Shown here: positions 1-64,000 of the stretch, piece by piece | How the letters are laid out: every line of letters starts with the position of its first letter | Position numbering within the stretch: the first letter of the stretch is position 1 | Origin: an uncultured Actinomycetes bacterium | Lineage (GTDB): Bacteria; Actinomycetota; UBA4738; JBBDTT01 | NCBI GenBank assembly: GCA_963742735.1 | Contig: CAVUMN010000004.1 | Location: 416,001-480,000 of the forward strand | Length of the DNA: 64,000 bases | Direction of reading: 5' to 3' | Translations under genes and position numbers: made by a program | The notes under the pieces: model-generated | What the model was told of the DNA's origin: nothing | Databases searched by the model: none | Seen by the model: the letters and a program-made list of their open reading frames with translations, nothing else

Positions 1-82
1 GGTGGTACAGGCCGAGCACGCCCAGAAGCATGGCTCGCAGCGGCCAGCCCGCGGCGCGGAGGATCGATCGCATCGTCCTCAT
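1..82 (-). CDS. yidD: Membrane protein insertion efficiency factor YidD, N-terminal part (runs off window)
   Basis: Manual translation MRTMRSILRAAGWPLRAMLLGVLGLYH. ATG overlaps the rnpA stop (ATGA), and rpmH-rnpA-yidD is the canonical order. Confidence 0.75.
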   Translation of the reverse strand, partial: MRTMRSILRAAGWPLRAMLLGVLGLYH

Positions 83-411
83 GCGGCCAGCACGCGGGCC
101 CGCGCGAGCAGGCTCTCGAGTTCCGACGTCACCGCGTGCGCCCTCGCCCCTTCGATCGTTGGCCGCGCCACGAGAACCAGATCGTGGCCGTCGTCGACCC
201 TCGGAGCGAGCGCCCGCCACGCCTCGCGCAGCAGGCGCCGGGCCCGGTTGCGCTGCACGGCCCCTCCGACCTTTCGGCCGGTGACGAAGCCGGCGCGCGG
301 GGCCCCCTCTGAGGTCGCCACGTACAGTATCACCAGGTCCCCGCGCAGGGATGTGCCCGCGCTGAGCACGCGCTGGAAGTCGTCACGGCGGCGGAGGACG
401 GGGGGCTTCAG
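79..411 (-). CDS. rnpA: Ribonuclease P protein component
   Basis: LRRRDDFQRV...GFVTGRKVGGAVQRNRARRLLRE (RNR motif). Start uncertain: CTG at 411 or TTG at 459, which lies inside rpmH. Confidence 0.92.
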   Translation of the reverse strand: MKPPVLRRRDDFQRVLSAGTSLRGDLVILYVATSEGAPRAGFVTGRKVGGAVQRNRARRLLREAWRALAPRVDDGHDLVLVARPTIEGARAHAVTSELESLLARARVLAA

Positions 412-415
412 GAGC

Positions 416-550
416 TCAGGCGGAGAGCCGTTCGCGCCCTTTGGCGCGCCGGCGAGCAAGGATGGCGCGGCCGGCCTTGGTGCGCATCCGGAGCCGGAAC
501 CCGTGCTTCTTCTTGCGCTTCCTGACGTTGGGCTGGTACGTGCGTTTCAC
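416..550 (-). CDS. rpmH: 50S ribosomal protein L34
   Basis: Manual translation (not in ORF track): [44 protein letters not shown]. Confidence 0.98.
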
Positions 551-712
551 GAGCGAGGCCTCCTCAGGCGGTGGAGTATAGGGGCCCCGGCGGGCAACGG
601 CGCCGGCCGGGTCGTCTCGGGGCCGCCGCCGGCGAGAAAGAGCGTCAAAACCCCTCCGCGCCCTGTCATCGGCGAATACCCCGGTGCTATCATCCGCGCG
701 CTTCCCGGCGAG

Positions 713-777
713 TTATCCCCAGTTCGCCGCTTCCCCGCGACAGACCCACTCAGTATCCACACCTGTGGAAAGTGCTT

Positions 778-785
<8 letters not shown>
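713..785. promoter_or_regulatory. DnaA-box cluster upstream of dnaA
   Basis: TTATCCCCA 713-721, GTATCCACA 753-761, TGTGGAAAG 764-772 and a perfect TGTGGATAA at 777-785. Confidence 0.85.
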
Positions 786-2148
<1,363 letters not shown>

Positions 2149-2362
2149 TGGGGAAAACTCTGCGGCTTCGGTGGACGGATGGGCGCAAATCGCGGGGTTC
2201 GTTTACACGCGGTTCACGAACCGGTTTCCTTCCCGTCACTTCCCACAGCACGATTCGTGTCATTCCCCGCCGATACGCTGGGCGAATGAGGCTTATCCAC
2301 CTTTCCCCAGCCCCTACTGCATCTACTGGTTCGTATATCCATGAAGGGTTGGAGGTGTCGTT
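2149..2362. other. oriC (dnaA-dnaN intergenic)
   Basis: Degenerate DnaA boxes (TGGGGAAAA 2149-2157, TTATCCACC 2293-2301, CTTTCCCCA 2301-2309), then a C-run and TACTGCATCTACT trio-like tract with an AT-richer stretch. Typical actinobacterial location. Confidence 0.85.
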
Positions 2363-3469
2363 GTGAAATTCCGCTGCGATCGTGACGTTCTGGCCGACGC
2401 CCTGCAGACCGTTCAGCGAGGCGTCTCCGCACGCCCCGGCATCCCCGCCCTGACCGGGGTGCTCATGACCGTCGCCGACGGATCCCTCACGCTGTCGACC
2501 ACCGACCTCGAGGTCTCGACCGAGCTGACGGTCGAGGTCCAGGCGATGGAGGACGGCGTCGCCCTGGTGCCGGCCCGCCTGGCCTCGGACATCGTCCGCA
2601 AGCTGGATGCCGCCCCGGTCGAGTTCACGGTCACCGAGCAGCAGGCCACGATCTCCTGCGCCGCCTACGAGGGCCAGATCCGATGCCTGCCGGCCGAGGA
2701 CTTCCCGGCGCGCCGCGAGCCCTCCGGGATCAAGGTCACCGTCACCGCGGCCGAGTTCGCCGAGGCCGTCAAGCAGGTGGCCCGCGCCGCGTCGAAGGAC
2801 GAGGCGCGCCCGATCCTCACCGGCGTGCTGGCCGAGGCCAACCGCGAGGGGATCACGCTCGTCGCCACCGACTCGTACCGGCTGGCCGTCCGCGAGCTCA
2901 CCGCGAAGGGGGAGGGCGAGACGAAGGTGCTCATCCCCGAGCGGGCCATCACCGAGGCCGGCCGGGCTGCGGAGGCCATGGACAAGGGCGAGGTGGAGCT
3001 CCTGCTCGAGGACAGCCAGGCCACGTTCCGGGCCGGGCCCCTCACGCTCACATCGCGGCTCATCGAGGGCGAGTTCCCCTCGTACCGCCAGCTGATCCCC
3101 GAGGGCTACGAGAGCACCCTGAGCGTCAACCGCGTGCAGCTCATGGACGCGGTATCCCGGGTGGGCCTGCTGGCCCGGGAGAACTCGCCCATCCGGATGG
3201 AGTTCAACGCCCTGGGCGTCCGGCTGTCGTCGTCCTCGCCGGACCTCGGCGAGGCGGTCGAGACCGTGCAGGCCGACTACACCGGCGAGGAGGTCACCGT
3301 CGCGTTCAACCCGGGCTACCTGATCGACGGACTGAGCGCGTCCTCCGGCGAGAAGGCCAAGGTCGAGGTGCGCGACGGCCTCAAGCCGGCCCTGGTCAGG
3401 GGGGACACCGAGGGGTTCCTGTACCTGGTCATGCCGGTCCGCCTTCCGGAGCCGGTCCGGACCGCCTGA
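2363..3469 (+). CDS. dnaN: DNA polymerase III beta clamp
   Basis: LVATDSYRLA, SRLIEGEFPSY, AFNPGYLIDGL, YLVMPVR. Confidence 0.98.
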   Translation: MKFRCDRDVLADALQTVQRGVSARPGIPALTGVLMTVADGSLTLSTTDLEVSTELTVEVQAMEDGVALVPARLASDIVRKLDAAPVEFTVTEQQATISCAAYEGQIRCLPAEDFPARREPSGIKVTVTAAEFAEAVKQVARAASKDEARPILTGVLAEANREGITLVATDSYRLAVRELTAKGEGETKVLIPERAITEAGRAAEAMDKGEVELLLEDSQATFRAGPLTLTSRLIEGEFPSYRQLIPEGYESTLSVNRVQLMDAVSRVGLLARENSPIRMEFNALGVRLSSSSPDLGEAVETVQADYTGEEVTVAFNPGYLIDGLSASSGEKAKVEVRDGLKPALVRGDTEGFLYLVMPVRLPEPVRTA

Positions 3470-3486
3470 GGGCGTTCCGGGGTCGC

Positions 3487-4569
3487 GTGCGCCTGGCCTG
3501 GGCGGAGCTCCGCGACTTCCGCAACCACCTCGAGACGCGCGTCGAGCCCCCGGACGGCCTGGTGGTGGCGGCGGGGGAGAACGGCCAGGGAAAGACCAAC
3601 CTGCTCGAGGGCCTGTACTACCTGTTCGCGCTGGAGTCGCCGCGAGCCTCGGCCGACGAGCCCCTGGTCCGCCGCGGCGCCGAGTCGGCGTTCGTCCGGG
3701 GTGAGGTGGTGACCGAGACGGGCCGGCTGCTGATCGAGGTGGAGGTCCGGCCTTCCGGCGCGAACCGCATGCAGCTGAACCGGTCCCCGGTCCGGCGCAA
3801 GCGCGACGTCCGGCGGGTGGCCCGGGCGGTGTTCTTCGGGCCCGACGACATCGCGATCGTCCAGGGCGACCCGGGGGAGCGCCGGCGGTTCATGGACGCC
3901 GCCGTGGTGGCCCTGTGGCCGCCGCGGGAGGCCGCCAGGACGGCCTACGAGAAGGCCCTGCGCCAGCGGAACCGACTGCTGAAGGAGTGGGACCGTCCGG
4001 GCGCCCCCGACTCGCTGGAGGCCTGGGACGACGAGCTGGTGCGGACCGGGGTGGCCCTCCTCCGCGACCGCGGGGAGGCCGTCGGCCGCCTGCAGGACGA
4101 GACCGCCGACACCTACGCCGAGCTGTCCGAAGGCCATGCCCTGGAGGTCCGCTACGAGCCGTCCGTGGAGCCGGGCCCCGACGCCGAGGACCGGTTCCGG
4201 ACCCGGCTGGCGGAGCGACGAGCCGACGAGCTCGCCCGGCGGACCACGCTGGTCGGGCCGCACCGCGACGACCTGGCGCTGTCGGTCCGCGACCTGCGGG
4301 CCCGCGCGTTCGCCTCCCACGGCGAGGCCTGGGCGGGGGCGCTGTGTCTCCGGCTGGCCCTGGGACGGGCCGTCGCCCGCGAGATCGGAGAGCCCCCGGT
4401 GCTGTTTCTGGACGACCCGTTCTCGGGGCTGGACCCGGGCCGCCGCCGGCGGCTGTCAGCCTCGCTGGTGGGCCGGGGCCAGGCCGTGCTGTCGGTACCC
4501 GACCGGGCCCAGGCGCCGGAGGGTGCCGAGGTGTGGACGGTGGAGGGTGGCCGTGTCCAGGCGGCCTGA
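3487..4569 (+). CDS. recF: DNA replication/repair protein RecF
   Basis: LRDFRNH, GENGQGKTNLLE, GDPGERRRFMD, GPHRDDL, PVLFLDD. GTG start at 3487 lies inside the longer ORF. Confidence 0.96.
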   Translation: MRLAWAELRDFRNHLETRVEPPDGLVVAAGENGQGKTNLLEGLYYLFALESPRASADEPLVRRGAESAFVRGEVVTETGRLLIEVEVRPSGANRMQLNRSPVRRKRDVRRVARAVFFGPDDIAIVQGDPGERRRFMDAAVVALWPPREAARTAYEKALRQRNRLLKEWDRPGAPDSLEAWDDELVRTGVALLRDRGEAVGRLQDETADTYAELSEGHALEVRYEPSVEPGPDAEDRFRTRLAERRADELARRTTLVGPHRDDLALSVRDLRARAFASHGEAWAGALCLRLALGRAVAREIGEPPVLFLDDPFSGLDPGRRRRLSASLVGRGQAVLSVPDRAQAPEGAEVWTVEGGRVQAA

Positions 4570-4915
4570 CCGGCGTCCTCGGAGCGAGGACGTCCACGGG
4601 ATCGGGGAGATCCTCGACGGCCTGCTCGGGGAGAAGGCCATCGCCCGCGGCCTGCCGATCGGACGCCTGGCGGCCGGATGGCCCCAGGTGGTGGGCGAGA
4701 AGCTGGCCGAGGAGACCGCGCCGACGCGCCTGGAACGTGGCGTCCTGGACCTCATCGTGACCACCTCGGCGTGGGGCGCGCAGGTCCGGTTCCTGGCCTC
4801 CGACATCGCCCGGAAGGCCAACGAGCTGCTCGGATCCGAGGCCGTTCGGGAGGTTCGGGTCCGGACCGCCCCCGACCCGGCCCGAAAACCGCAAAATCGC
4901 ACGTCAGAGGCCTGA
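4553..4915 (+). CDS. DUF721/DciA family protein
   Basis: WPQVVGEKLAEETAP...GVLDLIVTTSAWGAQVRFL, in the usual recF-gyrB position. Confidence 0.88.
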   Translation: MSRRPDRRPRSEDVHGIGEILDGLLGEKAIARGLPIGRLAAGWPQVVGEKLAEETAPTRLERGVLDLIVTTSAWGAQVRFLASDIARKANELLGSEAVREVRVRTAPDPARKPQNRTSEA

Positions 4916-4942
4916 TTTCGCCCCGGTCGTGTCGGTCCCCGG

Positions 4943-4951
4943 TGGTATACT
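4943..4951 (+). promoter_or_regulatory. Putative extended -10 promoter of gyrB
   Basis: TGG-TATACT about 85 nt upstream of the gyrB start. Confidence 0.45.
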
Positions 4952-4963
4952 TCGTGGTGCTGA

Positions 4964-6966
<2,003 letters not shown>

Positions 6967-6967
<1 letters not shown>

Positions 6968-7236
6968 TGGGATCGTCCGAGGGCGTGGCGAAGGCCGGAC
7001 GAACACCTCTGCAGGCAGTTCACGATGACGACCTCGACGGGCTCCTCCGCGATCTTGGACTCTTGGCGCGCTTCGAGCGCGGCGAGCTCACGTGCAAGTT
7101 CAGCGGCGATCCTGTTGGCCGGCACAACCTCCACTCGTTCTTCCCGGAGTCCGGAGACGTGAAGTTCGTGTGCGACAAGCCGGAGTGCATCGCGGCGGTG
7201 CGGCTCCTCCTCCAGGAGGGGAAGGTGTCGCTGTGA
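6967..7236 (+). CDS. Small hypothetical Cys-containing protein (89 aa)
   Basis: MGSSEG...LQAVHDDDLDGLLRDLGLLARFERGELTCKFSGDPVGRHNLHSFFPESGDVKFVCDKPECI. TGATG overlap with gyrB and GTGA overlap with the next gene. Confidence 0.8.
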
Positions 7237-8363
7237 ACGCCCTCTTGATCGCGTTGGCGAGCTTCTTTGGGGGCTGGGTGCTGCTTTTCGTCCTGATGTT
7301 CCTCTTCCCCGAAAAGGCGCAGCAGTGGGGAGCCATCCTGGCCCGCATCGCCGAGAAGCTTCTCCGGCGGGGTGGGAAGGCGGCGGTGGCCTGGGACATC
7401 CAGGGCCGTGTCAACGCCTTCGGCAAGCGTCTGGCGAAGGAAGCCCCCGAGGTGGCGGAGCTTGGCGTGAAGGTCGAATGGATCGAGGGCGTTGACGATT
7501 CCAAGACGTTCATGCGCAGCAAGCGGCTCGTAGTGCGCATGCGTCGCGCTGACGACCAGGAGAAGAACTTCGTCCATGCGTGCATGGCAGTCCTCACTCA
7601 AGGATTCCTGCCCAAGGCCAAGCGCTACATCTCGCCCTCGCAGCGGGACGCCTTGGACCTCTTCGCAGCGAGGAAGCTCTTCGAGGCCGAGCGCCCGCGG
7701 GTCATCGACTCGTTCTTCGAGGAGTTCTACCAGCGGCGTGCGCTTGAGAACGAAACGGTGATGGAGCTACTCGACCAGTTCTCCATCGTCGACAAGGTCG
7801 GCCTTTTCTTCCCTGTTCTTGCACAGGAGCTGTGCTTCTTGGGGCAAAAGGTGTTCTACGGCCGCAAGAACGAGCAGATCGTGGCGGAGGTCGGCCAGTT
7901 TATCGACTTCCTCGAGCGATACGCCGATCGCAAGGTGGGGGACATGGAGGTCCCCCTCGAGTTCGAGGGACGCTACTGCCGTACGGGGATCACGATCATC
8001 GCCCTGAGGTTCAAGCGCGAGCTCGGGAACATCACCCCGTATGTGCGGCGCCTCGGACAGCTTCTCCAGCGTGGGCTCGAGCACCTCTATTTCGTCGGAT
8101 CCGGTGAGCCGGAGAATCGTCGCTTCATGGAGGCGATCGCGCGCGCGGCCGAGGAGGAGCACGGCCTGGAGATTCACTCCGTGAAGGAGTTTCGGGCGAA
8201 GATCCGTTTTGGTGACCAGCGCCGGGAGGTCTCCAACTACATGATCCTCATGCGCAGCAGCAGGATCGAGCGGCATTTCGACAAGGAGTACGAGCTCGGG
8301 GCATCCGCCGTACGGGTTGGTGCAGAGGCTGCGACAGCCCAGGCGACCCGAGAAGAAGAGTAG
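7233..8363 (+). CDS. Hypothetical protein with N-terminal transmembrane helix (376 aa)
   Basis: GTG start, LLIALASFFGGWVLLFVLMFLFP hydrophobic segment, then a globular remainder. Stop abuts the gyrA ATG. Confidence 0.88.
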   Translation: MNALLIALASFFGGWVLLFVLMFLFPEKAQQWGAILARIAEKLLRRGGKAAVAWDIQGRVNAFGKRLAKEAPEVAELGVKVEWIEGVDDSKTFMRSKRLVVRMRRADDQEKNFVHACMAVLTQGFLPKAKRYISPSQRDALDLFAARKLFEAERPRVIDSFFEEFYQRRALENETVMELLDQFSIVDKVGLFFPVLAQELCFLGQKVFYGRKNEQIVAEVGQFIDFLERYADRKVGDMEVPLEFEGRYCRTGITIIALRFKRELGNITPYVRRLGQLLQRGLEHLYFVGSGEPENRRFMEAIARAAEEEHGLEIHSVKEFRAKIRFGDQRREVSNYMILMRSSRIERHFDKEYELGASAVRVGAEAATAQATREEE

Positions 8364-10805
8364 ATGGCGACCCTGTTCGACCGCGTCGAATCCGTCCTCA
8401 TCGAGGACGAGATCCAGTCGTCGTTCATCGACTACGCGATGTCGGTCATCGTCTCGCGGGCGCTCCCGGACGTACGGGACGGCCTGAAGCCGGTCCACCG
8501 CCGGATCCTCTTCTCGATGATGGAGGGGAACCTCACCCCCGACCGTCCGCGACGCAAGTCCGCCGCCGCGGTGGGCGACGTCATCAAGAAGTACCACCCC
8601 CACGGCGACCAGCCGGTCTACGACGCCATGGTCCGCATGGCCCAGGACTTCTCGCTGCGGTACCCGCTCATCGACCCCCAGGGCAACTGGGGCAACATCG
8701 ATGGCGATCCGGCGGCCGCGCAGCGGTACACGGAGTGCCGGCTGTCTCCGCTCGCCATGGAGCTCCTGCGCGACATCGACAAGGAGACCGTCGACTTCAT
8801 CCCCAACTACGACGGGTACGAGGAGGAGCCGGTCGTCCTGCCGGCTCGGTTCCCGAACCTGCTCGCCAACGGCTCGTCGGGCATCGCGGTCGGCCTGGCC
8901 ACGAACATCCCGCCCCACAACCTTGGGGAGATCATCGACGCCACGGTCGCGGCGATCGACAACCCGAAGATCACGGTCCGCGAGCTCATGAAGTTCGTGA
9001 AGGGCCCGGACTTCCCGACCGCGGGCTACATCATCGGCACCGAGGGGATTCGCGACGCGTACGAGACGGGGCGGGGCTCGATCCGGATGCGGGCCAAGAT
9101 CGAGATCGACGAGAACCGCCAGGGCCGCCAGCAGATCGTCGTCCGCGAGCTGCCCTACATGGTCAACAAGTCCCGTCTCACCGAGAAGATCAAGCTCCTC
9201 TACGACACCGGCAAGATCAAGGACATCGCGTCGCTGGACGACCACTCCAGCCGTTCGGAGATGCGCCTGACGATCGGGCTGAAGCGGGGGGCGAACCCGC
9301 ACGTCGTCCTGAACCAGCTCTACAAGCACACCCAGCTGCAGGACTCGTTCGGCGTGAACATGGTCGCGCTGGTCGACGGCGTCCCGCGGACGCTGAACCT
9401 GGGGCAGGCGATCCTGCATTACATCGACCACCAGATCGAGGTGGTCACCCGCCGCACGAAGTTCGAGCTCCGCAAGGCCGAGGAGCGCGCCCACATCCTC
9501 GAGGGCCTGCTGATCGCCCTCGCCAACATCGACGAGGTCATCAAGATCATCCGCGGGTCCGACGACGCCGACGAGGCGCGCGGCAAGCTGATGAGCCGCT
9601 TCAAGCTTTCCGAGATCCAGGCGAACTACATCCTGGACATGCCGCTGCGCCGCCTGACCAAGCTCGAGCGCTCGAAGATCGAGGAGGAGCACCGGGAGCT
9701 GATGGCGCTGATCAAGCGCCTGAAGTCCCTCCTGAAGGACCCGAAGAAGATCCGGGCCCTGATCAAGGACGAGCTGCTCGACATCCGCGCCCGGTTCGCC
9801 GACGAGCGCCGGACGGAGATCTTGCCCGACGAGGGCGACCTGGACATCGAAGACCTGATCCAGGAGGAGGACGTCGTCATCACGGTGACCCGCGCCGGGT
9901 ACGTGAAGCGGCTCCCCGTCGAGACCTACCGCCGCCAGGGCCGGGGCGGGCGCGGCGTGATCGGGGCGAACCTCAAGGAAGAGGACGTGATCAAGCACGT
10001 CTTCACCACCACCACCCATCACTGGCTGCTGGTGTTCACCAACCGCGGCCGCGTGTACCGCACCAAGGTCCACAACATCCCCGAGGGCTCGCGCACCGGG
10101 CGGGGGCTCTACGTGGCCAACCTGCCGGGCATGGGGTTCTCGGGCGAGGAGCGCATCGCCTCGATCGTCGACCTCAAGGACTACGGCCAGGCCAAGTTCG
10201 CGGTCTTCGCCACCAAGAAGGGCATCGTCAAGAAGACGGTCCTGTCCGAGTACGACTCGCCGCGGACCGGCCTCGCCGCGATCAACCTGCGTGCCGAGGA
10301 CGAGCTGATCGACGTGCGGCTGACCGACGGCAAGGAGGACGTGTTCCTCGTCTCCAGACACGGGCAGGCCATCCGCTTCAAGAGCGTCCAGGCCCGTCCG
10401 ATGGGCCGCGCCACCAGCGGCGTGATCGGCATGCGCCTCGTGGACGACGACGAGGTCATTGCGCTGGCGCTGGAGGGCGAGGGCGAGGAGGTCATCTCGA
10501 TCACCCAGCTCGGCTACGGCAAGCGCACGCCGCTCAAGGACTACCCGGTGAAGGGCCGCGGAACCCGTGGCGTGATCACCGCGAAGCTCACGGACAAGAC
10601 CGGGCTGCTCGCCGGCGCCTTCGTCGGCAACAAGGACCAGGACGTGTTCGTCATCAACGCGACCGGCATCGTCATCCGCATCCTGGCCGGCCAGCTCAGG
10701 CGCACCGGGCGGCCCAGCCAGGGCGTTCGCGTGATGCGGTTGGACGGCGAGGACAAGATCGTGGCCGTCGCCCCCGTTCTCAACGTGGCCGAGGAGGCCG
10801 AGTAG
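8364..10805 (+). CDS. gyrA: DNA gyrase subunit A
   Basis: [31 protein letters not shown] (catalytic Tyr), GyrA box QGRGGRG, C-terminal pinwheel repeats. Confidence 0.99.
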
Positions 10806-10811
10806 CGGGGC

Positions 10812-11120
10812 ATGCACATGGTGGCCAGCCAGTTCGGCGCCCCGAGCATCCCCGGGCGGGGCGTGGGCATCCTGATCGCGGTCTCCTGCGTCGTGGCCGG
10901 GCTGCTTCTGGCGTTCCTCGGGAGGACGCGACTTCCCGGCTCCGTCGTCGTCCCGCTCCTCGCGGCGTGCGGCGTCGGTTTCGCCGTCGCCGGCATCCTG
11001 TTCGAACCGTTCGAGTGGCAGGTCAACCGCGGTGAGATCATCGCGGCCGTCGTGCTCCTGGCGGCCTTCGCGCCGCTGCACGTTCGTGTCGCGCTTGGGC
11101 CGTTCGGCCGGAGGGCATAA
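10812..11120 (+). CDS. Small membrane protein (about 3 TM)
   Basis: Three hydrophobic segments, co-oriented just after gyrA. Confidence 0.65.
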   Translation: MHMVASQFGAPSIPGRGVGILIAVSCVVAGLLLAFLGRTRLPGSVVVPLLAACGVGFAVAGILFEPFEWQVNRGEIIAAVVLLAAFAPLHVRVALGPFGRRA

Positions 11121-11192
11121 GCAGGCGGAGCACGCCGCGACGGAGAATGCTTGCCCCCGGGCCTACCGCGGTTTACAACGAGGGACCTGACA

Positions 11193-11600
11193 ATGGCACG
11201 AACCATGGAGTACGACCCCGCAACCCGAGGCACCTCTCGCGCGGCCGCACGCGGCCGGGTGCGCGTCGTGGTCCGACGGGTCGAGCCCTGGTCGGTGCTC
11301 AAGTTCTCACTGCTCTTCTACTTCTGCATCATGCTGATCTTCCTTTTCGGCACCGTGATCCTGTACTGGGTTCTGGGGGCGATCGGCGTGCTCGACTCGC
11401 TGGCCTCGTTCATCGGCGGCCTGTACGGCGACGACGCCTTCAAGTTCAACGGCGGCTGGATCTTCACGTGGCTGTTCGTGCTGGGGCTCCTCGGGGTGGT
11501 CGCATGGTCGCTCATCAACGTGTGCGTCGCGTTCCTGTACAACCTGGTCTCCGACATCGTCGGGGGCGTGCAGATCACCCTGGACGACCGCAACCGCTAG
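11193..11600 (+). CDS. DUF3566 domain membrane protein
   Basis: VRRVEPWSVLKFSL...AFLYNLVSDIVGGVQITL, the typical gene after gyrA in Actinomycetota. Confidence 0.92.
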   Translation: MARTMEYDPATRGTSRAAARGRVRVVVRRVEPWSVLKFSLLFYFCIMLIFLFGTVILYWVLGAIGVLDSLASFIGGLYGDDAFKFNGGWIFTWLFVLGLLGVVAWSLINVCVAFLYNLVSDIVGGVQITLDDRNR

Positions 11601-11649
11601 CCCGCCGGACTCTTGTCGGCGACGGGTTCGACCGAGTAGCGTGCCCTCT

Positions 11650-13332
11650 GTGCGCCGCATCCTCCTGCTGACCCTGCTCGTGGCGAGCGTCCTCGCGATC
11701 CCCTCCGGCGCTCCGGTGGGCGCCGTGGCGACCGTCGAGCCCTTCGGGTTGGGGACCGCGACCGCCGAGGTCGGCGGCGACGGCTCGTGCCCCACGGGGC
11801 ACACCTGCCAGCGGGTGAGGATCGCCTGTCCCGAGGTGGTCGATCGCACGGCGTACGTCGCGTCGGCGACCCCGGCCCCGGCAAGCCCCCGAGGCATGGC
11901 GGTGTTCTTCGCGGGCGGCGACGCCACGTTCTACTGGGCCGGCAACGCCGAGCGGCTCGGGACGCTGAGCCAGATCCGGTCGGAGTACAACGTCCAGACC
12001 GTCCAGGTGCGATGGGAGGGCGGGTGGATGAAGTCCGGGGACGGGATGCCGGCGGGCGCCGCCCGGGCCGGGTGCCGGCCCGCGACGATCGCGAAATGGA
12101 TCCGCGACAACCTCTATCAGCCCCCGGCCGTCCACCCGGGCGTGGGGAGATGCGGGTTCTGCCTGGTGGGCAGCAGCGGGAGCTCCTCGGCGGTGACCTA
12201 CCCCCTCACCCACTACGCGGCGGACGCCTGGCTCGACGGCGTCATCGTCACCGGGGGGCCGGCGCATGCGGCGATCGCCCGCGGATGCCTGACGCGCCGC
12301 GGCGACGAGGGCTACACGTGGGACGCGAACACCGCGGCGTCCATGGACAGCTCGTACGGTTTCGTCGCCGGCGTCAAGGGCCCGTGCGAGCTCCGCGACC
12401 CCACGTGGGAGGACGAGTGGATCCGGGACGCTCTGGATACGAACGGCTCGGACTACCAGTTCGCGACGACGCGGTACCACATCATCATCGGGGACTCGGA
12501 CACGCTGCAGCACTACCACTCCTCGGACTTCGTGGCCCGGGTGGAGGCGGCGGGAACCCCCTTCCTCGGCGTGGACGTCGTGGCCGGGATGAGCCACCTG
12601 CTGACCTCCATCGGGCTCTCTCACGTGAAGTCCGCGGTCGGCGCCGATGGAGATGACCCGATCGTCGCCTGCGCCAACGGCTTCGACGACGACCAGGACG
12701 GGGCCGTCGATACGTCCGACGGGGGGTGCGCCTCGAGCGCCGACGCCAGCGAGCACGGGGCCGCCGCATGCGACGACGGGCTCGACAACGACGGCGACGG
12801 ACGGCGCGACCGGTGGAAGGACCCAGGCTGCGCCTCGGCCGCGGACGGGAACGAGCATGGGTCGCTCGCCTGCGACGACGGGGCCGACAACGACGGCGAC
12901 GGCAAGACCGACTTCCCGGCCGATCTGACCTGCACGAGCCCGTCGGGGACGACCGAGGGCACGACCGGGGGCGGCGTGGTCGTCTCCATGTCGGCCTCCG
13001 CGATCTCCGTCACGGAGCCCGACCCGGGTGGTACGGCCGTCAAGTGCAAGTTCAAGGTCAAGCTCTCGGCCAGCCCCTCGACCGCGATCACGGTCTCGTT
13101 CGCCACCCAGAACGGGACCGCGCTGGCCGGCTCGGACTACACCGCGAAGACGGCCACCGTCTCGTGGGCGGCCGGGACCGCGACGCTCGTGAAGCAGGTG
13201 GCGGTCGTCGTGAAGCCCGACGCGACGACGGAGCCGAATGAGACGTTCTCCGGGGTGCTGTCGAACCCGGCGGCCAACGCGACGCTGGGCACGCCCTCCT
13301 CGACGGTGTGCACCGTCAAGAACGACGACTAG
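11650..13332 (+). CDS. Secreted multidomain protein: alpha/beta-hydrolase-like domain, Cys/Asp repeats, Calx-beta-like domain
   Basis: Signal peptide. CLVGSSGSSSAVTY resembles a nucleophile elbow. Three CxDGxDNDxDG repeats. TVSFATQNGTALAGSDY...EPNETF is Calx-beta-like. Confidence 0.8.
   Translation: MRRILLLTLLVASVLAIPSGAPVGAVATVEPFGLGTATAEVGGDGSCPTGHTCQRVRIACPEVVDRTAYVASATPAPASPRGMAVFFAGGDATFYWAGNAERLGTLSQIRSEYNVQTVQVRWEGGWMKSGDGMPAGAARAGCRPATIAKWIRDNLYQPPAVHPGVGRCGFCLVGSSGSSSAVTYPLTHYAADAWLDGVIVTGGPAHAAIARGCLTRRGDEGYTWDANTAASMDSSYGFVAGVKGPCELRDPTWEDEWIRDALDTNGSDYQFATTRYHIIIGDSDTLQHYHSSDFVARVEAAGTPFLGVDVVAGMSHLLTSIGLSHVKSAVGADGDDPIVACANGFDDDQDGAVDTSDGGCASSADASEHGAAACDDGLDNDGDGRRDRWKDPGCASAADGNEHGSLACDDGADNDGDGKTDFPADLTCTSPSGTTEGTTGGGVVVSMSASAISVTEPDPGGTAVKCKFKVKLSASPSTAITVSFATQNGTALAGSDYTAKTATVSWAAGTATLVKQVAVVVKPDATTEPNETFSGVLSNPAANATLGTPSSTVCTVKNDD
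12670..12960 (+). repeat. Three tandem ~33-aa Cys/Asp-rich (putative Ca-binding) repeats
   Basis: CANGFDDDQDGAVD..C; CDDGLDNDGDGRRD..C; CDDGADNDGDGKTD..C. Confidence 0.85.
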
Positions 13333-13357
13333 CAGCACCGGCTGCTCCCGTGTTTCG

Positions 13358-13387
13358 TTGACACGTTTTCCGGAGCGCGAGTACGCT
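13358..13387 (+). promoter_or_regulatory. sigmaA-type promoter for tRNA-Ile
   Basis: TTGACA-N18-TACGCT. Confidence 0.6.
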
Positions 13388-13427
13388 TGGCCGGAGCCGG
13401 GGCCCGCATCACTGTGTGGGCATTCGC

Positions 13428-13501
<74 letters not shown>

Positions 13502-13521
13502 CTCGGGAAAAAGGAGGCAGC

Positions 13522-13674
13522 ATGGGTGAGGAGAAGAAGGGAAAGAAGCGGTTCTTCCTCTTCGCCATGCTCATCGCGGCCGGCGCCGCGCTGGTGACGG
13601 TCTTCAAGCGTCGCCGCGGTGCAGGCATCGAGGAGAGCGAGTGGCAGGAGCTCCCGCCCCCCGAGGGCGGCTAA
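13522..13674 (+). CDS. Small single-TM protein, DLW-39-like
   Basis: AAGGAGG RBS. MGEEKKGKKRFFLFAMLIAAGAALVTVFKRRRGAGIEESEWQELPPPEGG. Position after tRNA-Ile matches actinobacterial DLW-39 proteins. Confidence 0.8.
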   Translation: MGEEKKGKKRFFLFAMLIAAGAALVTVFKRRRGAGIEESEWQELPPPEGG

Positions 13675-13695
13675 CGGCTCCGGCAAGGAACTCGC

Positions 13696-13725
13696 GAAGG
13701 GCTCGCCCGGAAGGGCGGGCCCTTC
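13696..13725. terminator. Hairpin between convergent genes
   Basis: GAAGGGCTCGCCC-GGAA-GGGCGGGCCCTTC, a 13-bp stem with one G-U pair. Confidence 0.7.
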
Positions 13726-14485
13726 AGCGTTTCCGGAGGCGCCTGCGGGCCACGTCCAGGGCGTAGGGGGCCACGCCGAGCGGTCCGGCGTGCCGGGCCA
13801 CCATGCGGGCGCGGTTGGCCACCGTGCGCCGCGCGATGGCGCCGAGCGACCACCGCGATCCCGAGGCCGTCCCGCCGGCGTGCTCGGCCCGAGCACGCTT
13901 CGCGACGACCACCCGCCCACCGTCGCGCCACACCCGCCAGCAGAGCTCCTCGTCCTCGACGTACATGAAGAACCGCCTGTCGAACCGCAGGTCGGTGTGC
14001 CCGGGGGCCAGCAGCATCGCCGCGCCCGGCAGCCACGGGACGGCCCGCCACCCGTCGCCGGCGGCTGCCTCCCCGTCCCAGGCCAGCGGCGCGGGGAATC
14101 GGTCCTTGGCGGGCCGGGGCTCATGGTGCTCGTCGAGCAGCACCGGCCCTGCGATCCAGGCGCCGGCGTCCTCCGCGGCGCGCAGGAGCTCCGCCACGGC
14201 GCCCTCGGCCAGGTAGGCGTCCTGGTTCAGGACGAGGGCCGCGACGCCACGGGCCGCCTTCAGTCCCGCGTTCGCCGCCCGGCCGAACCCGACGTTCCGC
14301 GGCATGGCCAGGACCCGCACCCGCGGGTCCAGGTGCGCCCAACGGAGGTCGTTGGCGACCCCCTCGTTGTCGACGACGATCGCCTCGAGGACCTCGGGCT
14401 GGGCCAGCGCCGCGGCCAGGCTCGCCCGAAGCTCGTTCCGCCCCCGGTAGTGGACGATGACCGCGGAGACCGACGGCTCCGTCAC
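13724..14485 (-). CDS. Glycosyltransferase family 2 (WbbL-like)
   Basis: VIVHY, IVVDN, NVGFGRAANAG, LVLNQDA, FDRRFFMYVEDEELCWR. Confidence 0.92.
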   Translation of the reverse strand: MTEPSVSAVIVHYRGRNELRASLAAALAQPEVLEAIVVDNEGVANDLRWAHLDPRVRVLAMPRNVGFGRAANAGLKAARGVAALVLNQDAYLAEGAVAELLRAAEDAGAWIAGPVLLDEHHEPRPAKDRFPAPLAWDGEAAAGDGWRAVPWLPGAAMLLAPGHTDLRFDRRFFMYVEDEELCWRVWRDGGRVVVAKRARAEHAGGTASGSRWSLGAIARRTVANRARMVARHAGPLGVAPYALDVARRRLRKR

Positions 14486-15381
14486 GAGCCTCGGACTCGC
14501 GGGCGGACCAGCTGAGCCATGCTCGCCCGCGCGTCGCGCGCCCGCTCGCGCAGCCAGATCGCCACGGGGTTCGCGAAGACTCCGTTGCGGCGCCGGATGG
14601 CCCGTAACCGCGCCTCGACCTCCGGGCGCCGCTCGGCGATGCGCGCGTCCATGAGCTCGCCCGCGTACCGGTGGAGATCCACATCGAGCGCGTTGCGCTC
14701 CCGGATGGCCTCCAGGATGGCGGGGTCGAGGTCTCGTTCGCGCGGCCGGTCCTCGCTCACGTTGCGGGTGAGATAGGCGTGCGGGCGCCAGCCGAGCTCA
14801 ATACCCAGCAGGGCTACGAACTCGTCGAAGCGCTCTGTGACGCCGACCACACGCATCGTGCGCAGGTTCGCCTTCGCCTGCTCGAGCTGCCGGGGCGTGA
14901 TCGAGATCGACCCCGCGAGCCCTGCAAGCCGGCGCGTCTGGCCGTTGTCGACTTCCCAATCTCGCGCCTCGGCGACATAGTCGGCGAGGGCCCGCGTGAG
15001 CCCCTGGTGGGCCGTTCGGTGGGCGTACATCGACAGCACCCGGGGCACCGGATCGCGGATCAGCGTGATGTAGTCGGCGGGGAACGGCAGCGCCTCGTGA
15101 AAGCCATACGAGAAGTGTCCGATCAGCAGGCGGAGATGCCCGACCCGATCGGGAGGCAGCTCCCGAACGAGCCGTCGGTACTGCCGCTGAGGGTCGGGTG
15201 TGCCCATCCCCGCGGGCTGCTCCTCCAGACCCTGCATGTAGCGCATGTGGTGTTTCGCCGCCTCTCCCGGCCCGGCGGGTTCCATCCACACCTCATCGCG
15301 GCGGAACCGTCGAGCGAGGAGGCCCCGGAGCGTCGATCCGGCGGTCTTCGGAACGTGAAGGAAGATGACCGCGCGCGTCAC
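14482..15381 (-). CDS. Sulfotransferase family 2 protein
   Basis: FLHVPKTAGST (5'-PSB), GHF, IRDPVPRVLSMY (3'-PB), DNGQTR, VGVTERFDE. GTG start at 15381. Confidence 0.9.
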   Translation of the reverse strand: MTRAVIFLHVPKTAGSTLRGLLARRFRRDEVWMEPAGPGEAAKHHMRYMQGLEEQPAGMGTPDPQRQYRRLVRELPPDRVGHLRLLIGHFSYGFHEALPFPADYITLIRDPVPRVLSMYAHRTAHQGLTRALADYVAEARDWEVDNGQTRRLAGLAGSISITPRQLEQAKANLRTMRVVGVTERFDEFVALLGIELGWRPHAYLTRNVSEDRPRERDLDPAILEAIRERNALDVDLHRYAGELMDARIAERRPEVEARLRAIRRRNGVFANPVAIWLRERARDARASMAQLVRPRVRGS

Positions 15382-16328
15382 GTGCGCTCTTTCTCCCGCC
15401 GGAGCCGAACGTCGCGGGGCACCGGTCGCCCCATGAGGCGAGCGCTCAGCGATAGCGCACGGTCGTAGGCCGGGCGCATCCGCCGGTAGACGGCGAGTCG
15501 GCGACGGTACGCCGCCACGTCCCGGTCCGGGTCGATTCCGAGCTCCTCGACTCGCCGGTCGAGAAGCGCATGTGCGATCCGCACGAGCTCCAGGTCGTAC
15601 TCGTTGTGGCGGCGGAGGATGTCCGCCACGTCGTCCGGCAGGTCTTCCACGCGAGGCCGGCCTCGCGACACGTTGTACGGCACGTAGCCGAGTTTGTGCC
15701 AACCGAAGGTTCGGGCCATGGCCAGAACGCTCAGGTCGAATCGTTCGGTCATGCCGACCACCGAGAAATGCTCACGAAGGTTACTCACCGCGCTCTCGAA
15801 CTGTTCTGAGGTGATCGCGGCACCCAGGCTTGCTCCACGCGAGAGGTTTCGGGTCTGGAGGTTGTCCATCGCGGTGTCGCGCTCGGACCGGATGTAGTCC
15901 TCCACGGACATCCTCAGGCCGTGTCGTGTGGCGCGATGGTGGTAACCGGACAGGACTCGGTCCAACGGGTCGCGCAGGATCGTGATGTACGTGGACGGGC
16001 CTGGGACGGCCTCGTGGATACCGAACCGCATATGTCCCAAGACGACCCGAACCCGCGACAGCCGCTCGGGAGGCAGGGCCCGGATCTGCGCCATGTGGAC
16101 GTCCAGGGGCGACTGGCTCACGGCATCGGGCTGACCCCCCTCCATGAGCCAACGCACGTGCGCCTGCCGTCTCTGATCTTCCGCGCCGCCCGGAAGCCTG
16201 GGGTTGTAGGTCGCCCCCGGCTTGTACTGGCGCCAGATCAGCTGTCGCAGCGTGAGCCCGCCGGTCTTCGGGACGTGCACGAAGATGATCGTTGGGTCGT
16301 CTCGGGCAGGTTCGACTCGGGAATCCAC
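15378..16328 (-). CDS. Sulfotransferase family 2 protein
   Basis: FVHVPKTGGLT, LRDPLDRVLSGY, DNLQTR, VGMTERFD, NEYDLEL. Confidence 0.9.
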   Translation of the reverse strand: MDSRVEPARDDPTIIFVHVPKTGGLTLRQLIWRQYKPGATYNPRLPGGAEDQRRQAHVRWLMEGGQPDAVSQSPLDVHMAQIRALPPERLSRVRVVLGHMRFGIHEAVPGPSTYITILRDPLDRVLSGYHHRATRHGLRMSVEDYIRSERDTAMDNLQTRNLSRGASLGAAITSEQFESAVSNLREHFSVVGMTERFDLSVLAMARTFGWHKLGYVPYNVSRGRPRVEDLPDDVADILRRHNEYDLELVRIAHALLDRRVEELGIDPDRDVAAYRRRLAVYRRMRPAYDRALSLSARLMGRPVPRDVRLRREKERT

Positions 16329-16355
16329 GACGCCTGGATTCTAGGGTCCGCTACC

Positions 16356-17567
16356 ATGCCGTTGGCCGCCGACATGGAACCCCCATTCACGATCGTGTGC
16401 TTCTCCGGAGTCGACTGGAGGTCCCATCGCCAGCGGCCCCACATGCTGATGGAGTCCTTCGCCCGGCGGGGCGCCGACGTCGTCTTCGTCGACAACCTCG
16501 GGACGCGCCTGCCGCGCGTACGCGACGCAGGACGTGTCGCAAGGCGCCTGGCGGGGTGGACGACGCCCTCGCGGATCGAACGGCCCGCGCGAGTCAGCCG
16601 GCCCGCGGACGGTCGGAGAACGGGACAAATCCGTGTCGAGTCGCCCGTGGTGCTCCCGATGCAACAGCTCGGCCCGGTGCGCGCTCTGGGCCGCTCCACG
16701 CTCGTCCGGCGCCTCCGGCGCCGAGTGCGACCAGGTTCTGGACCCCTCGTGGTCTGGACGTACCTGCCGCTCCCGGTCATCGCGGACGCGGCCGCGGCCC
16801 TCGGAGCCGACCTGCTGGTCTACGACTGGTCCGACGACGCCTCTCAGCGCGTCCTCTCCTCGAGTGTGCGACAGCGCCGGCGCCTGGGCCAATGGGAGGA
16901 CGAGATGGTCCGTCGGGCGGACCTCGTGTTCGTCGCATCCGCCGAGCTTCTGCGGTCCCGGGGGTCGGCGAATCCGAACACGCACGTGGTTCCCCACGGA
17001 TCGCCCGGCGAGCACCGCCAGGGCAGGGACGTCGTGATGCCATCACCGTCCGAGCTGGCCGGTCTTGCCCGCCCCCGGATCGGTTTCGTCGGCAGCATCT
17101 CGGCCTGGATCGACCTCCCGCTGATCGAGGGCCTCGCCCGAGCGCGGCCCAAATGGTCGTTCGTTATGGTGGGGCCGGTGAAGACGAGCGTGAGAACCCT
17201 TCGGCGGCTCCCGAACGTCACGCTCATCGGCGAGCGGCCCCACGAGGAAATCCCCGCGTTCCTCGCCGGGTTTGACGTGGCAATCATCCCCTACCGAGTG
17301 ACGCCGGCGATGGCTGCGGCGAGCCCCGTGAAGCTTCGGGAGTACCTCGAGGCGGGTCTCCCGGTGATCTCGGTCGACGTTCCCGAGGTCCACTCCTTCG
17401 CTCCTCGCGTACAAGTGGCATCTGGCATCGAGGGGTTCCTCCGGGAGATCGAGGGCGCCCTCGCGCGGCGGCGGCCCCGGCGACGGATCCCCAAGGGCGA
17501 GTCGTGGGATGAGCGGGCCTCCGAGATGATCGCCCGCATGGACCAGGCGCTGCTCGCCGCTCGATGA
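16356..17567 (+). CDS. GT-B glycosyltransferase (TuaH/GT4-like)
   Basis: W...RQRPHMLM, LVYDWSDD, IGFVGSISAWID, FDVAIIPY...SPVKLREYL. Confidence 0.9.
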   Translation: MPLAADMEPPFTIVCFSGVDWRSHRQRPHMLMESFARRGADVVFVDNLGTRLPRVRDAGRVARRLAGWTTPSRIERPARVSRPADGRRTGQIRVESPVVLPMQQLGPVRALGRSTLVRRLRRRVRPGSGPLVVWTYLPLPVIADAAAALGADLLVYDWSDDASQRVLSSSVRQRRRLGQWEDEMVRRADLVFVASAELLRSRGSANPNTHVVPHGSPGEHRQGRDVVMPSPSELAGLARPRIGFVGSISAWIDLPLIEGLARARPKWSFVMVGPVKTSVRTLRRLPNVTLIGERPHEEIPAFLAGFDVAIIPYRVTPAMAAASPVKLREYLEAGLPVISVDVPEVHSFAPRVQVASGIEGFLREIEGALARRRPRRRIPKGESWDERASEMIARMDQALLAAR

Positions 17568-18352
17568 GCGACCCCTCCGCCTCCACCCTCCCTGCGAGGG
17601 TCTCCCGAGCTTGGGAAGTCCTCGCGGCCCTCACCATCAGTGAGATCCGTCAGGACCGGGACTTCACGCCCCTCGGCGTCCTGAAGTGGGTCCTCGAGCC
17701 GCTGATCTTCATGGGCGTCTACTTCATCCTGGTGGTCGCCGTCCTCGGTAAGGTCGGAAACAACTTCCTGCTGTTCCTGCTGTGCGCCCTGCTGCCGTAT
17801 CGGTACTTCTCCGGCGTGGCCGGAGGTTCGCTGAGGCTCGTCGGACGGCATTCCTCGATCCTCACGAACCGCTCGTTCCCCCGTAGCGTGCTGCCGCTCG
17901 TGTTGATCGGGACAGAGGGGTTCACGTTCTGCATCTCGCTGGTGTTCCTGGCCCCGGTGATGGCGTACTACCGGATCGGCCCCACCCTGGCGTTCTTGTG
18001 GCTGCCGGTCGTGTTGCTGGTGTTCGGCGTGCTCTGTACCGGAGTGGCGTACCTGGGGACCGTCTTCGGGCTGTACCTCCCCGACTTCCGGAGCCTCGCC
18101 CAGAGCCTGATCCGCGTGTTGTTCTTCATGTCCACGGGCCTCGTCCGCAAGGCGCCGGGGTCGAACCTGCCGGCGCTGCTCGAGGCCAACCCGCTGTCAG
18201 GCGTGTTCGACGCCATCCGCGCCATCGTCATCCAGGGCCGAGCCCCGCAGGCGGGCGATGTGGTCTATCCGCTGGTGGTCGGCGTGGTCATCCTGGCCAT
18301 TGGCCTGACGCTGCACCGGTGGCGCGAGCCGCACTTCGCCAAGGAGGTGTGA
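17564..18352 (+). CDS. ABC-2 polysaccharide export permease (Wzm/TagG-like)
   Basis: LGVLKWVLEPL, six TM segments, ANPLSGVFDAIR. Confidence 0.9.
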   Translation: MSDPSASTLPARVSRAWEVLAALTISEIRQDRDFTPLGVLKWVLEPLIFMGVYFILVVAVLGKVGNNFLLFLLCALLPYRYFSGVAGGSLRLVGRHSSILTNRSFPRSVLPLVLIGTEGFTFCISLVFLAPVMAYYRIGPTLAFLWLPVVLLVFGVLCTGVAYLGTVFGLYLPDFRSLAQSLIRVLFFMSTGLVRKAPGSNLPALLEANPLSGVFDAIRAIVIQGRAPQAGDVVYPLVVGVVILAIGLTLHRWREPHFAKEV

Positions 18353-19149
18353 TGGCGAGCGCGATCGCCCTTCGGGACGTGGGGATCCGGTTCAAGGTGC
18401 CCCGCCGAGGCCGCGGAGGTCGAGGTATCCCGCGCCTGCTCGGCCGGAGGCGCTCGAGGTTCTGGGGCATCCGCCACATCAGCTTCGAGGTCGGCCACGG
18501 CGAGGTGGTGGGACTGATCGGTCCCAACGGCTCGGGGAAGTCCACCCTCTTGCGGACGGTGTCGGGGATCTATACACCGAGCGAGGGTCAGGCCATCGTC
18601 GGGGGCCGGGTGGGCCCCCTCCTGTCGGCCGCCGCCGGCCTGGAACCGGGACTGACGGGCTGGGAGAACATCGAGCTTTCGGGGGTCCTGCTCGGCCTGA
18701 CTCGCGCCCAGGCGAAGCAGATCATGCAGCCCGTAGCGGAGTTCGCCGAGATCCTCGAGTTCATGGACGCCCCGGTCAGGGTGTACTCCGCCGGGATGAA
18801 GGCCCGGCTCGGGTTCGCGATCGCGGTGCATACCGACCCGGACATCCTGGCACTGGATGAGGTCATCGCCGTCGGCGATCAGGAGTTCCGCGACCGGAGC
18901 GCGGCCAAGATCCGCGAGTTCATCTCCGCGGGGAAGACGGTCATCGTGACCAGCCACGAGGTCGACAAGATCGCCGACCTGTGCAGCCGGTTCGTGCGGC
19001 TCGAGCGGGGCCGGATGGTCGACGACGGACCTCCAGAGAGGGTCGCCAAGAAATACCTCGATGACCACGGGGGGAGAACCCCGCGGGGCGACCTCCCGCG
19101 AGCCCGCCGGCGCCGGCAGCCGTTGTGGGCCGACGCCGACGACGCCTGA
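18352..19149 (+). CDS. Polysaccharide ABC transporter ATPase (Wzt/TagH-like)
   Basis: GPNGSGKST, LTGWENI, YSAGMKARLGFA, LDEVIAVGD. TGATG coupling to the permease. Confidence 0.93.
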   Translation: MASAIALRDVGIRFKVPRRGRGGRGIPRLLGRRRSRFWGIRHISFEVGHGEVVGLIGPNGSGKSTLLRTVSGIYTPSEGQAIVGGRVGPLLSAAAGLEPGLTGWENIELSGVLLGLTRAQAKQIMQPVAEFAEILEFMDAPVRVYSAGMKARLGFAIAVHTDPDILALDEVIAVGDQEFRDRSAAKIREFISAGKTVIVTSHEVDKIADLCSRFVRLERGRMVDDGPPERVAKKYLDDHGGRTPRGDLPRARRRRQPLWADADDA

Positions 19150-19193
19150 GGCCGATCCGTTCGACATTTCGGCAGAAATCAGCGACCGGGTAC

Positions 19194-19222
19194 TTGCCCA
19201 ACCGCGAGCGTTTGCCGATAGT
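19194..19222 (+). promoter_or_regulatory. Putative promoter of the structured RNA
   Basis: TTGCCC-N17-GATAGT. Confidence 0.5.
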
Positions 19223-19228
19223 GCACCC

Positions 19229-19454
19229 ACGAGAGGAAGGAGGTGGTCCTACTTGTCTGATGGCAGTTCGACCCTCGAGGTGACTGGCTGCTGAGTCACC
19301 CCCAGCGGGACCCGAGGCAGACCACCTCCTGAAGGTCCCGCCGCCAAGGGGAAGCTTGGCGGAATCCCAACCAGCTCACCGGCCCCGGAGGTCCCGGAGT
19401 GGTCGACCCGGGCGGCGTTCGCGCCGAGCATCCTCCGGGGTCGCTTCTTTTTTT
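19229..19454 (+). ncRNA. Unidentified structured RNA with internal 13-codon ORF and intrinsic terminator
   Basis: Stems 19238-48/19320-30, 19279-85/19294-300, 19305-12/19334-41, 19341-48/19355-62 and 19380-91/19432-43, a UUCG hairpin, and a terminal T-tract. Confidence 0.7.
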
Positions 19455-19490
19455 GCTTCGCTCCGGCCCGGGTGCGATAGGTTCCCCGGC

Positions 19491-19898
19491 GTGAGGCGGA
19501 TCGGCGCGCTCGTGTTGCTGATCGCACTGGTGGGCTGCTCCACGCCCGACCAGAGGGAGTTCTCGCCCCCCGATCGCGTCCGGCTCTCCGACGGAAGCGA
19601 GGGCGTCGACCGCGGCGAGGCCGAGGCGATCGACGGGGCGATCCAGATCCGGATGGTGGAGTTCGCCTTCGAGCCGACCGTGGTGATCGCCCCCGGTGGC
19701 TCGGCCCTGGAGGTCGAGCTCGTCAACGCCGGCCAGAACGTGCACGGGTTCGAGGTGTCCGCACTGGGGATCGACACCACGCTCGCCGAGGGCGCCCGCG
19801 AGACCGTCACCATCGCCGTGCCCGAGAACGGGGCGGTCGTTTTCGAGTGCAAGTTCCACCTGCCGCGCGCGATGCGCGGCGAGATCCGGGCCGGCTGA
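19491..19898 (+). CDS. Cupredoxin-domain lipoprotein
   Basis: Lipobox LVGC, EFAFEP, NVHGF, FECKFHLPRAMRGEI (type-1 Cu ligands His, Cys, His, Met). Confidence 0.85.
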   Translation: MRRIGALVLLIALVGCSTPDQREFSPPDRVRLSDGSEGVDRGEAEAIDGAIQIRMVEFAFEPTVVIAPGGSALEVELVNAGQNVHGFEVSALGIDTTLAEGARETVTIAVPENGAVVFECKFHLPRAMRGEIRAG

Positions 19899-19899
19899 G

Positions 19900-20358
19900 T
19901 CAGCCCGCCTGGGCCTGCTCGGCTTTCTTGAGCCCGGCTCGCACCGATTGCGCCACCGGCTTTCCCCGGGTCAGGGCGATCAGGCGGATCGCGAACTTGC
20001 CGAGGAGGCCGATGCCCTCGCGGCTCCAGGTGACGTGGATGCGGCTGCCGCCCTGGTCGCCGGGTGCGATCTCGGCTTGGACGAAGCTGCCGGGCTTCGA
20101 GAAGTTGCTCTCCTTGACGGTCCACTTCACCGTCCCCGGCACCGACCAGTCGTAGCGCTCGATGGCCCAGATCTTCATCCCGGGCGCCTTGGTCCCCTCC
20201 TTGATCTCGGCCCAGGTGTCGCCGACCTCGAGGACCTCGTAGAACTCAGGGGCGATGCCCGGCCAGATCTCCGGCCGGTTGGCGGAGAAATCCAGGAGCA
20301 TCTCCCTGACCTTCTCCGGCGGCAGCGTGGTCTCCACGTCCATCTCGACCTTCGGCAT
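19900..20358 (-). CDS. SRPBCC/polyketide cyclase-like protein
   Basis: PEKVREMLLDFSANRPEIWP...WAIERYDWS...GSRIHVTWSR. Confidence 0.8.
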   Translation of the reverse strand: MPKVEMDVETTLPPEKVREMLLDFSANRPEIWPGIAPEFYEVLEVGDTWAEIKEGTKAPGMKIWAIERYDWSVPGTVKWTVKESNFSKPGSFVQAEIAPGDQGGSRIHVTWSREGIGLLGKFAIRLIALTRGKPVAQSVRAGLKKAEQAQAG

Positions 20359-20415
20359 GGGCCGCATTGTTCACCGAGCGCCACGGCGGTAACAAGTGCC
20401 GCCCTACAATCGGGC

Positions 20416-20487
20416 GGGGGTGTAGCTCAGTGGTAGAGCACCTGCTTTGCAAGCAGGGGGTCGCCGGTTCGAATCCGGTCACCTCCA
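20416..20487 (+). tRNA. tRNA-Ala(TGC)
   Basis: GGGGGTG/CACCTCC acceptor with G3:U70, anticodon loop TTTGCAA, TACAAT -10 just upstream. Confidence 0.98.
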
Positions 20488-20494
20488 CCCGGGC

Positions 20495-20776
20495 CTAGGC
20501 GTCCTCGACCGCCACCACCGGCAGGATGCGGCTGTGCGTGCGTCCCACCATGCCGGCCTTCAGCAAGGCCTCCTCGATGACGTGGCTGCTGGGGGCGTCG
20601 ATCAAGAGGAAGATCTCGTGGGCGGACCGGTTCACCCACCATCCCTGCACGGTCATGCCCGTCTCGGCCGCCGAGTCCTTGAACCCGTCCAGCGCCGGGG
20701 CCAGCGCCTCCTCCTCTGCCTTGCCGCGAAACGCGCAGCTCTCCGGGTTGTGGGTGTTGACCACCATGTGCAGCAT
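20495..20776 (-). CDS. Small hypothetical protein (GYD/DUF3303-like ferredoxin fold)
   Basis: GAAGGAGGAG RBS. MLHMVVNTHNPESCA...HEIFLLIDAPS. Confidence 0.7.
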   Translation of the reverse strand: MLHMVVNTHNPESCAFRGKAEEEALAPALDGFKDSAAETGMTVQGWWVNRSAHEIFLLIDAPSSHVIEEALLKAGMVGRTHSRILPVVAVEDA

Positions 20777-20863
20777 CCGACTCCTCCTTCCGGGACGTCC
20801 GCATCGTAGGGCTGATGCTATCCATCGGGGAGGAGCCGCATCGCGCGGGGTACGTTCTCGGGC

Positions 20864-22273
20864 ATGCCGTGGCTGCGGATCGTCGTGCCGGCCGAGGACC
20901 TCCGCCCCGGCCTGGAGGCCATCCGTCGCGAATCCCACGTCCCCGAGGGGTTCCCGCCGGAGGTGGAGTCCGAGGCACAGGAGGCAGCCGGCCGAGGACC
21001 CGAGGCGTCCGAGCGCGCCGATCGCCGCGACCTGGAGCTGGTCAGCCTTGACCCACCGGGCAGCCGCGACCTCGACCAGGCGTTCCTGGCCGAGCGGTCG
21101 GGTTCCGGGTTCCGGGTGCGCTACGCGATCGCCGACGTCGCCGCGTTCGTGCGCCCGGAGGGAGCCGTGGACCAGGAGGCGTGGCGGCGCGGCCTGACGC
21201 TCTACCTGCCCGACGGACGCGTCCCCCTGCACCCGCCGGCCCTGTCGGAGGGCGCGGCCAGCCTCCTTCCCGGCGCCGAGCGGCCGGCGCTGCTGTGGAC
21301 GATCGACCTGGACGACCGCGCGGAGGTCACTGAATCGCGGCTGGAGCGCGCCGTGGTCCGCAATCGCCGTGCCCTCACCTATCCGGAGGTGCAGGAGGGC
21401 CTCGACGCCGGCCACGCGGACGAGCCGTTGCGCCTGCTCCGGGAGATCGGGCGGCTCCGCCAGGACCGCGAGGCGGAGCGGGGAGGCATCAGCCTGAACC
21501 TGCCGGTGCGCGAGCTGACCCCGACCCCCGGCGGCTATCGGTTCAGCTTCGAGGCGCCGCTGCCCGTCGAGGGCTGGAACGCCCAGATCTCGCTGCTGGC
21601 CGGCCACTGCGCCGCCCGGATCATGACCGACGGCGGCGTGGGCATCCTGCGGACCCTCCCGCCCGTCGCCGAGGGTCAGGTCGAGCGGCTCCGGCGCGTC
21701 GCGCGAGCCCTGGAGATCGACTGGCCGCCCGATGCCACCCTCGGTGACGTCGTGCGCCGAGAGGACGGTGCCACCCAGGACAGCGCCGCGTTCCTGACCC
21801 AGGTGACGCATGCGCTGCGCGGCGCCGACTACCGCGTCGTGGACTCGAACCCGCAGGTGCACGGCGGCCTGGCGATGCTCTACGCGCACGTGACGGCGCC
21901 GCTGCGCCGCCTGGTCGACCGCTACGCGAACGAGGTGGTCCTGGCCCTCTGCGCCGGCGTCGAGCCGCCCGGCTGGGCCGCCGAGCACCTCGACCGGCTG
22001 CCCGAGGCCATGGCCGAGGCCGACCGGCGCTCGGACCGGATCGAGGGCGAGGTGCTCAACCTGGCGGAGGCGGTGGTCCTGGCGCCACATGTCGGCGAGA
22101 CGTTCGCGGCGACCGTGATCGACCGGAGCCGGGAGAAGGCCACCGTGCTGCTGCGCGACCCGCCGGTGGTGGCCCGGATCGCGCCGGAGAGCCTGGAGTT
22201 CGGCCAGGACGTGAACCTGCGGCTCACCGCCGCGGACCCGGTCGAGCGGCGGCTTGCGCTCGAGGTCCTCTAG
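20864..22273 (+). CDS. RNB-domain (RNase II/R family) ribonuclease
   Basis: SLDPPGSRDLDQA, YAIADVA, YAHVTAPLRRLVDR. Confidence 0.93.
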   Translation: MPWLRIVVPAEDLRPGLEAIRRESHVPEGFPPEVESEAQEAAGRGPEASERADRRDLELVSLDPPGSRDLDQAFLAERSGSGFRVRYAIADVAAFVRPEGAVDQEAWRRGLTLYLPDGRVPLHPPALSEGAASLLPGAERPALLWTIDLDDRAEVTESRLERAVVRNRRALTYPEVQEGLDAGHADEPLRLLREIGRLRQDREAERGGISLNLPVRELTPTPGGYRFSFEAPLPVEGWNAQISLLAGHCAARIMTDGGVGILRTLPPVAEGQVERLRRVARALEIDWPPDATLGDVVRREDGATQDSAAFLTQVTHALRGADYRVVDSNPQVHGGLAMLYAHVTAPLRRLVDRYANEVVLALCAGVEPPGWAAEHLDRLPEAMAEADRRSDRIEGEVLNLAEAVVLAPHVGETFAATVIDRSREKATVLLRDPPVVARIAPESLEFGQDVNLRLTAADPVERRLALEVL

Positions 22274-22297
22274 GCCAGACGTTCAACGCGGGGAGCG

Positions 22298-24253
22298 TCA
22301 CCGCCGTCTCCCGAAGCGGTCGAGAAGCAACAGGTCCTTGGCGGCGCTCGGGTACCCGTTCGACCACCGCTTGTAGCGGCCCGCGGCGAGCTCGCGCCGG
22401 ACCAGCGGCCAGCGGTGGGGGAGGGATTCCATGCGTCCGCGGGCCCCGAAGTGGGCGGCTTTGTCGGCGAGCTCCGAGAGGATCTCGGGGCCCACCGGGT
22501 GGGCATCGGCCCGTTCGGCAAGCCGGTCGTGCGCGTCGAGCAGCCCGCGGGCGAAGTCGCCGAACGCCTTCCGCTCCTGCTTCGTCATCCGGCGGACCAG
22601 CTGGGCCCGGCGCACGGCGTGGTGGGCCCAGGTCAGACGGTGGGGCTGCACGCCGATCCCCACGTGCTGCTCCGCATGCAGGCGATAGTGGATGGTCGGC
22701 TCTGGACTCATCCGGACGTCGGCGGTCGCGGAGAGCAGCATGCCGATCCACGCATCGTGGATCCAACCCTCGGGGATCGGCAGGATCAGATCGCGCCAGG
22801 ACGCGCGCAAGGCCAGGGTCGCGCCCGTCATCAAGTTTCCGTCGAACAGGATCCGGACCTTGTCGGCCGGATCGGCGGCCGAGTACCGTCGCCACATCCA
22901 TGACGTGATCCCAAGGGCCTCCCACAGCCGCCGCCCCCGGCTGCGGGAATGCTCGTCGATCAGCTCGGCATCGCTGAAGAAGAGGGCCAGCGCCGGTGAC
23001 TCGTCGAACGCCGCCTCGATCCGCTGGAGCCGGTCCGGGAACCACACGTCGTCCTGGTCGCAGAGCGCGATGACGTCGCCGGCGCACGCCGAGATGGCCC
23101 GGCCGAAGTTCCGGCCCGGACCCAGGGGGGCCGGCTCGGGCTCGTGCATTCGCACCGGGAAGCCGGCGGAGGACCCGAACCCGGCGAGGATCTCCGAGGT
23201 GCGGTCGATACTGCCGTCGTCACAGACGACGAGCTCGTCGGGTGGACGGGTCTGGGCCGCGATGCTGTCCAGCTGCTGGGCCAGATAGCGCTCGCCGTTG
23301 AACGTGCACAGTGCCACGGAGATCCGGAGCCGGCGCGGGGATCGCCGCCGGCGTGCGCGATTCGGTGCCGGGCCGCCCACCTCGAACCCCAGCGCTCGGA
23401 CTCGGTCCAGGTCCTCCGCGGGGAACCGGGAGAGATCCATGTAGCGGTGCATCCCGAGCGACACCGGCGCCGACGGCACCGCCGCCAGGCGGTCCAGCTC
23501 CCCGGGTCCGAGGTCCTCGCCGAGGTCCACCAGCAGCCGCTCGATCGTGGGCCGGGGGTGGGTGCACAAGTCGTCGTATCGGGCCACGACGAACCCGTCC
23601 CCGAACAGCCGTCGGCCTTCCTCGACGGCCCGCTCGTTCGCGGCCAGCCAGTAGCGAAGGGCGCGTTCGGGGCTCAGGACGCCGGGATCGATGCCGAACC
23701 GGGGCCCGAACGCGGCGAGGTGTTGCTGGTTCCGGCTGAAGGCCATGTCGAGTCCGTGACGGATCACGTGGACGTAGCGGAGCTGCCCCAGGTGCGCACG
23801 GATCGGCTCCAGCAGGAGATAGGTGGCCGGCTCCTTCCAGCCCCAGGTCTCCGCACCGCGCGGATGACGGCCGCGGGTCACGAGGGAGCGGGCCCGAGCG
23901 AAGGCCCATCGCCCCCGCCCGTCACCGAGGTGGTTGTGTCCGTGCCGAGCCACGTCGCGGGTGGCGCCCGACAGGAAGCGGGCCCGGGCGGGGGAGAGCC
24001 GAAGCCGTCCCTCCATCGCCGCGGCGAACAGCTCGAGGCCCGTGCCCAGCGCGCCGTCGGAGCCCTCCAGGGCGCCGGGAAGCCATCCGGGGCGCACGAA
24101 CAGCAGCGTGAACCACAGGTTGTCGAGCGCCTCGTTCAGGTCCGGACCGAGGTCGACCCCGCGATCGAGGAGGATCTGGGCCACGACCCGGGTCCCGCTC
24201 CCGCCGACGCCCCCGACGGCTACCGGTGGGGGTCCGCCCGCGTCACGGCCCAT
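22298..24253 (-). CDS. Sulfotransferase-glycosyltransferase family 2 fusion
   Basis: N-terminal GGVGGSGTR...WGWKEP...HVIRHGLDMA. C-terminal SVALCTFNGERYL...VCDDGS...CDQDDVW...HDAW. ATG at 24253 is coupled to the upstream stop. Confidence 0.87.
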   Translation of the reverse strand: MGRDAGGPPPVAVGGVGGSGTRVVAQILLDRGVDLGPDLNEALDNLWFTLLFVRPGWLPGALEGSDGALGTGLELFAAAMEGRLRLSPARARFLSGATRDVARHGHNHLGDGRGRWAFARARSLVTRGRHPRGAETWGWKEPATYLLLEPIRAHLGQLRYVHVIRHGLDMAFSRNQQHLAAFGPRFGIDPGVLSPERALRYWLAANERAVEEGRRLFGDGFVVARYDDLCTHPRPTIERLLVDLGEDLGPGELDRLAAVPSAPVSLGMHRYMDLSRFPAEDLDRVRALGFEVGGPAPNRARRRRSPRRLRISVALCTFNGERYLAQQLDSIAAQTRPPDELVVCDDGSIDRTSEILAGFGSSAGFPVRMHEPEPAPLGPGRNFGRAISACAGDVIALCDQDDVWFPDRLQRIEAAFDESPALALFFSDAELIDEHSRSRGRRLWEALGITSWMWRRYSAADPADKVRILFDGNLMTGATLALRASWRDLILPIPEGWIHDAWIGMLLSATADVRMSPEPTIHYRLHAEQHVGIGVQPHRLTWAHHAVRRAQLVRRMTKQERKAFGDFARGLLDAHDRLAERADAHPVGPEILSELADKAAHFGARGRMESLPHRWPLVRRELAAGRYKRWSNGYPSAAKDLLLLDRFGRRR

Positions 24254-25188
24254 CAGGCGGATGGAGGAACGTCCCGCTCGACGGGGTGGCGCTTCCAGTC
24301 GGGGCCGGTTCGGGCCTGCCGGGGCGCGAACCATCGGTACACCGAGTTGCGCCGGCGCAGCCCGGCGAGTTCGCGCTTGACGTCGACGCCGGAGGCGTCG
24401 AGCTGACGGGTGAAGCGCTCCCGAGCGAACTCGAGGAGCTCCAGGTCCAGCTCGTTGCTGCGTTCCAGGATCGAGACGAGATCGGGGGCGAGATCCTCCC
24501 GCCGGGGCCTCGCCCGGCCCTCGTTCTGGCGCCGATAGGCGGGCTTCCGCCAGCCGAACAGTCGGGCGGTCAGCAGGACGGTCTCGTCGAAGCGCTCGGT
24601 GAGCCCCACCACGGAGAAGTGCTCCTCGACGTGGCGTTTGGCGGTTGCCAGCGCCTCGGCGTCCGGCGGCCGGTCCCACGCCCGGAGCCCGGCGATCCGG
24701 CGCACCTGGGCGTTTTGAATGGTGCGGTCGCGCTCGGAACGGATGTACTCCGCCAGGCCGAGCGCGAACCGCTGCCGCACGACGCGGTGCTGGTAGGAGG
24801 ACAACGCCCGGTCGATCGGATCCCGGAGCAGGGTGACGTAGGTGGCCGGGCGCTCGACGGCCTCGTGCAGGCCGAACTCGAAGTGCCCCATGATCGCCCG
24901 CAGCTCGGCCCGCCGCTGCGGAGGGAACTCGCGGAATCGTTGGATCGACCCCCCATGGGGTAGATCGGGCGGCGGCGGCCCGCCGGTCTCGAGGAATCGG
25001 AGGATTGCCTCGCGGCGCTCGGGGCCGCGCCCGGAGACGATCTCGAACCGCTCGCGGCCGTACTCGCGCAGCATGATGTCGCCGAAGGTGAGCCCGCCCG
25101 TCTTCGGGACGTGCATGAACAGCAGGGTGGGCATCGCGTCGTTGCGGACGGCGGCGGTGGGTTGGGCGGATTCGAGTGAAGGGCTCAT
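24253..25188 (-). CDS. Sulfotransferase family 2 protein
   Basis: FMHVPKTGGLT, LRDPIDRALSSY, QNAQVR, VGLTERFDE. Confidence 0.9.
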   Translation of the reverse strand: MSPSLESAQPTAAVRNDAMPTLLFMHVPKTGGLTFGDIMLREYGRERFEIVSGRGPERREAILRFLETGGPPPPDLPHGGSIQRFREFPPQRRAELRAIMGHFEFGLHEAVERPATYVTLLRDPIDRALSSYQHRVVRQRFALGLAEYIRSERDRTIQNAQVRRIAGLRAWDRPPDAEALATAKRHVEEHFSVVGLTERFDETVLLTARLFGWRKPAYRRQNEGRARPRREDLAPDLVSILERSNELDLELLEFARERFTRQLDASGVDVKRELAGLRRRNSVYRWFAPRQARTGPDWKRHPVERDVPPSA

Positions 25189-25360
25189 AGCGCGCTGGGG
25201 ATCTCGACTGGCGTGCCCGGTGCACGCGCTCGGCAGCAGATTCTAGCGGCCGGCCGGCGGGGCGAACCGGTGGGTCCAGCGGCCCGCGCTCCCCGGCCCC
25301 GACCGTAGAGGTCACGGGTCCCATGCAGGAATCGGAGGCCCCGTCCGCCAACGAGTAGGG

Positions 25361-28028
25361 ATGAACGCTCGACGAACCCGCACCGGCGCGGCCCTCGTGC
25401 TGCTCGCCGCCACGATCCTGTCCACCCCGGCCCGGGCCCAGGAGGCCCAGGAGCCCGTGCCCGAGGTCGCCGACCTCGTCGAATCCGTGAGCATCATCCC
25501 GCCCGGCCAGGACGGCACGATGGATCTGCTGGAGTTCGCCGGCTTCACGGCGACCGAGGCAACGCCCGAGCACTACGCGGACCAGCTCGAGCAGTACGCC
25601 GGCCTGGTCGACGACGACGACGTGACGCCGGCCGACCTGGAGACCCACTACCACCCGCAGCAGTTCGGGCCCGAGGAGGTCGTCAGCGAGTACTCCCCGC
25701 GCGAGGGCGTGACCGTCTACCGCGACGCGCTCGGCGTCCCGCACATCTACGGGGAGACCACCGACGACGTCGAGTTCGCCCTGGGCTACGTCACCGGTGA
25801 GGACCGCCTGTGGCAGGCCGACGTGTTCCGTCACGCCGCCCTCGGCACGCTGGCCAGCTTCGCCGGAGCGAGCTACGTGGAGATGGACAAGGCCACCCGC
25901 CTGGACGGCTACACCGAGGCCGAGCTCCAGGAGATGATCGACGCGTTCCCGAAGGTGTTCCCGAAGAACGGCCTCGGCCGGTCGATCGTGGACGGCCTCG
26001 AGGCGTACTCCGAGGGGATGAACGCGTACATCGACGAGGTCTCGTTCGATCCCACCCGCCTGCCCGCCGAGTACGTGGCCACGGGGAACACGCCGGCGCC
26101 GTGGCGGCCGATCGACTCCGCCGCGCTGGGCGTGCTGCAGCTCCGGGTATTCGGCGAGACGGCCGGCTTCGAGTTCCGCAACGCCACCCTGTACCGCGAG
26201 CTCGTCCAGAAGCACGGGCAGAAGCTCGGCTGGAAGATCTTCGGCGACCTCCGCCGGAAGAACGACCCGTCGGCCTACACCTCGATCCAGCCCGAGGACG
26301 GGCGGTGGCCCTCCCAGGTGCTCCCCGCGTACGACCCGAAGGCGATCGCCATCCCCGACGAGCCCGAGGCGGCCGAGGGCGCCGCCGAGGCCGCCCGCGT
26401 GGCCCTCAACGACGGCCTGCGCCGCATCGGGTTCCCGCAACTCGGCACGCTCGCCTCGAACGCGTTGCTCGTCTCCGGCAGGCGCTCCACCAGCGGGCAC
26501 CCCCTGGAGATCGGCGCGCCCCAGGTGGGGTACTCGGTGCCCCAGTTCTTCATGGACGTCGACGTTCACGGGGGTACGGCGGACCGCCGCCTGGACTTCC
26601 GGGGCGCGGCCGTTCCCGGCGCGTCGCTGCTGGCCGCCGTGGGCCGCGGCATCGACTACGCCTGGTCGCTGACCACCGGCGTCTCCGACGCGGTCGACAT
26701 CCGGGCCGAGCTGCTGTGCGAGCCGGGAGGCGAGAAGCCGACGGTCGACTCGAAGCACTACGTCTTCAAGGGCAAGTGCGTGGCCATGGAGTCACGCGAC
26801 GAGACCATCGACTGGAACCTCCCGCCCGCGAACCTGGCCGACCCCACCACGGCCGAGCTGCCGGGCTCGGAGACGATCACGATCGACCGCACCGGCCACG
26901 GCCCGGTGTTCTTCCGCGGGACGGTGGACGACAAGCCGGTCGCCTGGGTGCGCCAGCGGCAGTTCTGGAAGCGCGAGCTCGAGTCGTTCGGCGCCTTCGC
27001 CGGATGGAACTCCTCCAGCGAGACGAAGTCGGTCGCCGACTTCTTCCGGGCGGCCGACCGGATGACGGTCTCGTTCAACGTCTTCTACGCCGACTCCCGG
27101 AACATCGGCTACTACCACATCGGTGAGTACCCGCTGCGGGCCCGGGGCGTCGACCCCCGCCTGCCGTCGTGGGGCACCGGGAAGTGGGAGTGGCAGGGCG
27201 TGCTGCCGTTCAAGAAGAACCCGCACGTGATCAACCCGAAGCAGGGGTGGCTGGTGAACTGGAACAACAAGCCGGCCGCGGGATGGAACAACGGCGACGA
27301 CACCTACTGGGGCGACGTCCACCGCGTTCGCCTGCTCGCGGCGAACATGCGCGAACGCCTGGCCGGCTCGAAGAAGATCGACCGGGCCGACCTGGTCGAC
27401 GTGATCCGCGACGCCGCCACCCGCGACATGGACGCGTTCCGACTGGCGCCGCTGCTCCTTGCGGCGGTCGATGCGGGCGCCACGGGGCCGGACGCGGCTC
27501 GTCTGGACGCGGCGGCCGGGATCGTGAAGGCCTGGTATGACGCAGGGCCAGCACCGGGCCGACCAGGACCACGACGACCTGGACGACAACGGGCCGGCCA
27601 CGGCGATCTTCGACGCGTGGTTCGACGCCCTCGTCCACGCGGTGTTCGATGACGAGCTCGGTGACACCATCGGCCTCGCCGGCGTGCCGATCAGCGACCG
27701 CCCCGAGTTCAACAACGGCTCGTCGTACTTCGCCGACTTCGGGAACTACCTGTGGAACGTGCTGGGCAGGCGCCCCGTGGCCCGCGCGTACTGCGACGAC
27801 ATGGCCACCCCGACTCGAGAGGGGTGCACCAAGATGATCCTGGGGGCGCTCACCACGGCTCTGGACGCCCTGACGACGGCCCAGGAGACCGACGTCATGG
27901 CCGACTGGACCCGCCCGGCGGACATGATCCGGTTCGAGGGGCAGGGCGCGGGCAGCGTGCCGGCCATCCCGTGGCAGAACCGGGGGACCTACAACCACGT
28001 CGCGGAGATCACCGGCCGGCGTCCGTAG
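25361..28028 (+). CDS. Secreted penicillin acylase family (Ntn hydrolase) protein, frameshifted near 27545
   Basis: Signal peptide, RDALGVPHIYG, ASNALLVSG (catalytic Ser), WNNKP. The C-terminus (WQNRGTY) continues in ORF 27537..28028. Confidence 0.88.
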
Positions 28029-28069
28029 CGCGCGGGAACGACTCCCGGAGGGCGCGGTAGGCTGCCTTC

Positions 28070-28537
28070 GTGCGGCTTGCCGGCACGACGCTCGAGCGGA
28101 ACGCGCCGATCCCGCAGTTCCGCGTGGCCGAGTCCCTCTCGGACCGGGAGTTCACGCCGTGGGACGTGAAGGGCCGGCGTGCGCTGGTCCTGGCCTTCCT
28201 GCACGACGACTGCGCGGAGTGCGCCGCCTTCGCCGAGGAGGTCGCCGCCCGCGACGACCAGTTCCAGGCCGCGGACGCGACGGTGTACGCGGTGGCGCCC
28301 GCGCCGGTCGGCGCCGTGCCCACCCTGCTCGACCCGGACGGCGAGGTGGCGCGGACCTATCTGGGGGATGACGGCCTGGTGCCGACGGTGGTCCTCGCCG
28401 ACCGATACGGCGCCGCGTGGGCGGCGTACCCGGGCTTCGCCCACGACCTGCCGACGGTGGGAGAGCTGGCGGCGACCGCCTGGCACATGGCCCTGCAGTG
28501 CGCGGACTGCGCCGTGCCGGTGTGGCCCGACGAGTAA
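28070..28537 (+). CDS. Redoxin/AhpC-TSA-like thioredoxin-fold protein
   Basis: LVLAFLHDDCAEC, LLDPDGEVARTY, VVLADRYG, C-terminal CADC. Confidence 0.75.
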   Translation: MRLAGTTLERNAPIPQFRVAESLSDREFTPWDVKGRRALVLAFLHDDCAECAAFAEEVAARDDQFQAADATVYAVAPAPVGAVPTLLDPDGEVARTYLGDDGLVPTVVLADRYGAAWAAYPGFAHDLPTVGELAATAWHMALQCADCAVPVWPDE

Positions 28538-28549
28538 ACGGGAGGGGAC

Positions 28550-28951
28550 ATGGACGCGAGCAAGCTGAAGGACATCCCGTTGTTCGCGGGCCTGTCGGAC
28601 CACGACCGCACCACCGTCGCGCGGTGGGCGGACGAGGTGGACGTCACCGAGGGCAAGCATCTGGTGGACCAGGGGCGATTCGCCTACGAGTTCTTCGTGA
28701 TCCTCGAGGGCACCGCGGACGTGACCCAGGACGGCCGGCACCTGACCGACCTCGGACCGGGGGACGTCTTCGGGGAGGTCGGCCTGCTGGGCGACCACGT
28801 GCGCTCGGCGAGCGTGGTGGCCACCTCGCCCATGCGGGTGGTGGTCATGCTCGACCGAGACTTCAAGGCCATGGAACGAGATCTGCCTGAGGTGGCCGGA
28901 CGGGTCCGCGCGATCTGCCAGGACCGCACCCGAGACGCCCTGACCGAGTGA
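28550..28951 (+). CDS. Stand-alone cyclic nucleotide-binding domain protein
   Basis: LKDIPLFAGL, FFVILEG, LGPGDVFGEVGLL...RSASVVA. Confidence 0.9.
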   Translation: MDASKLKDIPLFAGLSDHDRTTVARWADEVDVTEGKHLVDQGRFAYEFFVILEGTADVTQDGRHLTDLGPGDVFGEVGLLGDHVRSASVVATSPMRVVVMLDRDFKAMERDLPEVAGRVRAICQDRTRDALTE

Positions 28952-28977
28952 GCCGGCCGGGGGGAAGGAATCCGGCG

Positions 28978-29003
28978 TAGAATAGGTTACCGACCGGTAG
29001 GTA
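28978..29003 (+). promoter_or_regulatory. -10 element plus palindromic operator upstream of thiolase
   Basis: TAGAAT 28978-83, then the near-palindrome TACCGACCGGTAGGTA 28988-29003. Confidence 0.65.
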
Positions 29004-29038
29004 TGGACCACCGGAGCGTGCTCAGGAAGGAGACCCGC

Positions 29039-30208
29039 ATGCGTGAGGCCCTGATCGTCGAGGCCGTCCGTTCACCGATGGGCAAGAAGAACGGGAAGCT
29101 CTCCGACTCCCACCCCGTGGACCTGCTGGCGGACGTGCTGAAGGCCGCCGTCGAGCGGACGGGCATCGACCCGGCGCAGGTCGAGGACAACATCACCGGC
29201 TGCGTCATGCAGACCGGGGAGCAGGGCCTGAACATCGGCCGCAACGCGTGGCTGGCGGCGGGACTGCCCGAGGAGGTCCCGGCCACCACCGTGGACCGCC
29301 AGTGCGGCTCGAGCCAGCAAGCCGCGCACTTCGCGGCCCAGGGTGTGATCGCCGGCGCGTACGACCTGGTCATCGCGTCGGGCGTCGAGAACATGTCCCG
29401 GGTGCCCATGGGCATCACCGCCCAGCAGGGCCCGGGGTTCCCGTTCCCCCCGTCCCTGATGGACCGTTACGACGGCGGCCTGGTTCCGCAGGGGATCAGC
29501 GCCGAGATCATCGCCGAGCGGTGGGGCCTGACCCGCGAGGAGCTGGACCGCTTCGCCGCGCGCAGCCACACCCTGGCCGGCGCCGCGACGAAGGAGGGCC
29601 GGTTCGCCAAGGAGATCCACCCCATCAAGGTCCAGACCGAGGAAGGCCTGGTGGAGTTCGACTACGACGAGGGGATCCGCGAGCCGAACCTGGAGAAGAT
29701 GGCGCAGCTGAAGCCGGCCTTCAAGGAGGACGGCGTGGTCACGGCCGCCAACTCGAGCCAGATCACCGACGGCGCCGCGGCCCTGGTCATCGCCAGCCGG
29801 GAGACGGCCGAGAAGCTCGGCCTGACCCCGCGCGCCCGGTTCCACACGTTCGCGCTGGCCGGGGTGGACCCGATCACCATGCTCACCGGCGTGATCCCGT
29901 CCACGCAGAAGGCGCTGGGCCGGGCGGGGATGAAGCTCGAGGACATCGACCGGGTGGAGATCAACGAGGCCTTCGCCACGGTGGTCCTGGCCTGGAAGAA
30001 GGAGCTCGAGATCCCCGACGACTGGTTCGAGGAGCACGTGAACGTGAACGGCGGGGCGATCGCCGTCGGCCATCCCCTCGGGGCGAGCGGTGCCCGGTTG
30101 ATGACCTCCCTCCTGCACGAGCTGGAGCGCTCGGGTGGCACGTACGGCCTCCAGACGATGTGCGAGGGCGGCGGCATGGCCAACGCCACGATCATCGAGC
30201 GTCTGTAG
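29039..30208 (+). CDS. Thiolase (acetyl-CoA acyltransferase)
   Basis: DRQCGSS, EINEAFA, NGGAIAVGHPLGASG, MCEGGG. Confidence 0.96.
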   Translation: MREALIVEAVRSPMGKKNGKLSDSHPVDLLADVLKAAVERTGIDPAQVEDNITGCVMQTGEQGLNIGRNAWLAAGLPEEVPATTVDRQCGSSQQAAHFAAQGVIAGAYDLVIASGVENMSRVPMGITAQQGPGFPFPPSLMDRYDGGLVPQGISAEIIAERWGLTREELDRFAARSHTLAGAATKEGRFAKEIHPIKVQTEEGLVEFDYDEGIREPNLEKMAQLKPAFKEDGVVTAANSSQITDGAAALVIASRETAEKLGLTPRARFHTFALAGVDPITMLTGVIPSTQKALGRAGMKLEDIDRVEINEAFATVVLAWKKELEIPDDWFEEHVNVNGGAIAVGHPLGASGARLMTSLLHELERSGGTYGLQTMCEGGGMANATIIERL

Positions 30209-30266
30209 CGCTCGCACCCGCACCCGCACCCGCAACCACGGGCCGCGGAGCGTGTAGCGTCGAGCC

Positions 30267-30641
30267 ATGGCGCGCGCGAAGCGAAGCCTCGTCGGCAGGC
30301 TGGTTTCGCTCGTCCTCCTTGGCGGCGGCCTGTATGCCGTGTGGTTCGTCCTGACCTACACCTCCGGCCGGTCGCTGGGCCTGCGACTCGCCGTCGCGAC
30401 GCTGCTCGGCATGACGATCTTCCTGATGGGGCGGCGGGTCCTGGCCGGGTTCAGCGTGCCGGCCCCGGAGGCTCGCCTGGAGGAGCCCGAGGAGGTCGAG
30501 GAGCTCGAGGTCTACTTCGTGTGCGGCGAATGCGGAACGGAATACAAGGTCACGAAGCTCGGGGAGCTCTCGGTCCCGCGGCACTGTGGTGAGCCGATGC
30601 AGGTGGTCCGCCGGCCCGTCCAGGACGCGACCCTGAACTAG
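30267..30641 (+). CDS. Two-TM protein with C-terminal zinc-ribbon
   Basis: Two TM segments, then CGECG...PRHCGEPM. Confidence 0.75.
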   Translation: MARAKRSLVGRLVSLVLLGGGLYAVWFVLTYTSGRSLGLRLAVATLLGMTIFLMGRRVLAGFSVPAPEARLEEPEEVEELEVYFVCGECGTEYKVTKLGELSVPRHCGEPMQVVRRPVQDATLN

Positions 30642-30892
30642 CCCTCGGCGATCTCCTCCGCCTTGGCCTTGAGGGTCTTGAAGTCCTTGCGCGGCCCCCG
30701 CGAGTCGTCGATCAGGCCGTCGGTCCGGTTGAAGCCCCACCCGGAGAAGACGACGCCGACCCTGGAGTAGACGCGCTTCAGCTGGGGCTCTCCGCAGGCC
30801 GGGCATGCGTCGGGTGGGACCGCCTGGCCCATCGGCTGGACCTCCTCGGTCCGTTCGCCGCACGCGCGACAGGCGTACTCGTAGACCGGCAT
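30638..30892 (-). CDS. FmdB family zinc-ribbon protein
   Basis: MPVYEYACRACG...CPACG...VFSGWGFNRTD. Confidence 0.9.
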   Translation of the reverse strand: MPVYEYACRACGERTEEVQPMGQAVPPDACPACGEPQLKRVYSRVGVVFSGWGFNRTDGLIDDSRGPRKDFKTLKAKAEEIAEG

Positions 30893-30916
30893 CTCCCCAA
30901 CAGTATGCTCGCCGCC

Positions 30917-31783
30917 GTGGCGTTCGTGACCGCTCCCGACGGCCTTCGCCTCGCCTACGACGACGACGGGCGGGGGCCGGCCCTGGTGCTGCTTCCCGGG
31001 TCGCTGGGCGACCGGGCCCAGTGGCGAGCGGCCGGCTACCTGGACGCGTTCCGCTCGATCGCGCGGGTGATCTCCGTGGATCCCCTTGGCCGCGGGGAGT
31101 GCGACGCGCCGCACGACGACGCCGCCTACGGGATCGAGCGCCACGCCGGGGACGTGCTGGCGGTGCTCGACGCCCTGGGCATCGAACGGGCGACCGTGTG
31201 GGGGCACTCCTTCGGCGGGCGCGTCGGGTTCGAGCTTGCCGCGCGCCATCCGGATCGGGTCGTGGCGCTGATCGCGACCGGCGCCAGCGGCCACGGCCTG
31301 AGCGCGTTCAGCCGGGCCCTCGCCGAGTCGTCCGAGGCGCTCCTGCAGCTCGGCCTGCCCGCCGCCGTCGAGCGGTACGCGCAGGCGGTGGACGTCCCCG
31401 ACTGGATGCGGGAGAACTGGGCGCGGGGCGACGCGGAGGCCCTCGCGGCCTCCCTGCGGGCCAACGCCCGCTACGGCGGGGCGGACGACGCCTTCGCCTC
31501 GTTGGCGGTGCCGGTCCTGCTGCTGGTGGGGGAGGCCGACCCGGTGCTCGCCCAGGCCCGGGAGACCGCCGAGCGCGTCCCACGCTGCGTCCTGGTGGAG
31601 CTCGAGGGCCTCGACCACGTCAGCTCGTTCACCCGGAGCGACATCGCGGTCGCCCTCGCGCTCGAGTTCCTGCGCGACCTGTGGGGCTTCGCGAGCCCCC
31701 CGGGTCCGGGCGCCCCACGGTGGGGCCCCCGGAACGGTTTCCCCAGGTGGGGACAACCCTGTGGAGAAATGACAGGAGTGTAG
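30917..31783 (+). CDS. Alpha/beta hydrolase
   Basis: DPLGRGECD, WGHSFGG, GEAD, LDH. Confidence 0.9.
   Translation: MAFVTAPDGLRLAYDDDGRGPALVLLPGSLGDRAQWRAAGYLDAFRSIARVISVDPLGRGECDAPHDDAAYGIERHAGDVLAVLDALGIERATVWGHSFGGRVGFELAARHPDRVVALIATGASGHGLSAFSRALAESSEALLQLGLPAAVERYAQAVDVPDWMRENWARGDAEALAASLRANARYGGADDAFASLAVPVLLLVGEADPVLAQARETAERVPRCVLVELEGLDHVSSFTRSDIAVALALEFLRDLWGFASPPGPGAPRWGPRNGFPRWGQPCGEMTGV
31737..31768. promoter_or_regulatory. Distal DnaA-box-like cluster
   Basis: GTTTCCCCA, TGGGGACAA (reverse complement TTGTCCCCA) and TGTGGAGAA (reverse complement TTCTCCACA), spaced 2-3 nt apart. Confidence 0.6.
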
Positions 31784-31794
31784 TTACGCGGGTG

Positions 31795-32037
31795 TCAGCG
31801 CCACTGGGTGGCGGCGCCGAAGCCCACCGCGATCAGGCCCAGACCGCCCCACAGCAGGTACTGCTTGCTGCCCGCGACGTCGCCGCCGCCGGGAAGCAGG
31901 CCGTAGTAGGCCAGGATCACGTACACGCCGCCGAACAGCAGGCCGAGGATCACCGCGCCGTACCACTTCGGGGACGGCTTCGGCTTCTTCTTGGGGGGCG
32001 GCTGGTAGCGCTTGCGCTTGGACTTGGAGACCGGCAT
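31795..32037 (-). CDS. crgA: Cell division protein CrgA
   Basis: MPVSKSKRK...PSPKWY, two TM segments, ATQWR C-terminus. Confidence 0.92.
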   Translation of the reverse strand: MPVSKSKRKRYQPPPKKKPKPSPKWYGAVILGLLFGGVYVILAYYGLLPGGGDVAGSKQYLLWGGLGLIAVGFGAATQWR

Positions 32038-32102
32038 GACCGGCCAATCCTAGCGAACGATGGGCTGGGTACGACCGGCGGCCGGGGGGATACTTGGAGG
32101 CC

Positions 32103-32750
32103 ATGGCCGTACGGACCCGACCCCCGACCGCGCCCGCCGCCGCGCCGCCTCCGTCGCGGGGCCGGCGCGTGATGCGTGCCACGGGCAAGACCCTCATCAC
32201 CGCAGGTGTGCTGGTGCTGCTCTTCGTGGCCTACGAGCTGTGGGGCACCGGGGTGATCACCCAGCGCGCCCAGGACGGGCTCCGGCAGGAGATCGACCGC
32301 GACGGCCTGGCCCTGGCGCCGATCCCCGGGAAGGCCGTCGGGTTCATCGTGATCCCGAAGATCGGGCTGGACATGGTGTTCGTCCAGGGCACCGAGCGCG
32401 AGGACCTCATGAAGGGGCCCGGGCACTACCCGGACACGCCGCTGCCGGGCAGGCCCGGGAACGTGGGCATCGCCGGGCATCGCACGACGTACTCGCAGCC
32501 GTTCTGGGCCCTGAACGAGCTGCGGCCGGGCGACATCATCGAGCTCCGAACCCGGGCCGGAACGTTCCGATACGCGGTGCGGTGGCAGCGGGTGGTGAGC
32601 CCCCAGGCCCTCTGGGTCGTGAACCCGACGAAGGTCCCCGCGCTGACCCTGACCACGTGCAATCCCCGGTTCTCCTCGCGGGAGCGGCTGGTGATCCGGG
32701 CCCTCCAGATCTCGGGGCCGGGGACCCCGCACGGGGGGGGCGCGAGCTGA
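32103..32750 (+). CDS. Class E sortase
   Basis: GPGHYPDT, NVGIAGHRTTY, LTLTTCNP...ERL. Confidence 0.93.
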   Translation: MAVRTRPPTAPAAAPPPSRGRRVMRATGKTLITAGVLVLLFVAYELWGTGVITQRAQDGLRQEIDRDGLALAPIPGKAVGFIVIPKIGLDMVFVQGTEREDLMKGPGHYPDTPLPGRPGNVGIAGHRTTYSQPFWALNELRPGDIIELRTRAGTFRYAVRWQRVVSPQALWVVNPTKVPALTLTTCNPRFSSRERLVIRALQISGPGTPHGGGAS

Positions 32751-32896
32751 TGTTCCGCCTCCTTCGCCGCCACCAACCGAAGGTGACCGCCCTCGCGGTC
32801 CTGTACTGGGCGGGCCTCACCGTTGCGGCCCTCGCGATCCTGTTCGTGGTGTTCTTCTACGTCGACCGGTTCCTCCCCGGCGGAGGGATGTTCTGA
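32750..32896 (+). CDS. Small membrane protein downstream of sortase
   Basis: TGATG coupling. MFRLLRRHQPKVTALAVLYWAGLTVAALAILFVVFFYVDRFLPGGGMF. Confidence 0.7.
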   Translation: MFRLLRRHQPKVTALAVLYWAGLTVAALAILFVVFFYVDRFLPGGGMF

Positions 32897-32959
32897 GCCG
32901 AGCCCGCGTCGAGCTGCTCGCGATCCTGAGGAGGAGGCGTACCGGGAGACCGGCCCGGA

Positions 32960-35302
32960 TTAGTCCTCGGGCTCCAAGACGAGCGTCGACTCGGCGATGG
33001 CGTCCACGCCCGTTCGGCGGAGCGGCAGAGGATGGTGCTCGCCGGCCGACCACAGGGGGAGCAGGTCGGCGAAGTGGGGGCTGACCGGGTTCCCGGACTG
33101 GCCCACCGTGTGGGTGCCCACGCTGTCCTCGGGATCGGCCAGATCCATGATCTGGCGCCACGAGGGGATGACGGCCACGCCGTAGCCCGACTCGGGCTCG
33201 TACAGCGCCTGACAGACCGTGTCGTCGTCGCCCCCCATCTCCACGACGCCGGCCGTGAACAGCTCGGCCAGGTCGGGGATCATCGCCAGCCGTCCGGCGA
33301 ACGTCACGGTGTGCAGCTCGCCCCACCGCCACGTCGCGACGTCCTCGCCCAGCCGTTCGGTCAGCTCGTCCAGCGCCGCGTCGAGAGCTCGGCGAAGGAC
33401 CTCGTCCCGGGCCTGCCTGCCGTTGCCGCCCCACCACTTCGCCGTGGGGTGGGCCAGGATCTCCGGCAGGACCTGGTGGCGGAACGTGTTCGCCCACTGC
33501 CGCCGGCCGTAGTAGTGCGAGAACAGCTCGTCCCCGAGACTGTCGCGTAGGACGAGGTCGGCGATCTGTCCACACCATGCCTGGTAGATCGCCGCGGCCG
33601 CCGATCCGGTGGCCAGGTCGTGGTCCCACTCGGCGATCAGGGCGATGGCCTCCTTCTGCCGGTCGCCGGCAGGCTCGACCTCGGCCAGGTGCGGGGCGGT
33701 CTCCCGCGCCGTCGGCGACACCGTGTCCATGAGGATCCGGGCGAAGCTCTCGGGCGTGTGCCGGTCGGTCTCCGTCAGGAGCTCCGCGATCCGGGTCACG
33801 CGGCCCGGGGGCATCCAGTCCCGGGTGATCACGTGCGGGTAGGACAGGTCGTGCACGCGGTTGTTCGCGGTGGCCAGGAACCCCTCCGGCGGGTTGAAGG
33901 CCCACGGGAGCTCCTCGAACGGCACCCACCCGTCCCAGCCGAACTCGCTGGTCCAACCGGGGACGGGGAACGAACCGTCGCCCTTCCGGCGCATCGGATA
34001 GGTCCCGGTGAGCTGGTAGCCGATGTTGCCGTCGACGTCGGCGTAGACCATGTTCTGGCCGGGACACTCCCAGCCTCGGAGTGACGCGCGGAACTCCTCG
34101 AAGTCCCGCGCCCGGTTGATCCCGAGCACGGACTCGACCGACGTGCCGCGCTCCGCCCCCACCCACTGCAGCGCGTAGGTCTCCCGAAGGGGCACCACGG
34201 TCTGCTCGGCGATCCCCACCATGTACGAGTCGAGGATGGGGCCGTGGCGGGTCTCCGGCACCAGCAGGACCTCCGGCTCGGGGCGGCCGCGGATCCCGAT
34301 CTCCTCGCGGTGGACCGTCACGGGCTCCCAGGCGTCGTCGTACCGGGCCGCGGTGCCGTCGTCGTTGAGCCGCTCCAGGTACAGGTCCATCACGTCGCCC
34401 TCGACGTTCGTGAACCCCCAGGCGATCCGCTCGTTGTGCCCGATCACCACGCCCGGCGCGAAGGGCAGGGCCACCCCTGAGGCGTTCAGGGTCGGACACG
34501 ACAGGTGGACCTCGTACCAGATCGAGGGCAGCTGCACGAGCAGGTGGGGGTCGTTGGCCAGCAGGGGCTTCCCGCTCACCGTCCGGGTGCCGTCGACCAC
34601 CCAGTTGTTCGACCCCCCTCCGGGAAACTGGGGGGCCCGGCTCAGGTACTCCAGCGGCGAGTGCCCCCAGCGCTTCCCGGCCTGGACGGCGCCGGGGTTC
34701 GGTGGGATATCGGGAAACAGGTCCAGAACGGCGCCCGGGCCCAACTGCTCCGCGATCTGCGCCCGTACCAGCTCGATGTCCCAGTTCCGCGACAGCGTGT
34801 AGGACAGCAGCACCTGCGCTCCGCCGCCGAGGACGAGCATCTCCTCGACCGACTCGGCGCGAAGGGGCTCCAGCGCCATCACCACGTACTCGGGCGGGAA
34901 CGCCGTCATGCGTTCGCGCCACGCCATCTGGCCCCGGGCGAAGGGCTCCAGCGCGTCCAGCTCCGCCGGGGTCCGGGCCGCGGTGAGGGCGGCGGCGGCC
35001 CGGCCCCACCCCACGGTGCGGGTGAACCGGTCCAGGTGCAGGGTGAGGTCGCCGAAGGCCTCGGACAGCCGGCCGGTACCCACCCGGCACATGAACTCGA
35101 TCTGGAACGTGCGGTCGGAGGCCATCACGAAGCCCTGGGCCAGGAACAGGTCGTGCTCGTCCTGCGCGTAGATGTGGGGCACGCCCCACCGGTCCCGGAC
35201 GACCTCGACCCGCCCGTGCAGCCCGGCGAGCCTCAGCTCGCCCTCCACCGGGGGCAGCGCGGCCAGCGCCGCCATCCGAAGGGCATCCGCCATCTCGCTC
35301 AT
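32960..35302 (-). CDS. Penicillin acylase family (Ntn hydrolase), no signal peptide
   Basis: RDRWGVPHIYA, GSNNWVVDG, LLANDPHL, ATANN, GQSGNPVSPHFAD. Confidence 0.95.
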   Translation of the reverse strand: MSEMADALRMAALAALPPVEGELRLAGLHGRVEVVRDRWGVPHIYAQDEHDLFLAQGFVMASDRTFQIEFMCRVGTGRLSEAFGDLTLHLDRFTRTVGWGRAAAALTAARTPAELDALEPFARGQMAWRERMTAFPPEYVVMALEPLRAESVEEMLVLGGGAQVLLSYTLSRNWDIELVRAQIAEQLGPGAVLDLFPDIPPNPGAVQAGKRWGHSPLEYLSRAPQFPGGGSNNWVVDGTRTVSGKPLLANDPHLLVQLPSIWYEVHLSCPTLNASGVALPFAPGVVIGHNERIAWGFTNVEGDVMDLYLERLNDDGTAARYDDAWEPVTVHREEIGIRGRPEPEVLLVPETRHGPILDSYMVGIAEQTVVPLRETYALQWVGAERGTSVESVLGINRARDFEEFRASLRGWECPGQNMVYADVDGNIGYQLTGTYPMRRKGDGSFPVPGWTSEFGWDGWVPFEELPWAFNPPEGFLATANNRVHDLSYPHVITRDWMPPGRVTRIAELLTETDRHTPESFARILMDTVSPTARETAPHLAEVEPAGDRQKEAIALIAEWDHDLATGSAAAAIYQAWCGQIADLVLRDSLGDELFSHYYGRRQWANTFRHQVLPEILAHPTAKWWGGNGRQARDEVLRRALDAALDELTERLGEDVATWRWGELHTVTFAGRLAMIPDLAELFTAGVVEMGGDDDTVCQALYEPESGYGVAVIPSWRQIMDLADPEDSVGTHTVGQSGNPVSPHFADLLPLWSAGEHHPLPLRRTGVDAIAESTLVLEPED

Positions 35303-35402
35303 GTGGGGCTGAACGCTAGGCCAAACGCGGTTTGAGCGCGCGCGCGGCGGCGGGGGAGAATCGGCGGTCACCAGCCCGCACCGTGTCGTGAAGGAGACCG
35401 AG

Positions 35403-37136
35403 ATGGACCACCGGCCCTGGTTCGCCAGCTACCCCCCCGACGTCCCGAAGACCCTGGCCCCGTACCCGGAGAAGTCCCTCTACTCCATCCTGGAGGACTC
35501 GGCCCGGCGGTTCCCCGAGCGGCCCGCAATCGCCTGGTTCGGCAGGCACATGTCCTACAAGGAGCTCCTCTCGGAGGTCGAGCGGTTCTCCGCGGTCCTG
35601 GCGGCCCTCGGCGTCAAGAAGGGCGACCGGGTGGGTCTGCTCCTGCCGAACTGTCCGCAGTACGTGATCGGCTACTACGCCACCGTGCGCCTGGGCGCGG
35701 TCATCGTGGGCAACAACCCGCTGTACACCGAGCGCGAGCTGACCCACCAGCTGACCGACGCGGGCATCGAGGTCCTGGTCACCCTCGACCAGCTGTACGA
35801 CAAGGTCGCCGCGGTCCGGGAGCAGGTCGGCCTCAAGGAGGTCATCGCCACCGGCCTCGAGGACTACATGTCGTTCCCGAAGAACGTCCTCGCCCCCCTG
35901 CTGGTGTTCAAGAAGGCCGCCAAGAAGGAGGGCCGCGCGTGGCCGCCGGTGCCGAAGGACGCGCCGGTGAAGTGGTGGAAGGACCTGATGAAGGCGGCCG
36001 GCACCCCGCCACCGGTGGCCCAGGTCGACGCGAGGCACGACCTGGCCGGACTGATCTACACGGGCGGCACGACCGGGCTGTCCAAGGGCGCCATGCTCTC
36101 GCACCACAACCTGGTCTCCAACGCGATGCAGGGCGCGTCGTGGTTCGCCGACCTGAAGGACGGCGAGGAGGCGGTGATGTGCGTCCTGCCGTTCTTCCAC
36201 TCCTACGGGATGACGGTGTGCATGAACATCGGGCTCATCAAGGCCGGCAAGCTGGTCCTGCTGCCTCGTTTCGAGCTGGACCTGACGCTGAAGGAGATCC
36301 AGAAGGAGAAGCCCACGCTCTTCCCGGGGGTGCCGCGGATCTACATCGCGATCAACGAGTCGCCGGAGTCGAAGAAGTACGACCTGTCCTCGATCCGCGC
36401 GTGCCTGTCCGGGGCGGCGCCCCTGCCGATCGCCGTGGCCCAGAAGTTCGAGGAGGTGACCGGGGCCAAGGTGGTCGAGGGCTACGGCCTGACCGAGACC
36501 AGCCCGATCACCCACGCGCAGCCGATCTACGGCAAGCGCAAGGAAGGGTCGATCGGTCTCCCCGTCCCGGACACCGACGTCAAGATCTGCGACATCGACG
36601 ACCCCGACAAGGAGATGGCGCTCGGGGAGCAGGGCGAGATCGCGCTGTCCGGTCCTCAGATCATGATGGGCTACTTCAACAAGCCCGAGGAGACCGCGGA
36701 CATGATCCGCACCGACGCCGAGGGCGTCCGGTGGCTGTACACGGGCGACATCGCCAAGATCGACGAGGAGGGCTACGCCTACATCGTCGACCGCAAGAAG
36801 GACATGATCATCGTGTCCGGGTTCAACGTGTACCCCACGGACGTGGAGCAGGTGCTGTACCAGCACCCGAAGATCGAGAAGGTCGCGGTGGCCGGCGTGC
36901 CGGACGCGAAGACCGGTGAGGCCGTCAAGGCCTACATCATCCTGAAGGCGGGGATGCAGGCCACGGCCGAGGAGATCATCGCCTGGTGCAAGGACGAGAA
37001 GACGGGGCTCACCGGATATCGGGTCCCCAAGCTCGTCGAGTTTCGCGACTCGCTTCCCGAGACGATGGTCGGCAAGATCCTGCGCCGCGTGCTCGTCGAG
37101 GAGGAGAAGCAGAAGGCCGCCGCCGCCGGCGGGTAG
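35403..37136 (+). CDS. Long-chain-fatty-acid-CoA ligase
   Basis: YTGGTTGLSKG, EGYGLTETSP, WLYTGD, DRKKDMI, VGKILRR. Confidence 0.95.
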   Translation: MDHRPWFASYPPDVPKTLAPYPEKSLYSILEDSARRFPERPAIAWFGRHMSYKELLSEVERFSAVLAALGVKKGDRVGLLLPNCPQYVIGYYATVRLGAVIVGNNPLYTERELTHQLTDAGIEVLVTLDQLYDKVAAVREQVGLKEVIATGLEDYMSFPKNVLAPLLVFKKAAKKEGRAWPPVPKDAPVKWWKDLMKAAGTPPPVAQVDARHDLAGLIYTGGTTGLSKGAMLSHHNLVSNAMQGASWFADLKDGEEAVMCVLPFFHSYGMTVCMNIGLIKAGKLVLLPRFELDLTLKEIQKEKPTLFPGVPRIYIAINESPESKKYDLSSIRACLSGAAPLPIAVAQKFEEVTGAKVVEGYGLTETSPITHAQPIYGKRKEGSIGLPVPDTDVKICDIDDPDKEMALGEQGEIALSGPQIMMGYFNKPEETADMIRTDAEGVRWLYTGDIAKIDEEGYAYIVDRKKDMIIVSGFNVYPTDVEQVLYQHPKIEKVAVAGVPDAKTGEAVKAYIILKAGMQATAEEIIAWCKDEKTGLTGYRVPKLVEFRDSLPETMVGKILRRVLVEEEKQKAAAAGG

Positions 37137-37178
37137 GGGCTGGCTAGGTGGCGCCGCCAGGCCCGTACACTCGCGTCC

Positions 37179-37763
<585 letters not shown>

Positions 37764-37775
37764 GCCGCGCGCTGC

Positions 37776-38576
37776 CTAGGCCGAGGGCTGTGCCTGCTGG
37801 GGCTCCGGCGCCTCGGAGATCGCCCGGCGGAGCTCCGAGAGCTGCACCCCGATCGCGTCCCGCACGTCCTCGACCCGGCGGCTGAGGCGGCTGGCGGTCT
37901 CGCGGCCGGTGCGCTCGGCGAGCGCGGCCAGGGCCTGATGAGCCTGCTCGAGGGCCGCGAGCCGGGTCTCCAGGGCGCCCACGCGACGATCGTCCGACAG
38001 CAGCGACTCCTGCGTCGGCCCGTCGAGCTTGCCGAGGCGGCCGTCGAGCTCGTCGAGCCGGTCCTGGAACGCTGACAGCCGCGCGTCGCGGGCGGCGATC
38101 TGCGTCCCGAGGCCGTCGCGAACGTCGGCGAGGTCCTCGGTGAGCTCGCGGCGGAGGTCCTCGGTCGCCCGGGCCGAGGGGTCGTGGGCGATGCGGGCGG
38201 CGGCCCGCTCGGCCTTCTCGTCGACGCGGCGGATCCGCTCGTCCAGGTCGTCGAGCCGCTCCGGGAGCATTTCCATCGCGGCCTGGACCTGACGGAGCGC
38301 GCGGAGCAGCTCGTCGACGCGGGCGGCGACGGTCCCCTCCAACGCGGCCTGCCGGGACTCGAGCTCCCGGCGCAGGTCCTGCAGCTCGGGCGCCGCGGGA
38401 GGCGGCTCTCGGAGTGGACGCGGCGCGCGTGTGGTGCGGACGGGGGCGGACACGACCACCTCACCTCGCTCGAGCCGGGCGATGCGGTCGGCCAGGTAGC
38501 CGACCCGGCGCGCGAGGCGGTTGCCGAGCTCCTTGACGTGTCCGGCCAAGAGCTCCTCGAGGGTCTCGAGGTCCAT
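37776..38576 (-). CDS. Coiled-coil hypothetical protein (266 aa)
   Basis: Heptad-rich, E/R/L/A-rich sequence. Confidence 0.78.
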   Translation of the reverse strand: MDLETLEELLAGHVKELGNRLARRVGYLADRIARLERGEVVVSAPVRTTRAPRPLREPPPAAPELQDLRRELESRQAALEGTVAARVDELLRALRQVQAAMEMLPERLDDLDERIRRVDEKAERAAARIAHDPSARATEDLRRELTEDLADVRDGLGTQIAARDARLSAFQDRLDELDGRLGKLDGPTQESLLSDDRRVGALETRLAALEQAHQALAALAERTGRETASRLSRRVEDVRDAIGVQLSELRRAISEAPEPQQAQPSA

Positions 38577-38606
38577 GGGGAGGGGATCGGGCGAGGGGTC
38601 CGAGGC

Positions 38607-41600
38607 TCAGTCCTCCTCGCGACGCCCCCGGCGCTTGGCGCCGGGCGTCTTGCGCTCCGTCTCGATCATCCCGGCAAGGCGCTCCTCGAGCAGGTCGGCC
38701 CAGCGCTCCTCCAGGAGCGCGAGGCGCCGCGTGACGTCGTCGCGGCTCTCGCTGGTCTCCTGGTCGACCGCCTTCTCCAGCGAGGTGAGCCGGGCGTGGA
38801 TCTCCTTCTCGACGGCGAGCAGGCGGGGCAGGACCGGGTCCTCCGTGTCGGGCTCGGGCATGCCCTTCTTGCGCGCCACGCGCGAGGCCGCCTTCGCCAC
38901 GGTCGCAGTCCGCTCGCCCATGACGTCCAGCGACTTCATCAGCGAGGCGTGGGCGTCGTTCAGGGCCGCGACCTCCTGTGCCGCGGAGCGCCGCTGGTCG
39001 TCGAGCTCGGCGACCGCACCGGCGAGCACCTCCAGCCGGCGACGGACGTTCGCCTCGGACGCACGGACCTGCTTCGAGAGGCGGTCGCCGAGCGCGGCGA
39101 ACCGGTCGGCCAGCCCGCGCTCCGCGGCGTCGAGCCGCTCCCGCAGCTCCAGCTCGCTGACGCGCTCGCTCGTGGTCTCCTCCTGGATGCGCCGAACCGC
39201 CTCAGCGAGGGCGATCCGGAAGTCGGACAGCTGCTCCTGGACCTCCTGCTCGATGTGGATCTGGCGTGTGTCGAGTCGGTCGCCGAACTCCCGCTCCACG
39301 CGCTGGAGCGTCCCGGACACGTCGAGGTTGATCCGCTCCATCTCCTCCACGCGCTCCTTCAGGCCCCGCGTCGCGTTGTCCACCAGATCCCGTGCCGCGG
39401 AGGTCGCCCGGTCGTCGGCGCTGTCGAGGTTGGCGCGAACCTCGCCGACCAGCCCCGGGAGGCTGGCCTCGATCCGGCCGAGGCGCTCGGTCATCGCGCG
39501 GCTGACCGCGGCGACCCGCTCGCCCAGCGCTCCCTCGAGCTCGGCGGCGCGCTCGCGCCACTGCCCCGGGTCCTCGAGGCCGGCGCGGACCTCTGCGGTG
39601 AGTGCGTCCACGCGGGAGGCGAGGCCCTCCGTTTCGGACGCGAGGCGCGAGACCAGCTCGCGATTCATCCCCTCGAGGGAGGCGGCGCTCTGGGCGCCGA
39701 CGGCCTCCGCTCGCGACAGCGCCTCGGCGCGGACGGACTCCACGGCGGACTCGGCCCGGCGGGCGGCGGCCTCCGCGGCGTCCAGCACCTCGGCCCGGGT
39801 GCGCTGCACGGTCTCGGTGAGGGCCGCGCCGGTGGAGAGCGTCTGGCCGACCGCGTCGGCCAGACGGTCGCGAAGCGCAGCCAGGCGGGCCTCCACCGTG
39901 CCCAGGACCTCCTCGCGCTGCGCCGTCAGCGCGGACAGGACCTCCTCGCGGCCGGCCTGCTGGACCTGCTCGAGCCGGGCGAGCCCGGCGGCGAGATCGC
40001 CACGGGCCCCGGCCTCGAACTGCTGCTGCTGCTGGATGTCGGCGCGCAAGGACTCGAGCCACGAGATGACTTCGTTCCGTCCCTCCTTCGCGCGCTCGTC
40101 GCTGGTCCTGGCCAGCTCCTCCATGGACCGGGCCAGGGCCTGCTCCGCGGCCTCGTGGCGGACGGAGGCCTCCTCGGCCGCCGCGGCCCGAGCCTCCAGC
40201 CGCTCGTCGGTGTCGCGGAGCCAGTCGGAGAGGCCGTCGGCGACCAGGCTCATACGCTCGGCCACCTCGGTCTCGCTCCGGGCCCGCTCGGTCAGGCCGG
40301 CCTGGAGCTCGCGGACCCGCTCGTCGAGGATCGCCTCGAGGGACTCCAGCCGTCCGGCCAGCGAGGACTGCACCACCTCGGACTGCAGCTCCAGCGCCGC
40401 GCGCAGACCCTCGGAGCGGTCGTCGAGGAGCTCGGAGATCTCGCGGGCGCGGCCGGTCAGCGCGTCGAGGCGGCCCTCCAGCGACTCGGTGTTCTCGTCC
40501 ACACGGACCGTGAGCTCCCGGCGGACGTTCGACACGGCGTTCTCCAGGGCGAGGCGCATCTGCTCGGCGATCTCCATCAGTCGAGCGTCGTTCGTCTGAG
40601 TGCGCTCGTTCGAGGCGGCCTCGAGCGCCGCGGTGCGCTCCTCGAGCTGCAGGCGCAGGTCGCGGATGGCGTGCTCCAGCGCGCCCTCGCCGCGGGTAAC
40701 CCGCTCGTCGATCTTCGAGGCCAGATCGGCCGTCCGTTCGGCGTCGATCGTCGCGCCCTCGCGGGCCGCGCGGGCCAGGTCCTCGATCTGCGCGACCCGC
40801 TCGGCCACGCGGACCTCCGCCTCGGAGACGGCCCGGGCCAGGCGGGCCTCGAGGGCCTCCTCCTCGCCACGACGGGACTCCAGGCGGGCCAGGATCTCGT
40901 CGCGGAGCGTCTCCGTGCTCACCCGCTGGGTCTCCAGGATGCCGACCAGCTCCTCGCGCAGGGCCTCCTCGTCGGCGCGGCGCGCCTCCAGCGCCGCGGC
41001 GGTCTCCCGGCGCTGGGCATCCACGGCGGCAGCGGACTCCTCGCGCTGGCTCTCGAGGCCGGACGCGATCTCCGCACGGAGGCGCTCGAGCTTGCCCTCC
41101 ATGCCCTGGTCGAGGGCGTGCTGCACGGCCTGGCGGAGCTCCTCGGTCCTCGCGTCGAAGGCCGCCTTCGCCGCCTCCGCCCGCTCGGCGACCGATTCGG
41201 TGACCTGGGTCAGGCGCTCGTCGGCTTCCTGGCGGACCTCCGCGAGCTCGGCGAGGACGCCCTCGACCCGGCCGGCCACACTCTCCGCGTAGGACTGGAG
41301 GGAGGTGGCGCGGTCCTCCAGGCTCTGCACCAGGGCGTCTCCGCGCTGCCGCTCCTCGATCTCCCGGGCCTCGAGCCGCTCGGCGATCGCGCCGATCCGT
41401 TCCTGCCACGTCCCACGGAGTTCGTTCAGGAAGCCGGTGACCTCCTGGCGCAGAGCCTTCGCCCCCTCCTCGATCCGTGACTGGACGGCGTCGGGGCCGG
41501 AGTCGCGCTGGAGCTCCTCGATGCGCTGCTGGAGGGCGGCGAGCCCCTCGGTGACGGAGGTGGCGGCGGCCTCGGCCGCTCCGGCGCGCTCGGCCATCGT

Positions 41601-42239
41601 GGTGGCCACCTGCGCCAGGCGCTGGTCCAGGCTGACGTCGAAACCGGCGAATCGCTGGTTCATGAGGGCCTCGGCCTGGGCCATCCGCTCGTCGATCGAC
41701 CGGCGCACCTCGCCCGTCTGTTGCTGGAGGGCGGCCAGGGCCTCGGCGGCCCCTTCCTCCGCCTGCTGGCCCGACGCCTCGGTCTGCTCGCTCATGGCCC
41801 GCCACAGGCCCTCGAGTTGCTGGCCGCTGCCGGCCAGGCCCTTCTCGAGCTCCGCCAGCCGGCGGGAGAGCGTCCCGAGGGCGGCGCCGTCGACCGAGCC
41901 GCCCTCGCCGGGGGACTCGGCCAGCCGTGCCTCGATCTCGCCCAGCCGCACGGCCAGGGTGGACTCCAGATCGCCGGTGCGCTTTCGGGCGGCGTCGCGA
42001 AGGTCGGAGAGGTCGCGGGCGAGCCGGCGGAGGCCCTCGGTCAGGCGCGCGATCTCGCGGGCGGACTGGCCGGGTCCGCCCTCACGGCCGGGAACGGCCG
42101 CGCGCAGCGGGTCCCTGCCGCGGTAGCCGCCGGCCGCCTCGGGGTCGGCGGAGAACAGCTCTTTCCAGCTCTCCGGGTCGCCCACGGGGCCACGCACGGG
42201 AAGCGGGGACTGGTCGTCTGGTTCGCGAGGTTCGGCCAC
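38607..42239 (-). CDS. Very long coiled-coil hypothetical protein (1210 aa)
   Basis: Continuous alpha-helical E/A/R/L repeats. No Walker motif, TM segment or signal peptide seen. Confidence 0.85.
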   Translation of the reverse strand: MAEPREPDDQSPLPVRGPVGDPESWKELFSADPEAAGGYRGRDPLRAAVPGREGGPGQSAREIARLTEGLRRLARDLSDLRDAARKRTGDLESTLAVRLGEIEARLAESPGEGGSVDGAALGTLSRRLAELEKGLAGSGQQLEGLWRAMSEQTEASGQQAEEGAAEALAALQQQTGEVRRSIDERMAQAEALMNQRFAGFDVSLDQRLAQVATTMAERAGAAEAAATSVTEGLAALQQRIEELQRDSGPDAVQSRIEEGAKALRQEVTGFLNELRGTWQERIGAIAERLEAREIEERQRGDALVQSLEDRATSLQSYAESVAGRVEGVLAELAEVRQEADERLTQVTESVAERAEAAKAAFDARTEELRQAVQHALDQGMEGKLERLRAEIASGLESQREESAAAVDAQRRETAAALEARRADEEALREELVGILETQRVSTETLRDEILARLESRRGEEEALEARLARAVSEAEVRVAERVAQIEDLARAAREGATIDAERTADLASKIDERVTRGEGALEHAIRDLRLQLEERTAALEAASNERTQTNDARLMEIAEQMRLALENAVSNVRRELTVRVDENTESLEGRLDALTGRAREISELLDDRSEGLRAALELQSEVVQSSLAGRLESLEAILDERVRELQAGLTERARSETEVAERMSLVADGLSDWLRDTDERLEARAAAAEEASVRHEAAEQALARSMEELARTSDERAKEGRNEVISWLESLRADIQQQQQFEAGARGDLAAGLARLEQVQQAGREEVLSALTAQREEVLGTVEARLAALRDRLADAVGQTLSTGAALTETVQRTRAEVLDAAEAAARRAESAVESVRAEALSRAEAVGAQSAASLEGMNRELVSRLASETEGLASRVDALTAEVRAGLEDPGQWRERAAELEGALGERVAAVSRAMTERLGRIEASLPGLVGEVRANLDSADDRATSAARDLVDNATRGLKERVEEMERINLDVSGTLQRVEREFGDRLDTRQIHIEQEVQEQLSDFRIALAEAVRRIQEETTSERVSELELRERLDAAERGLADRFAALGDRLSKQVRASEANVRRRLEVLAGAVAELDDQRRSAAQEVAALNDAHASLMKSLDVMGERTATVAKAASRVARKKGMPEPDTEDPVLPRLLAVEKEIHARLTSLEKAVDQETSESRDDVTRRLALLEERWADLLEERLAGMIETERKTPGAKRRGRREED

Positions 42240-42303
42240 AGTCAGGGGAAGTACAGAAGCTGGGCGGCTAGTCTAGACAGGTCGGGCCTGCGTGGTCGAA
42301 CAA

Positions 42304-42435
42304 TCATGCGTCCGGCTCGCGCGGCGCTCGCTCGCGGCGTAGCAGCCTCCAGGCCCCGTAGGAGACCGCGGCGGCCGCCACCGCGAGGGCCCCCAGCGCG
42401 GAGAGCAGGAACGCGATCGGGATCTCGGCCAGCAT
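42304..42435 (-). CDS. Small single-TM protein (43 aa)
   Basis: Manual translation MLAEIPIAFLLSALGALAVAAAAVSYGAWRLLRRERAPREPDA. Starts 8 nt after the thyX stop. Confidence 0.55.
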   Translation of the reverse strand: MLAEIPIAFLLSALGALAVAAAAVSYGAWRLLRRERAPREPDA

Positions 42436-42443
42436 CCCGCCGG

Positions 42444-44074
42444 TCACGACGCCGGCCCGGCCTCGGCGGGCCCCGCGGACGCCTGCCGCCGGGTCTCGGT
42501 GCGGCGCTCGGCCTCCAGCCGCTCCAGTGCCACCGAGGAGTGGTCCGCGAACTTCATCGCCGCGGCGAGGGCCCGGTGCCCGGCCACGTTCGCGATCAGC
42601 CGGTGCATCTGCTGGCCGACCCGGCGGTACGACGGGTGGCCCTGGGGGGTGGTTCGCAGCTCGATGAGGTGCATGGCCTCGCGGGCGTTCATCTGCATGG
42701 CGAATCGGATCCGGTAGGCCATCGGCACCGCGTACTGAGCGAGGTCCGGGAACCCCCGTCGCGGATCGCGCCGGCGAGCGAGGCGCCCTCGGCCATGGTG
42801 CGCGTCCAGTCCTGGAGCAGGCCGGCCTCCTCGACCTCGGGGGGGATGTCGTAGCCCTGGTCGGGGGTGAGCCGCTGCCACTGGATCGTGAGCGGGCGGT
42901 GCCGCTGCAGGTCCCGGAAAGCGCCGTAGTCGCACAGGACGTCGAACCGGTAGTCCGACCGCTCGAAGCCTCGTCCCGGCTTGTGCCGGCGGTTCGTGCG
43001 ATCCCCGATCGCGGCGCGAAGGACCGACAGCCGGTCCTCGGCGCCCATCGCCTGGGCCTCGGCCAGCAGGACGGCGTCGGGCAGGTCGGAGTGCTCGTAC
43101 AGGCACGCCGCCACGACCTTCACCTCGCCGTCGGGGTCGAAGTCCGTCAGCTCCACCTCGGGCCCGGCGGCCTCGGCCCGGGCGCCGCCCACCAGGGCCT
43201 CGGCGCGGTCCGACAGTGCGCCGCGCGTGCCCGCCAGGTACCACGACCACTCCCGGCCGCGGCCGGGCATGTCGACGCGCGTGAGGAAGGCGGGGATCAC
43301 CTTGCGGAGCTCCGTCAGCATCATGTCCGCGTACTCGCGGACCTCCTCCAGGGGGTGGGCCCGCATGCGCAGCAGGAGCTGCTCGTAGGACTGCCCCGTC
43401 GCGAAGATCCCCACGTTGCTGGTCGTCGCCGCGGGCAGCAGCCCGCGAAGCGTGTCGCACGCCTTGGCCCGGATCGTCATCCGGTACACGAAGTCCGAGT
43501 CGGCGGCATCCTGCGGGAACCGCTCGCGAAAGAACTCCTGGAGGGGCTCGAGCCATCGGGCGTACGTCTCGAACGCGGTGTCCAGCGTGGCGGCGTAGAC
43601 CTCCGCGTCGGCCCCCTCGAGCTCCGGCGGGACCACGTACCGCCACCGCCCGCCCGGACGGTCGTCGTACGGAACGTAGCGCGTGGACTGCTCCAGGTAG
43701 GCGGCCAGGCGGCCGCGCTCCAGCACCTTCGCGAGCAGCTGAGAGGACTGCTCGCATGCCAGGTGGGCGCCGCCCAGCTGGGCGACGGAGTCGTCGCCGT
43801 ACTCCAGGAAGATCCGCTCGTAGAGCTCCTCCGCCCGCTCCGAGCCGGTCTCGGCTCCGGCCTCGGCCGCGACCGCCTCGGCCTGGCCGGCGAACTCGTC
43901 CAGAAACAGCCGCCGGAGCGACTTGGGCGACCGCGAGTAGCGCGCGAAGAGCGCGCCCTTGACCGTTTCCGGGAGGTTGACCAGGGCGAAGACCGGGCCG
44001 TCCAGGTTGCTGAAGTGCGGCGCGAGGATCTCGCGCTCCTGGTCGGTGAACGTCTCCTGCACGTAGTCGATCAC
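42444..44074 (-). CDS. thyX: FAD-dependent thymidylate synthase (long two-domain type), frameshifted near 42755
   Basis: GALFARYSRS, YGDDSVAQL, YLEQSTRY, DYGAFRDLQRHR. The C-terminus NAREAMHLIELRTTPQGHPSYR lies in the adjacent frame. Confidence 0.88.
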
Positions 44075-44109
44075 GGCGCCCGCCATGGTACTGGGCGCCA
44101 CCGGCCCGG

Positions 44110-45795
44110 CTACGGCGGGGGGCTCTCGGTCGGGGACTCCGTGGGCGTGGGGGACTCGTCCTGGCTCTGGATCGTGATGTTGACCGCCGTGCCGGGAGGG
44201 ACCTCGTTGCCGGGGCCCGGGTCCTGGGTGCACACGGTCCCGGGGCTCTGCGGCGGGATGCAGAAGGCCTCGGTGATGCTGCCGAGCGCCAGGCCCTCCC
44301 CCTCCAGGGTCGCCCGGGCCTGGTCGACCGTCATGCCGGTGAGGTCGGGGACCTCCGCGGTCTCCGCGCCCTGAGACACGGTGAGCTGCACGGAGGAGCC
44401 CTCGTCCCGCTTCGCGCCCGGCGGGGGATCCTGCTCGAAGACGATGCCCTCCTCGAACTCGTCGTTGAACTGCCGGTCGACGAACACCACGAACCCGAGG
44501 TCCTCGAGCTGCTCCCGGGCCTCGTCCACGGGCAGGTCGATCACGCGCGGGACCAACACCTGCTGCGCCCCTCGCGAGATGGTCACCTCGAGCTTCGAGC
44601 CCTTGTCGACGAGGTCGCCCGGGCCGGGGTCCTGCTCCAGGACCGTTCCCCCCGGCCGGTCGCTGATCTCTCGGCCGACGATCTCCACGGTCAGGCCCTT
44701 GTCCTCGGCGAGCGTCCGGCAGGCGGAGATCGGCAGGCCCTCGCAGTTCGGCGCCGCCACCTGCGCCTCGGTCCCGAGGATGTTGGTGACCAGGAACCAC
44801 AGGCCGCCCCCGAGCAGGGCGAGCAGCAGGACCACGAGCGCCACGATCACGGCGGTGCGTCCGGGCCGGCGCTCCTCCTCGTCGCGCTGCGCGGGCATGA
44901 CCATCGTCTCCCGGGTTTGCCGCGTCACGACCTCGGTCGCGTCGGGCGGCAGGAGCGGCGTGGCCTCCACCGGCCGTCCCGCCAGGAACCGTGACACGTC
45001 GGCGCGCAGGTCCGCCGCGCTCGAGTAGCGGTTCTCCGGGTTCTTGGCCATCGCCTTGAGGACGATGCGCTCCAGGGGCTCGGAGACGTCACGGTTCAGC
45101 AGCGACGGCCGAACCGGCTCCTCGCGCACGTGCTTGTAGGCGACCGCCACCGGGCTCTCGCCCTCGAACGGGGGGCGGCCGGTCAGGATCTCGTAGAGCA
45201 CGACGCCCAGCGAGTACAGGTCGCTGCGAGCGTCGACCGTCTCCCCCTGAGCCTGCTCGGGGGAGAGGTAGGTGGCCGTCCCGAGGACCGTGGCCGTCTG
45301 GGTCAGCGACTCGCCCGCCGTGGCCCGGGCGATGCCGAAGTCCATGACCTTCACGTCGCCGGAGGGGGTGATCATGATGTTGCCGGGCTTGACGTCGCGG
45401 TGGACGATCCCCCGCTCGTGGGCGAAGGCCAGCGCGGAGGCGACGGCCTCCGCGATCTCCGCCGCGCGCTCGGGGAGCAGCGGCCCGTCGGCCAGGACGT
45501 CGCGCAGCGTCCGCCCCTCCACGAGCTCCATCACGATGTAGTGGGTGCCGTCATCCGAGCCGGTGTCGAAGACGTTGACGATGTTCGGGTGGTTCATCGC
45601 CGCCGCGGACTGGGCCTCCCGGCGGAACCGCTCGACGAAGGTCGCGTCGTTCGCGTAGCGGGGAGCGAGGACCTTGACGGCCACCGGCCGCCCCAAGACG
45701 GTGTCGATGGCCCGGTACACCGTGGCCATGCCGCCCTCGCCGAGGGTGTCCTCGATCTCGTAGCGGCCTCCCAGGGTTCGTTTGGCGGCGCTCAA
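44110..45795 (-). CDS. pknB: Ser/Thr protein kinase with PASTA domains PknB
   Basis: LGEGGMATV, HRDVKPGN, DFGIARA, GTATYLSPEQA, one TM segment, three PASTA repeats. TTG start. Confidence 0.95.
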   Translation of the reverse strand: MSAAKRTLGGRYEIEDTLGEGGMATVYRAIDTVLGRPVAVKVLAPRYANDATFVERFRREAQSAAAMNHPNIVNVFDTGSDDGTHYIVMELVEGRTLRDVLADGPLLPERAAEIAEAVASALAFAHERGIVHRDVKPGNIMITPSGDVKVMDFGIARATAGESLTQTATVLGTATYLSPEQAQGETVDARSDLYSLGVVLYEILTGRPPFEGESPVAVAYKHVREEPVRPSLLNRDVSEPLERIVLKAMAKNPENRYSSAADLRADVSRFLAGRPVEATPLLPPDATEVVTRQTRETMVMPAQRDEEERRPGRTAVIVALVVLLLALLGGGLWFLVTNILGTEAQVAAPNCEGLPISACRTLAEDKGLTVEIVGREISDRPGGTVLEQDPGPGDLVDKGSKLEVTISRGAQQVLVPRVIDLPVDEAREQLEDLGFVVFVDRQFNDEFEEGIVFEQDPPPGAKRDEGSSVQLTVSQGAETAEVPDLTGMTVDQARATLEGEGLALGSITEAFCIPPQSPGTVCTQDPGPGNEVPPGTAVNITIQSQDESPTPTESPTESPPP

Positions 45796-47243
45796 TCGTC
45801 GTCCTTGTCCTTGTCCTTGCCGTGACCGGGCTCCGCGAAGAACACGGTGACTTCGGTGCCTCGAGGCACCTCCTCGCCGGCGGCAGGATCGCTCCCCACG
45901 ATACCGGGCTCGCCCCGGACCTCGACGAACTCCTTGAAGGCCAGGCCCGCCTCGTGCAACAGAGCCAGGAGCTCCTCCTGGCTCTCGGCCCCGGTGACGT
46001 CGGGGACGGTCACCAGCTCGGGGCCCAAGGACAGGACCAGCGTGACCGTCGTGTCGCGGGCGACCAGCGTCCCCGCCTCGACGGACTGGCTGACGACGCG
46101 CCCCGTCTGGTGGGTGTCGTCGTGGGCCTCCGTGAACAGGAGCTGCAGGCCGGCGGCGCGGGCCGCGTCCTGGGCCGCCACGCGTCCCATGCCCTCGAAG
46201 CTGGGGACCTCGACGCGCGCCGGTGGCGAGGAGGCGCTGCGGACCACGGCGACGACCGCGCCGATCAGCGCCAGCGACAGGACGATCGGCACCAGCCACG
46301 GCCACGGGCCGCGTCCCCGGCGGTGGCCGGCCGCCCGGTGCGGCGGCGGGGGCGGCTCGATCGGCAGGACCGCCGTCGCGTCCCGGGGAATGGCGACGGT
46401 CGCCTCGGGCTCGGCCGGGGAGGGTGCGGCGCGCAGGTCGGCCGCCAGGCCGGCGGCCGAGGGCGGGCGCCGGGCCGGGTCCTTCTCGAGGCATCGGTCG
46501 ACGAGGGCCGCCAGGACCGGCGGGATGTCGGCGCGGACGTCGCGGACCGGACGAGGGGGCTGGCTGACGTGGGCCATCGCGGTGGCCACGGGCGTCTCCA
46601 GGTCGAACGGCGGCGCGCCGGTGAGCATCTCGTACAGCAGGATTCCCAGCGCGTAGACGTCCGAGGCCGGCGTGGCGCGCTCCCCCCGGGCCTGCTCGGG
46701 GGAGAGGTACCGGGCGGTGCCGACCACGGTGCCGGTCGCGGTGAGGTTCGCCGACATCGACGACGACGCGATGCCGAAGTCCATGACCTTCACCGGGCCC
46801 CGCGCGGAGAGCATCACGTTCGCCGGCTTGATGTCGCGGTGCACGACGTCCCCGGCGTGGGCCTCCGCCAGGGCGTCCGCCACGTGGGCGGCGATCTCCG
46901 CGGCCTCGGCGGGCGCCAGCGGGCCCGAACGGGCAAGCCGATCGGCCACCGTCTCGCCGTCGACGAGCTCCATCACGATGTACGGCCGGGAGCCCTCGTC
47001 GCCGTAGTCGAAGACCCCGGCCAGGTTGGGGTGCGACAGGCCGGCCGCGGCCCTGGCCTCGCGCCGGAACCGCTCGATGAAGCGCGGGTCGTCCGCGAGG
47101 CCCTCGTTGAGGATCTTGACCGCGACGCGGCGGCCGAGCGTCTCGTCCTCGGCCGCCCACACCGTGCCCATGCCGCCCGACGCGAGCTCCTCCCGCAGCC
47201 GGTACCGGCCCCCGAGGACGACGTCAACCTCGGGCCGATTCAT
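45792..47243 (-). CDS. pknA: Ser/Thr protein kinase (PknA position) with TM and PASTA-like domains
   Basis: ASGGMGTVW, HRDIKPAN, DFGIA, GTARYLSPEQA, VEVPSFEG and VTVPDVTG repeats. Confidence 0.88.
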   Translation of the reverse strand: MNRPEVDVVLGGRYRLREELASGGMGTVWAAEDETLGRRVAVKILNEGLADDPRFIERFRREARAAAGLSHPNLAGVFDYGDEGSRPYIVMELVDGETVADRLARSGPLAPAEAAEIAAHVADALAEAHAGDVVHRDIKPANVMLSARGPVKVMDFGIASSSMSANLTATGTVVGTARYLSPEQARGERATPASDVYALGILLYEMLTGAPPFDLETPVATAMAHVSQPPRPVRDVRADIPPVLAALVDRCLEKDPARRPPSAAGLAADLRAAPSPAEPEATVAIPRDATAVLPIEPPPPPHRAAGHRRGRGPWPWLVPIVLSLALIGAVVAVVRSASSPPARVEVPSFEGMGRVAAQDAARAAGLQLLFTEAHDDTHQTGRVVSQSVEAGTLVARDTTVTLVLSLGPELVTVPDVTGAESQEELLALLHEAGLAFKEFVEVRGEPGIVGSDPAAGEEVPRGTEVTVFFAEPGHGKDKDKDDD

Positions 47244-48730
47244 GCCCCGGCCCCCAGCGCGGCCTGGATCACCGCCTTCGCGATCGGCGCCGCCACCGCT
47301 CCGCCCGTCGCCTCGTTGCCGAGGTCGCCGCCGTCGAGGACGACCACCGCCACCGCGATGCGTGGGCTCTCCGCGGGGGCGAACGAGACGAACCACGCGT
47401 GGGGAGCACGGTCCCCGCCCTGTTGGGCCGTCCCGGTCTTGCCAGCCACGGAGATCCCGGGGATCTGGGCGGCGGTCCCGGTCCCCGCCTCGACCACCGA
47501 GACCATCATCTGGGTCATCTGCTGGGCGCTCAGCTCGGAGAGCGCCTGACCGACCTCCTCGGGGCCGAAGGAGCGGACGATGCTGCCCGAAGCGTCGCGA
47601 ATCTCCAGGACGAACTGGGGGGCCATCAGCGTCCCCCCGTTACCGATCGCTCCGGCCACCAGCGCCATGTGCAGGGGGTTGGTCTTCACGCTGCCCTGTC
47701 CGATGGCGGAGTTGGCGACGTCGGCCACGCGGTCCTCGAAGTACTCGGGCGGCGGGATCGTCCCCTCCGCGAATTCGATCGACGAGGGGATGTCCTGGTT
47801 GAACCCGAAGCGCTCCGTCTGCGCGACCAGCCGCTCGGCCCCGAGCGTGTCACCGATCGCGGCGAAGGTGACGTTGCAGGAGATCTGCAGGGCCTGGGCA
47901 AGGGTGATCTTCGCCGCGCCGCCCAGACAGTGGCCGCCGCCGAAGTTCGGGATCGTGTTGTCGCTTTCCGGCAGGTCGAACACCAGCGGGTTGTCCCACA
48001 ACGAGTCGGGCCCGTAGCCGTTCTCCAGCGCGGCTGAGGCCGTGATCACCTTGAACGTCGAGCCCGGCGGAAACAGCTCCTGGGCGGCGTTCGAGATCAG
48101 GGGCTTCTGGCCGAACGTGTCGACGTCCAGTTGCTCGAACGCGGCCCGGGCCGCCGTCGCGTCGTGGGTGGCGAGCGGGTTGGGGTCGTAGGACGGGTTG
48201 GCCACCAGGGCCAGCACCTGGCCGGTCCGCGGGTCGATCGCCGCGACCGCCCCTCGCCGCGCGCCGAGGGCCTCGGCCGCGATCCGCTGGAGCCTGGGGG
48301 CGATCGTGGTCACCACCGCCGCGCCGCGGCGGTCCTCGCCCCGGACCTCGTCGATGAACCGCTGGGGCAGGAGCTCGTCGGCGCTGCCGGCCAGGTAGTC
48401 GTTGAAGGTCCGTTCGAGTCCCGAACGGCCCGAGACGATCGAGTAGAACCCGGTGATGTGGCCGTACAGCGAGCCGCCCGGATAGGTGCGCAGGTACTTG
48501 AACTCGTCGTCGGGGGTCGACAGCACGCTCCTGGCCAGGATCGTCTTGTCGTCCCGGGCGCGGATGTCGCCTCGGTGGACGTCGTACTCCGCGATCAGGA
48601 GCCGCTTGGCGTTCCCCGGGTGGTTGGCGAGCTCGTCGGCCGCGTAGACCTGGATGTAGTTGATCTGGACGAACAGGGCCAGGAACAGCACGAGCAGCGC
48701 CGCCCCGAGCCGCCGGATCTGACGGTCCAT
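47240..48730 (-). CDS. pbpA: Class B penicillin-binding protein PbpA
   Basis: PGSTFK, SCN and KTGT motifs. Confidence 0.93.
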   Translation of the reverse strand: MDRQIRRLGAALLVLFLALFVQINYIQVYAADELANHPGNAKRLLIAEYDVHRGDIRARDDKTILARSVLSTPDDEFKYLRTYPGGSLYGHITGFYSIVSGRSGLERTFNDYLAGSADELLPQRFIDEVRGEDRRGAAVVTTIAPRLQRIAAEALGARRGAVAAIDPRTGQVLALVANPSYDPNPLATHDATAARAAFEQLDVDTFGQKPLISNAAQELFPPGSTFKVITASAALENGYGPDSLWDNPLVFDLPESDNTIPNFGGGHCLGGAAKITLAQALQISCNVTFAAIGDTLGAERLVAQTERFGFNQDIPSSIEFAEGTIPPPEYFEDRVADVANSAIGQGSVKTNPLHMALVAGAIGNGGTLMAPQFVLEIRDASGSIVRSFGPEEVGQALSELSAQQMTQMMVSVVEAGTGTAAQIPGISVAGKTGTAQQGGDRAPHAWFVSFAPAESPRIAVAVVVLDGGDLGNEATGGAVAAPIAKAVIQAALGAGA

Positions 48731-50055
48731 CAGGTCTTCGCCTCCGCGGGGGGCGTGGCGGCGGACACCCTGGCCAGCAGGGCCAGGAGCGCGAAGTTCG
48801 CCACCAGGCTGGAGCCGCCGTAGGACACGAAGGGCAGGGTGATCCCGGTGAGGGGGATCAGCCGCGTCACCCCGCCGACGATCACGAACGTCTGGACCGC
48901 GAGGCTCGTGGACAGGCCCACCGCCAACAGCTTGCCGAACCCGTCGTCGCGGCGGACCGCGGTGCGGAAGCCCCGGACGACCAGGGTGAGAAACAGCAGC
49001 AGCGTGGCGACGGTCCCCAGAAGCCCGAGCTCCTCCCCGATCGCGGAGAAGATGAAGTCGGTGAACGCGAACGGGATCAGGTACGGCGCGCCCTGTCCGA
49101 GGCCCGTGCCCAGGGTCCCCCCCGTCGCCAGCGCGAAGATCGACTGCGCCAGCTGGCTGGCTCCCTCCTCGGCCACCCGGGCCTGATCGAGGGCGTGCAG
49201 CCACAGGTCCACGCGGTCCTGGACGTGCGCGAACGCGAACCACCCCACCACCGCGCCGATCGCGAACAGCACGAGCCCGGCCACCAGGTACGTCCCCCGC
49301 GCGGTGGCCACGTAGAGCATGACCACGAAGATCGCGAAGAACAGCAGCGAGGAGCCCAGGTCCTTCTCGAGGAACAGGATGGCCAGCGACACCGCCCAGG
49401 CGACCAGCAGCGGCCCGAGATGCTTCGGCTCCGGCAGCTGGAAGGGGCCCAGCTTTCGCGTGGCGATGGCCAGCAGCTCCTTCTTCGCGTTCAGGTACGA
49501 GGCCAGGAAGATGACGATGAGGACCTTGCCGATCTCGGCCGGCTGGAAGCTGAGCGGGCCGATCTCGAACCACAGCCGTGCGCCGTTGATCGTGCGCCCC
49601 CCGATCGGCCCCACGCTGGGCATGATCGGCAGGAGCAGGAAGATGATCCCGAGCAGCCCGATCGTGTAGGTGAACTGGTCGAGGGACTGGTGCTCGCGGA
49701 CCACGGCAACCACCACGACGAACACGATCAGGCCGAGCGCGAGCCAGCCGGCCTGCTCAGCGGCCAGGTCCGCGTTGAGCCGGAAGATCACGGCGAACCC
49801 GATGCCGGCCAGGAGCCCGGCGGTGGGGAGCAGCACCGGGTCGGCGAGCGGCGCGTACCGTCGGAGCACCAGGTGCGCGGCGAGGTATCCAATCGCGAAC
49901 AGCAGCCCGTTCGCGAGCAGGGAGGGCGGGAAGGCTCCGTCGCGGCCGTAGCCGACCATGAGGTACGCCCCGATCGGCAGGAGGACCGCGAATACCAGCA
50001 GCCCGAGCTCCGCTCGGCGCATGGACCGCGCCTGGCGAAGGAGCCCCGCGTCCAT
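48730..50055 (-). CDS. rodA: SEDS family protein RodA/FtsW
   Basis: FQPAEIGK, KDLGS, TDFIFSAIGEELG, PLTGITLPFVSYGGSS. Confidence 0.94.
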   Translation of the reverse strand: MDAGLLRQARSMRRAELGLLVFAVLLPIGAYLMVGYGRDGAFPPSLLANGLLFAIGYLAAHLVLRRYAPLADPVLLPTAGLLAGIGFAVIFRLNADLAAEQAGWLALGLIVFVVVVAVVREHQSLDQFTYTIGLLGIIFLLLPIMPSVGPIGGRTINGARLWFEIGPLSFQPAEIGKVLIVIFLASYLNAKKELLAIATRKLGPFQLPEPKHLGPLLVAWAVSLAILFLEKDLGSSLLFFAIFVVMLYVATARGTYLVAGLVLFAIGAVVGWFAFAHVQDRVDLWLHALDQARVAEEGASQLAQSIFALATGGTLGTGLGQGAPYLIPFAFTDFIFSAIGEELGLLGTVATLLLFLTLVVRGFRTAVRRDDGFGKLLAVGLSTSLAVQTFVIVGGVTRLIPLTGITLPFVSYGGSSLVANFALLALLARVSAATPPAEAKT

Positions 50056-51314
50056 CAGCCGCTCCCGGCTGGAGAGGGGGTCCGGCTCGGGGTGGGCGTC
50101 GCGTCCGGTGGGGCGGGCGGGGGGTTCTCGCGCTCGATGTCCGCGCGGATCTGTTCGATCACGCGGTGTGCCTCGGCCTCGTCGGCGACGCCGATGCCCT
50201 CCTCGAGGCCGGCCCACGAGCCGAGCTCCTCCGCTCGGGCCGCGGAGATGTCGGTTTCCTCCGCCACCGAGGACAGGCGGATGCCGAGGGGCTCGTCGGG
50301 GAGGCCCTGGAAGATCGCCACCCGGCCCTCGTGGACGCCGACGTACCACATGGTGTCCAGCAGGAGCTTGGTCCCCACCCCGGCGGCCACCAGCACAAGC
50401 AGGAGGACGCCCACGCGAAGCGGCCAGCGCCGACGGCGGGAGCCTCTGTCCTCCGCCGACCCCGTCCAGTCCGCGTCCTTGCCCACGGGTTCGCCCGGCG
50501 GCAGGTCCTCCATCAGGGTGTCGTCCGCGCCGGGGGCCGTCTCGCCGGGCTCGCGTGGCTCGATGGGGGCGACGGCCGGAACCGCCGCCGTCGGGAGGCC
50601 GTCCGCGTCACCATCTCCCGCGAGATCCAGGACCACCGTCGTGATGTTGTCCTGCCCGCCGGCCTCGTTCGCCGCGGCGATCAGCGCCTCCGCAGCGGCC
50701 TGCGGGTCGGGTGTCTCGGCGAGGATCTCGGCGATGCGGTCCTCGCCGATCATCGACGTGAGCCCGTCGGTGCACAGCAGGATCCGGTCGCCCGGCCGAA
50801 GCTCGACGGTGAAGTCGTCGACGTCGACCTCCGCGTCCACGCCGAGCGCGCGGGTGAGGATGCTGCGCTGCGGGTGATGGTCTGCCTCGTCGCGGGTGAG
50901 CTTGCCTTCGCGGACCATCCGCTGCACGAGCGTGTGATCCTCGGTGATCATCGACAGCTCGCCGTCCCGGAACAGGTACGCCCGGGAGTCGCCGACGTGG
51001 GCCAGCCGGGCCTCCTCGCCTTCGAACCACAACGCGGTGAGGGTCGTGCCCATGCCCTCCAGCTCCGCGTCCTCGGACGCGTGCTGGTGCACGACCCGGT
51101 TCGCGGCGCGCACCCGGTCGGACAGGCTGTGGGCGTCCTCGTCCGGCGCGACCTCCGCCAGGGTCTCCAGGGCCATGTTGCTGGCGACCTCGCCCGCCCG
51201 ATGGCCCCCCATGCCGTCGGCCACCGCGAACAGTGGCTCCTTGGTCAGGTAGCCGTCCTCGTTGCCCTCGCGGGTCCGCCCGACGTCGGTGGAGGCCCCG
51301 ACCGTGACGTTCAC
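50055..51314 (-). CDS. pstP: PP2C-type Ser/Thr phosphatase
   Basis: TDVGRTREGNED, VADGMGGH, LCTDGL, GGQDNIT, one TM segment. Confidence 0.94.
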   Translation of the reverse strand: MNVTVGASTDVGRTREGNEDGYLTKEPLFAVADGMGGHRAGEVASNMALETLAEVAPDEDAHSLSDRVRAANRVVHQHASEDAELEGMGTTLTALWFEGEEARLAHVGDSRAYLFRDGELSMITEDHTLVQRMVREGKLTRDEADHHPQRSILTRALGVDAEVDVDDFTVELRPGDRILLCTDGLTSMIGEDRIAEILAETPDPQAAAEALIAAANEAGGQDNITTVVLDLAGDGDADGLPTAAVPAVAPIEPREPGETAPGADDTLMEDLPPGEPVGKDADWTGSAEDRGSRRRRWPLRVGVLLLVLVAAGVGTKLLLDTMWYVGVHEGRVAIFQGLPDEPLGIRLSSVAEETDISAARAEELGSWAGLEEGIGVADEAEAHRVIEQIRADIERENPPPAPPDATPTPSRTPSPAGSG

Positions 51315-51775
51315 TTGCGGAGCTCCAGGATCGCCTTGCCCACCTTGATCCGGTCGCCGGCACCGATCGGCGTCGGGCCGGTGACCTTCCGCCCGTTCAC
51401 GTAGGTCCCGTTGGTCGAGCCGAGGTCCTCGACGTGCCAGGCCCCGTTGCGCTCGGAGATCCGGGCGTGGAACTGGGAGGCGTACGTGTCGTCCAGGCGG
51501 ATCTGGCACGCCTCGGCGCGGCCGATCTGGATGGTTCCGTTCAGCCGGTGGGTGGCGGCCTTCTTGCCGTTCTCGTTCAGGACCACGATCGAACCCGCCT
51601 CGCGGGGCCGGCGCGTCCCCCTCCCGGGCTTCGCGGCGGGCGCCGCCTTGCCCCTCGACCTGGGTTCGGGCCGCCCCCGGACCTCGTCGATCCCCACGCG
51701 GATCGCTCGGTAGACGAAGAAGTAGAGCAGGGCCAGGAAGGCGATCTTCATGACCGTCAGCACGAACGGCGTCAC
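51311..51775 (-). CDS. fhaB: FHA domain protein FhaB/FipA
   Basis: N-terminal TM segment, IGR...SQFHA...DLGSTNGT. Confidence 0.92.
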   Translation of the reverse strand: MTPFVLTVMKIAFLALLYFFVYRAIRVGIDEVRGRPEPRSRGKAAPAAKPGRGTRRPREAGSIVVLNENGKKAATHRLNGTIQIGRAEACQIRLDDTYASQFHARISERNGAWHVEDLGSTNGTYVNGRKVTGPTPIGAGDRIKVGKAILELRK

Positions 51776-51782
51776 CGCTCGG

Positions 51783-52511
51783 TCAACCCCTGCGGAACTC
51801 GAGGACGGTGCGGCCGATCGTGATGCGGTCGCCCTCCTCGAGCTCCTGCTCGCCGATCGTGGACTCGTTGACCAGCGTGCCGTTCGTGGAGCCGAGGTCG
51901 GCCACCACCACGCGGCCGCCCTCCCGGCGGACCTCGGCGTGCTTCCGGCTCGCTCCCGGATCGGTCAGCACGATGTCGCATTCCGTCATGCGCCCGATCG
52001 TGATCGTGTCCTTGTCCAGTGGGTACGTGGTCAGGGGCTTTCCGTCCTCGAGCAGGACGAGCTCACCTCGGCCGGCGGGCACCGCGGCCATCTCGCCCGA
52101 GGCGGGGAGGTACGCGGTGTGCTCGCCGCTCTTGACGTCCTCGGCCTGGACCAGCTGGGCCTCGCATCGGAACTGGCCCCGTCCGAGCCCCGCATCGGTG
52201 TCGAACGTGACCTCCGGCGGGCCGAGCAGGCCCCAGCCCCGTTCGCGGGCGGCCTCGACCACGACGCCCTGGAGCTCCTTGGCGAGGGCTCCCTCGATCT
52301 GGGAGAAGTGCTCCCGGTCTTCCTCGGACAGCGTGAACACGTAGGAGTTCGGTACCCACACGTTGTTCACGCCCACCGTCCGCCCGGCCTCCATCTCGCG
52401 GACGATCCGCTTGCCGAGCTCGACGGGCTGCAGGCTGGACTTGAAGGCCTTCCCGAAGAAGCCCTCGACGATGTCTCCCAGGCGGCGCTCGAAGTTCCGA
52501 AGGTTCGGCAT
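51783..52511 (-). CDS. fhaA: DUF3662 plus FHA domain protein FhaA
   Basis: FERRLG...LQPVELGK...VPNSY, IGR...SRKHA...DLGSTNGT. Confidence 0.93.
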   Translation of the reverse strand: MPNLRNFERRLGDIVEGFFGKAFKSSLQPVELGKRIVREMEAGRTVGVNNVWVPNSYVFTLSEEDREHFSQIEGALAKELQGVVVEAARERGWGLLGPPEVTFDTDAGLGRGQFRCEAQLVQAEDVKSGEHTAYLPASGEMAAVPAGRGELVLLEDGKPLTTYPLDKDTITIGRMTECDIVLTDPGASRKHAEVRREGGRVVVADLGSTNGTLVNESTIGEQELEEGDRITIGRTVLEFRRG

Positions 52512-52625
52512 GGTTTGGGGTGGGTACCGGGGCGCCGCGGGGGAAGTGTAGCCCAGCGGCCCGAGCACCAAACCCTCGCCGCCGCTGGCCTCGCGGCGCA
52601 TTCCGTACAATCGATGGGCAACCCC

Positions 52626-52712
52626 GGGCGGGTGGCGGAATTGGTAGACGCGCTAGGTTCAGGACCTAGTCCGGGCAACCGGGTGGGGGTTCAAGTCCCC
52701 CCTCGCCCACCA
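52626..52712 (+). tRNA. tRNA-Leu(CAG)
   Basis: GGGCGGG/CTCGCCC acceptor, anticodon loop TTCAGGA, long variable arm, encoded CCA. Confidence 0.98.
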
Positions 52713-52772
52713 CGACGGCGTCGGGATTGGCCATTCCCGTGCGTCATCGGACCCAGTAGAGTTTGGAAAACC

Positions 52773-54704
52773 GTGTCCCGTTTGCGCCTCCCATCCATTC
52801 TGATCCTTCAGGTCCTCGTCCTGGTGGCGGGCGGCCTCGGGGTGACGAGCGGGCTGCCCTCGATCGAGCCGGCCCAGGCGGTCACGCAGCCGAACATCAT
52901 CGTGGTTCTCACGGACGACCAGCCGTTCGACCTGATCCCGCAGCACCCCGGCGTGATGCCGTGGGTGGAGGGCCGGATCACCGATCCCGACGATCACTGG
53001 ACTCGCTTCGACAACGCGTTCGTGAACACGCCGATGTGCTGCCCGGCTCGGGCCACGATGCTGACCGGGCAGTACTCACACGTCACCGGCGTGCAGTCGA
53101 ACGAACCGGCGCAGTGGAAGGCGGCGTTCGGCACGGGGACCACCAGCCTGGCCACCTCGCTGCGAACCGCCGGATATCGCACGGGGCTGTTCGGCAAGTA
53201 CTTCAACGAGTACACCATGCCGGCCGACGGCCACGTGCCCCCCGGCTGGGACCGCTTCGTCGCCCACGACGGCATCACGGGCTTCTATTTCAACTACGAC
53301 GTGCACGACCAGAGCGTCCGCGTGCATCACGGGACGGCTCCCGAGGACTACTCGACCGACGTGTACGGCGGCGAGGCGGTCGAGTTCATCCAGAGCACTC
53401 CCGTCGACACGCCGTTCTTCGCCTACTTCAATCCCGTGGCCCCGCACGAGCCCGCGACCCCCGCGCCCCGGCACGACGGCCTCCCGGCGCTCCCGCACGA
53501 TCTGCGCGACGACCCGAACTTCAACGAAGCCGACGTCTCGGACAAGCCGGCGTGGGTACGCAACCGCGGGCTGGCGGGCGCCACCGTCATCGCGAACGAG
53601 AACGAGCTGTGGCAGGACATGTATCGGTCGCTGCGGGCGGTCGACGAGCAGATGCAGGACATGGTCGAGGCCGTCGAGGCCCGTGGTCAGCTCGACAACA
53701 CCGTGATCGTGTTCATGACCGACAACGGGTTCTCCCTCCGTCACCACCGCCTGCACGGCAAGGCCTGCGCCTACGACGCCTGCACTCGGACGCCGCTGTT
53801 CGTCCGTCTCCCGGGGCGTCCCGGCAACCAGGTTCGGAGCCAGATCGTCAGCAACATCGACATCGCCCCCACGCTCGCCCAGCTCGGCGGGGCGACGCTG
53901 TCCAAGCCGCCGGACGGCCGCAGCCTGGTCCCGCTCATCGACGACAACGCGACGGCGTGGCGGTCCTCGGTGCTGCTGCGATGGGGAGGATCGCAGTGGG
54001 TCCCCAACTGGTGGGCGGCGCGTTCGCTGCAGTACCTGTACGTCGAGTACGACGCCGGCGGCGAGAAGGAGCTGTACGACGTCGTGGCAGACCCCTTCAT
54101 GTTGCAGAACCGGGCGGGACAGGCGGCGTACGCGGCCGCCCAGTCCTCGATGGCGGCGACGCTCGCGTCTCTGAAGAGCGGGGGGTCGACCGACACGACG
54201 AAGCCGACGATCTCCATCACGACCCCCGCCGCCAGCGCGACGTACACGCAAAGCCAAGTCGTGAACGCCCAGTACTCGTGCGCGGACGAGGCCGGCGGCT
54301 CGGGTCTCGCCTCGTGTGTGGGCACCGTGCCGAACGGCTCCGCGATCAACACCTCGACGACCGGAACCAAGACGTTCACGGTCACCGCGCGGGATGTCGC
54401 TGGGAATCAGCGGACGGCCTCGAGGACGTACACCGTCACCTCCACCTCGCACTCGATCACGATCACCAAGAGCGGGGCGGGCAAGGGGTCCGTCCGCTCG
54501 TCAGACGGGCTCATCGTGTGCGGCAGCGACTGCGCCCAGACCTATTCCACGCCGAAGACGATCACGCTGACCGCGACCCCCGCCTCGGGCTCCCGGTTCG
54601 TTCGGTGGACCGGCAGCGTGCCCGCCGGCTGCACGACGCAGCGCACGTGCACCCTGACGGTGCAGGGCTCGATGACGGTGAACGCGAGGTTCGCGCCCGT
54701 CTGA
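52773..54704 (+). CDS. Secreted Cys-type sulfatase with C-terminal Ig-like/B-repeat domains
   Basis: Signal peptide, PNIIVVLTDD, CCPARATMLTG (CxPxR), GKY, PH, TDNG, T-rich beta domains (LTATPASGSRFVRW). Confidence 0.92.
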   Translation: MSRLRLPSILILQVLVLVAGGLGVTSGLPSIEPAQAVTQPNIIVVLTDDQPFDLIPQHPGVMPWVEGRITDPDDHWTRFDNAFVNTPMCCPARATMLTGQYSHVTGVQSNEPAQWKAAFGTGTTSLATSLRTAGYRTGLFGKYFNEYTMPADGHVPPGWDRFVAHDGITGFYFNYDVHDQSVRVHHGTAPEDYSTDVYGGEAVEFIQSTPVDTPFFAYFNPVAPHEPATPAPRHDGLPALPHDLRDDPNFNEADVSDKPAWVRNRGLAGATVIANENELWQDMYRSLRAVDEQMQDMVEAVEARGQLDNTVIVFMTDNGFSLRHHRLHGKACAYDACTRTPLFVRLPGRPGNQVRSQIVSNIDIAPTLAQLGGATLSKPPDGRSLVPLIDDNATAWRSSVLLRWGGSQWVPNWWAARSLQYLYVEYDAGGEKELYDVVADPFMLQNRAGQAAYAAAQSSMAATLASLKSGGSTDTTKPTISITTPAASATYTQSQVVNAQYSCADEAGGSGLASCVGTVPNGSAINTSTTGTKTFTVTARDVAGNQRTASRTYTVTSTSHSITITKSGAGKGSVRSSDGLIVCGSDCAQTYSTPKTITLTATPASGSRFVRWTGSVPAGCTTQRTCTLTVQGSMTVNARFAPV

Positions 54705-54717
54705 TAGGGAGGGACCG

Positions 54718-54960
54718 ATGGCTGACGAGGACGTGCTGTCACGGATCAACGAGCTGGCGGGCGAGGAGCACGCGCTGTTCGAGAAGGAGGGGACCGGCTC
54801 GGCGACCGAGGACGACCGCGCCCGGCTCCAGCGCCTGCAGGTGACCCTGGATCAGTGCTGGGACCTCCTGCACCAGCGCCGCGCCCGCCGCGACGCCGGC
54901 ATGGACCCGAAGGACGCGAAGGTCCGCGACGCCTCCACAGTCGAGGGCTACGTCGACTGA
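54718..54960 (+). CDS. DUF2630 family protein
   Basis: LDQCWDLLHQRRARR...VEGY. Confidence 0.9.
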   Translation: MADEDVLSRINELAGEEHALFEKEGTGSATEDDRARLQRLQVTLDQCWDLLHQRRARRDAGMDPKDAKVRDASTVEGYVD

Positions 54961-54969
54961 GCTTCCCGT

Positions 54970-55353
54970 CTATCGGTACGGCCGCTCGAGCTTGGGAAAC
55001 ATCGGGAAGTGGCGGACGTTCTGCGTCCAGAGGGGGATGTCGAGGTGTTGGGCCGTCGCCGCGATGACGTAATCCACGACGTCCACGCCTGGATGGGTTC
55101 GCAGATACCGCCGGGCCAGTCCGCCGGCGCGCTCCGCGATGGCGTCGGAGACGTCGACCCACACCATCAGCCCGAGCAGCCCCCGCGTGGCGGCCTCCTC
55201 TCCCCGGCGGACGCCGGCGAGGACCTCCACCTTGGTCAGGGCCGAGGCGAACAGGGGCTCGTCGGCCTCGGTCTCCTGCCCCAGGAGGTCGCGGGCCTCG
55301 GCTCGACCTCGCAGGTGGTCGACCAGGATCGAGGTGTCAACGACCGCGGCGAT
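54970..55353 (-). CDS. vapC: VapC PIN-domain toxin
   Basis: VVDTSILVDHL, EVLAG, DYVIAATA, LWTQNVRHFP. Start codon uncertain. Confidence 0.9.
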   Translation of the reverse strand: MAAVVDTSILVDHLRGRAEARDLLGQETEADEPLFASALTKVEVLAGVRRGEEAATRGLLGLMVWVDVSDAIAERAGGLARRYLRTHPGVDVVDYVIAATAQHLDIPLWTQNVRHFPMFPKLERPYR

Positions 55354-55594
55354 CGCGTTCCTCCGCCCGGCGGCCCAGGCCGCGCCGGAGGCGGGAGACG
55401 TACGCGGCGCCGCTCTCGGTCCGGCCCTGCCACGCCCCGAAGCTGTCCGCCAGCGGCGAGCCACCGGCCCCGGCGTAGGTCCGGTCCACCGCCCGTCGAA
55501 TGAGCTCGGCCATCGACACGCCGCTCTGACGCGCCAGCGCGGTCAGCTTCGCGTACTGGTCCTCCTCGAGCGTGATCTGGGTGCGCCTGGCCAT
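55337..55594 (-). CDS. CopG/RHH antitoxin
   Basis: MARRTQITLEEDQ...GVSMAELIRRAVD...FGAW, overlapping vapC. Confidence 0.88.
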   Translation of the reverse strand: MARRTQITLEEDQYAKLTALARQSGVSMAELIRRAVDRTYAGAGGSPLADSFGAWQGRTESGAAYVSRLRRGLGRRAEERDRRGR

Positions 55595-55614
55595 GTGATG
55601 TAATCCTACATCAC
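55595..55614. promoter_or_regulatory. Toxin-antitoxin operator palindrome over the -10 element
   Basis: Perfect inverted repeat GTGATGTA-ATCC-TACATCAC directly before the antitoxin ATG. It contains TAGGAT (-10) on the minus strand. Confidence 0.8.
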
Positions 55615-55637
55615 TGTGTCCCCGCTGACGTCTTCGG

Positions 55638-56315
55638 TCAAGCTGGAGGTGTCGTCGGCTCCCAGTCGCCGCCGGCAGACGCGTACCACTGCAGGCTGTT
55701 CGACCGCAGGATCCAGTGGCGTCCCCCGCGCTCGAAAGCCAGCGCATACAGGGCCTCGTTCATCTGGTCGGGGGTGAGCGCGCCGGCTCGCAGCTGTCCC
55801 AGCAGGGCCATGAACTGAACCTCGACCTGCCCGAACCGAGGATCCAGGGGGGGCTCCGGCGGGGCGGCCGGAGGAGCGGGGAACGTGGGCGGGGTAGGTG
55901 CGGCGACCGGGGAGGGCGCGGCGACGGGGGCCAGGGCCTGTTGGGGCCGTACGCCGGCGAGGAAGGTGCCGGCCGTCATTCCCGTCGAGCGCCACTCGGC
56001 CAGGTTGCCACCCATGTCCACGATCTCCTGGATCAGCTTCTCGGCGCTCGACTTCGGAACGCGGACCGCGACGACGCAGGGCGAAGCGTCGATCAGCGCC
56101 TTCGCGTCGTCCTTCGACAGGCCCAGCAGCTGCATCAACGTGCCCCGTAGGCGGAGCTTGGGTCCGAGGCCGGACTCCAGCAGGGTCACATTGAACAGCT
56201 CCTCCTCGGGAGGGGGCTGCCAGCTCTGCCCCGTCCAGGACGAGCCGTTCCACCACTGGAACCCGGTGCCGGCGGCGTCGGGGTAGTACCCGGGCGGGGA
56301 TTTGGCCTGCGACAT
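55638..56315 (-). CDS. DUF2510-like plus L7/L12-CTD-like domain protein
   Basis: PPGYYPD...QWWNGSSWT, FNVTLLESG..KL..LGLSKDDAKALIDASP...AEKL, a Pro-rich linker and a W-rich C-terminus. Confidence 0.75.
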   Translation of the reverse strand: MSQAKSPPGYYPDAAGTGFQWWNGSSWTGQSWQPPPEEELFNVTLLESGLGPKLRLRGTLMQLLGLSKDDAKALIDASPCVVAVRVPKSSAEKLIQEIVDMGGNLAEWRSTGMTAGTFLAGVRPQQALAPVAAPSPVAAPTPPTFPAPPAAPPEPPLDPRFGQVEVQFMALLGQLRAGALTPDQMNEALYALAFERGGRHWILRSNSLQWYASAGGDWEPTTPPA

Positions 56316-56392
56316 GGGTGCGATGGTGAGGTCCCGGTCCGCTTTGCGCAAGGCGCCCCTCCGGCCCGTGCGGGCGCGTATAACTCAAGGTG

Positions 56393-57337
56393 ATGGCCGA
56401 CGGACGCGGGTTCTTCGAGGCGATCGCCGAGCGCGTCGACGAGCGGCTGTACGGCGTCCGCGAGCCGCTGCGGCTGGTGCTCGTCGGCATCCTGGCCGAC
56501 GCCCACGTCCTGATCGACGATGTGCCCGGCGTCGGGAAGACCACCCTGGTCAGAACGCTCGCGGGACTGCTCGGCCTGCGGTTCCAGCGGGTGCAGTTCA
56601 CGCCCGACCTGATGCCGTCGGACATCACGGGGGCGTCGGTGCTCGACCTGGCCACGAACGAGTTCAGGTTCCGCGGGGGGCCGGTGTTCACCCAGGTCCT
56701 GCTGGCCGACGAGATCAACCGGGCCACCCCGAAGACCCAGGCCGCTCTGTTGGAGGCGATGCAGGAGCGCCAGGTCACGGTCGACGGCGTCACGCACCCG
56801 CTGCCCGACCCGTTCTTCGTCCTGGCCACGCAGAACCCCGTGGAGCTGGAGGGGACGTTCCCGCTGCCGGAGGCGCAGCTCGACCGGTTCCTGCTGCGCG
56901 TGGCCATGGGCTACCCCAGCCAGGAGGAGGAGGAGCGTCTGCTCGACACCGCCCCGGCCCGCCGCGGCCTGCCGGCGAACCCCGTCGCCGAGGCGGCGTG
57001 GCTGCCCGAGCTCCGGGCGGCCGCGGGGGCGATCCGTATCGAGGAGCCGGTCCGACGCTACGTCGTGGCCCTGGCCCGAGGCACGCGCGAGCATCCCGAT
57101 GTGCAGGTCGGCGCCAGTCCCCGCGCCGTCGAGCACCTGGGCGACGCGGCCCGGGTCGCGGCCCTGATCGACGGCCGCGAGTACTGCCTGCCCGACGACG
57201 TGAAGGCGCTGGCCCGTCCGGTCCTCGCCCACCGCCTGGTGCCCACCGTCGACGCTCGGATCCGGGACCGCACGGCGACGGACATCCTCGAGGAGGTGCT
57301 CGAGGCCGTGCCGGTCCCCGTCGAGTCGGTCGGGTAG
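56393..57337 (+). CDS. MoxR family AAA+ ATPase
   Basis: DVPGVGKT, RVQFTPDLMPSD, LADEINRA, ATQNP, PEAQLDRF. Confidence 0.95.
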   Translation: MADGRGFFEAIAERVDERLYGVREPLRLVLVGILADAHVLIDDVPGVGKTTLVRTLAGLLGLRFQRVQFTPDLMPSDITGASVLDLATNEFRFRGGPVFTQVLLADEINRATPKTQAALLEAMQERQVTVDGVTHPLPDPFFVLATQNPVELEGTFPLPEAQLDRFLLRVAMGYPSQEEEERLLDTAPARRGLPANPVAEAAWLPELRAAAGAIRIEEPVRRYVVALARGTREHPDVQVGASPRAVEHLGDAARVAALIDGREYCLPDDVKALARPVLAHRLVPTVDARIRDRTATDILEEVLEAVPVPVESVG

Positions 57338-57434
57338 GCCCGCCACGGACACCCCCGAGCGCCGCCAGATCGCGCTGGGGACGGCGATCGTCCTGCTGCT
57401 CCTGTCGACGGCCACGGGCAACCGCCTGGTCCTC

Positions 57435-58494
57435 ATGTGGGCGCTCGCGGTGGGGACCATCGCCGCGGCGGCGATCGCGTGGACCCGCCTGGCCTGGCGG
57501 GGGGTCGAGGTCTCGGCCCGGTTCCGTCCCGCCCGGGCGTTCGCCGGTGAGCCCGTTCGGCTGCGAGGTCCGGATCACGAACGCGAAGCGGTTCCCCCTG
57601 CCCTTCGTGGCGGTCCGCGCCCTGCTGCCCCCGGGGCTCCGCGCGGACGAGACGGGGCCCGCCGCGCTGCGGGGCTTCGAGCGCCGGTTCGCCCTGGGGC
57701 CCCGGTCGGAGACCACCCTGCAGCTGCCGGTGGAGGCGCTGCACCGGGGCGAGTACTGGCTGGAGAAGGTGGTCGTCGACCTGGTGGACCCGTTCCGGCT
57801 GGCGCCGCTGTTCCGGGAGCGAGTCCCCGAGGCCGACCTGATCGTCCTGCCCGAGCCGCGGGTGTCCGTTCCGGTCGACGTTCGCCGCCGGCTTCCGTTC
57901 GGCCGCCCGGCGCCGGCCGCGCGGATGTTCGAGGACCGGGAGCGCTTCGCCGGGGTCCGCCCCTACGAGCCGGGCGATCCGCTGAATCGCGTCCACTGGA
58001 AGCTCTCCGGCCACTCGGGGCTGATCCAGGTGAAGCTGTTCGAGCCGACGCGCAGCGCCGAGGTCCTGCTGGTCCTCGACCTGGCCGTGGGCGAGCCGTT
58101 CTGGGACTCGATCTATCCCGAGATCGCCGAGGACACGATCGGGTGGGCCTCCTTCATCGCCCGTGACGCCATCGAGTCCGGGTGGCGGGTGAGCCTGGCC
58201 GCGAACACTCACCTGTCGCGGGGCCGAGGGCCCTTGCGGGTCCGGGCCCGCCAGGCCGCGAACCACGAGGCCGCCGTGTTCGCCTCGCTGGCGCGCATGC
58301 CCGCCGACCCCACCGCCGACGCCGGGCCGGTCCTGCGCGAGGCGTCGCGAGGCCTGGCCCCGGGGGCCTCGGTCGTGCTGATCTCTCCGCGCCCGGGGCC
58401 GCGCCTGCGCATGGAGGTCGACGTCCTGCGCCGCCGCGGCGTGGAGGTCGTCCACGTCTCGCCCCTGGACCCCCTGGGCAGGGCGGTGGCGTGA
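57435..58494 (+). CDS. DUF58 domain protein, frameshifted near 57564
   Basis: RGEY...DPFRL, FAGVRPYEPGDPLNRVHWKLS. The N-terminal TM part is in another frame, and the start is uncertain. Confidence 0.85.
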
Positions 58495-59813
58495 GCGGGA
58501 ACGAGGAGCGCGCTCCCGCGATGGCCGCGGCGGCGCTCGCCGCCCTGGCCGAGTCGATGGTGTGGTTCTTCCCCGTCCGGTTCGTGAGCGGGTTGCTCGG
58601 AGGATGGCTCGAGCCGACTTTGCCCCACCTGGCCCTGTTCTCGCTGGCGTTCACGGGGGCCGCCGTCGCGGCGGCGCGGTTCGGGGGCGGGCCGATGCTC
58701 CCGGCGGCGTTGCTGGTGGCCTCGGTGGGAGCCGGTGTGGCGCAGGGCGTGGGACTGCAGACCGCGCAGCCCGGCGGGCTGATCGTGGGGATCCTGGTCG
58801 CGCTGGGGCTCGGAGCCCGGGCGGGCTCGCTGGGGCTGCGCGACTGGCGCGAACCGATCCGGCTCTCGTTCGGCCTCGGTGCGGTCGCGCTCCTGATCGA
58901 GACGGTGGGCTCGGGCTTCGCCCAGGAGGCCGGCCGGCCGCTGCTGGCGGTCGCCCTCCCGGTGTTCTTCCTGGGCTCGCTCGGCTCCCGCGCGGCGAGC
59001 GTTCGGCTGGCCGACGGCTGGCGGGCCGGCGACGGGCGCCGGATCGGGTGGCTCCTCGGGGGGCTGGCCGGCGTGATGGTGCTGGCGGCGGCGTTCGGGG
59101 GCGCGGGCGGGCTGTTCCAGGGCCTGGGGAGCGTCGCCTGGCCGGTGCTCGGGGCCGTGTTCGGCGCCCTCCTGTGGCTGTTCGCCCAGGCCGCGCGGCC
59201 GGTCTTCTGGCTGCTGTCCAAGCTGAGCTTCGACTTCTCCCGGCTCCAGGAGGCGCTCGAGGACTTCCGCGCCGACGTCGGGGAGGGGTCGTCCTCGGAG
59301 GCCGCGTCCGAGTCCGGCATGGTGGCGCGCATCCTGGGGCTGTTCCTGATCGTGTCGCTGGCCCTGGGCCTGCTGTTCGTGTTCCGCCGACTGCGGGCGC
59401 GAAGCCCGACGGTGGGCCGTGCGCCGGCGCGCCCCGTCGTCGAGGAGGTGGAGCTCGAGCCGCTGGCGGCGGACCGGGGGCGCGGAGGCCGTCCGGGCGG
59501 GCGCCGGGGGCGGCTCCCCTCCGAGACGGTGCGCCGGTGGTACGCCGAGGCGCTGACGGCGTTCGCTCGGCTCAGGCTGCCCCGTCACCCGGCACGGACC
59601 CCCGCCGAGTTCGCGGTCGAGGTAGCCGGCGTCTACCCCGCCGCCGCCCCCGCGTTCGCGGAGCTGACCGCCGCCTACGAACGGGTTCGGTACGGCAACC
59701 TCACCGAGGAGGCGGGCTCGCTGAAGCGCCTCCGCGAGGCGCGCGGGGGGCTGCTGCGCGAGCTGAAGTCGGCCGAGCCGGTGCCGGAGGACGAGCCGGG
59801 CTCAGACCGTTAG
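58491..59813 (+). CDS. DUF4129 domain membrane protein
   Basis: Multiple TM segments, C-terminal VRRWY...RTPAEF...LTAAYERVRYG. Confidence 0.85.
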   Translation: MSGNEERAPAMAAAALAALAESMVWFFPVRFVSGLLGGWLEPTLPHLALFSLAFTGAAVAAARFGGGPMLPAALLVASVGAGVAQGVGLQTAQPGGLIVGILVALGLGARAGSLGLRDWREPIRLSFGLGAVALLIETVGSGFAQEAGRPLLAVALPVFFLGSLGSRAASVRLADGWRAGDGRRIGWLLGGLAGVMVLAAAFGGAGGLFQGLGSVAWPVLGAVFGALLWLFAQAARPVFWLLSKLSFDFSRLQEALEDFRADVGEGSSSEAASESGMVARILGLFLIVSLALGLLFVFRRLRARSPTVGRAPARPVVEEVELEPLAADRGRGGRPGGRRGRLPSETVRRWYAEALTAFARLRLPRHPARTPAEFAVEVAGVYPAAAPAFAELTAAYERVRYGNLTEEAGSLKRLREARGGLLRELKSAEPVPEDEPGSDR

Positions 59814-60080
59814 CCGGGCTCGCAGCTCGTCGTAGTACTCCGGGAAGTAGCTCGCGATCCGGTCGAGATCGAAGTAGTCGAGGATGCTCGTCGCCGGCTC
59901 GCGCTCCAGCAGGAACTCGAACGACTCCCGGACGATCCGCTCCGGCTCCACGGCCCCGAGCCCGAGGTCCTCGATCATCGCCTTCGGGACACGGACGCGA
60001 TGGGCCGTCCGGTTCCCGCCGTCGGTGACCTCGACGCCGAAGCTCCCGCCCATCGGCGTGACGCGGATGCGCTCACTCAC
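59802..60080 (-). CDS. Conserved small hypothetical protein
   Basis: VRESFEFLLEREPATSIL..FDL..I..YFPEY. Confidence 0.8.
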   Translation of the reverse strand: MSERIRVTPMGGSFGVEVTDGGNRTAHRVRVPKAMIEDLGLGAVEPERIVRESFEFLLEREPATSILDYFDLDRIASYFPEYYDELRARLTV

Positions 60081-60139
60081 TCCAGGGTCATCCCCACGAG
60101 CGGAGCGAGCCACGCGCGAGCGGGGTAGCGTTTCGGGCC

Positions 60140-60907
60140 ATGGCGAAGGTCGAGGTCGAAGACCGGGGGGCGGTCCGGGTGCTCCGGATCAACCGGGCCG
60201 AGGTCCACAACGCGGTCGACGGCGAGACAGCCGGGCAGATCGAGGCGGCGATCGACGCGTTCGGGGCCGACGACGCGGCGCGGGTGATGGTGGTGACCGG
60301 CGCGGGGGACAAGGCGTTCTGCGCCGGCGCCGACCTGACGGACCTGACCGGGATCGGGATGCGCGCGGGCAAGGACCGGTCCTCGCCGATGGGTTTCGCG
60401 AGGCTGGACCCCGGCAAGCCGACCCTCGCCGCGGTGAACGGCTACTGCTTCGCGGGCGGGGTGGAGCTGGCCGCGTGGTGTGACTTCCGGATCGCCGACG
60501 AGCGCGCCGAGTTCGGCGTCCTGAACCGGCGGTGGGGGATCCCGCTGATCGACGGCGGAACCCAGCGGCTGCCCCGGATCATGGGCCTCGGCAACGCGCT
60601 GTACCTGATCGCGGCCGGGGTCCGGATCGGCGCGGCCCGGGCTCTGGAGCTCGGACTCGTCCAGGAGGTCGTCCCGGCCGGGACCTCGGTCGAGCGTGCC
60701 CTTGTCCTGGCGGAGGCCATCGCGTCCTACCCGCAGGTCGGGCTCCGCGGCGACCGGGCCGCCGCGCTCGCCGGGTTCAACCTGGACCTCGCCGAGGGCC
60801 TGAACCGTGAGGCGGAGATCGGCGACATCGCCCTGACGGACCCCGAGCTTCCCGAGGCGATCGCGCGCTTCGCCGGCCCCAACCGGCCCGAGTCGCCGCG
60901 GGGCTAG
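60140..60907 (+). CDS. Enoyl-CoA hydratase/crotonase family
   Basis: AFCAGADL, KPTLAAVNGYCFAGGVEL, DGGTQRLPR. Confidence 0.93.
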   Translation: MAKVEVEDRGAVRVLRINRAEVHNAVDGETAGQIEAAIDAFGADDAARVMVVTGAGDKAFCAGADLTDLTGIGMRAGKDRSSPMGFARLDPGKPTLAAVNGYCFAGGVELAAWCDFRIADERAEFGVLNRRWGIPLIDGGTQRLPRIMGLGNALYLIAAGVRIGAARALELGLVQEVVPAGTSVERALVLAEAIASYPQVGLRGDRAAALAGFNLDLAEGLNREAEIGDIALTDPELPEAIARFAGPNRPESPRG

Positions 60908-61317
60908 CTCCCCGCGGGGACCTCCTGGAGGATCCAGGTGTTGCCGTCGGGGTCGGCGAAGTCGGCGAACGAGTTGTAGCGCGAGTGGTCCGGGTCGACG
61001 CCGGGCTTCCATCCCTCGCCGGTCATGTGCCGGATGTCGCTGACCTCGACGCCCCGGCCGGTGAGCTCCGCGTGCGCCGCCTCGATATCGGTGACGACGA
61101 GGTGGGTGCCTCGGTAGGAGCCCGGCGTTGCGTCCGTGATCCCGATCCCGATGGTGATCGAGGCCGCCGAACCCGGCGGGGTCATCTGCACGACCCGAAA
61201 GTGCTCGTTGGGCTGATGGTCGACGTCCAGGTTGAAGCCGAGCTTCTCGGTGTAGAACGCTTTCGCCCGGTCCACGTCGGTGACCGGGATCAGCACGAGC
61301 TCGAGCTTGTAGTCCAT
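60904..61317 (-). CDS. VOC/glyoxalase family protein
   Basis: PVTDVDRAKAFY, FADPDGNTWILQE. Confidence 0.92.
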   Translation of the reverse strand: MDYKLELVLIPVTDVDRAKAFYTEKLGFNLDVDHQPNEHFRVVQMTPPGSAASITIGIGITDATPGSYRGTHLVVTDIEAAHAELTGRGVEVSDIRHMTGEGWKPGVDPDHSRYNSFADFADPDGNTWILQEVPAGS

Positions 61318-61338
61318 GGATTCCTCCTCTGAGGGTCG

Positions 61339-62523
61339 CTACGCGACCGTGTCGCGGGCCAGCCTCAGGGCCTCGGCGAAGACGTCCTTCGCCGGGACGT
61401 CGGCTTCCCGCGCGATCCTCGCGCAGTCCTCGAACTCGGGGGCGACGCTCACCACGCGGCCCTTGCGGCGGCCGATCTTCACGCCGACCGCTCCGTAGGG
61501 TGTCTCGACCTTGATCTCCTCGCGTTCGAGCGCTTCCTTCTCCAGCTGCTGCGTCCGGATCCCGAGGGTCCCGGTCTCGGCGAAGACGATCTCCTTCATC
61601 GCCTCGGCGCGGTCGGGGGAGCACAGGACCGACAGGGTCACGCCCGGGCGCCCCTTCTTCATCACGATCGGGGTCAGCCACGCGTCCTGCGCGCCGGCCG
61701 CGAACAGCCGCTCCAGGACGTAGCCGTAGAGCTCGGGGTTCAGATCGTCGAGGTTGGTCTCCAGGACCAGCTCGCCGGTCATCGGCGAGGGCTCGGCCGC
61801 GGCCTCGAGGTGCTCCTCGCCTACGATGATCCGCAGCACGTTCGGGAAGTCCAGGCGATGCGTTCCGGCGCCGTAGCCCACGCCCTCCAGGCGCATCTTG
61901 GGCATGTCGCCGTAGCCCTCCGACACCGCGGACAGGATGGCCGCGCCGGTCGGCGTGACCAGCTCGAAGGGCACGCCCTTCGAGAACATCGGCGCCCCCC
62001 GCAGGAGCTCGACCACCGCCGGGCTGGGGATGGGGGCCATGCCGTGCTCGGTCCGGTGCATGCCGAAGCCCGTCGGGACGGCCGAGGCGAAGGACCGCTC
62101 CACCCCGAGCATCGACAGCCCCACCGCAACCCCGACGATGTCCACGATCGAGTCGAGCGCCCCGATCTCGTGGAACGTCACCAGCTCGATCTCCTTGTTG
62201 TGGACCTTCGCCTCGGCCTCGGCAAGGCGGCGGAAGATCCGGTGCGCGGTGTGCCGGGCGTCCTCGGGGAGCTCCGACTGGTCCAGGAGGGCGCGGATGC
62301 TCGCGTACGTCCGGATGACGCTGGCCGCCGGGGCGTCGACGTCGACCTTGATCGCCCGCACGCCCTGGACCTCGACCTCCTCGCGGGTGATCTCGAACGG
62401 CTCGATGGCCAGGCCCTCCAGGGTCGCGTTCAACTCGTCGAAGTCGGCGCCGGCGTCGATCAGCGCGCCGAGGGTCATGTCGCCGGCGATCCCGGCGATG
62501 CAGTCGAAGTAGGCAACTCTCAC
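61339..62523 (-). CDS. larC: Nickel pincer cofactor biosynthesis protein LarC
   Basis: YFDCIAGIAGDM, FHEIGALDSIVD, ELVTPTGAA, ETNLDD, MKKGRPG. Confidence 0.93.
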   Translation of the reverse strand: MRVAYFDCIAGIAGDMTLGALIDAGADFDELNATLEGLAIEPFEITREEVEVQGVRAIKVDVDAPAASVIRTYASIRALLDQSELPEDARHTAHRIFRRLAEAEAKVHNKEIELVTFHEIGALDSIVDIVGVAVGLSMLGVERSFASAVPTGFGMHRTEHGMAPIPSPAVVELLRGAPMFSKGVPFELVTPTGAAILSAVSEGYGDMPKMRLEGVGYGAGTHRLDFPNVLRIIVGEEHLEAAAEPSPMTGELVLETNLDDLNPELYGYVLERLFAAGAQDAWLTPIVMKKGRPGVTLSVLCSPDRAEAMKEIVFAETGTLGIRTQQLEKEALEREEIKVETPYGAVGVKIGRRKGRVVSVAPEFEDCARIAREADVPAKDVFAEALRLARDTVA

Positions 62524-63197
62524 GGGCGGTCCCTGAGCATCCGGTACGCGAACTGCGCGGCGCCGAAGCCGTTGTCGATGTTCACCACGGCCACGCCGCC
62601 CGCGCAGGCGTTGAGCATCCCGAGGAGCGCGGCCAGGCCCTCGAACGCGGCGCCGTAGCCGACGCTGGTGGGGACGGCGATCACCGGCCGGGACGTGAGG
62701 CCCGCGATGAGCGAGGGGAGCGCTCCCTCCATCCCCGCCACGACGATCACCGCGTCGGCGGCCTCGATCGCGTCGCGCTCGGCCAGCACCCGGTGCACGC
62801 CGGCGATGCCCACGTCGGCCAGCCGCTCGACCTTCAGACCCAGGGACTCGGCCACGACCGCGGCCTCGTCGGCCACGGGGAGGTCGGAGGTGCCCGCGGT
62901 GACCACGAGGAGGGTGCCCGCGGGGCTGGCCTCGCGGCGGCCGACGACCACCAGGCGGGCCCGCTCGTGGAACTCGGCGTCGGGGGCGGCCTCCACTGCG
63001 GCCGCGTGCTGCTCGGTGGTCGCGTGGGTCACGAAGACGGGGCCGTCGGACGCCGCCGCGAGCGCCGCCACGAGGGCGCGAACCTGCTCGGGGGTCTTGC
63101 CGGGCCCGTAGATCGCCTCGGCCTGGCCGGTGCGGCGTTCGCGAAGAAGGTCCGGGCGGGCGTCGTCCTGGAGATTTCGGAGCGTTCGCTCGTCCAC
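62520..63197 (-). CDS. larB: Nickel pincer cofactor biosynthesis protein LarB
   Basis: EAIYGPGKT, AGTSDLPVA, AGMEGAL, PTSVGYG, VVNIDNGFGAA. Confidence 0.93.
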   Translation of the reverse strand: MDERTLRNLQDDARPDLLRERRTGQAEAIYGPGKTPEQVRALVAALAAASDGPVFVTHATTEQHAAAVEAAPDAEFHERARLVVVGRREASPAGTLLVVTAGTSDLPVADEAAVVAESLGLKVERLADVGIAGVHRVLAERDAIEAADAVIVVAGMEGALPSLIAGLTSRPVIAVPTSVGYGAAFEGLAALLGMLNACAGGVAVVNIDNGFGAAQFAYRMLRDRP

Positions 63198-63268
63198 GAG
63201 AGGCGCGATCGTATACTGGCCCTTCGGAAAAGGCCAGGTCAGAGGCCGTGCCGCTCGAAGGACGCCCA

Positions 63269-63754
63269 ATGACACTCTCCGCAGAGACGCTCACGATGCT
63301 GGTGCTCGCCAGCCTTGCCCTGAACGTGCTGCTGCTGTTCGCGGTCGCGGCTACGCGCGGGAAGGGGCGGGGGGCCGGCTCCGGCCGGGAGACCGACTTC
63401 CTGTCGGCCACGCTCGACGGCCAGAACCGCACGCTCGACCGTCTCGAGTCCGGGATCCGTCAGGTCGCCGCCGAGGTGACCCGGCTCGAGGGCCAGATGC
63501 AGAACGCGGTCCAGCACGTCGCGGTTGTTCGGTTCGACGCGTTCGACGACATGGGCGGGCGGCTGTCGTTCTCCGCGGCGATCCTGGACGCACACGGCGA
63601 CGGCATGGTCATCACCTCCATCAACGGGCGGCAGGACACGCGGTGCTACGCGAAGCCGGTCCGGGAGGGCGCAAGCCCCCACAACCTCTCCGAGGAGGAG
63701 CAGGTCGCGATCCGCGAGGCGCTCGCGGGGGCCCGCCAGACCGTGGAGGCCTGA
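63269..63754 (+). CDS. DUF4446 family protein
   Basis: TM segment plus coiled coil, VRFDAFDDMGGRLSFS, TSINGR..TRCYAKP, LSEEE. Confidence 0.88.
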   Translation: MTLSAETLTMLVLASLALNVLLLFAVAATRGKGRGAGSGRETDFLSATLDGQNRTLDRLESGIRQVAAEVTRLEGQMQNAVQHVAVVRFDAFDDMGGRLSFSAAILDAHGDGMVITSINGRQDTRCYAKPVREGASPHNLSEEEQVAIREALAGARQTVEA

Positions 63755-64000
63755 TGATCTGGAAGCGCGAGGATGAAGCGCACGAGGAGCCGTCACTTGA
63801 TCCAGCGAGGGAGGTCCGGATGACAGACCAGGCAAGCACGGAGGTCACGATCGTCGGTCAGGGCGCGAAGCTCGAGGGGACCGTGGTCTCCGCGGGGTCG
63901 CTGCGGATCGACGGCCAGGTGAAGGGCCAGATCAACGCCGACGGCGACGTCATCCTTTCCCCCCAGAGCCAGGTCGAGGCCGACATCCGCGCGGTCAACG
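63754..64000 (+). CDS. Bactofilin (polymer-forming cytoskeletal protein), partial
   Basis: Manual translation MIWKRE...TIVGQGAKLEGTVVSAGSLRIDGQVKGQINADGDVILSPQSQVEADIRAVN. TGATG coupling, with an alternative start at 63820. Confidence 0.88.
   Translation, partial: MIWKREDEAHEEPSLDPAREVRMTDQASTEVTIVGQGAKLEGTVVSAGSLRIDGQVKGQINADGDVILSPQSQVEADIRAVN

Follow-up and report, generated by a model that had tools for sequence, protein, structure and literature searches.

Dual-function small RNAs (sRNAs) with a small protein encoded in them include SgrS/SgrT, RNAIII/delta-haemolysin, SR1/SR1P, and Spot 42/SpfP; their peptides are functional in their own right, and the open reading frame (ORF) usually lies apart from the base-pairing region. 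Leader-peptide attenuators and leaders that sequester the Shine–Dalgarno (SD) sequence are exemplified by trp and erm. Ms_IGR-5, the RNA closest to the locus described here, was reportedly first found in Mycobacterium smegmatis. Passages of published studies record footprints of ribosomes on the M. abscessus and M. smegmatis homologues of Ms_IGR-5 (PMC4974804), RNA-seq validation of Ms_IGR-5 in S. lividans (PMC8079986), and a discrete Ms_IGR-5 transcription unit in S. avermitilis (PMC8780764). Mycobacterial Cys-rich leader small ORFs (sORFs) and extended SD/anti-SD pairing in Gram-positive initiation in Staphylococcus aureus are described in parts of PMC9094748 and PMC13009471, respectively. 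The relevant passages of PMC4633059 and PMC9094748 contain no mention of Ms_IGR-5, and two reviews are silent on it. Within the passages of the literature searched, a frame-conserved sORF, an SD complementary to the full 16S tail, a covarying fold distinct from that of Rfam, and members outside Actinomycetota were not found for this family, and the supplementary tables of PMC4974804 and PMC9094748 may bear on the sORF.

The locus lies in a stretch of 64,000 nucleotides (hereafter, the window) from an uncultured Actinomycetes bacterium (contig CAVUMN010000004.1, positions 416,001 to 480,000 of the forward strand); coordinates are those of the window, and features are on its plus strand unless stated otherwise. 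A preliminary description had presented the locus as an unannotated RNA that could be assigned to no family. A default cmscan of the whole 64-kb window at gathering thresholds returned three tRNAs only, with no match at the locus itself. At relaxed thresholds, RF02471 Ms_IGR-5 (“Actinobacteria sRNA”) was matched at 19229–19449 over the full length of the Rfam model (positions 1–184 of 184) with 43.7 bits and an E-value of 9.5e-9, which is 1.3 bits short of the curated gathering cut-off of 45 bits, an operational threshold; by that shortfall a known Rfam family was missed by the default scan and passed for an unknown RNA. The locus scores 128.9 bits over 19227–19414 against R1, a model built in this analysis. 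R1 also recovered, at 102–108 bits, four loci outside its training set that have Rfam scores of 176.5 and 175.8 bits (Mycobacterium L039 and L105), 98.5 bits (Micromonospora L046), and 95.2 bits (Streptomyces L040), and the window and accepted Ms_IGR-5 members are joined by alignments with common invariant blocks (A2 and A3). On this evidence, the locus is almost certainly a divergent, sub-threshold member of RF02471. It is the organism’s single Ms_IGR-5 copy: one credible RF02471 copy is present in the genome, and two further matches elsewhere (E 0.34 and 0.44) were dismissed as weak. The RNA family itself is not new; the preliminary description had held that a match to a known Rfam family would remove the novelty, and by that measure the RNA in itself is no longer novel. 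Near-matches at the locus to mir-662, Sphinx_1, CC2171, and HgcE (E 1.2–8.4) are put down to chance. A tmRNA identity was also rejected, as ARAGORN found 0 genes in 19000–19700 and Rfam tmRNA was absent among the matches to E 10.

The predicted sRNA is ~225 nt long (19229–19454), based on the full-length Rfam match, the R1 score, and metatranscriptome contigs. Its plus strand folds at −113.1 kcal/mol (z = −3.02), with 0 of 200 shuffles as stable; for the minus strand, z = −1.77. All of the sequence features listed in the preliminary description were recovered in place by a script run on the window. These include a −35-like hexamer TTGCCC (19194–19199) and a −10-like hexamer GATAGT (19217–19222; A at position 2 and T at position 6), separated by a spacer of 17 nt. 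A −35 TTGCC and a TAnnnT-type −10 recur at constant spacing across homologues: TTGCC or TGCC is equidistant in order-level homologues, TTG is retained in the family profile, and the conserved −10 stands 6–8 nt ahead of a conserved ‘AC’ that precedes helix P0. Transcription would start near 19229. At the other end, a 3' domain (19380–19454) consists of a 12-bp closing stem P4 with one G-U pair (19380-91/19432-43), P5 with a conserved GGUC in its loop (19393-97/19408-12), a UUCG hairpin P6 (19413-17/19422-26), and a T tract (19444-54), as checked by script. This domain is read as a putative intrinsic terminator, and a simple hairpin followed by a U tract is found at the equivalent place in members from other phyla. 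A strict sigma-70 consensus scan did not find the promoter, the multibranch terminator was not flagged, and the sole terminator-like site in the strict scan is on the minus strand (19205–19182).

Contigs from other datasets cover the locus to different extents. Soil DNA contigs are identical to the window over 19210–19429 and 19210–19442; the match starts at 19210, and the 10 letters immediately 5' of it differ at 8 of 10 positions. RNA-library (metatranscriptome) contigs cover 19235–19379 and 19261–19381, comprising the sRNA only; such contigs may include DNA and cannot reveal transcript ends or strand, and uncovered parts of 19000–19700 (flanks in X19 and X20) do not count as absence. The share of words in common with sequencing runs does not exceed 0.39, and accordingly neither a habitat nor a strain is claimed.

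A conserved gene neighbour was sought in four ways and was present only within close lineages (the first neighbour clustering was noisy owing to high-G+C shadow ORFs). In the window, the sRNA lies between a gene for an ABC ATPase upstream and a cupredoxin gene downstream, and the Pfam assignments of the neighbours vary by lineage. A divergent GCV_T-type gene is located upstream in Mycobacterium-type loci (~960 nt) and in family f14 (~20 nt), the downstream genes of the latter being LmeA and GlnR. The arrangement in the window might suggest a cis-acting leader or attenuator of the cupredoxin gene (19491–19898), in which leader-peptide translation sets terminator read-through, given that the gene is on the same strand and 37 nt past the T tract, with the sORF upstream of the terminator. 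We regard this as extremely improbable: neighbours differ between lineages, the largest shared neighbour cluster accounting for at most 17 of 114 loci and none recurring among 20 loci from other phyla; the orientation of the downstream gene is convergent in several lineages; the cupredoxin gene has a −10-like TAGGTT of its own 7 nt ahead of its GTG; and a conserved regulated downstream gene was not found. The locus has the promoter elements, terminator, and variable neighbours of an independent intergenic sRNA gene. The stand-alone structured sRNA of the preliminary description is upheld by the conserved −35 and −10 elements, the terminator, and the variability of the neighbours, and the transcript is very probably autonomous.

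The fold that is shared with the family is built around five helices. P0 (19230-33/19274-77; 4/4 pairs, identified with RNAalifold) encloses the SD bulge and hairpin P1; in the family, double-sided changes occur at 3 of its 4 pairs, and 98–99% of cells are paired. P1 (19245-48/19270-73, with inner pairs 19251-53/19265-67 and 19255-57/19262-64) carries the start codon in its apical part, and the corresponding family helix GGUCC/GGACC is 83–86% paired, with one double change from G:C to A:U. The long-range helix P2 (19279-83/19376-80 and 19284-87/19371-74, with C19375 bulged; 9/9 pairs) locks sORF codons 9–12; its 3' strand is CCAGCTCACC (19371-80), and double changes occur at 3–5 of the 9 pairs in the family. 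P2b (19288-93/19357-62), in which 3 of 6 pairs are G-U, covers the end of the sORF from its last sense codons to the stop and is 81–85% paired across the family, with 3–4 of 4 pairs doubly changed. P2b competes with a local 8-bp hairpin (19341-48/19355-62; 8 Watson–Crick pairs) that is also found in relatives, with other base pairs. P5 shows double changes at 4 of 4–5 pairs. Between P2b and P2, a conserved unpaired 3'-side bulge AAUCCCAA (19363–19370) corresponds to the family motif GAAUCC, which forms near-invariant columns in A2 and A3; the motif is present in Blastocatellia- and Ignavibacteria-type members and was not seen in most Syntrophobacter-type members. The window further has a hairpin P3 (19305–19341), confirmed by script, with an outer stem 19305-12/19334-41 (8/8 pairs) and an inner stem 19314-17/19325-28, and with a 16S-tail-like segment GACCACCUCCU at 19320-30.

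In alignment A3, 89.8% of cells are paired versus 32–47% with slid partners, and double changes occur at 14 of 27 pairs, the observed values being reached by 0 of 500 shuffles; in an alignment of 98 sequences, the paired share is 88.3%, with double changes at 18 of 27 pairs. Covariation thus computed supports P0, P1, P2, and P5, and the window forms each of P0, P1, P2, P2b, and P5, for which the family shows covariation. The architecture differs from the RF02471 consensus, from which P0 and P2 are absent and in which the SD is paired in a helix (GGUGGU with GCUGCC) that shows no covariation. That helix was rejected: it is 88% paired with 0 double changes, and it is not supported, because it equals shuffles (500/500) and is close to the slide −3 control (83%). 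Three unpublished genomes, L008 (G031), L028 (G057), and L037 (G085), contribute to alignments A1–A4, to R1, and to the counts on 150 sequences given below, and no claim depends on them alone.

The segment 19234–19249 constitutes an extended SD that is complementary to the entire 16-nt 3' tail of the organism’s own 16S rRNA (tail sequence taken from L160), with 16/16 pairs (14 Watson–Crick and 2 G-U) and a duplex energy of −27.3 kcal/mol. It includes AAGGAGGTG (19237-45), 7 nt ahead of the TTG at 19253. In the fold, 19234-44 forms an unpaired 5' bulge of 11 nt, and 19245-48 is the 5' strand of P1. Complementarity to all 16 nt of the tail is found at 3 sites in the 3.08-Mb genome, including the antisense of the 16S gene. 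Among 150 family members, 126 have 16 contiguous tail pairs and 23 have 15 (149/150 with 15–16), and a second SD-like motif, GAGGUG, is invariant within the RNA; 114 of these sequences were retrieved by a pattern fixing both SD-like motifs and 36 were found by Rfam, so that conservation of the SD motifs is independent only in the latter 36. An SD/anti-SD helix of 16 bp may also impede initiation instead of aiding it.

Downstream of this SD, an sORF (19253–19294) comprises a TTG start, 13 codons, and a TGA stop, as the preliminary description had it; its product is 13 residues, (M/L)SDGSSTLEVTGC. Script checks and family statistics confirm this ORF, with its SD 7 nt upstream, and show that frame, start, and stop are conserved. 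The stop falls exactly 15 nt past the invariant GAG in 148 of 150 sequences (TAG in 116, TGA in 23, and TAA in 11), and 127 of 150 have a canonical in-frame start 7–14 nt past GGAGG (TTG in 60, ATG in 48, and GTG in 19); because related sequences are included, these are not independent counts. The remaining 23 have in-frame CTG or ATA, or ACG (five Solirubrobacterales-type sequences, by eye), with CTG occupying that place in an entire family-level group, and in L143 the region is read in a different frame. Between SD and GAG, the 150 sequences contain 1 stop in frame versus 105 and 67 in the other frames. All of 30 further homologues, from three other classes, retain start, frame, and stop. 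In the comparative sense, judged across these sequences, the reading frame is kept open throughout the family and the sORF is real; that it is translated is likely.

These data also bear on the possibility that the RNA is an ordinary non-coding base-pairing sRNA, with the ORF an accident of a purine-rich 5' hairpin that has no role. In Rfam the family is entered simply as an sRNA, a canonical start is missing from 23 of 150 members, and the codon usage of the sORF is atypical: the third positions of codons 2–5 are A/U-rich (GC3 of 0.40), unlike the usual genes of high-G+C genomes. We consider this reading very unlikely: an in-frame stop occurs in 1 of 133 distinct start regions, versus 94 and 65 for the other frames and 51.5 ± 5.3 expected from shuffles; the place of the stop is fixed while three kinds of stop codon are used; and PMC4974804 reports, in one passage, that homologues carry ribosome footprints.

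If the sORF is translated, the peptide of 12–15 residues could itself be the functional product, with the RNA folds merely tuning its synthesis. A conserved ORF with a very strong SD would be expected of a micropeptide gene, and a core ..T-x-E-V-[AT].. recurs in four phylum-level groups within the family consensus M-x-S-x-R-T-R-E-V-A-V-R (in the window, MSDGSSTLEVTGC). What makes this reading distinctly unlikely is that all of the conserved residues fall on helix strands (GGAC of P1, NNNG of P0, and GGUGRCYG of P2). Among the 36 sequences that were found without the pattern, GAG GUG never changes synonymously, and the residue ahead of Glu (R, L, P, C, S, or G) varies jointly with its base-pairing partner in P0. 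The N-terminal half is free to vary, as are the last three residues; of 127 peptides, 110 are distinct. A literature search with the peptide string gave no relevant match.

The preliminary description had also proposed a pseudoknot in which the SD is hidden by the P3 loop. In the window, 19238-48 and 19320-30 form 11/11 Watson–Crick pairs with a duplex energy of −22.9 kcal/mol, a run of 11 bp reached by 0.8% of shuffles when the central region is dinucleotide-shuffled, and 19320-30 is identical to the 16S tail segment at 10 of 11 positions. The pairing is enriched in the window’s order (14 of 24 relatives at p ≤ 0.05), where one relative (G001) carries a compensatory change. As a family-wide element it was rejected, being found in only 34 of 149 members at p ≤ 0.05; it is below this criterion in the Mycobacterium-type L011 and L013 and in Streptomyces purpureus L040. 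The proposal is only partly supported. Because the pairing overlaps P1, the two are alternatives and cannot coexist. That this lock is regulatory is somewhat less likely than not. A second hairpin (19279-85/19294-300), which the preliminary description had regarded as a switch arm, forms 7/7 pairs in the window; it was discarded as a conserved element, since its 3' arm is missing in 6 of 8 aligned order-level sequences, leaving the window and a same-genus relative.

Taken with the extended SD, the look-alike raises the prospect that the RNA is a decoy that holds the 16S 3' tail of free 30S or 70S ribosomes, with the window’s clade displaying a mimic of that tail and with sORF translation as a by-product. 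Pairing to the organism’s own 16S tail is complete (16/16) and ranks first among the non-trivial sites of the genome, the 15–16 contiguous tail pairs extend through nearly the whole family, and the invariant GAGGUG offers a second SD-like motif. A decoy leaves unexplained why start codon, frame, and fixed-position stop are kept despite nucleotide change; in addition, the tail mimic is clade-specific, and a single-copy sRNA gene would need very high abundance to titrate ribosomes. We consider it unlikely.

An unusually long SD and a conserved 13-codon frame placed inside helices indicate that the RNA most likely works by being translated. Among the functions that the preliminary description had offered, a translation-gated switch is the best fit, and the other readings are retained as rivals. 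We favor, with some reserve, the overall interpretation that the locus specifies a stand-alone Ms_IGR-5 transcript of ~225 nt acting as a translation-gated conformational switch; whether the coupling of translation to structure is itself the function is evenly balanced. In the proposed mechanism, a housekeeping-type promoter would drive the transcript, and the structured intrinsic terminator would end it. The core SD would be displayed by the 11-nt single-stranded bulge, with complementarity continuing into the P1 5' strand for 16 nt in all. We infer that docking of the 16S tail on the bulge displaces P1; the start codon held in the P1 loop would thereby be freed, and the ribosome would read 13 codons that run first along the 3' strands of P1 and P0 and next along the 5' strands of P2 and P2b. 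Because the codons traverse these strands, the ribosome would have to unzip the core of the fold, and the open (translated) and closed (untranslated) forms would consequently be mutually exclusive, which is what would make the RNA a translation-gated conformational switch. It would be the act of translation that matters, not the peptide. In the window’s clade, the 16S-tail look-alike in the P3 loop may pair with the SD and keep it shut, as a putative OFF state. Candidate outputs are the GAAUCC bulge together with the P2 3' strand, acting in trans, or ribosome capture itself.

The distribution of the element extends well beyond what the Rfam model captures. A homologue was found in 29 of 41 genomes of the window’s order, a tally that includes the unpublished G006, G014, G027, and G031, and 0 of 41 reach the Rfam-model cut-off, which argues for a rebuild of the model; another family tally includes the unpublished G041 and G152, and no claim is made on any of these genomes alone. 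Three classes outside Actinomycetota also contain homologues; the genomes on which these classes centre carry the labels Blastocatellia, Ignavibacteria, and Syntrophobacter, and members from these classes are below the cut-off of the Rfam model. The additions to the family are thus a frame-conserved sORF, an SD complementary to the whole 16S tail, a covarying fold unlike the Rfam consensus, and at least three classes beyond Actinomycetota. If confirmed, the translation-gated reading would make of this orphan sRNA a model in which translation-gated RNA function can be tested. A bolder and rather doubtful extension is that Ms_IGR-5 is a multi-phylum ‘ribosome-read’ RNA, with an SD, complementary to the full 16S tail, as a toehold by which the fold would open only to a free ribosome whose 3' tail is mature, and with a dummy ORF for that ribosome to translate, whereby free translational capacity would be reported or buffered; if true, this would represent a class of regulator with translation itself as the signal and the peptide irrelevant.

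Compared with RF02471 members of 95–186 bits, the window shares the invariant 5' motif, the position of the sORF, the GAGGUG box, the GAAUCC/CACCG box, P5, and the occurrence as a single-copy intergenic gene; it differs in its larger 3' domain (a three-way junction plus U tract) and in the clade-specific 16S-tail mimic in P3. Like dual-function sRNAs, it is a short independent transcript with an sORF, putatively translated, that is roughly twelve codons long or longer; unlike them, its sORF crosses the core helices, and its conserved residues are explained by RNA helices. With leader-peptide attenuators it would have in common that translation of a tiny ORF remodels downstream pairing, as proposed here, and that an anti-SD-like strand can occlude the SD, whereas it has no conserved downstream gene, a terminator of its own, and no apparent sensing codons. 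tmRNA is likewise a highly structured, widespread small RNA with ~10–13 codons for the ribosome (predicted in the present case), but it possesses a tRNA-like domain and lacks an SD and a start codon, and the window is ARAGORN-negative. The extended SD of S. aureus, as set out in part of PMC13009471, similarly involves complementarity beyond the classical core; in contrast to that account, the complementarity of Ms_IGR-5 takes in the whole 16-nt tail at one of 3 such sites genome-wide, overlaps a hairpin strand, and is a fixed trait of a single RNA family that spans phyla.

A default Rfam scan gave no match at the locus, and ARAGORN found neither a tRNA nor a tmRNA there. With E-value thresholds, Ms_IGR-5 (RF02471), an actinobacterial sRNA family, matches positions 19229–19449 of the plus strand over the full model (1–184) at 43.7 bits (E = 9.5e-9), the gathering score being 45 bits; all further matches at the locus have E-values above 1. 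Because this full-model match identifies the locus as Ms_IGR-5, the claim in the preliminary description of an unassignable RNA is refuted. The genome (3.08 Mb, five contigs, 88.9% complete) holds one credible RF02471 copy. With the Rfam model, matches at E ≤ 1e-3 occur in 8/41 related genomes, none of them above the cut-off; in the phylum sample, 44/151 match, 19 of them above the cut-off, with a top score of 185.6 bits. One genome of this sample (G060) has two matches on separate contigs (C126:9255–9458 and C17:3902–4104; 43.9 and 41.1 bits), which may reflect duplication or a mixed bin; the other genomes have a single match each.

A covariance model, R1, was built from 36 aligned Rfam matches (alignments A2 and A3), with the structure set by hand. 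The window reaches 128.9 bits with R1, and 29/41 genomes of the order (20/27 among high-quality genomes) have a single strong R1 match of at least 103 bits. The Rfam model and R1 are connected by loci with organism names outside the R1 training set: two from Mycobacterium (L039, 176.5 bits with Rfam and 108.2 bits with R1; L105, 175.8 and 102.2 bits), one from Micromonospora (L046, 98.5 and 107.6 bits), and one from Streptomyces purpureus (L040, 95.2 and 107.6 bits). Loci in MAGs of Acidimicrobiia (L044) and Solirubrobacteraceae (L076) score 82–87 bits with R1 and have no Rfam match at E ≤ 1e-4. The window RNA is thus a true but divergent member of Ms_IGR-5. Rows from unpublished genomes (L008, L028, and L037, and some entries of the phylum-sample and order tallies) are included here; the claims are independent of them.

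Positions 18700–20100 were read, and every coordinate of the preliminary description proved right when re-checked by script. On the plus strand, a promoter-like TTGCCC-N17-GATAGT (19194–99 and 19217–22) precedes a Shine-Dalgarno (SD) core (AAGGAGGTG, 19237–45) that lies 7 nt before the TTG (19253) of a 13-codon sORF (19253–19294); further elements are an 8-bp stem (19305–12/19334–41), a 12-bp closing stem (19380–91/19432–43), a UUCG hairpin in the 3′ domain, and a T tract (19444–54). The plus strand folds at −113.1 kcal/mol (z = −3.02; 0/200 shuffles as good), and the minus strand has a weaker excess over shuffles (z = −1.77). Helix P0 (19230–33 with 19274–77), found by RNAalifold, is followed by an 11-nt 5′ bulge (19234–44) holding the core SD and by P1 (19245–48 with 19270–73), in the loop of which lies the start codon. 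P2 (19279–87 with 19371–80) has C19375 bulged, and the conserved AAUCCCAA (19363–70) is unpaired. P2b (19288–93 with 19357–62) is weak in the window, where a local 8-bp hairpin (19341–48/19355–62) competes with it; P3 is variable, and the 3′ domain comprises P4–P6 and then a U tract. In A3, the full structure pairs 89.8% of cells vs. 32–47% with slid partners, both sides change in 14/27 pairs, and the covariation score is 0.328 vs. 0.145 in shuffles (reached by 0/500). When 98 sequences were aligned to R1, 88.3% were paired and 18/27 pairs doubly changed, in an alignment that leans towards the model. The SD helix of the Rfam consensus (GGUGGU of the SD with GCUGCC) is not supported, having 0 double changes and equalling its controls. 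The 7-bp hairpin (19279–85/19294–300) that had been proposed as a switch is not conserved.

The sORF was compared across 150 sequences, namely the 36 found with Rfam and 114 of 120 matches to a DNA pattern in species-representative genomes; the pattern fixed both SD-like motifs and left start, frame, and stop free, and six matches (L069, L075, L111, L117, L120, and L142), which R1 also rejects, were left out beforehand as chance. The stop follows GAG at a distance of exactly 15 nt in 148/150 (TAG 116, TGA 23, TAA 11), and a canonical in-frame start occurs 7–14 nt after GGAGG in 127/150 (TTG 60, ATG 48, GTG 19), giving peptide lengths of 12 (92 sequences), 13 (22), 14 (12), and 17 (1), with 110 distinct sORF peptides. 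The other 23/150 have CTG or ATA in frame at the start position, or ACG (by eye; five Solirubrobacterales-type sequences). Between SD and GAG, one of the 150 sequences has a stop in frame, and the two alternative frames contain stops in 105 and 67 sequences; for the 133 distinct regions these counts are 1, 94, and 65, and shuffles of the regions give an expectation of 51.5 ± 5.3 with an in-frame stop (minimum 36 in 300 shuffles). The SD-to-GAG distance ranges from 28 to 43 nt across the family, and the start codon remains in frame with GAG. On comparative grounds, this pattern of frame, start, and stop is the signature of a coding sequence. The encoded peptide looks free of constraint: its core (..R-T-R-E-V-A..) maps onto GGAC of P1, NNNG of P0, and GGUGRCYG of P2, GAG GUG has no synonymous variation in the 36 unbiased (Rfam-found) sequences, and the residue preceding Glu covaries with its P0 partner. 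Given the coding signature, and with the core residues explained by helices, we conclude that translation appears to be under selection and the peptide product does not. The earlier reading of the RNA as translation-gated gains support from this comparative evidence.

Only one locus, L143 (1081–1245), clearly breaks the frame rule: its sORF is read in another frame than that set by the GAGGUG box and ends at a TAG whose position is shifted. Throughout one family-level group, f14 (L022, L024–L026, and L029–L032), CTG stands at the conserved start position instead of a canonical codon, as does ACG or ATA in a Solirubrobacterales-type group; initiation may be deliberately weak in these lineages.

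The 16-nt tail of the organism's own 16S rRNA 3′ end (taken from locus L160) pairs over 16/16 nt with 19234–49 (14 Watson–Crick and 2 G-U pairs; −27.3 kcal/mol). Only three sites in the genome have 16 contiguous tail pairs: the window SD, the antisense strand of the 16S gene, and a third site richer in G-U pairs. With the same tail assumed in other organisms, 126/150 family members have 16 contiguous tail pairs and 23/150 have 15. The last five nucleotides of the 16S complement are the 5′ strand of P1; because the complement runs into this strand, we suggest that docking of the 16S tail on the SD bulge would displace P1 and so release the start codon.

The SD also has an 11/11 complement within the RNA (19238–48 with 19320–30, plus strand, by script), in which the P3-loop segment 19320–30 is a look-alike of the 16S tail (10/11 identical). 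The duplex reaches −22.9 to −24.0 kcal/mol (p = 0.008 vs. dinucleotide shuffles), and a same-genus relative preserves it via an A:U to G:C change. Within the order, p ≤ 0.05 is obtained in 14/24 sequences, and 19/24 have a run of at least 8 pairs; family-wide, p ≤ 0.05 is obtained in only 34/149 (7.5 expected), and pairing at this level is absent in the Mycobacterium-type L011 and L013 and in S. purpureus (L040). The pseudoknot originally proposed is clade-specific, not a family-wide feature. Because its positions 19245–48 are common to P1, the SD/P3 pairing would be an alternative state, and with moderate confidence we interpret this state as locking the SD in the window's clade. In some order-level relatives (L202 and L203), P3 is itself a perfect GAGGUG/CACCUC hairpin with a 3-nt loop, which reproduces the SD/anti-SD duplex internally.

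Upstream of the homologues (24 order-level and 114 other), −35 (TTGCC/TTG) and −10 (TAnnnT type) elements lie at fixed distances from a conserved AC before P0. The neighbors vary: in the window the RNA follows an ABC ATPase gene and precedes a cupredoxin gene, with a divergent GCV_T-type gene upstream in Mycobacterium-type loci (~960 nt) and in f14 (~20 nt), and LmeA and GlnR downstream in f14; the biggest neighbor cluster covers 17/114 loci, and 20 loci from other phyla have no neighbor in common. This comparative evidence supports the stand-alone RNA that had been predicted. Two soil DNA contigs, X1 and X3, are identical to 19210–19429 and 19210–19442; the 10 letters directly before 19210 differ at 8/10 positions in the soil contigs, and the earlier ACTTGCCC of X1 matches the window. 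Two contigs from soil RNA libraries, which cannot show ends or strand and may include DNA carry-over, cover only 19235–19379 (0 differences) and 19261–19381.

The cupredoxin-like gene (Pfam Cupredoxin_1) starts with GTG at 19491, 7 nt after a −10-like TAGGTT (19478–83), and its mRNA may be leaderless with its own promoter. Between the ABC ATPase stop (19149) and the sRNA promoter, a G+C-rich 9-bp hairpin (19182–19205) overlaps the −35 box; it is terminator-like on the minus strand by scan, and on the plus strand could terminate the upstream operon. Across the whole window, Rfam matches at gathering level are confined to three tRNA genes (13428–13501, 20416–20487, and 52626–52709), one of them ~0.5 kb past the cupredoxin gene.

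Outside Actinomycetota, the DNA pattern was also found in records of Blastocatellia (L100 and L101), Terriglobales (L062), Ignavibacteria (L041), and Syntrophobacter (L090), and R1 confirmed these matches; the only family that Rfam matched there was Ms_IGR-5, at sub-threshold scores of 41 and 32.9 bits. In the classes around three of those genomes, named here only from the record titles of the center genomes, R1 found a single match in each of 16/61, 6/41, and 20/41 genomes, with rough E-values. In all 30 sequences fetched from these matches, the long SD is followed by a reading frame of 10–15 codons that starts in frame with ATG, GTG, or TTG and stops 15 nt after GAG; a simple hairpin plus U tract forms the 3′ end. 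At L167:2230–2454, in the L070 genome, a tRNA and a group II intron domain (RF02005, 168.6 bits) lie within ~1 kb of the Ms_IGR-5-like RNA.

In the main-text literature searched, we found no description of a conserved sORF, 16S complementarity, or function for Ms_IGR-5. One Ms_IGR-5 is RNA-seq-validated in S. lividans (PMC8079986), Ms_IGR-5 is among two Rfam-matched sRNA transcription units in S. avermitilis (PMC8780764), and "significant ribosomal reads" are reported for the homologues of M. abscessus and M. smegmatis (PMC4974804).
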